Assembly: GCF_006345805.1 (NCBI RefSeq)
Contig: NW_021832783.1
Coordinates: 1 to 32,834, forward strand
Length of the DNA stretch: 32,834 nucleotides
Origin: Octopus sinensis
Lineage: Eukaryota
Reading direction: 5' to 3'
A program made the position numbers and the translations under genes. The notes under the pieces are model-generated. The model was not told the DNA's origin, made no database searches, and saw nothing but the letters and a program-made list of their open reading frames with translations. This document shows positions 1 to 32,834 of the stretch, one piece after another (positions within the stretch are counted from its first letter, which is position 1; each line of letters begins with the position of its first letter).

Positions 1-159
1 GTTTTACAGATTGGAGATATGCTCTCACGTAGTTTTCTATAAATTACAATGTTTCTCAATTCAATTATTTTTGTAATGTTAAAGTTTTAACTGGATTCTT
101 TTAAATTTGATTTTAGTAGAATATAACTTTTATTATAAAAATTAATATATAGGCTTTAA

Positions 160-889
160 ATGTTTGACTATTCACGTGGTGCATTTGAAAATTTACTCGA
201 AACGTTGACTGAATCAGAAGATAGCATCCTAAAAATAAGCCAATGGGTGGTTTTAAATCACAAAAATAAACAGGAAATCGCACAAATATGGAACGAGCAA
301 TACAACAAAGGTTTAATTCCACCATCTCAACTTTTAGCCCATCCAAATAAAAAAATCAATCTTTTACATCTCTGTGACCGTTTACTGCAAAATGGCAAGA
401 AACGAGGCCGAGATTTTTCCGAAACATTCCAAAAAAGTCTTTGCAATGTTTTTATTTCAAATGAGTGACTTTATTTTTATATTCGTAGTGAGGAGGTGTC
501 TCAAACCCTCCAAGAATTGCTAACCACGTGGGGGAATACTGAAATGTTTTCCAATTCAGTCATTTCATCAATGAAGGCTGGATTGACTTCAAAAACTAAA
601 AAGTCGAGGGTTTTTATTTTTTTCTTATCAAAGTTTGAACGAATGGTTGAACTGATGGCCCAAGTTGAAGAATGGGAGGAATCCGGGATGCATCCACAGG
701 CTGATATGTTGGAAAAGATCGAGACAATTCAGAGTCTTTTGGCCGGTGTTGTTGTTGAAGAGTGTCAGTTATTGAGTGAATTAAAAACCTGTTCTCAGGT
801 GAGGTGGAAATCCGGTAGTTTAGGAACTGAAAGCATTCTTAAGTGTAAGTGCTATGAAAGAAAGGGAGTCGAGGAGTTTGAATCATTAA
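160..889 (+). CDS. RPRD1: RPRD1A/B (CREPT)-like RNA polymerase II CTD-interacting domain protein, about 5 exons
   Basis: The N-terminus FENLLETLTESEDSILKISQWVVLNHKNKQEIAQIWNEQYNK-AHPNKKINLLHLCDRLLQNGKKRGRDF follows the CID pattern (SNSQQSVQTLSLWLIHH...KLTFLYLANDVIQNSKRKG). Predicted GT-AG introns 311-337, 467-490, 610-633 and 800-824 join the two ORF-track pieces. The 3' end is uncertain (889, or 924 if the last intron is not spliced). Confidence 0.7.
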
Positions 890-1499
890 ATAATTTTTAC
901 ACTATTTTTGACTTTATGAGATAATTTTAATCAACAAATTGTAAAACGGCTTAGTTTGTAGATGAAAAGTTTTGTTTATATGAAAAATAGTCTTAGATCT
1001 TTATATTCTGACTTTCTGGGTATTCTACGAATTTTGAATAGGAAAGGTTTTGAAAATTTTTTTTTGATTTTAAATTTGTTGATTAGCTACAGACTAGGGA
1101 TTATTTAACAAAATAAGGATTGACTTGGTACGTTTTATTTTATTATTTGAATTACTACTCTTTCTGCTTTTAGAATGATCAAGTAAACTTTGATGAATAT
1201 AAAATGACAGTTCTATTTTAAAGTATCTAATTAAGAATCCAGATTGGCAGTAATTTCTCTTCTACGAGATTGTCAGTTTGGCACGAACTTCTTTTCATTT
1301 TACATTTCTTCATCACAACCTACTGGATGTATGTCCTCGTTCTTTCTTCAATGGATAACTTCGTATGACTTTCACAAAAATTTGAGACAACTCCCGTGTC
1401 AAGATAATTGGAATAATCTTTACTTTTGCTTCATAGAGGATCGACAGTTTGTTTGCCAGCAGATTGTATTTTTGAAATTTGAAATCTCAAATTTATGAT

Positions 1500-1590
1500 T
1501 TCCGAACTGGCGAGTGTCGTAAGGTTGGAAAAAAACTTGAAACTGTTAATATTGAACGTGGTATACTCAAAGGTGATTAGTTGTCATTTC
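1500..1590 (+). mobile_element. Tiny degenerate non-LTR reverse transcriptase remnant
   Basis: Translates as GKKLETVNIERGILKGD*LS, resembling NKRIGTVKLERGILQGDSLS of the retroelement at 16.8 kb. Confidence 0.35.
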
Positions 1591-1942
1591 GAATATTTTT
1601 ATTGAATCCATCAAACAGGAACTCATAACAATTATGCCCCAATAGATTGAATCAGAACTTTCTGAATGAAACCAGTAATATTCAAGGCCCAGAAACTGGT
1701 TTTCTTCGTAATCGAAAATTTATGCCATACGAATTCCAATATACTCAAACTCTATCCTCCATCTATCGATTTTTAAACACAACTTGAAGTTTATGCTTAA
1801 CTTCTGATAAGATATTTATCCAGCATATAAATTAGTCAAAATTAGATCAATGTGCAGTAAAACCTCTCAAATCAGCAGATTTTGGCCGGTACGTCAATCA
1901 AAACAAAACTAATACATTAAAAAGTATTTATTAAATAAATAA

Positions 1943-4343
1943 TCAAATTCCATAAACTTTACGTATAAGACAAGTCAGGGACTGTTGATCGTACTTAAAA
2001 TACTTAGTCGGCGTCGAAGAAAAGGAGAATCTGGCATAACTCATCACTTCCTGCTGATACTTCTTTACAACGAGTGCACAACACTTGGCACAAATATCCT
2101 TCCGCTGTTGAACGTCGGCCAAATACATATTTCCATGAGATCTGGCAATATCCTCCAAATCCTTATTAAACACCTACCACAATAACATGCACTCAGTCAC
2201 ATTAAACATGTCTTTAATGGCCTTCCGTTCCCGCTCCCTCAACTATAAAATAATACAATTTAAAAGACAACTTCTGATCCAGGTTTGTATACATCAATCT
2301 CAAATGGCTTGAACAAATGTTCCCATCTTTCATGTATAATAAACAATGTACATTTGTAAATATTCCCCCTCAAACTTGGCAATATTCTTGCTTATTCTAC
2401 TCTTGGAGTCCTCCAATAGTCGAATTGTGATCTTATCCCTACAAAATCGCCAAACAAGACATACCTATCACTCGTCGGGGAAAATACCAGAAAGGACAGA
2501 TTCCTCAGAATATATGTAAAATTGTTCATTAGAAACACATTTCTTATCCCCGAATCGCCATAAAGGGTCGCTTTCTGCAGGAGATTGGCCTCCAAAGGTG
2601 GAGAAATCCCTTCACTGCCATTCAACCAACCCACCTACCAATAAAATCGACAACATTAAGAGTGGCAGCAGACAAGGACACGTCCGAACCTATCAAATGA
2701 GTCAAGAAAACACATTTCTCTGAAAAGGAGACTTCACTCCGCCTGAGATAGTATATTTTCAGACACTCCCCCACGCTCTGTTTATTCTCAAATATTATTT
2801 TTAGAAACGGCATTGTCTGAATGGACTTATTATACCAATACCTTGGCAGCCAACTCATGCACATTCCCGTCTGGGGGCATTGAGGAGTTGTTTATTGGGT
2901 CAATCTGGCAATTTATATGACAGAATAAACCCTTATCAACTCCAGTTGTCGTTCCATGATTTTTCCTGCCATGTTCTGCAGATCGATGTATAGGAAAGTT
3001 ATTTTGGACGAAAATGCCTCCAATGCTTTAAGATTCTGATTCTTTTGAACACAAGTCTTGAAGCCTGACTCAATTTCGTTTATATTCCTCAGACCACCCA
3101 AAAGGGAGGATAAGGCGGTTGAAATCCCCTCACATGTTGCCAATGTTATTATCAAATTGTCCAATTTCTATATTTTATGTTTAGTTCTCCACCTTGGAGT
3201 CACTTTCGAGTGGTTCAAGTCGAGGAATAATTATCATTTTGAATATTTGATTCACAAGCGACTTGCCAAACTGGGAAAAAGTGGCTTTAATAAGATCGAG
3301 CTCAGTCTCGGCCAGAATGGTCAAATTATACAAAGACTGAACCAGCAAATCGACACTAAAACCATCCAAGTCCCCCACGTTTTTACGAATGGCAGCCTGC
3401 GAGGCGTTCAAAGGGGAAAATTTTGAAATATTCCTATCACATAAAGTCACAACAAATACTTCAAATGTGAGAAATTACGATAACTGGGACTACACTATTG
3501 GAATAAATAAAAAGTACAACTGAAGCAGGAGTCTGGTGGGTTGTTTCTGGTCGACTAGTCGTCCGTAAACACTCAAATCTCGCCGTCACAAATAAATCCA
3601 TAAAATAGTCCAATTTACTCTTCAAATTGACTTTAATCCAGTTATAAGAATTTGCCAATTTATTTATTTTGTCGGCTGACCGTGAATAATATCCAGCCAA
3701 ATTATTTCGCACTGAAAATCTAAGTCGGGAAATACCCATAAAATTGATTCCCGCGTCGTTTTGTGGAATTCCGTGGTAGTTCCGAGAGCGGGAAAATGAT
3801 TGGGGAGTGTTTGTGACAGAATCAGCAGTTCTGGACATAAAAATGGACTGATCGGGAGTAAAATTATCCTTAATAAAACAGATAATGTCATTTTCCAGCT
3901 TAGAAACAAGCGAATCGAATAAAATTGCCTTTTTTGGTGAGAAATAAAATACAGCGGTTTTAGTCTCGATGGATTCCGGACGATTGGAATGGAAAAAGTC
4001 CTTCGCCTTATTCACAGCATCCAAAACACTGATCATTTCAGAGAGATCATTGCTGGATGACATTTTTGTTATTAAATATGCCTTATTTTGTCGACTCCGA
4101 TCTTGTTTATATTTTTGATGACCTGATAGTGGAGGATTATTGAATCGGTCTGTTTAAGGGCCTCCACGTAGGCTGAGATGTAGTGAGAGAAAGATATACC
4201 ATGACAGTTCAGTTGAGAAAGGAGGATTTGTCAAATATGCACGAGAATGAATCTTCAATGCTCTTTAGTTGAGAGGAAAATGACTCTAATGTAGCTACAT
4301 ATGCGTTTGTCGAACTGTCAATGTTAGCCAAAAAATCTTTCAT
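1943..4343 (-). CDS. EXOC7: Exocyst complex component 7 (Exo70), about 13 short introns
   Basis: The spliced product has Exo70 motifs in order: TLESFSSQLKSIEDS; LDAVNKAKDFFHSNRPES; MPPDGNVHEL; LEANLLQKATLY...VFLMNNFTYILRNL; VYKPGSELRERERKAIKDMFNVFNKDLE (human VFQPGVKLRDKERQIIKERFKGFNDGLE); KYFKYD. It needs one extra A near 4213 and one GC-AG intron (4053-4081). Confidence 0.9.
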
Positions 4344-4677
4344 TAAATTCAATCTATCTGTATACTATAAATTAAACATAATTTGTGATTATTTAACATT
4401 TGGATGATCAAACTTATCCATCCACACACCAACAGGAATTTTAAATTTGTAATTTTATATGAATTAGTATTATTTAATTTATGACAATTTTAGTTAACAT
4501 TATTTTTAACTAATAGAATTTAAATTTCAGAAAAAAGATTTAAAATATTCTATTTCAATATTCTATAGTGTAGAAATAATAACAGTTCAGAATTAAATTT
4601 AGTAATTTTACTATAATTTAATTATACTATAATTATATTATTTTTATATTAATCAACGGTCAACCTAATATAATAAA

Positions 4678-5213
4678 ATGTCTACGTACAATATGATGTG
4701 TTACTGTGCGTTACTATGTTGAACCTAAGAAGTAAAAGAAATTTGTCACTTAAAAATTCGAAAATTCGAAAAATTAGAAATAGAATGAATGCTAAATTGA
4801 CTCTTGAACAATATATTGACACCGTCAAATTCCGTATTCAAACGCTAAAAGAAGAAAAAGCAAGACTGGAAGAATCTAATCGTGAATTATCATTAAAAAA
4901 CGACTACTTAATTCAACAATTAAGTCTCAATGCCCTGCCAAAGTCTACAGAACTTACGTCTTCTCTGCAGCAGAAGAATACAGTGGCATTATTTCTTCTC
5001 CTTATTACTTTCCTTGCAGTGGAAAATGGGAAGAAATCTATATTTTTGAAGTCTTCGAATCGACCTAATTTGGTTATAAAATCGAGGATCTTTAATTCAT
5101 TTAAGGAATTGGATCGAAGAAAAACTTTTCATAGGCACTATGTTGACTATGATTTTTTTGTCGCGATATTTTGTTGTGACATTATTAAAAAATTTAATTG
5201 GTTTTATAAATAA
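4678..5213 (+). CDS. Small leucine-zipper protein with a transmembrane segment; possibly a divergent CREB3/OASIS-type bZIP
   Basis: ATG at 4678 with a predicted intron 4698-4729. The product reads RKIRNRMNA, then YIDTVKFRIQTLKEEKARLEESNRELSLKNDYLIQQL (same spacing as the CREB3 zipper YID.L..RV.......L......L...N..L..QL), then hydrophobic TVALFLLLITFLAV. It is divergent from EXOC7 across 334 bp. Confidence 0.45.
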
Positions 5214-5784
5214 ATGGCTTTATTCTTAAACATTTTTATTGTTTATGACTTTACTTTTATTTGGATTTAAGTGTTAGAACGAGTATAACCATGCTTTTAC
5301 ACACCAAATAATCTGACAAGTTATTTTTAAACCGGAGAACTTTTGAGAAATTAGTTACTTGTCAAATGAGAACTGAGCTTTTTCAGTTTTTTAAAATTTT
5401 ATAAAAATATTTGTTTGTATGTTTTAGGAGATTGATTCTGTAAATAATAAAACAATAACTGGCATTTACTGCATTCTAAGTATTCCTTCTACCGAAATAT
5501 GCAATTTTTGCGAATATTTATTTTGAATTCTTCAAAAACACTTAAAGAAAATATGAATAAAATTAATAGTAAAGCTCAATTTAATGAAGGTTCACTTCTT
5601 TACGACTGTCTAGTGAAAATTATTTCGATTTTTATAATCAAGAATGGAGTTATCTCAACATGCTACAGGAATTATTAATAGTAGATACATTATCTTCATA
5701 AAATTTAAAATCGTTGTGGTGTTGTGGCGTGTTTATCGTTTTTGACAATTATCTAATGTGTCAATAGAGAGTATAAATATAATC

Positions 5785-6320
5785 TGGAACTTGGATCGAT
5801 GTCAGATAGACATTTGACTTTTTCGATCAGAATTTATATATCACGTGCTTTCTCAGTCCGGAATTCCGAACGCAAATTTTGTGAAAACCTTAATCAACAA
5901 ATAAAATATTATTTTGAAACTCAACAATAAAAGGATTGAAACTGTAAAACTGGGAAGAGAAATCCGGCAAGAAGATTCACTCTATGGATCCGTTAAGTAT
6001 GATCTTAAATATGAAGTTCCGGAAGGTGTGTCTAACCAAAGTCATCTGCTTGCGGTCTTATATTTGACAAACTATTTGTTGTTTATTGAAAACGTGAAAA
6101 TAATTGGTGAGAATGAGAATATTGTTTTAAAAATGATGAAAGATTTTTTCGATGTTTTTTGCTTCAAGAGGGACTCAGAAAAATCTCAGACCAACTTGCA
6201 CTATGTGAAAGATACAAAATGTCTGTATGACTGCGTTGGGCAACTTTACCAGGGAGTTCTGGAGGATAGAAATATCAACGTCAAGAAAAACGAAGTAATG
6301 TGACCAATTGCTCGCAGCTA
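5785..6320 (+). mobile_element. Degenerate internal RT fragment of the R4-like retrotransposon family found at 15.5-17.7 kb
   Basis: Colinear at DNA level with about 16628-17190 (tggatcgatgtcaga..., aattttgtgaaaac..., ggatccgttaagta..., ctatgtgaaagatacaaa...). The catalytic motifs are eroded. Confidence 0.8.
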
Positions 6321-6559
6321 CTGATCTGGCAATTCGCTGTATTCTAATCAATTTACGAATAGATCTTAATCCTGAAAATAAATAACGATTTCAGAAATTT
6401 CTCATTTTCTAGGATCCTAGTTTTTAGGATCCTAGCGGGATAGTTATTCCTTCAGTTGTTTTTAGTCGGATCTCTTCTCCTTTGTTTTCCATATTACTTA
6501 GTCTGTTGAAAACCTTCCAAAAATGAGGGTTTTTCTTATTCAGTTTTTAGCATTGTCTC

Positions 6560-7570
6560 TTCATAGCAAGGTCTGAATGATTTTTGCGACATCATTTATC
6601 TCTGTTTTCACGGTACGAATCTTATCCCGAAGACGAATGCAATATATGGTGTCACTGCATCGTCTTAGCTTCTTTTCAAGGTTTCCCTTCCATTTTATAA
6701 GTTTTCCCAAAGATTCGTCAATCCGGGTTTTTCTGTTACTATTTGACATGATGTATTTTCTGACCGAAGATTTTTGGAGAAAATCCAGTTAGCTTCTCTG
6801 AGAATTTTATCGAGTTTTTCAATTTTTATATTTGAGGAGATGTTTTCTATTGGATACGGTATCAAATGCATTTTCATTGATATCTCGAAGTCAGACCAGA
6901 TTGTCCGAGACGTATCATATCCGATGAAAAGATCTTCGCATATCGTAGATGATGTTTGCATACATAAAGATTGAGGTAGGTGATCACTACCAATGTTTAT
7001 CTAAATTCTTGGTATGCTGCATTGATGAACAAGATCAGCCGATACAAGAAAAACTTCAATACAATCCTCCCCATAACAAGAGAAATGGTTTGGTTCTTGT
7101 AAGGTCAAAACACTAAAGCCGCAGTTCTTCGATAATCTGAGGAGTATATGACCGTCCGAATTTGTATTAGCACACCAGTACGATGTGTGTTTTGCGTTAA
7201 GGTCTGCTATTAGAATTCCTCCATCATTGTTTTGGAAAAATTCTTCAATAAGATTTGGTTAATTCTTTATTGCTTTGGAGTACATAGCTCCTACAGATAT
7301 CCATCCAAGGAATGTTAGTAGTTTCAATGCAATTAGTTCGCAAAAATTTCTTCAACGATTTTCAAGTCCCTCACCATTAGATTGTCTTTATAATGTCAGG
7401 TCGCCATGGGATATCAATCGACTGAAAACCATGGATTTTGTGATGCTGCTTTCCCTTAAGCTTTGTTTTATTAACAACCAATATGTTTACCGATCTAACC
7501 AAGTAGCTTAGCTCTGTAGCCCGTTTCCGAATTGACCGGGGGTTGATAAGCGTAAAAACGCTCATCTCGT
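6560..7570 (-). mobile_element. Decayed APE-type LINE (Jockey/I-like): endonuclease domain and linker
   Basis: Minus-strand frames give LINPRSIRKRATEL (APE start), LIADLNAKHTSYW (GDFNAKH..W motif) and GSDHLP. Many stops and frameshifts. Confidence 0.65.
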
Positions 7571-7735
7571 CAAGTTTTGGTGACTGTCCTCCATAAAGAG
7601 CGCCACCAGTTCCAGTAAATTTTTAAACGTTTTTTTAGTCGTCGTTTTCGATTTAAGATGGAGATCCTCCAATTGATTCTTGGAGTATTTTTTATGATTT
7701 TCTCTGGGTGGCCCTCATGGAGATAAAGTCAGGTA

Positions 7736-7884
7736 TTAATGCTGATCTTTTTTTCCTCTATTTCCCAACGAGATTTTCAACAAAATTTTTTCCAAATCAG
7801 CACAGGTAGCACATAATTTTCTTTTGTTGGGAGATTTGAGAATATTACGAGCCTGGTTATAAGCAGTCGAGGATTCATCTAGAA
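7736..7884 (-). mobile_element. LINE RT C-terminal remnant, downstream half (split by the hAT insertion)
   Basis: Removing 7885-11165 and one TSD joins it in frame with 11174-11330 to give NAGLRTRIRRLESSTIDHLYRETKILPIADHLEMHGLQVLDESSTAYNQARNIL, resembling the NAALR...IDHLH.ETKILP..HLE segment after LINE RT domains. Confidence 0.55.
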
Positions 7885-8133
7885 CAGGGGTCTCCAAACC
7901 CCGGCCCGCCATGTGATTTAATCCGGCCCGGCTGTTATAAATATCTTTTTTTGGCAATAAGAAAGGAAATAGATTTGTTTCTCATAAAGAAAAACTGAAA
8001 AGAACCACTTTTGTCAGACACAGAATGGCTTTGTAGATTGGCTTTTTCGTGGACATTACAGGCCATATGAATGAATTAAATCTCAATTCGCAAGGTTAAT
8101 TTATTATATTTTTTATACCATTTCCTATACTAA

Positions 8134-8393
8134 ATGGGAATTAACGTCAAACAAAGTGGTATTAACGTCAAACAAAGTGGGATTAAGGTCAACTATGTGG
8201 GATTAAGGTCAAACAAAGTGGGATTAACGTCAAACAAAGTGGGATTAAGGTCAAACTATGTGGGATTAAGGTCAAACAAAGTGGGATTAACGTCAAACAA
8301 AGTGGGATTAAGGTCAAACTATGTGGGATTAACGTCAAACTAAATGGGATTAAGGTCAAACTATGTGGGATTAACGTCAAACTAAGTGGATTA
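8134..8393 (+). repeat. Tandem array of 12 full 21-bp units plus a partial (left TIR)
   Basis: Consensus GTGGGATTAA(G/C)GTCAAAC(AAA/TAT/TAA). Units start at 8134, 8156, 8177, 8197, 8218, 8239, 8260, 8281, 8302, 8323, 8344 and 8365. There are no spacers. Confidence 0.95.
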
Positions 8394-8678
8394 CGTTTAT
8401 TATAAATATTATATTTCGACGCAGCAAATAAAAATGCCACGTAAATCATTGGAAGAGAAAAATCAAATGCATAGAAATAAAATACATTTAATTTCAGCTG
8501 CAGAATCAGGTGGAGATTGGAAAAAAACAGCACTTGAACTCAATATCCCGAGAACAACGAGAACAATATAATTGGATGCATCTCAAATCTAGGACTCATT
8601 TACTGTAAAATCCGAAGGGGAGCTTTTAAAAAAGAGCAGATATGGTTAACATAAAATTTTAAAAAAAGAATTTTTGGT

Positions 8679-8815
8679 GTTAATCCCATTTAGTTTGACG
8701 TTAATCCCACATAGTTTGACCTTAATCCCACTTTGTTTGACGTTAATCCCACTTTGTTTGACCTTAATCCCACATAGTTTGACCTTAATCCCACTTTGTT
8801 TGACGTTAATCCCAT
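8679..8815 (-). repeat. Inverted tandem array of 6 full 21-bp units plus a partial (right TIR)
   Basis: Reverse complement of the same unit variants as the left array. Confidence 0.95.
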
Positions 8816-9193
8816 TTAGTATAGGAAATGGTATAGTTTTGAAGGTGAATATGCTCTTATTTGTGATTTATTCACAGATGTCAAGGCATTTAGGTAAAAA
8901 CTAGTGCTTTTTGGAAAACAACTCAAAAATAAAAACTGTTCATTTCGCATTTTGCGAAAATTTCTGTAAAGAAAACGTTTGTAAATTTCCTGTCGAATTT
9001 GGTACCCAAATAATTAAGGATTTGAAGAAACAATTTCTTAAACGATTTTCTGACTTTAACAAGAGAAACGATGAAATAAGGTTTTTTGATAGTTTCATTC
9101 ATTGAAGGTTATTTTAAAATCCTTTTCAATGCGAAGCCGAAACTATTCCAAGTTATCTTCAACTTGAAATAATTAAACTCCAATCAGATAATA

Positions 9194-10719
9194 TGTGACA
9201 TGGGCGGCTGGATACGTATGGGCAACCGGTTACATTTTTGACCTTGTAGATGTCAATTTTTAATCATCGATAACTTTGTTTCCCCTCCACTCTAGAGCCA
9301 GTCGGTCTCTGCCGGAGTGATGGAAAGCGTCCTGACGGGATGACTACCTTCCCTTTCAGGGAAGGCAAGTCCCTGATTTGGGACGCAACTTGTGTTGACT
9401 CGTTCTCTGCGTCGGTGTTACTCAAGTCCATCACTAACCCGGGTTCCGCCAGTGCTCAGGCTGAAGAGGCTAAGAGGTCGAAGTATGGAAATATTTCGGA
9501 CTCTTACGAGTTTGTCCCCCTCGCCTTCGAAACATCTGGAATTGTCGGCAGGTCTGCGACTCGCCTTCTTGCCAACATTACCAGGAGAATCGCCAAGAAG
9601 ACCAACGACCGGAGGGAGACGAGCTGGCTCTTCCAGCGAATCTCGGTCGCAGTGCTCCGCGGAAACTGCCACTCGATACGCAGTGCGGCGACTTTGAGCT
9701 GACCTCCAGGCTCTTTATTAATTCGTGTATAACTTATTCCCCATTTTAATTAAATATTTGTTATAAAAAAAAAACTTGAAAGAATAATGCATTTTAACAA
9801 AAAAATTAAAATTAATCATTTTTTTAGTCTTGCCATTGGTACCGTCCAAATCTCTCCTTTATCATATTTTATCTATTAAATAAAAATGATTGATTTGCCT
9901 CGACTCGATTATTTGATAAAATGTTAATTATTTCAGCGCCCGGATAGAAAGGAGACTCGAATTTATCCATCCCCTGTGTACGGGGATTGTTTGGTCTTCC
10001 ATGTATCTGAACTAGATTGAACTCTTCGCATAGATCTCTCAGAGACACATTCTTGAATTCTGAACCATTATCTAATTGCAAAATTTTTCAAGGTCTATAT
10101 AGGTAGAAAAATGATCTTAAGTTGTTGCATACTTCTTTTGAAGATTTATAAAAAAGTGTTCTGACAAATGCAAATCTGAATAAATTGTTGAGAGACCTAC
10201 TACCAACCTACTATAACACCTACTACCAACCTATAATTATTACAAACTTTTTTAGATCTACAAGATCTAGCTGAAACCTTTCATTCGGAGAAGAAGCAAA
10301 GATATGATGATTCATATCACCAACCTAAATTAAAAATTAAAAAGAATTAAAACTTTCAATGGACAGGCAAATTTACATACTTCACAATTTCGAATGACTT
10401 TTGTGATTTGTTTACTCCTCCGTGTGAATATTCGTGTAGAGATTTAGCTACATGCTCCATTTCAGTTTCGTTGTCAAAGTAATACAATCTGTGCATTAAT
10501 CGTAAATATAGAGTACCTTTCATTGATTATTGTAAAATTCTCGATCTTTTTTATAAGTCTATATTTTGCTTGCCTAAAAAAATCTTCGGGAATTTATTTT
10601 CCAAAGCATCTTTTAAAATTCGATACTCTGAAGAATCTTTGACATAACCTCTATAAGAAGCCATTAAAAGGTCAAAAAATGTAACCGGTTACCCATGCGT
10701 ACGCGTTGCCCATGTCACA
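9194..10719 (-). mobile_element. Ginger2/Tdd-like DNA transposon (KRBA2/SCAND3-type integrase pseudogene)
   Basis: About 54-bp imperfect TIRs TGTGACATGGGC...AACCGGTTACATTTTTGACCTT with TG...CA ends and a 5-bp TSD TAATA (9189-9193, 10720-10724). Excision restores the hAT frame QSDNILKDKY. Minus-strand integrase motifs: LHEYSHGGVNK, ERFQLDLVDL, ILQLDNGSEFKN, IHGRPNNPRTQG. Confidence 0.8.
9277..9774 (+). mobile_element. 5'-truncated CRE-like non-LTR retrotransposon (REL endonuclease end plus poly(A))
   Basis: Open frame LEPVGLCRSDGKRPDGMTTFPFREGKSLIWDATCVDS...AEEAKRSKY...FVPLAFETSG...FQRISVAVLRGN, followed by A10 at 9765-9774. Visibly more GC-rich than the flanks. Confidence 0.85.
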
Positions 10720-11165
10720 TAATATTCTGAAAGATAAATATGAAAAACAGAATATTATTCAATTTTATAAATATTTAAATTCTAATCAATTTCCAATTTT
10801 GAAACGATACGCATGCGGATTTATATCTACTTTTGGTACAACATACCTTTGTGAACAAACATTTTCAAGAATGAAATATGTAAAATCCAAATATCGAGCA
10901 ACTTGTCGGATGAGCACTTAAAGTTGCTTTTGATAATCGGAACAACAGACTTGACGCCTGATTACAATAAAATATATAAAACGAAAAGTCAGTTTCATCA
11001 TTTTCATTAAAAGCTAATGTTTAAATCTTTCTTGTTATTCTGTCTTTTTAGTCGTAGTTAAAAAATTAGGAACATTATTAAATCTAATTGATTTTACACT
11101 ATGGCCCACGGTCATCTACCAAATATTCTATCCGGCCCGCGTTGTCAAAAGTTTGGAGACCCCTG

Positions 11166-11330
11166 ATCTAGAACTTGGAGCCCGTGCATTTCAAGATGGT
11201 CAGCAATAGGCAGGATTTTTGTTTCCCGATAGAGGTGGTCAATGGTGGAAGATTCTAAACGTCTGATTCTCGTTCTAAGCCCAGCATTCTATGTTTTCTC
11301 TTGTTATTTACTTCAACGTAGATTTAAACA
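11166..11330 (-). mobile_element. LINE RT C-terminal remnant, upstream half (split by the hAT insertion)
   Basis: Frame QEKT*NAGLRTRIRRLESSTIDHLYRETKILPIADHLEMHGLQ continues across the TSD into 7884. Confidence 0.55.
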
Positions 11331-11797
11331 TAAGTTACTTTGTTACAAATGAACTTTATTTACGTCGTTTCAACATAAAAAAATGTTTGCCAGGAAATTT
11401 AGTAATCATACAAGTTAATTACAGCTTTTCATTTTATTTAGTCTCTTGTTCTTTTACTAACTTGTTCAATTGCTTTTGCATAAAGATCTTTTCCATGTGG
11501 GAACCGAACGCTTTATTTTGTGTTAAAAGCTACATGATCCTTAATGGAAACCAAGCTCCTACAAGATAGTGAGACTAGAGTTAAATGACAAAGCAAAGGA
11601 CTTCAATGAAAAACAAAATTAATAAACTAATCCCAAAAATTCCAATGATGAGTCAGCATAAAACCTTTTTTACTTTATTAGCTTAAAATCTGTTTGAGTT
11701 TTGTTTGTTATTTTAACTTTTTGACAAATAAATTAACTTATATTAAATTGTTTTAATCATAATATAAGTTCATAATTTGTTATAAATTATTAATCAA

Positions 11798-13365
11798 ATG
11801 GTCGACGCATTCCGTGAATATCTGCGATTTCCAACAGTCCAACCAGATCCTGATTATGGTGACATTCTATTAAATAAAAAGCACTTTTAGGTCCTGCAGT
11901 TAAATTTCTCTCTGATTTAGCCCTTGGAATAGGGCTTCAGCTTACCGTTTTAGAATTTTATCCAACAAAGCTGATTCTTGTAATAAAGTGGCAAGGGAAC
12001 GACCCTGAAGCGGAATCAATTTTACTGAATTCTCACATGGACGTTGTTCCAGTGTACAGAGTATTTATGTGTAAATTCAAATATTTTAAGGAGAAATGGA
12101 CATTTGATCCATTTGGTGCAGAAATGGACAATGATGGGAACATCTATGCACGTGGAAGTCAGGTTTAAATATATTATAAATGTGGTTAGGATATGAAATG
12201 TGTCACAATTCAGTATTTTTTAATTTACTGACGTCAGATATTTAGAAGCGATCAGAAAACTCATCAAAGAAGGTTATGTTCCGCGCCGAACTATATACGT
12301 CAGCGTAGTACCAGGTTTATAATTTTTATTTTATTGTTATCAGATGAGGAAATCGGTGGACTGACCGGAATGGCGACGTTTGTGAAGAGTGAGTATTTTA
12401 AATCTCTCAACATTGGTTTTGCCCTTGATGAAGGTGTTTTATTATGTCACTAAGAGTTGTAGGAATTGCATCCCCAAATGCAACGTTTTCAGTTTTTTAT
12501 GGCGAAAGGACTGTAATGCGTTTGATTTTTTTGACTTGAATGATTTATAGCATTCAAATTGACGTGTCATGGAAACCCAGGCCATGGGTCACTTTTTTTG
12601 GAGAACACTGCAGGAGAGAAGATGGTAATAAATTTTACGTTTTAAATTATAGGCAAACTGTCTCGCTGCAGTACAATCTTTCCGCAATAATGAAAGACGA
12701 AAACTTGAAGAGTTGTTATGAAACTGTTAATTTTAGAAATCCCGGGATGAAACTGGGAGATGTAACAACTGTCAATTTAACTGTTCTTGAAGGCGGCGTA
12801 CAGACAAACGTTATCCCGGCCACTCTTTCTGCCAGTTTTTTTTCTTATTTAAGCTATTTGAAGCATTTGATTTACGATTACCTTCAACCACAAGTTTTAC
12901 TGAAATTTGTGATCAGGTTTTTCCTGAAGCTGAAAAAAATGAGATTTTTATCAATAAAATTTATGTTTTATTTGAATTTTTGTAATATTTGACAGGATAG
13001 TGAACAAATTCAACCTTCGTCCCTTGATTCCCCGTTTTGTAAATCGTTTTTTTCTGCTATTGATGAACTGTGAGTTTTAATCAATAATTGAGTTAAATTA
13101 TATTTTAATTTTAAATTTTTGATAAAAAACTTTAGTGAACTGGAAACACAGGTCATGATTTTTCCGGCAGGAACTGATGCAAGATATCTTCGTGGAGTAC
13201 ATTATTAAATCTAACAATACATAGACTGGAATTCCAGTTCTCAATTTTTCCCCGATGAATAACACTCCTGTGCTTCCTCATGACCATGATGAGTATCTAA
13301 ATGTTGATACGTTTTTGCGAGGAATTGATATTTATCAGATCATTCTCCAAAAAATATCAACTTAA
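11798..13365 (+). CDS. ACY1: Aminoacylase-1 (M20 family), 14 exons
   Basis: The spliced product has [81 protein letters not shown] and [16 protein letters not shown], so the metal ligands are intact. The 13 GT-AG introns measure 32, 30, 27, 25, 29, 29, 31, 28, 25, 29, 31, 66 and 28 nt. Confidence 0.95.
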
Positions 13366-14499
13366 TCTAATTTAATTCTAATTTGATTATCTCGATTTTT
13401 CTAACCATAATTTAATATTTAATTTTTTTAATATTACCCACAAATGATTAATTAATGATGAAAAGAATTTGACCATTATCATTTTTCTATTTAATGTATT
13501 TTTATTTAAGAAAAAAAATTTCTACAGATATTTAGTTCATTTGAAAAAAATACGTCTATGAGTCAGCAAATGTAGTTTTATTACAAAAATTGGTTTTTAT
13601 TTAATCTATTTTATCATTAACAAAATGTAGATTAACAAATTGCCAATTAAATCATTAATAACTCTTAGAATAATGGTCGGAAAATTAATTATCAATTGTA
13701 TTAAAATTGTATAATGATTGACTATTAGATTATTTCAAATAATTTCTTTTTGGGATAAATCATAAAATCAAAAACAAAATTAGATGCTAGCTAGGTAAGT
13801 AGCTAAGAGAATAATCGAGAGCCTAAGAGTCAGCTTAACAACCCGGGGTGCGTATTTCCGTTGAGCACAGCGACCGAGAGTTGTCAAAAAAGCCAGCTTG
13901 TTCAAGTAACTTAATAGAAATCATTTAAAAATTAAGAAACTTCATATTCTGATAAAATTGGTACACCCGTTTATCACAGTCAGATTGAAATTATTGATTT
14001 TAAAGTATATAATGCTTATCTATCATACCATTGTTAAATGTATGAAAAGGAAATAAACGACAGTTTATGTAGAATTAACGTGAGGCGACGAGTCCTGTGA
14101 ATGGGAATCTCTACCTGCCGGATCTCAGCGTGGCGTAATGTGGTTTACCATGTTAGTTGGAACTTCAATTGGATATGGAAACGCTCAGAGGGCACCTAAT
14201 CCCTACCGAAAAAGAACTTGTAGAAATCTGACCCCAAGGGAAATCTTTTTCACAGGTCGATCGAACCTTTCCGAAGGATCTCCGTCTCTTGCGAAGTGCA
14301 TCGAGGATCATGGGAATTATAATTAACAAGTTCACCCTGGTCCTTTGGTCATTAATAAATTCTCAAAAAATTATAATTGAAACATATTGAAATTTTATGT
14401 AGATCATGCTCACTAAATAAGTTTTTTCAATTCTTTTGAGCTGAATTCATATTCTTATTAGCACTACGCGATGTCAGTAGGCATGTGAAGTCACCTTTC

Positions 14500-14800
14500 T
14501 ATGTTTTGTTATATTCGAGCCAGGTCGCGTAACATGTAAAGATCCTCGTTATCCTTAAAGCGCTTCTCAATTTTTTTGAAGTCCTCGTGAAGGACAGACG
14601 ACATGTTGTCTTTGAGCAGCCTCTGAAATGTATTGCGTCCAAAGAAAAGTGATCCTACATGGCGCTGAGTTTTGTGCGTAGGTATCTATATCTATCCGGA
14701 GAATGTGACAAAACATATTCAATTTGGCCTCTAGAATCTCCTCCAAAATTGACGTGGTTCTTTCTCTCTTATAGAGGATTTGGGACGACATTTTTGATCG
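14500..14800 (-). mobile_element. Degenerate RTE-like LINE 3' remnant
   Basis: LEEILEAKLNMFCHILRIDIDTYAQ resembles LSQEIVGGRWKLFGHILRMDPRAPA of the copy at about 32.3 kb. Confidence 0.5.
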
Positions 14801-15470
14801 ACTTCGCGAAAAAAGAATTAGTTGTAGCTGATCTCTGAAAAAAACAGGTTTAGAATTTTGTACTTCTGTTTTGTACAAGTTCATTTTAGCTAATATCTCA
14901 CAAAGCTTGCCAACACCACTGGTGTTAGGATCTCAACACTACCCTAGTTTCTGAATAGGAGTCCTCTCCTGTTGCTAGAGAGGTGCATCTTTTATACATT
15001 CCAGTTTAGGATCTAAGAAATGACTGCCTAGTTTCTGTGTTTCCTATTTAAGTTAGAAGTAATATAATTTTTGTGGTGTCGTGTATGTCTGTTTTCACCA
15101 GTCTGCAAGCAAATCCTGGGGCTCTCTTACAAAAGATATTAGAGATAACCAACAACTATTGGTAAGAAGCAAGTCTTCGGGGCTACTGATCCCCATGAAA
15201 TTTGTGGAAACTCTCCTACCGAACATGTCTCACCCCATCTAATCCCTCTTAAATCGGTGATCGGTGAGGAACACTCTAACGACAAAGTCAAATGGATTTC
15301 TGGTGTTGTGGAGTCAGCGCGAAGAGACGATTTGGCAGAATTCCTCGTGGAGGATGGAGACTTATTGCCGAATGTTTCAACGTCCGCTTTCTCACTCAAA
15401 AGAGTGTCTCTGATGTGAAAAACTTCTGAATGTAAAGCCCTGCTCTAATGGCTGTGGCAGTCGAAATAAT

Positions 15471-17749
15471 GTGGATACCTCAGATTACTTATTGCCAAAG
15501 ACAGAAATCTCCATTTATGGTAAATGCAAGGAAGAGTTTAATCTCCAAATTCAGGAACTTAAGTCAATCCCACGAAATGCGAGAATGCCCACAAAGAAGA
15601 TTCCGTATAAATTGCTAAAGACTGATGTTCTTGTCGCAATTAATGCAGTGATTTCGAACTATATTATCTTCTCCGCCTGCAAGCATAAATGAAATCACGG
15701 ATATAATTTATGCCGGGCAATGCTCATATGAAAACATTACGAGGCAACCCCTAACAAAAAGCACATGGCTTGAGGATACGGAAAGAAAGATTTCCAAACT
15801 TAGAGAAAATCTAACTTTCGTTAATAAGTTTAATGGCCAGCAATCTAAAGACGAAAAAGAGAAGACACTGAACATTTTATGCTCGTTTGGATACAAAAAA
15901 TCCAGAGAAGGGAGAGCTGGCACGCGTATCTAGTCTTATTGAAGATAGAGTCAAAATTATGGAGAAAAAAATCTCAACCTATCGCTCCAGAAAGTCGTTT
16001 AGACAAGATAATTTCTGTTTTGAACTAAACAGGAGAAGATTCTATCGAAGACTGAATGTGAAAACAAAGATTCTGATTGTCAAGTCCAGAAGATAAGTGT
16101 CTATCTTTCTGGAAGGGCGTATGGAAGAAAGAGGAGAACCGTGCTCCTAAAGCTATTGTTGGTAAGCATATTACTGGAGCTGAACAGCTTCCAAGTGACG
16201 TGAAAACTGATTTTATCAAGAATGTTATCCAGTGTGTACCCAATTGGAAAGCCGCGGGTGTGTGACGGAGTTTATGGATTTTTTATCAAAAAGTTCGAAG
16301 CTCTTCATGGCCATTTGTGCGATGAGATCCTTAAAATGTGTGAACGGAGGCTATTCCCCTGCTGAGTGGTTTTACACAGGAGTAACATACCTCATTCCAA
16401 AAAATGAAAAGTGCCATTCCCCAAATGACTTAAGGCCGATTACCTGCATGCCTATATTGTACAAACTTGTCACTAAAGTGTGAATACAAAGCTTACAGAC
16501 TATATCGAAGCGTTTAACCTTATCTCGGATAATCAGCTGGGAGCTAGAAGGCAATGCCAAGGCGCAAAGGAACAAGCACTAATAAACCAGTGTGTCAATA
16601 GTGAGTATGGAAATAACTTATTTGCAACGTGGATCGATGTCAGAAAGGCATTTGATTCTGTCAATCATGAATTCTTATGTCAAGTGCTTGATCAGTCTGG
16701 AATTCCGAATTGGATCACAAATTTTGTGAAAACTTTAATCAAAAATTGGAATGTCATTTTGACACTTAACAATAAGAGAATTGGAACTGTAAAATTGGAA
16801 AGAGGAATCTTACAAGGAGACTCACTCTCTCCACAACTCTTCACTCTGGTAATGGATCCGTTAAGTAGGAGCTTGAATATGAAGTTCCCGAAGGTGCGTA
16901 TAGGTCAAAATGACCCGTTCACGGTTTCATATTCAACAAACCATTTGTTGTTTATTGACGACCTGAAAATAATTGCTGAGAAAGAAGACACCGTTCTAAA
17001 AATGATGGAAGATGTCGATGAATATTTTGATGCCGTTGGCCTCAAGGGAACTCGGAAAAGTCTGCGACTAACCTGGACTATGTGAAAGATACAAATGTCT
17101 GGATGGTGTGCTGGGTATCGATACCTGGGAGTCTTGGAGGATAGAGGAAGTGATGTCAAGAAATCGAGGTAATGAAAACAATTGCTCGAAACGTGAAAGA
17201 GAGAATCGAGAGTCTTGCAAAAAACAAAGTTAAGTGCAGTAAACCTCTTTAAAGCGATAAACGAATATGCACTCTTCTCTACAACTACTATATTGGATTG
17301 ATCGACATTGAACCGAGTGAGTTTGATGCCATTGATCTGGTAATTCGTCGCATTCTAACTACTTTACGAATCCATCTGAAGCCCGCTAATAAAGAAAGAT
17401 TATATTCGGCAGAAATGGTTTTGGAAGAGGCTTAATCTCAATTTCCAATAAGAGCGAATGCATCCTGCTCCAATTTCTCTCCGACCTTGAAAGAAAAGCC
17501 TCGTTGTGCCTCAGAAGAGCAGGAATCTGGCGGGTCTTGAGAGAAAAGAAAACACATATGACCACGATTGCAAGATTTCTCGCTCTCAAGTACAATCTGG
17601 AAGACCAATCAAAATTGGATGTAAAACTTATTAAGGAGTGCCAGAAGAAAAGACTAATGGACACCATTAAATCTAAGATGATACATTCAACGCGCTGTTT
17701 AAATGCATTCAGGAATAACGTTAGTAAAGTTATCTCGCTTGTTATTTAA
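15471..17749 (+). mobile_element. R4/Dong-like non-LTR retrotransposon RT ORF, frameshifted, 3' endonuclease end missing
   Basis: RT subdomains in order: NWKAAG, TYLIPK...RPITCMPILYK, NQLGARRQCQGAKEQ, WIDVRKAFDSVNH, GILQGDSLSPQLF, HLLFIDDLK, YRYLGV, KLSAVNLFKAIN. The clade call is by resemblance only. Confidence 0.85.
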
Positions 17750-18539
17750 GAGAAGGAAAGAGATTTCCAATAATCGGGACTGAGAATCTAAATAAATAGT
17801 CTAGCTAAAGTTATATACAATTAACGTCTATTGTTAAATTGATTTTTATGGCAGATGATGATTCTTAAGTCAGTCATGATTCTGATATAAGGATGACTTT
17901 TACTTACTGATGCCGGATAACACTTTATATTAGGATAATTTTTTATACCTGAATTTTATATTATATCAGTAGTTATTAAAAAATAGACATTCAATTAGTT
18001 CGATATGATGCCATCATTTCCATCATGCATGCCTTGTATGTTGATGCAATTAAAGTGAATTTTAATTGCTTTAACTAATTAATGACCTACCTAATGAATT
18101 TCTTAGAAATAGTCATGTTAATAAAGCAGTGAACTAATGTGGTCGTCTTCTTATTTAAGAATCGCATCAATCAGGACTGGAAATTCCTCAGTTAAAAAGA
18201 CATGAGATTTATATGTATTATTTAGGTAGGTTAGTGATCATGGCAAATAGTCCTGTTGACACGAAAGTAGACATCGCCTTGAAAACAAGCAATTGTGTTT
18301 CATAAAATATAAAAATAGATAACAATATTTGAAGTCGTGTTTACATTTAAAAACAATTTAAAGCAAATCGAAGTAGATAAATTTTACAAGTATAATCTAC
18401 TTTCTGGACAATTTGGCACAATCACAAGGCAAAAGTCACAATAGTCCTTGTCGTATTTACATAGGATAGAATAGTGAACCAAGTTATAGTCCTACATAAA
18501 AAATTAATTATAAATATCTGGACTAATGGATACATCCAA

Positions 18540-18745
18540 TTAGTACAGTCAAGAAACGTTGCGAGCATGATCGCTATCACATGCATTGCATTAAGGTTGA
18601 CAACAACAAATTGCGGAAAGAAGAAAAATCTTATCGTTAGGAAAGAGTAATTCAAGTGTCAGTTGACCTGCCAGAGGAGTCGGCTTTCTTACTACAATAA
18701 TATTAGGAGAGGTGTCGAGACGTGTGATCGGTCCTCGGAGTTTTG
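18540..18745 (+). mobile_element. Possible piggyBac transposase remnant
   Basis: Fragments TTTNCGKKKNLIV and YYNNIRRGVETCD recall the KKPE.V..YN..KGGVD..D region. Heavily decayed. Confidence 0.3.
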
Positions 18746-20052
18746 TCTTATATTAAGAAACATCATTAATGATAGTTAAATTGAGTATTTTTAACCCAAT
18801 AATAAAATATTAAACTAAGATAATCTCATCGAAATCCTTGTTGAGCTTAGTTTCTTAAAGACAAATTACTGAAACTCTTAAATGATTAGGTTCTCAGTCA
18901 ATTTTTTTTCTTCGTATTGAAGAGAAAATTCATTTGATTTAAACTTCATAAGTACGAATTCTCCAGTAATAATAAATAATGAAGAATAGTTTATAGTTAT
19001 CATTGAGGTGATGACAAAAGACAATCTTCCTATTCTAAAAAGGTATGTCACTTGTGTGGGATGCGATCTACAAAGGCAAGTTTTTTGTGTTGAAAATTAT
19101 CTCTTCGGCCGTATTCCTTGCGCACGCAGGGAGCGTGTGAAAATCGACAAATATCAAACTCTCTCATATCATCATTTTTTGCTCCCGTCTTAGTTGAAGT
19201 CTTTGGAGATGCAGGAAATTTTATCTATGACCTCAGAAGTAGGATTTTCTTCGCGTAAATGTGAGCAAAGTGAATCATCATGATTCCTACAAAGAATTTC
19301 AATTGCCATTTTTCTAAAAACAGTCAATTTATTTTCTTTTGCACAATTATTGATTTAAATCTTAACTTTTTTCTAAAAACCTCCTGAATAGTCAAAGAAA
19401 CAAACACTCCAATTATTAAACTAATCTACAACAAAACGAATGGAATCCAAAGAGAGACCTCTAAAAATGTTGGTTTTTACTGAAACAGCATCGGAAGAAA
19501 TTGTTTTCCTAATCCTGTCCGAAGAACCCGTCGAAAAATGTAAAAACGGAAAAGTCCTGATAAACCTTGAGCTTAGACAATTTCGAATGCCATTTGGATC
19601 TCCTTTAAAGCAGAGTTTAATTTCAGCGATAGTACTACTGCCAACATCCTCAATGTTTTGGACATAGCATTTCCCGCAAGTTTGTACTAACTCGTTTCTC
19701 TCCTTCAACAATCATCTGAACTTTTTTGATTCAGCAATCCATGCTTAATCCAGTTTTTGTTAAATCGTACACTGATTTCATTTCTGATTTTATAGTAGCA
19801 TAAAACTTTGAAGATATTAAGGAACACAAGGAATATTATTTGTTGATTTGATTTTTTGTAAAACTTCAAACATATCGTTATCAGCTCAGAAATAATTTTC
19901 GAAATTTTGAACTCATTTAGTTAAAATGTTTAAAATCTCAGTACTTTTTTTTATTGATAACCTACGAAATTGACGTATAAATTAATGCTGTATCTAAATT
20001 TGTTGAAAACAAGCAGAAGATACACACCAAATTTTCTTGATTTAAATTCTTA

Positions 20053-21190
20053 TTTTTTTTTTTTTTTTTAACTTGAACAATTTATTTCTTAACGAAACAA
20101 CAAAAAACTATTATGAACTGGCTCGCAAGATTGAAAGACAATTCCCGCGTAAAACAGCCAGCGAGATCCTCTGAATGAGGAATATAAATTCCCTCGGATC
20201 TCTGGAGCGGTGGGTGCACAAGCGGCCAAGTTTCTTGAGATGGGCAAGCGTCTTGGCCCCAAAAACACAGGAGGTTTCGACAGAATTGCCCAAAAGCAAA
20301 ATCGATCGAGTAAATCAACATATTTCGATAGTTTTGCAAATTCTGCCTTCTCGGCCGACGAGCCGGGACGACAAGCCGTAGCATTTAAGCACCCTTGGCG
20401 AAGGAGTCTAACAGGTGACGTCCCAAACGAGCTGTTTCCCGGATTCAAAAGCGAACAGCGTACAGCCGTCCGGACGTTTGCATCATCAAACCAGGGCCCG
20501 TCGGTTCCAGAATACAAGGGAAACCAGCTCTTTCCAGAGCTTTCTGAATTAGACTGTTGATTTCGGTGTGCCGAGGAAATCGGCCGGCGCTCATTCGACA
20601 AGACAGAGGATGTAGCCCAAATGCGTCAACTTTATCCCCACAACGACATGGATGAGGTCTGCAACAGGGAGTCCAAGGCGATTACAGATACCCAGACGGA
20701 GTGAATCCCTATCGAGGACAGTATCCAAAAGCGGAGAAGGAGAACATTCAGCCAGGAGCCTGAGTTGGCTGACAGGCAGATCGGAAACAAGCCAGTCTGT
20801 GTTGGTCGAGGAGTGGTTTCCATCAGTAGGAGTCAGAGAACGAGCGGCAGAGAATTTTGTCCCAGTCTCGCTGAGAAGAGACATCGGAAGGGACCTCAGA
20901 GAAATTGCCTTTCCAAAAAGCGAGGGCTGAATCAATATCAGAGTCCAACGATGATTCAGTAGTTTTCTTTCCAGAATCTTTTGGACAAGAAGATATGATC
21001 CAGAAGCCGAAGAAAGAAGGCAGGAAGAGCCAAATCCGTACTAGAACGGAGGCCCAGACCCCCGTGACTCACAGGAAGTTTAGCTTGACACCAGGCAATA
21101 TCGTCGAAATGCACATTGAGAATTTTCTCCGCAGACCTCCGAACCAAGGAATCATAAGATCCAGCATTTGGGTTGCATAAAAACAAGGTG
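20053..21190 (-). mobile_element. 5'-truncated CRE-like non-LTR retrotransposon with poly(A) tail
   Basis: T17 at 20053-20069 on the plus strand. Minus-strand frames give YDSLVRRSAEKILNVHFDDIAWCQAKLPVSHGGLGLRSSTDLALPAF, SLRLGICNRLGLPV, AEFAKLSKY and QRISLAVLRGNCLSI. Several frameshifts. Confidence 0.85.
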
Positions 21191-21658
21191 AGCTCCTCAG
21201 GATATAAACAATTTTTGGGATCAAAAAAAAAATGAAAACGCATTATATGACGGAGTTATAAAATGTCAATCTATCAAGGAACTAATTTTTTCATTAATGC
21301 AATGGAAGATGGCATTTTTTCAGCATTCCTCCAGAGATATTAAATGAATTTTAATAATTTTAAGAAGTTGACAATGGATCGATAATTCAAAAAGTACAAA
21401 TTCGGAGCGAAAATAACGGATCATTTCCCGACAAGAAGTAAAAACAAATTGTTAAAATGAAATAAGATAAACATCTTTGATTGTAAAATAACAAACGTTA
21501 GTTTTTTTCGTTAATATTGAAAACCCCTCTATCTGGGGAAACCCCTGTTTTTTGGGCAACAATTGCCCCAAAAAGAGTTTAGACTGTATAATAATAGGTG
21601 TTAGGCCATTGCCACATACTAAAAAAAGTGAAAAATGTTATAAATGAATAAAAAAGAA

Positions 21659-22168
21659 TTAATATAATTCTGGTGGAGGTTGCTGATTTTTCTTAATTTT
21701 TGAGTGAGCCATCAAATTCCTTATGTCGAGAAGGACGTCCTTAATCCCACACTTTCTGTTCCAATTCCTCAAGGTGGGGACCTCACTAGTAATAACCTGA
21801 CTAATATAATCAGTTCTAACTTCCCCCGTCTCCATCCTTACACATTTCAAATTGATTTTTGTACGGAATTTGACCAGAGGCGGTTTCTGAGGGTATTTAG
21901 ACCCACATTCGATGGCCAGGGAGTACGTGTTGTCCTCGTAGGCAGACTTGGGAGTCCAATAAGTAGGAAAAACCTTGAAAGGGCCCATGATGATCCCATT
22001 CCAGTGGGTCAGGGTCGTGTCAGAACTGTCACAAAGTCCCCAACTAATTGTCCCGTCTCCAAAACCTTTTTCAGAAAGTTCAAGTTCGTCCAAAAGCTTA
22101 AAGTTCCGAGGTACCTCTGAGGATATGTCAGCATTAGGACTACCAATTGTGCCAAGATTTGATCTCAT
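21659..22168 (-). CDS. UBE2V: Ubiquitin-conjugating enzyme E2 variant (UEV1/MMS2)
   Basis: VPRNFKLLDELE..KGFGDGTISWGL, WNGIIMGP, YSLAIECGSKYPQKPP.VKF.TKIN, QPP. Removing introns 22117-22143, 21947-21973 and 21797-21820 restores the family spacing. Confidence 0.95.
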   Translation of the reverse strand: MRSNLGTIGSPNADISSEVPRNFKLLDELELSEKGFGDGTISWGLCDSSDTTLTHWNGIIMGPFKVFPTYWTPKSAYEDNTYSLAIECGSKYPQKPPLVKFRTKINLKCVRMETGEVRTDYISQVITSEVPTLRNWNRKCGIKDVLLDIRNLMAHSKIKKNQQPPPELY

Positions 22169-22237
22169 GTGAGACAATGAGAACGTACCAACAAGAAACA
22201 AATTATTTATACAATTTATTATAATTAAAAAGTATAT

Positions 22238-23085
22238 TTAAATTAAAGAATATTTAATCCAAAAATCATCTTTAATTATATCACAATTAAGTTCCACAAT
22301 ATTATCCCCATCTTTAACCAAGACAGTCCCCTTCCTATACAGAGTGGCACATCGTTGTAGTTAATCCCAAAATCCGTGAACAAAATCTCATTCTTATCCC
22401 TGGCCAATGTCCCCTACAACTTAAAAATGTCCCCCCACTCGAAGGACCTCTTCACTCTCCCTTCTACTTTTCCCGCCTTGTTGAACCAAGGCCCAGAAGG
22501 CAGTGTTATATAAATTATTAATGTGGCCTAACAGTCAGTATATAACACAACAGTCGGCCTGCCTCCAGGAGAAGTAGTCCCGCACATTGGCACACGTGGG
22601 CAGGCAGATCAGGCGACAGTCGAAGACGGGGGGACGAAGGAGGGTCGCCACCCCGAAATATTCAGGCCAGTGGAAGACGTAGGCCGAACTGAGTGCACTC
22701 ACGAGAGTAGAAATAATTTTACTATTTTATTATATTATTTTACTATTTTTTAAATAAATAAATATATAATAAAAAAACCATTTTCTTCGCTGGAAAAGCT
22801 GGCAATTTCGGTTGAAGAGAAACTGAATTCGTCGCTCGCTCTCCATAGGCAAGGACAATATCTTTGAAGAGGTCGAAGAGGGAGGCTGAGGCACGTGACA
22901 ATAGGGCGAGGGCACGTGGGTCGTTGGGCTTCTGGAAGTTGTGGTCTTCGGAAAATCTGTTTTTTATATGTTTTTGAGGACCTGTGGAAGGACTTGCCGT
23001 CTATTCGGGCTACTATGTAGGTGTTGTATAGACATTTGGGATCTTCTTCGAATTTTTTAACATATTCATATTTGGAACCAGCCAT
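22238..23085 (-). CDS. THG1L: tRNA(His) guanylyltransferase
   Basis: [101 protein letters not shown]. Four introns; one missing base near 22346. Confidence 0.95.
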
Positions 23086-23144
23086 GCACCACAAGAACTT
23101 GAAAATTTAAATTTTGAAAATGTAATAAAATATTTAAATTTGTT
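23086..23144. promoter_or_regulatory. 59-bp AT-rich head-to-head intergenic region (putative bidirectional promoter)
   Basis: Lies between the THG1L ATG (23085, minus) and the MTRFR ATG (23145, plus). Confidence 0.55.
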
Positions 23145-23590
23145 ATGTTGTGTGCACGGCATTTATTATCTAACAATTTTATAATTTCCCTCAATAAAAT
23201 AGCACAAAAATCAAAAATTAAATATCCATTATCAAAGATAATGAAATTGAAATTAAAAAAATAAAAGTTCTGGTCCTGGAGGACAGAACGTAAACCGACG
23301 GAACACCTGCTGTTTTATAAAGCACAAGGACACCGGAATCACAACCAAGGTTATATTTATACCAAAAAACTCGTTTATAGTGTCAAATATCGAGAAGTGC
23401 TTCTTTGAATTTAAAACAGGCCAAATATTTGTTGGCTGAAAAGTTGGATAATTTAAAAAATGGCCCTCAAAGTCTCAAAAATATCGAATATTTTGAAAAA
23501 ATTGAATTTAAAAGACTTAAGAAAGAGCGTAGTCATGAGAGAAGAACGCTTTTAAAGTCATACAAGACACTTATTGACAACCCAAGCTGA
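23145..23590 (+). CDS. MTRFR: Mitochondrial translation release factor in rescue (C12orf65-like), GGQ class
   Basis: SGPGGQNVNRRNTCCFIKHKDTGITTK, then intron 23350-23380, then CQISRSASLNLKQAKYLLAEKLDNLKNGPQS and a basic tail. This aligns with human [57 protein letters not shown]. Two single-base deficits in A-runs (about 23220 and 23263-23266) hide the 5' exon. Confidence 0.85.
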
Positions 23591-23591
23591 A

Positions 23592-23736
23592 TGACGTCAC
23601 TAGAATGTTCTAGAACTTTTCATAAGTGGTTAACCAAACAATTATTTGTTTATTAAATAATGAATAAGTAAAACCATAAAAATACTTAGTCCAATGGGAA
23701 CCCAGGTTTAATGACGTCACTGGAATGTTCTAGAAC
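23592..23736. promoter_or_regulatory. Two copies of a TGACGTCA plus nGAAnnTTCnnGAAn module, 120 bp apart
   Basis: aatgacgtcactagaatgttctagaac (23590-23616) and aatgacgtcactggaatgttctagaac (23710-23736). Function not shown. Confidence 0.4.
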
Positions 23737-23789
23737 CACCAGTGAATGTTGAAAAATTTATTAAAGTTAAAAGTAATTTTGTGGTTAAT

Positions 23790-24434
23790 ATAAACAAAAA
23801 CATTGAAATTAAGCTGATTTTTTTAGCGTGGTTTATGATTCTATTTATGGTTTCAAGAATCTTCGTTTACTAAATTAATTGGCTCAAATAATGAAATAAA
23901 GGCCAATTTGTCATATAATTTGGGAAACAATTCTTTCTCTACTTATGCACCACAAAGAGTCTGTATGCTTAGAAAATTGTTGCTCAGATTAATATTTTAA
24001 ATTAAAATAACGAAATTCACATCCAAAGCTTTAATGGTTTAATCCAAGATAAATCGAGATTAGAAGCATCTTTAATTCTAATTTGTCAATTAGTCTCAAT
24101 AATGATTGCAAAAAAGCTGCACATAATTTTGGGGAAAAGTTAATTAAACCGGCGGCTAATTTTTCTTATTTTTAGGTGTCAGATGGCGAAAGAATTCCCC
24201 ATTTTTAGTAAAACTGCATTGGAATTAATACTTGCATTCCCAACTACTATCACTGTGAAGTGTCCCGTCTGACTTTTCTAAAATGATATGCGAGTAGTTT
24301 TGTCGAACATAGAGCCTGACATAAGTAAAATTATTCACAACAAACAAGATCAGAAATCTCACTGAACTATTTTGATAATTTTCATGTTATTTTTATATAA
24401 TAAATATTCGAACATGTCTAAACCTGCCCCTGAC
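23790..24434 (+). mobile_element. Internally deleted Charlie/ZBED5-type hAT remnant
   Basis: N-terminal piece KKAAHNFGEKLIKPAA is joined to C-terminal KEFPIFSKTALELILAFPTT and EPDISKIIHNKQDQKSH*. The end resembles a hAT TIR (...CCCCTG at 24427-24432). No TSD found. Confidence 0.6.
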
Positions 24435-24490
24435 GAGCCTAACCAAACAATTATTTGTTTATTAAAAAATGAATAAGTAAAATAAAAGGA

Positions 24491-25514
24491 TTAATTTATA
24501 AATTCCAATCCCTCATACTTCGAATCAGCAAATTTAGTCTCTTGGTGCAAAATATTTCCCACCAAGTCAAAAATAAGAAAATACGAAGCCAAAACTCCCG
24601 CCATTTCCTCAGTCTTGACAGCCATAATAACCCTGTCCTCAGAATCCGGCAGAAAACGGAAAGCAGAGAAGCCCCTCGTGCGACACAAATCCCCCACAAT
24701 CACCACATCAACCCTCTCAAAGTCCTCATCCGCAATCAACAAATAATTCCCGCCATTCGATGCTTCTCCCCCCTGCGAATACCCCTCCATACTCACAGCA
24801 CGTGGCAGAAAAAACCAGTGATTGTGCACTTTACTCCACACAACTGCCTCGTGAATCACAAACCCAGGATGTTCAATCAAAAGGCGCGAACTCAAAGCCA
24901 AATATTTTTCCCGCCAATCGACGTGGTGCACTTGTCCATTTTTATTAACAATTTTAATCCACATTGGGAACGAATTTAAAACTGTCCCTGTCGAGTCAGT
25001 GAAGACCTTTCCGTACCCACCGACGTAGAGGAGCCCGTTTTTGACGGTGGACCACTCCCCCTTGAAGGCTGTGGATAAGCCATAGGGGACTTACGGGCAG
25101 GGGAAGACCCGTCTCCGTCAGTCAGTTTGACCCAGACAGCCACAGTGCTATTTTCGGGGAAGATTTGGTAGATAATTCCTGTTTGTCGTCGATGGCCAGG
25201 AGTTTTCCGTGGAAGGTGATCAGGTCGGAAAGTTCCATTCCACGGTTTCTGTGGAGGATTTTTGAACATAGTTTTTGTGGGGAATTTTTAAAGTTGATTG
25301 AAAAAAGTTGGGATTTTGTATCCCAGATTAATATTCCTTCGAGGAATTCGCTGCATGCAGACTGGCCTGGAAGGATTTGGATGTCTCTGTCAGAAACCAT
25401 GGCTAGTTTTTTACGAATTCGACGTTTGTAGGGGATATTGGTCCATAGTTTGTATAATATTAAAGAAATAAGTACTATAAAGAGCATCAATAGGTTCCTC
25501 ATTTGATGGTACAC
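24491..25514 (-). CDS. CANT1: Calcium-activated nucleotidase/apyrase (CANT1, Cimex-type), type II membrane anchor
   Basis: N-terminal hydrophobic anchor, then NRGMELSDL, IDDKTGIIY, GDG, FKGEWSTVK, LYVGGYGK, IHEAVVWS, WFFLPR, RGFSAFRFLP, KTEE, KYEGLEF. One 26-nt intron; one missing A at 25182-25184. Confidence 0.93.
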
Positions 25515-26027
25515 AAGAACATTATTTTTAAATTATTTATTTAATATATATTTTGTTAAAAATAATAATTTAAAATTATTAAGAATATTGAAACATGAAA
25601 ATATTTTAAATTTTAAAATTATGACGGCCATGGGTGGATTCCACCAGACTGTTGGCTTAGAGATAAATTAGAATTTATTTTGAGCCATAAATAATATGAA
25701 CGTCTTATTTGTCATTTTAAACATAAGTGAAGATCCACAAGAATATATTTAATTTTGAATACATAGGTTTGCCACATTAATAAGTAAAAACCAGCGATCC
25801 ATTCAAAACAAATATTACAATATTATCAAAAAAACATATAGCAATAACAAACAATAAATTTTTAAAAAAACGTCGACAACCGGTATAGGCAAAAAAGTCA
25901 ATTACAGGTGATGAGATTGTATACTTCATGCATAAAAATCATCTTTTAAACTTCTTTATTAGACAAAGAAATAACAATTTGAATAACAGAAAGAATATTT
26001 GAGAATTCATGACTAAAAATACAACGT

Positions 26028-26110
26028 TGGTACAGAAGGTCGTTTCGTGTGTGGCACGTGTAGGAATATAACTCTTTTCTGTTTGTCACTACGGAATGTG
26101 CTAAAATAAT
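26028..26110 (-). repeat. About 85-bp dispersed repeat, inverted partner of 31864-31944
   Basis: The reverse complement reads cacattccgtag...gttatattcctacacgtgccacacacgaaacgaccttctgtacca. Confidence 0.8.
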
Positions 26111-27172
26111 AATAATCATATCGGATAGAACAAATACAACATGGTCATGTCTATTTAAAATACTCTTATGTTTTTTTCGGTTTTATTCCACAATTGATAA
26201 ATTCATAATCAAAATAACAACGTCAGGAAGTAAGCGGCCAAGCTCGATCTGCGAGCGCATTTTATGTTTATTGTATAATTCGAGAAGTGAAGGATAGCTA
26301 ATAGTTCCCACAGAATCACCACTGATCCTCAGGAACAGTCATGACGTCTTTTTCTTTCCGAGTGTAGGTAGTCAATCAAGGATATTTGATTTCTTGGCAA
26401 ACACAAACAAAGTGAATATATCTCACTATCTTATTTAGATAAAAGGCAGTTGAGTGTGAGTAGGCAAAGTGGGAGATAGAATATAAAGAGAGAAGCGTAA
26501 ACAACATTGATATGATTATATTGGGCTAAATTGAAAATTCCAGACTATCCATTAGAAAACAGGGACAAACGCACCAATCAGTTTCTCATTCAGAAAATAA
26601 TCAAATGAGACATAGAGTTAGCCACGATAATCTTAGGTGATTTTAGAATTTGATCGAAAGGCAAAGTATAGAAAAAAACTTCAAGAGTTGGGGATTCCGA
26701 GAACAACTTTGGGTTGGCGGTAAGCACACAGAAAGAACGGGAGACCGGCGAACCCAATTTCAGAGGGATCTAGTAAAAAAGGTAAAAATATCATCCGAAA
26801 AAGACTTAAATTATTACTTTCTGAAGAAAATAAATTATAAATTATAATTTTACTTTAAATTATTATTAGAAATGTTAAAACAGAAATTATTTAAATTTAG
26901 TTATATCATAATCTATTTAAATAACTGTAAATATAATGGCAAACCAAATATGTTATAATATTATATTTTGTACTATTGTTACTATCGACATCGTTAATAA
27001 AGTAATTAGTTATTCCAATTTTAAATGGCATATATTTTGAGCATCATTTTTCACCCTTTGAAAATGATGAACAGAAATCAATTATTTTGATATAATTATT
27101 GTTTCTCTTAAACCACAAATATTTGAATTTACTGGGGCTCCCATTGTACTTTAGAAATAATTAATAACCAAA

Positions 27173-30100
27173 ATGGAAACCAAAAATGAAAATCCTCAAA
27201 ACAAAACGAACCTTCATCTCGACAGTCTTATCGAAGAATATTCAAAATTGTGCAAATCTCATGCAGCAGAACGAGACACGTGGATGCAAGAACTTTCAAA
27301 ATTATCTGAGGAAAGTTCTAGAAAACAGTAAAAATTAAATCAGTGTTTATTTTAGGCAAGAACTTAATGAATTAGAACTGAAATGTACTTGTTTGAATAT
27401 GCTGGAAGAATCACTAGAAAAAACAAAACAAGAATTGTCCCAAAGAGATTTCGCGTTTAGAGACCAACGAGAAAAATTTTTGAGTCTACAAAAAGTATTT
27501 TAATAAAAAAATACAAGAATTTTACAATTGGAAATGAAGATACGGTTGCCTTTCTACAGGAAGAAAACACAATTTTACTTCAAGAACAAACAAACATGAA
27601 ATCACAACTCGAAAACAAGGACCGAGAAATAAATTCACTTCGCATACAAGTTGAGACTGTTTTTTAATCAACAAACATGATAGATTGCTAAAAACGAACA
27701 AAAAATCAAAGAATTAGAAGCTTTAAATCAGAAATATATCCACGATTACGAATTTATGTATTCCACATCTAAAAACTATTCCAACGCTCTCGAGAACTTG
27801 CAGGACTCAAAAATTGCTCTTTACACTACGCTCTCTCCACTGTTTGCAACTGCAGACGACAATCGTCTGGAGACCTCCGAAAACTTGGTTAGACAACAAA
27901 AATCTGATTCGGACGTAAAAATAAACATTGATAACCGTTTGATTGATTATAAAACAACTTTATTTAGACACGAGTTTATCTGAGGATGAGAACTTGGAAA
28001 ATCAAAAAATAGAAGAAATCGATTTTCCAATCAAGTTTAAACATGGACTTAAAAAATCGATTTTAGAGATTTCGAGAAATTTGAACAACCTGAACATGAG
28101 ATGTCCTATCAGTCCGAACCTGTATTTTACATAGCTCTTAAAATCTTTAGTGCACTGCAGAAGGTGTTCCTGGAATTGTTATTGAATGTGAGTTGGACAG
28201 TTTGGGTGAACTTGGTCCTGAAAATATAGGAGAGACTTTCGAAAACTTGAAACCAGAAGTTTGAATCGTCAAATGTTATGATTTTCAGAATTCTGGAATC
28301 AGAAAGGCTAAAAAAGTGACATTTGATTCAGAATCTACGGACGACGAGACTGTCCGACTCGAGGCGGTCATCCGGGGCAAGGATATGGTCAATGACGCTT
28401 TAAAAACACAAATTCGAGAATTGGAAAAAAAATTATCAAAATATCCCGAAAGACAAACAGAAATACAAAATGTAATATTGTTGTATTAAAAAATAGAATT
28501 TCGACAATTTTTCGGACCAAGTTATGACTGAAGAAATACAAACCGCAAATAAACCAGAAAAAGACTATTTCAACGTTGAAAATGAAATCAATGAAGAAAT
28601 CATTCTTCAAGCCAACAACCAAGAAATTATTTCTTCTGAAGAACATCAAGAATTGGTAGATGACCTGTCTAATCGACTTTACTTAACTCAAATGGAACTC
28701 CAAGTATGTCTAGATATATAATTGGTAGAATTTGAAAGACGACTATGCCGACGCTTTGTATATGATTTCTGATTTGAATGCTCAAACTGAAATCTCAGAG
28801 TCTAATTGGCAGGCAAGAATGACAGATTTGAAGGAAAATATGCTTTTTTATGAACAGGAGATTAATGTAAAATAAAAACTAATATTTTTAGAATCTGAAG
28901 GATTGTATTCAAAAAAATAATGATATATATAATGACAAAATTAACGAAAAAGAACAAGAAAATCAAGTAAAATTATACTTGTGTGATTATTAAGAATATT
29001 CTTGAACAATGTTCAATCCTTAAAAGAGAATTAAACGAATTGATAAAAAGAAACAAATTTGAGAACGAGGAGATTGCGAATGAAAAGGACTCCCAGATTA
29101 GAGTAGACAAATTGAATCAAATTTAGGAATTGCAAACCGCTTTTTCCAGCGCAAAAGAAATCACAGAAAAATTGGAAATAGAAAAAGATGAAAATCAAGT
29201 AAAATAACAAAGCTTATTTTATTAGAAACTAAAGTATCATATTGACGCAATCATGACAGATTACAACAACGTCAAAATTCTAAACGAATCTCTTAGTTGT
29301 GAAGTAATGAACTTGAAACAAGAACTCAACAACAAAACTGAAAAACTTGAAGTACTTCATTTTTACTATTTTTTAAGGAATTACAAAAATTGGAAAATTC
29401 TGATATGAGAACAAATAAAGAGGAGTTGAATTTGGGTATTCGTAGGTTTATTGGATTTTAGACTGCCAGGAATTTAACGGACAGTTGGACGGGCTAATCG
29501 TGTCTCAGAGGGAAATGAAGAACGAGTTAGTTGACTTAAAAAACAAATTAAAGTTCAAAAATGAAGAAATATATGTATTTTTTGCATAGAAACTGAATTT
29601 TAGGATTTATGTCAAATGTCAGGATTTTTAGACAGCGAATCTGAAAAACTTGCCAAATCAAGGAGCCTTCTTCAGGAAGAAATAATCAAAGTTCAAAATG
29701 AAATCGAAAACAGCCAAACTCGATTTGAAATAACCAGAAAAGATTTTACAAGCGCAGGAGAAAACAAATACAACTTTGAAAACGAACCATCTCTCCAAGC
29801 AAATTTTGTAAACGAAACACCCTGTAAAGAAGCGATTCGCAATCAGGACTATTTGGTGAGTTTTTTGTGAGGTTGAGATGTTAGAACGTCTCAAATGAGC
29901 TGAACTTGGCTAAAAACGAATTGAAAATATTGAAGGGAGAGGTTGATTCACAAGAATTAAAATGTGGCAAATATGAGATTATTTTGAAAGAAAAAGAAGC
30001 AAAAATAATCGTTTTTTATTTAATAATAGTTTTAAAGGCTTTGGAAAATGAAATATCTCGTATGGGCGAAAAACTAAAAGCCGAGACAAAACTCAAAGTA

Positions 30101-31424
30101 CTGGAATCGGAAAAATTAAATCGTAAAAGTAATCAAAATGAAGTAGAAGTTTTTATTTTTATTATTTAAGGATTTGCAAAAATACTTGAAAGTACTCATG
30201 AAAGATTCTGATAACCTAAAAATGTCTTTGGAATCTAAAAATTATGAGATCAAAAATTTGGAATCAGAATTGGAAGAGAAAAACAAGAAAATGAAAGTAA
30301 TTTTAGTTATTTTTATTTAAAGGAGTTTGACACCCTCAAAGCCTCTAATTACATGTTGGAGGAAGAAAAGTGTCGCCTTCAAACCAGTAAAAATAAAAAT
30401 TTATTTTATTAAGCTTGCGATAACTTTAGCAGTCAACTGGATGGACTCATATCTTCCCACAAAACAATGAAATTAGAGTTGATTAGCTTAAAAAATGAAC
30501 TCAACACAAAAAACGAGGAAATATATGTACAAAACGCTATAAAAATGTTTTAGAATTTATGCCAAATGTCAGGACTTTTGAATGACGAATCCGACAAGTT
30601 GACCACCTCAAAGGATCTCCTCAAGGACGAACTGGTTAAAGTCAGACAGGAAATTGAACTTAGCCGATTCCGTGGAAATAAAGAAATTCCAGAAGAAATA
30701 AACACGGATTTGACATTTGATCAAAATTTGGGTAGTTTTTTTTGTTTATCTTATGTTAGAAAATAATTGGTCAGCTTCAAAACCGCCCTTCCAAGCAATG
30801 TGGCTAAAGGACGAGAGCAGTGCTGTAATCAAGTATTTGGATGTTATATCTAAGTTGGAAGGGGACAACGAGGTTTGTTTTTAAGTTAGCTTGTTGTAGA
30901 AATTGAGATTTGATATTGAAAATGCGACTAATCAACATAAGGCATCTAGTTTTGTTGATTTTTTGTAGAAAAATGTTGATAATTTGAATAATCAAGTGCA
31001 AGATCTACAAAATATTGTGAAAAATAAAGAAAAGGAGGTCGAATTATTATCGAAACGTCAAAAAGAAACAGAATCGAGTGAAATGATTAGCATGAAGGGA
31101 GACGACCAGTCCATAATCGACAAGATTCTGAATCAGTCGACAGAATTTTTGAAGGGAAGTAAAAGGGTTTGGGCAGGGATTTGATTTTTTAGGAATCATT
31201 GGCAGGAAGTATTGGAATTTCACTTAATGAAGTTTTAATTTATCATATATAATTTTAGGGCAGTTTAAATAAAAAATTAAATATCTCTTTGGATAAGCCA
31301 ATTATCATGGCTAGCTTAAATGATGGTAAACCTAAATCAAATGTGGCGGGAAAACAAAAAACTGGAAGCAACTTTGCTTATTCTACGAGGTATGTCTTTT
31401 TTATGTTTACTGATCAGTTTTTAA
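27173..31424 (+). CDS. Long coiled-coil protein of unknown identity, about 20 or more short introns, with an internal repeat
   Basis: ATG at 27173. Successive E/K/L-rich exons are joined by 23-30-nt GT-AG introns, and the ORF-track pieces at 27756, 28524, 29616, 29906, 30566, 30984 and 31289 are its exons. The exact exon path and the stop at 31422-31424 are tentative. Confidence 0.75.
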
Positions 31425-31863
31425 GAGAATTTACTAATTTAATTTCAGTTTGTTTGGCTAATACAAAAATTTTGTAATAATATTGAATTCAGAATTTATA
31501 TTTTATTTAGACAGATATTTAATAAATATAATAAATTAAATAAGACGCGTGATATTGGTGATCTTTCTGGTACATCGTTGAGTTAAAATTCCAGATTCCC
31601 TCCAATAATTTTTTTTCCATTTGAAACAAAATAATTTACGTGACCCGGATTTGAATCAGATGCATTGTCTTTACATAATTTCTCATTATATTCAGATAAA
31701 CATGTGTTTGTAAATGTACTATTTGATAAAATGTTAAATCGCATTGACTCGAATAGAACCTAAACTGTTATTATTCAATTATACCTCATTCCTTATTTCA
31801 AAATCATATTTTTGTGTACTCTCATTTTTTATTTATTCTTTTAAAATAAGATGAATTCATGCC

Positions 31864-31944
31864 TATTATTATAACACATTCCGTAGGAACATAAACAAAG
31901 TTATAATCCCACACGTGTCACAAGCGAAACAATCTTCTGGACCA
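31864..31944 (+). repeat. About 85-bp dispersed repeat, inverted partner of 26028-26110
   Basis: cacattccgtag...gttataatcccacacgtgtcacaagcgaaacaatcttctggacca. Confidence 0.8.
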
Positions 31945-31994
31945 TCCTCGTCCATGCTTCTCTGTTGCGGACGAGATCCCGCAAAGATTATAGG

Positions 31995-32500
31995 TCGCCC
32001 CAAACTCGGCTCCCTACTTGGAGATAGTGAAGACATTTCTCGCAGAAAGATGCTACCACGGCTCTGAGCAGAATACGTAAAAAATGGCCCTCAGATCAAA
32101 GCTTTATAATGCATTCGTAAAGACTGTTCTACTATACAACTCGTCAACATGGGGGATCTCGGAGACTGAACTGAAGACTATAGGCTCTTTTCACCGTAAA
32201 CAACTACGTCTCTTACACGGAATATACTGGCCATCAAAAATTAACAATCTATCTCTGTATAAACATTACGATGCTACCCCGTTGTCTCAAGAAATTGTTG
32301 GAGGCCGGTGGAAATTATTTGGCCATATTTTGCGAATGGACCCCAGAGCTCCGGCCAATCGGGCAATGAACGATTATTTCTCCGAAAATGGAGACAAATA
32401 TCGTGGAAGACCTAGATCCACTCTTCCGGCAATTCTGGAAAGGGATCTCAAACTTCATGGCAAAAGTTTCAAAAACTGGGACGACCTGGAATTCATGCCT
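31995..32500 (+). mobile_element. RTE-like LINE 3' fragment (end of RT and thumb)
   Basis: KLGSLLGDSEDISRRK, KLYNAFVKTVLLYNSSTWG, FHRKQLR, RWKLFGHILRMD, RGRPRSTLP..LERDL. Confidence 0.8.
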
Positions 32501-32599
32501 AGGGGAGTAAAATCAGAAATTTTATTATTCGTTTCTAAAAATAAATACATCATTTTACTTTCAAGTTCATCTTCTACAAACGAGACCTCATATTTTAAT

Positions 32600-32834
32600 C
32601 TAAATTATAAATGAGCTTATAACTTGTATTTCATGAATCACACTGTTAATTCCAGAAATAATCCCAAACTTTTTGAAAAGGGTCTCATTGATCGCCGAGT
32701 AATGTGTCGTATTATAGGAAAAAGTAACTTTGTCTAAAAATTGTTGCCAATTTTTAGTTCTTTTTTTATCCAATAGTTTTGGCATAGCTCGTGTCAATGT
32801 TTGATTAAAGCGTTCAATTAAACCCTGATTTATT
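32600..32834 (-). mobile_element. Integrase core (rve) C-terminal remnant running off the window end
   Basis: NQGLIERFNQTLTRAM...NWQQFLDKVTFSYNTTHYSAINET matches the QG..ER.N.TL...W...L..V.F.YN...H motif. Confidence 0.7.

Follow-up and report, generated by a model that had tools for sequence, protein, structure and literature searches.

Results

A 718-bp element with arrays of a 21-bp unit at both ends

The window, by which we mean the whole stretch of 32,834 nucleotides analysed here (contig NW_021832783.1, annotated as Octopus sinensis), has a GC content of about 34% and contains LINE fragments; Rfam and tRNA scans of it were empty. A CANT1-like apyrase gene in the window is interrupted by a GT..AG intron of 26 nt and shifted in frame by 1 nt at a homopolymer; the best protein matches of the apyrase exon are just 46% identical. 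A UEV gene carries an in-frame 27-nt intron, and its canonical length returns once this is removed.

The feature studied here is an element of 718 bp at positions 8116-8833, with a TA on each side when the sequence is read directly (8114-8115 on the left and 8834-8835 on the right). We read these dinucleotides as the two copies of a target-site duplication; duplication as such, and recent mobility of the window copy, are inferred. The element opens with the 13-nt motif TACCATTTCCTAT (8116-8128, plus strand), which matches the conserved tip of relatives described below and is probably the cleavage-proximal sequence, and it closes with the reverse complement of this motif (8821-8833, minus strand), identified by complementarity to the left end. 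The outer 26 nt, TA counted, are complementary at 100%, which leaves perfect termini of 24 nt without the TA. Exactly two matches to a terminal sequence of 23 nt are present in the 32.8-kb window, one on each strand, against an expectation of 0 from 100 shuffles.

Internal to each tip lies a tandem array, delimited by Tandem Repeats Finder and unit parsing. The left array (8129-8393, plus strand) consists of 12 full 21-bp units and a partial 13th, and the inverted right array (8674-8820, minus strand) of 6 full units and a partial 7th; Tandem Repeats Finder itself reports period 21 with 12.4 copies at 8135-8393 and with 6.8 copies at 8679-8820, and in both arrays a 63-bp period outscores the 21-bp one, with 93% matches. 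Matches to the unit core GGGATTAASGTCAAAC number 12 on the plus strand and 6 on the minus strand (expected, 0.03). Left units 4-6 are identical to units 7-9 at 63 of 63 positions, and right units 1-6 correspond to left units 5-10, with 97% complementarity across 148 nt. In the left arm, an insertion (+1) in unit 1 is cancelled by a deletion (-1) in unit 3, so that the register is restored and the offset of unit 4, 85 nt, equals that of the right arm. A 114-aa ORF on the minus strand, for which an exact look-up gave no match, merely reads across the repeats and is an artefact of the array.

The preliminary description of this DNA had given much of this anatomy: the coordinates and build of a 718-bp element with TA flanks, the 12 left and 6 inverted right units, and the trimeric order of unit variants, with the right arm repeating the order of the left, all hold. 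It had also assigned the element a unique terminus of 18 bp; the terminus is indeed unique, but its length is 13 nt in the framing that holds across relatives.

Three collinear remnants of a transposase gene between the arrays

An exhaustive phmmer search of the 45-aa peptide encoded between the arrays (ORF 8434-8571, plus strand, 45 codons from an ATG start) against 1.84 billion representatives returned one strong match, P0024 (XP_029657496.1), a 351-aa protein annotated as 'uncharacterized protein LOC115231662 [Octopus sinensis]'. Over residues 1-42 of the peptide, 37 of 42 residues are identical (88%, E = 4e-15). By itself the peptide found nothing in Pfam beyond HTH_8, below threshold, and a word-indexed homologue search and an exact look-up were both empty. 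The peptide had been put forward as a route to an autonomous partner, and it led to a transposase homologue with an intact DDE domain.

P0024 is encoded at an O. sinensis locus, L001 (L039 when widened), where two copies of the element are separated by 5 bp. The transposase copy, the nearest that looks autonomous, has a left end consisting of TA, TACAATTTTCCAT and then five degenerate 21-bp units; on its right side are about five units, and the tip is missing. The second, non-autonomous copy is 420 bp long and has the left tip, the 3′ tail of the gene and, confined to the right side, 15 units. The genes around P0024 in L039 are all transposon-derived.

Comparison of the window element with L001 by blastn resolved its middle, said in the preliminary description to hold only an HTH-like transposase N-terminus, into three collinear pieces of a parental gene. 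The first (8394-8558, plus strand) comprises the 5′ UTR and transposase codons 1-42 and corresponds to L001 ~3955-4125; the alignment that holds it runs from 8273 to 8558 in the window and from 3849 to 4125 in L001, at 82% identity. It is followed by the first deletion junction (8549-8566, plus strand), at which the L001 homology skips from 4125 to 4569 and Tandem Repeats Finder detects a 9-bp tandem filler, CGAGAACAA present twice. The second piece (8566-8638, plus strand; L001 4569-4641, 93%) covers codons ~190-214 (IIGCISNLGLIY..RGAFKKEQ) and is out of frame with the 45-codon ORF; its frame 2, compared with P0024, reads IIGCISNLGLIYCKIRRGAFKKEQ. The third piece (8640-8673, plus strand), past the second deletion, holds the last codons, the stop and the 3′ UTR, and aligns with L001 from 5034 onward as well as with the non-autonomous copy (L001 3450-3629, 86%). 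The three collinear pieces thus show that the window element derives from an autonomous element by internal deletion. The features of a MITE or non-autonomous deletion derivative are all found: a length of 718 bp, three collinear remnants, and termini and units that match those of the L001 transposase copy.

The partner is a DD34E transposase with two N-terminal helical modules

P0024 scores 83 bits against Pfam DDE_3 (PF13358) and 111.9 bits against the NCBIfam IS630 profile (NF033545; curated cut-off 100), with residues 24-286 aligned. In an alignment of 16 homologues D156, D239 and E274 are invariant and form a DD34E triad. Pfam matches to HTH_23 and HTH_28 are weak; the AlphaFold model (pLDDT 77) has two N-terminal three-helix modules, residues 6-49 and 66-111, joined by a conserved RGG linker, followed by an RNase H-like core. 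In a Foldseek search of the PDB with this model, full-length Mos1 transposase ranks first (E = 5e-12); the catalytic domains of Sleeping Beauty and SETMAR match with TM ~0.7, and the TnsB and Hermes end complexes are distant fold matches. By phmmer against the PDB, P0024 finds Sleeping Beauty only (E = 0.18). P0024 is ~23% identical to reference catalytic domains of the DD34E and DD38E types, which were taken from PMC8533490 Data S2; two mosquito DD34E references in that set, perhaps Gambol, are 23-33% identical to it. Its motifs read DNAPxH and PYSPMLNPIE, as against DNDPKH and PSQSPDLNPIE of the Tc1 type.

Diverged relatives share the end plan

We collected P0024 homologues at 42-52% identity and scanned metagenome contigs with the family alignment. 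Arrays of 20 or 21 bp flank the transposase gene in L001, L002, L003, L005, L006, L011, L012, L014, L016, L018, L019 and L021, and one end plan is common to ten or more diverged relatives, with proteins 34-52% identical. When units are stacked, this plan reads TA, then the 13 nt YACCWTTTCnnnn, then contiguous multiples of 21 bp from nt 14. The tip, YACCWTTTC plus 4 nt, is present in L002, L003, L005, L012, L014, L016, L019 and L021. L002 has 20-bp units, 6 on the left and 2 on the right; L012 has 8 units on the left and 8-9 on the right, with matches of 97% and 89%; L014 combines 6 units with a 63-bp higher-order period; and L016 and L019 have arrays though their proteins are just 34-35% identical. 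In 14 of 15 ends, autocorrelation at lag 21 (20 in L002) ranks first, or second to 42. Looser repeats with a spacing of about 20-22 bp are found in an oomycete relative (L009), and three dispersed rather than tandem repeats in L010 (30% identity), while the flanks covered by the contigs of L013, L015, L017 and L026 hold no array.

TA stands directly outside the terminal motif at 15 of the 15 ends of the window copy and relatives, in agreement with the TA flanks anticipated for other copies. On the window copy alone, TA and TATA duplications are equally possible. The four-base version is ruled out by the non-autonomous copy of L001, whose end reads TA followed by TGCATTTTC: the inner TA of TATACC is therefore the element's own, and the duplication is TA, not TATA. 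Candidates for any duplication longer than TA, compared in the window copy and relatives, gave no match.

The sequences of the units are lineage-specific (ACTAAATGGGATTAAC.., TCAAAATGGAATAGTG.., TCAAATTCAGAATTAAC.., TCAACTTGGCAATTATC.., GCAATTTAAAAGAAAGTG..), and the period and phase are constant. Common to the units is a core, nCWAAnTGRGA, at positions 2-11, and the 3′ third is the most variable; in stacked units, the 5′ half is conserved as nCWAAnTGRGAWT and the 3′ half is variable. The constant start at nt 14 and the cancelling +1 and -1 indels of the window copy fit a constraint on register.

Unit number, which the preliminary description had singled out for comparison among copies, proved very labile: left and right counts are 12 and 6 in the window copy, 6 and 2 in L002, and 0 and 15 in the non-autonomous copy of L001. 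This lability implies that many units are dispensable and that the array may in part have expanded neutrally. It also favours the main rival explanation, by which the arrays are neutral or selfish minisatellite growth inside inverted repeats, Foldback-like, and only the 13-nt tip and the first unit matter. That explanation would account for counts that differ widely among arms and copies, down to a copy that has 15 units at one end and none at the opposite end, and for higher-order periods of 63 and 42 bp, which are typical of unequal exchange. It fits poorly with a 20-21-bp period kept across no fewer than ten lineages despite the divergence of their unit sequences, with the constant start at nt 14, with units conserved in one half and variable in the other, and with the occurrence of arrays in copies that have intact transposase genes; on balance we consider it unlikely. 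Preservation of the plan in diverged relatives identifies the arrays as a family trait, and, as far as sequence comparison can indicate, they are most likely transposase-binding sites, set in phase.

Foldback potential and the 45-codon ORF

As single-stranded DNA the element is predicted to fold at -200.7 kcal/mol (z = -20) into an interrupted stem of ~175 bp, and the foldback potential proposed for it is thus real. Such a stem, and an ORF that retains its ATG, could be taken as signs of a domesticated or regulatory locus, acting through small RNAs from the hairpin or, as the preliminary description had suggested, through the 45-aa peptide, which would repress or titrate the autonomous transposase. 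However, the same folding is expected of any element with long inverted repeats, and there is no Rfam match. The peptide departs from the family past residue 42, within the predicted recognition helix (helix 40-49 of the model), and lacks A43, Y44 and W46, positions with little or no variation in the family alignment; it is therefore unlikely to act as a DNA-binding repressor. Moreover, the end of the ORF was made by the deletion junction with its 9-bp filler, and neither the exact peptide nor word-sharing relatives were found elsewhere. We regard a regulatory locus as highly improbable, and the suggested titrator is not supported; the 45-codon ORF, as we read it, is a remnant, a by-product of internal deletion.

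Classification and comparison with known systems

The attributes of the IS630-Tc1-mariner group are all present in the family: TA duplication and terminal inverted repeats, together with a DDE domain and a bipartite HTH in P0024. The window copy itself is without a catalytic domain, and the DDE attribute is judged on P0024. The assignment to the Tc1/IS630 superfamily at TA in the preliminary description is borne out by the DDE_3 match, the IS630 profile and the DD34E triad of P0024. The strict Tc1 family (DD34E/Tc1) does not include it, given the 23% identity and the differing motifs. The NF033545 score denotes an IS630-like lineage rather than a bacterial insertion sequence, the host context being eukaryotic.

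The element had also been called Foldback-like, which is apt for its shape and wrong as to kinship, since it is no relative of Foldback, Galileo, Phantom or Merlin. Affiliation with Foldback, P or Merlin was ruled out by the length of the duplication and the cognate DD34E transposase. That the element belongs to another superfamily with repeat-bearing ends (Foldback/MULE-like, Galileo/P or Merlin) and has TA flanks by coincidence, as its unequal arms of short tandem units might suggest, has a negligible probability in view of remnants collinear with a DD34E IS630/Tc1-type gene bearing the same termini and units, of TA at every end examined, and of the absence of a 7-9-bp duplication around the window element.

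Within the same superfamily, the IR-DR Tc1-like elements (Sleeping Beauty, Minos, Paris, S and Bari3) resemble the window family in their TA duplication, in a transposase with paired-like HTH and DDE domains, and in long inverted repeats that bear two or more direct repeats for transposase binding at each end, three in the case of Bari3 (PMC4120734, PMC8834629). They differ in having 2-3 sites separated by 100-200-bp spacers, whereas the window family has 4-15 contiguous putative sites with a 21-bp period that starts at nt 14. Bacterial IS630 elements have DDE_3, a PYSPxLNPIE motif and duplication of a TA target in common with P0024, but their inverted repeats are short and simple. The window family, in contrast, carries arrays, and its members come from eukaryotes, namely from a contig annotated as octopus, a UniRef entry of a nematode, and an oomycete.

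Non-autonomous, foldback-shaped derivatives of the Tc1 superfamily with TA flanks, mobilised in trans, are familiar from C. elegans as Tc7, Tc6 and PALTA-type elements. Their long arms are not known to be phased arrays of short units, and in sequence they are unrelated to the window element. Arrays of ~22-bp transposase-binding sites that differ in number and spacing between left and right occur at the ends of Tn7 and Mu, and Hermes has subterminal repeats; such arrays are platforms for multimeric transposase assembly. These systems are prokaryotic or hAT, with unrelated DNA-binding domains and 3-4 sites as against up to 15, so that the likeness is one of analogy, not homology.

The best published functional analogue of the arrays is Galileo. 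Galileo and Foldback belong to another transposase superfamily (P in the case of Galileo) and make 7-9-bp duplications. Like the window element, Galileo and Drosophila Foldback have long, unequal, internally repetitive inverted repeats; their units are larger and not fixed at two helical turns. In Galileo, multiple binding sites for the THAP domain within the inverted repeats have been demonstrated experimentally (PMC3688188). In the literature that we searched, no IS630-Tc1-mariner family with tandem-array ends is described, although a Repbase or Dfam consensus may exist. The array-ended clade is thus apparently undescribed, and the earlier surmise of an undescribed repeat-array family with a two-helical-turn period now extends to a whole clade, autonomous copies included.

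Host context of the window

The ultrashort introns, the GC content of ~34% and the LINE fragments make the window look like an animal genome of the dicyemid type, dicyemids being parasites of the octopus kidney. They fit Dicyema japonicum, collected from Octopus sinensis, the genome of which has a GC content of 36.7%, introns of 38 bp on average and a repeat share of 49% (PMC6736024). The sole close relatives of the element that we found are in the O. sinensis assembly. The 3′ end of another element, hAT/GTF2IRD2-like, is a second repeat in common: positions 23752-24437 of the window match L039 19115-19915 at 78-84% identity. Two DNA transposon families in common with an O. sinensis contig point either to horizontal transfer between host and parasite or to cross-contamination of assemblies. 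Tetranucleotide signatures did not separate that contig (L039) from the window, and tblastx of reverse-transcriptase fragments gave only ~40% identity. No octopus-annotated protein similar to the window apyrase was among the matches, which counts against wholesale contamination. The literature that we searched held nothing relevant on transposon transfer between dicyemids and cephalopods.

Discussion

We propose, with a probability of roughly 80%, that the window element is a non-autonomous IS630-Tc1-mariner copy inserted at TA, the ends of which are clade-wide arrays of putative phased transposase sites. Its parent was an autonomous element of ~1.4-1.9 kb encoding a transposase of ~351 aa, with two N-terminal HTH modules and a DD34E domain. 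Two internal deletions of the interrupted-gap-repair type formed the window copy. What they spared is the two ends, codons 1-42, a mid-gene piece of 73 bp and the gene's 3′ tail, and the copy relies on transposase provided in trans.

In the model that we favour, the bipartite HTH domain of the transposase would recognise the nCWAAnTGRGAWT half of every unit, and the 21-bp spacing, equal to two turns of B-DNA, would set successive protomers on one face of the helix. The arrays may thereby raise the local concentration of transposase and its cooperativity at the ends, and the unique 13-nt tip would place the catalytic protomer for cutting beside the TA. Array length would drift through slippage or unequal exchange among units, processes that would produce the duplication of a 3-unit (63-bp) block, the unequal arms and the variation between copies; in the window copy, such a block duplication would have led to 12 units on one side and 6 on the other.

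A more far-reaching pair of linked readings, which we advance tentatively and do not hold to be the probable outcome, is that the transpososome assembles on a phased filament at the contiguous 21-bp sites, and that the window is dicyemid and records horizontal transfer of this family, along with a hAT element, between the parasite and its host O. sinensis. If true, end recognition of the filament type would be new for the Tc1/mariner superfamily, and it would explain why period and register are conserved across the clade.

Tc1/mariner elements are the textbook 'simple' transposons of eukaryotes. Gene-delivery tools, Sleeping Beauty among them, derive from these elements, whose ends are thought to hold between one and three sites for transposase. 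A deep clade with helically phased arrays of 4-15 contiguous sites would, if true, amount to a natural experiment on how the number and phasing of sites bear on synapsis, on overproduction inhibition and on competition between autonomous and non-autonomous copies. Short oligonucleotides and a protein of 351 aa would suffice for a direct test of the model. The two transposon families common to a parasite-type genome and a host assembly, at ~80-86% identity, would, if not contamination, reveal a marine route of host-parasite transfer. More generally, these ends suggest that minisatellite-like arrays can arise from, and be kept by, protein-binding sites.

Possible target preference and phase of the repeat arrays

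Among 15 TA-flanked transposon ends from the window and from relatives, a C lies directly outside the TA at 12 (in the window, in L001, the locus of the annotated P0024 transposase, and in L002, L003, L012, L014, L016, L019 and L021, which carry relatives of its gene), and a G therefore stands on the opposite side. This pattern suggests a palindromic, CTAG-like target preference. The tip of the array element, the 718-bp non-autonomous copy in the window, contains the motif CCATTT (window 8118-8123), the reverse complement of the AAATGG found 8 nt further inward in the first unit (8132-8137), and L012 and L002 show this pair at the same positions. CCATTT could represent an inverted half-site placed at the extreme end, or the match could be due to chance.

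In the outer part of the left array (window 8129-8200), one base pair is inserted in unit 1 (GGGAATTAAC) and one is missing from unit 3 (GGTCAACTATG), so that, counted from the tip, the units fall back into their 21-bp register. It is a single case, but one that hints at selection on phase. Higher-order periods were found in the arrays of L014 (1204-1326; 63 bp) and L016 (244-406; 42/64 bp); since such periods recur in unrelated lineages, duplication of blocks of two to three units is common in the family.

Related copies at other loci

The O. sinensis contig carries at L001 a 420-bp non-autonomous copy (3408-3836) whose 15 units all lie on its right side, none on its left. It is only 5 bp away from the transposase-bearing copy, which lacks a right tip. 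In L013 (SPKZ01001861.1), 17 nt of the array-element unit recur exactly (AAATGGGATTAACGTCA, ~505-522), as an isolated match with no detected array around it. The transposase gene that follows ~280 bp downstream shares only 47% identity with P0024.

Other mobile elements and the genes of the window

A separate element of ~1.5 kb has inverted repeats of ~48 nt at window 9192-9239 and 10675-10722 (ATGTGACATGGGC...GGTTACATTTTT) and is unrelated to the array element. It contains a 120-codon ORF (9340-9702) that had no match in a Pfam search. Retrotransposon debris is abundant in the window. Positions 16480-17085 contain a fragment of a reverse transcriptase (RVT_1), and the ORFs at 5914-6303 and 32084-32614 look LINE-related, though neither has a Pfam match.

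The introns of the host genes are ultrashort: one of 26 nt with GT..AG borders lies in the apyrase gene (24497-25283, minus strand) at 25078-25103, an in-frame one of 27 nt in the UEV gene (21670-22120, minus strand) at 21947-21973, and the CID-domain gene (160-924) shows a gap of 24-41 nt. An A-run of the apyrase gene is also one base short (AAAA to AAA, ~25182, minus strand), which shifts the frame between ...AIDDK and TGIIYQ...; either the gene is a pseudogene or the assembly contains a homopolymer error here. The short introns, top protein matches of only 46% identity, a GC content of ~34% and the LINE fragments give the window the look of a dicyemid genome (compare Dicyema japonicum, PMC6736024).

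Transposon families shared with the octopus contig

Contig VCDQ01002078.1 of the O. sinensis assembly and the window have in common two unrelated DNA transposon families, at 78-86% nucleotide identity: the array element (window 8114-8835; 9400-11200 in L039, the widened P0024 locus) and the 3′ end of a hAT/GTF2IRD2-like element (window 23752-24437; L039 19115-19915). Tetranucleotide signatures did not separate the window from VCDQ01002078.1. D. japonicum was sequenced from the host O. sinensis (PMC6736024). The sharing of two families implies either horizontal transfer between host and parasite or contamination of one assembly.
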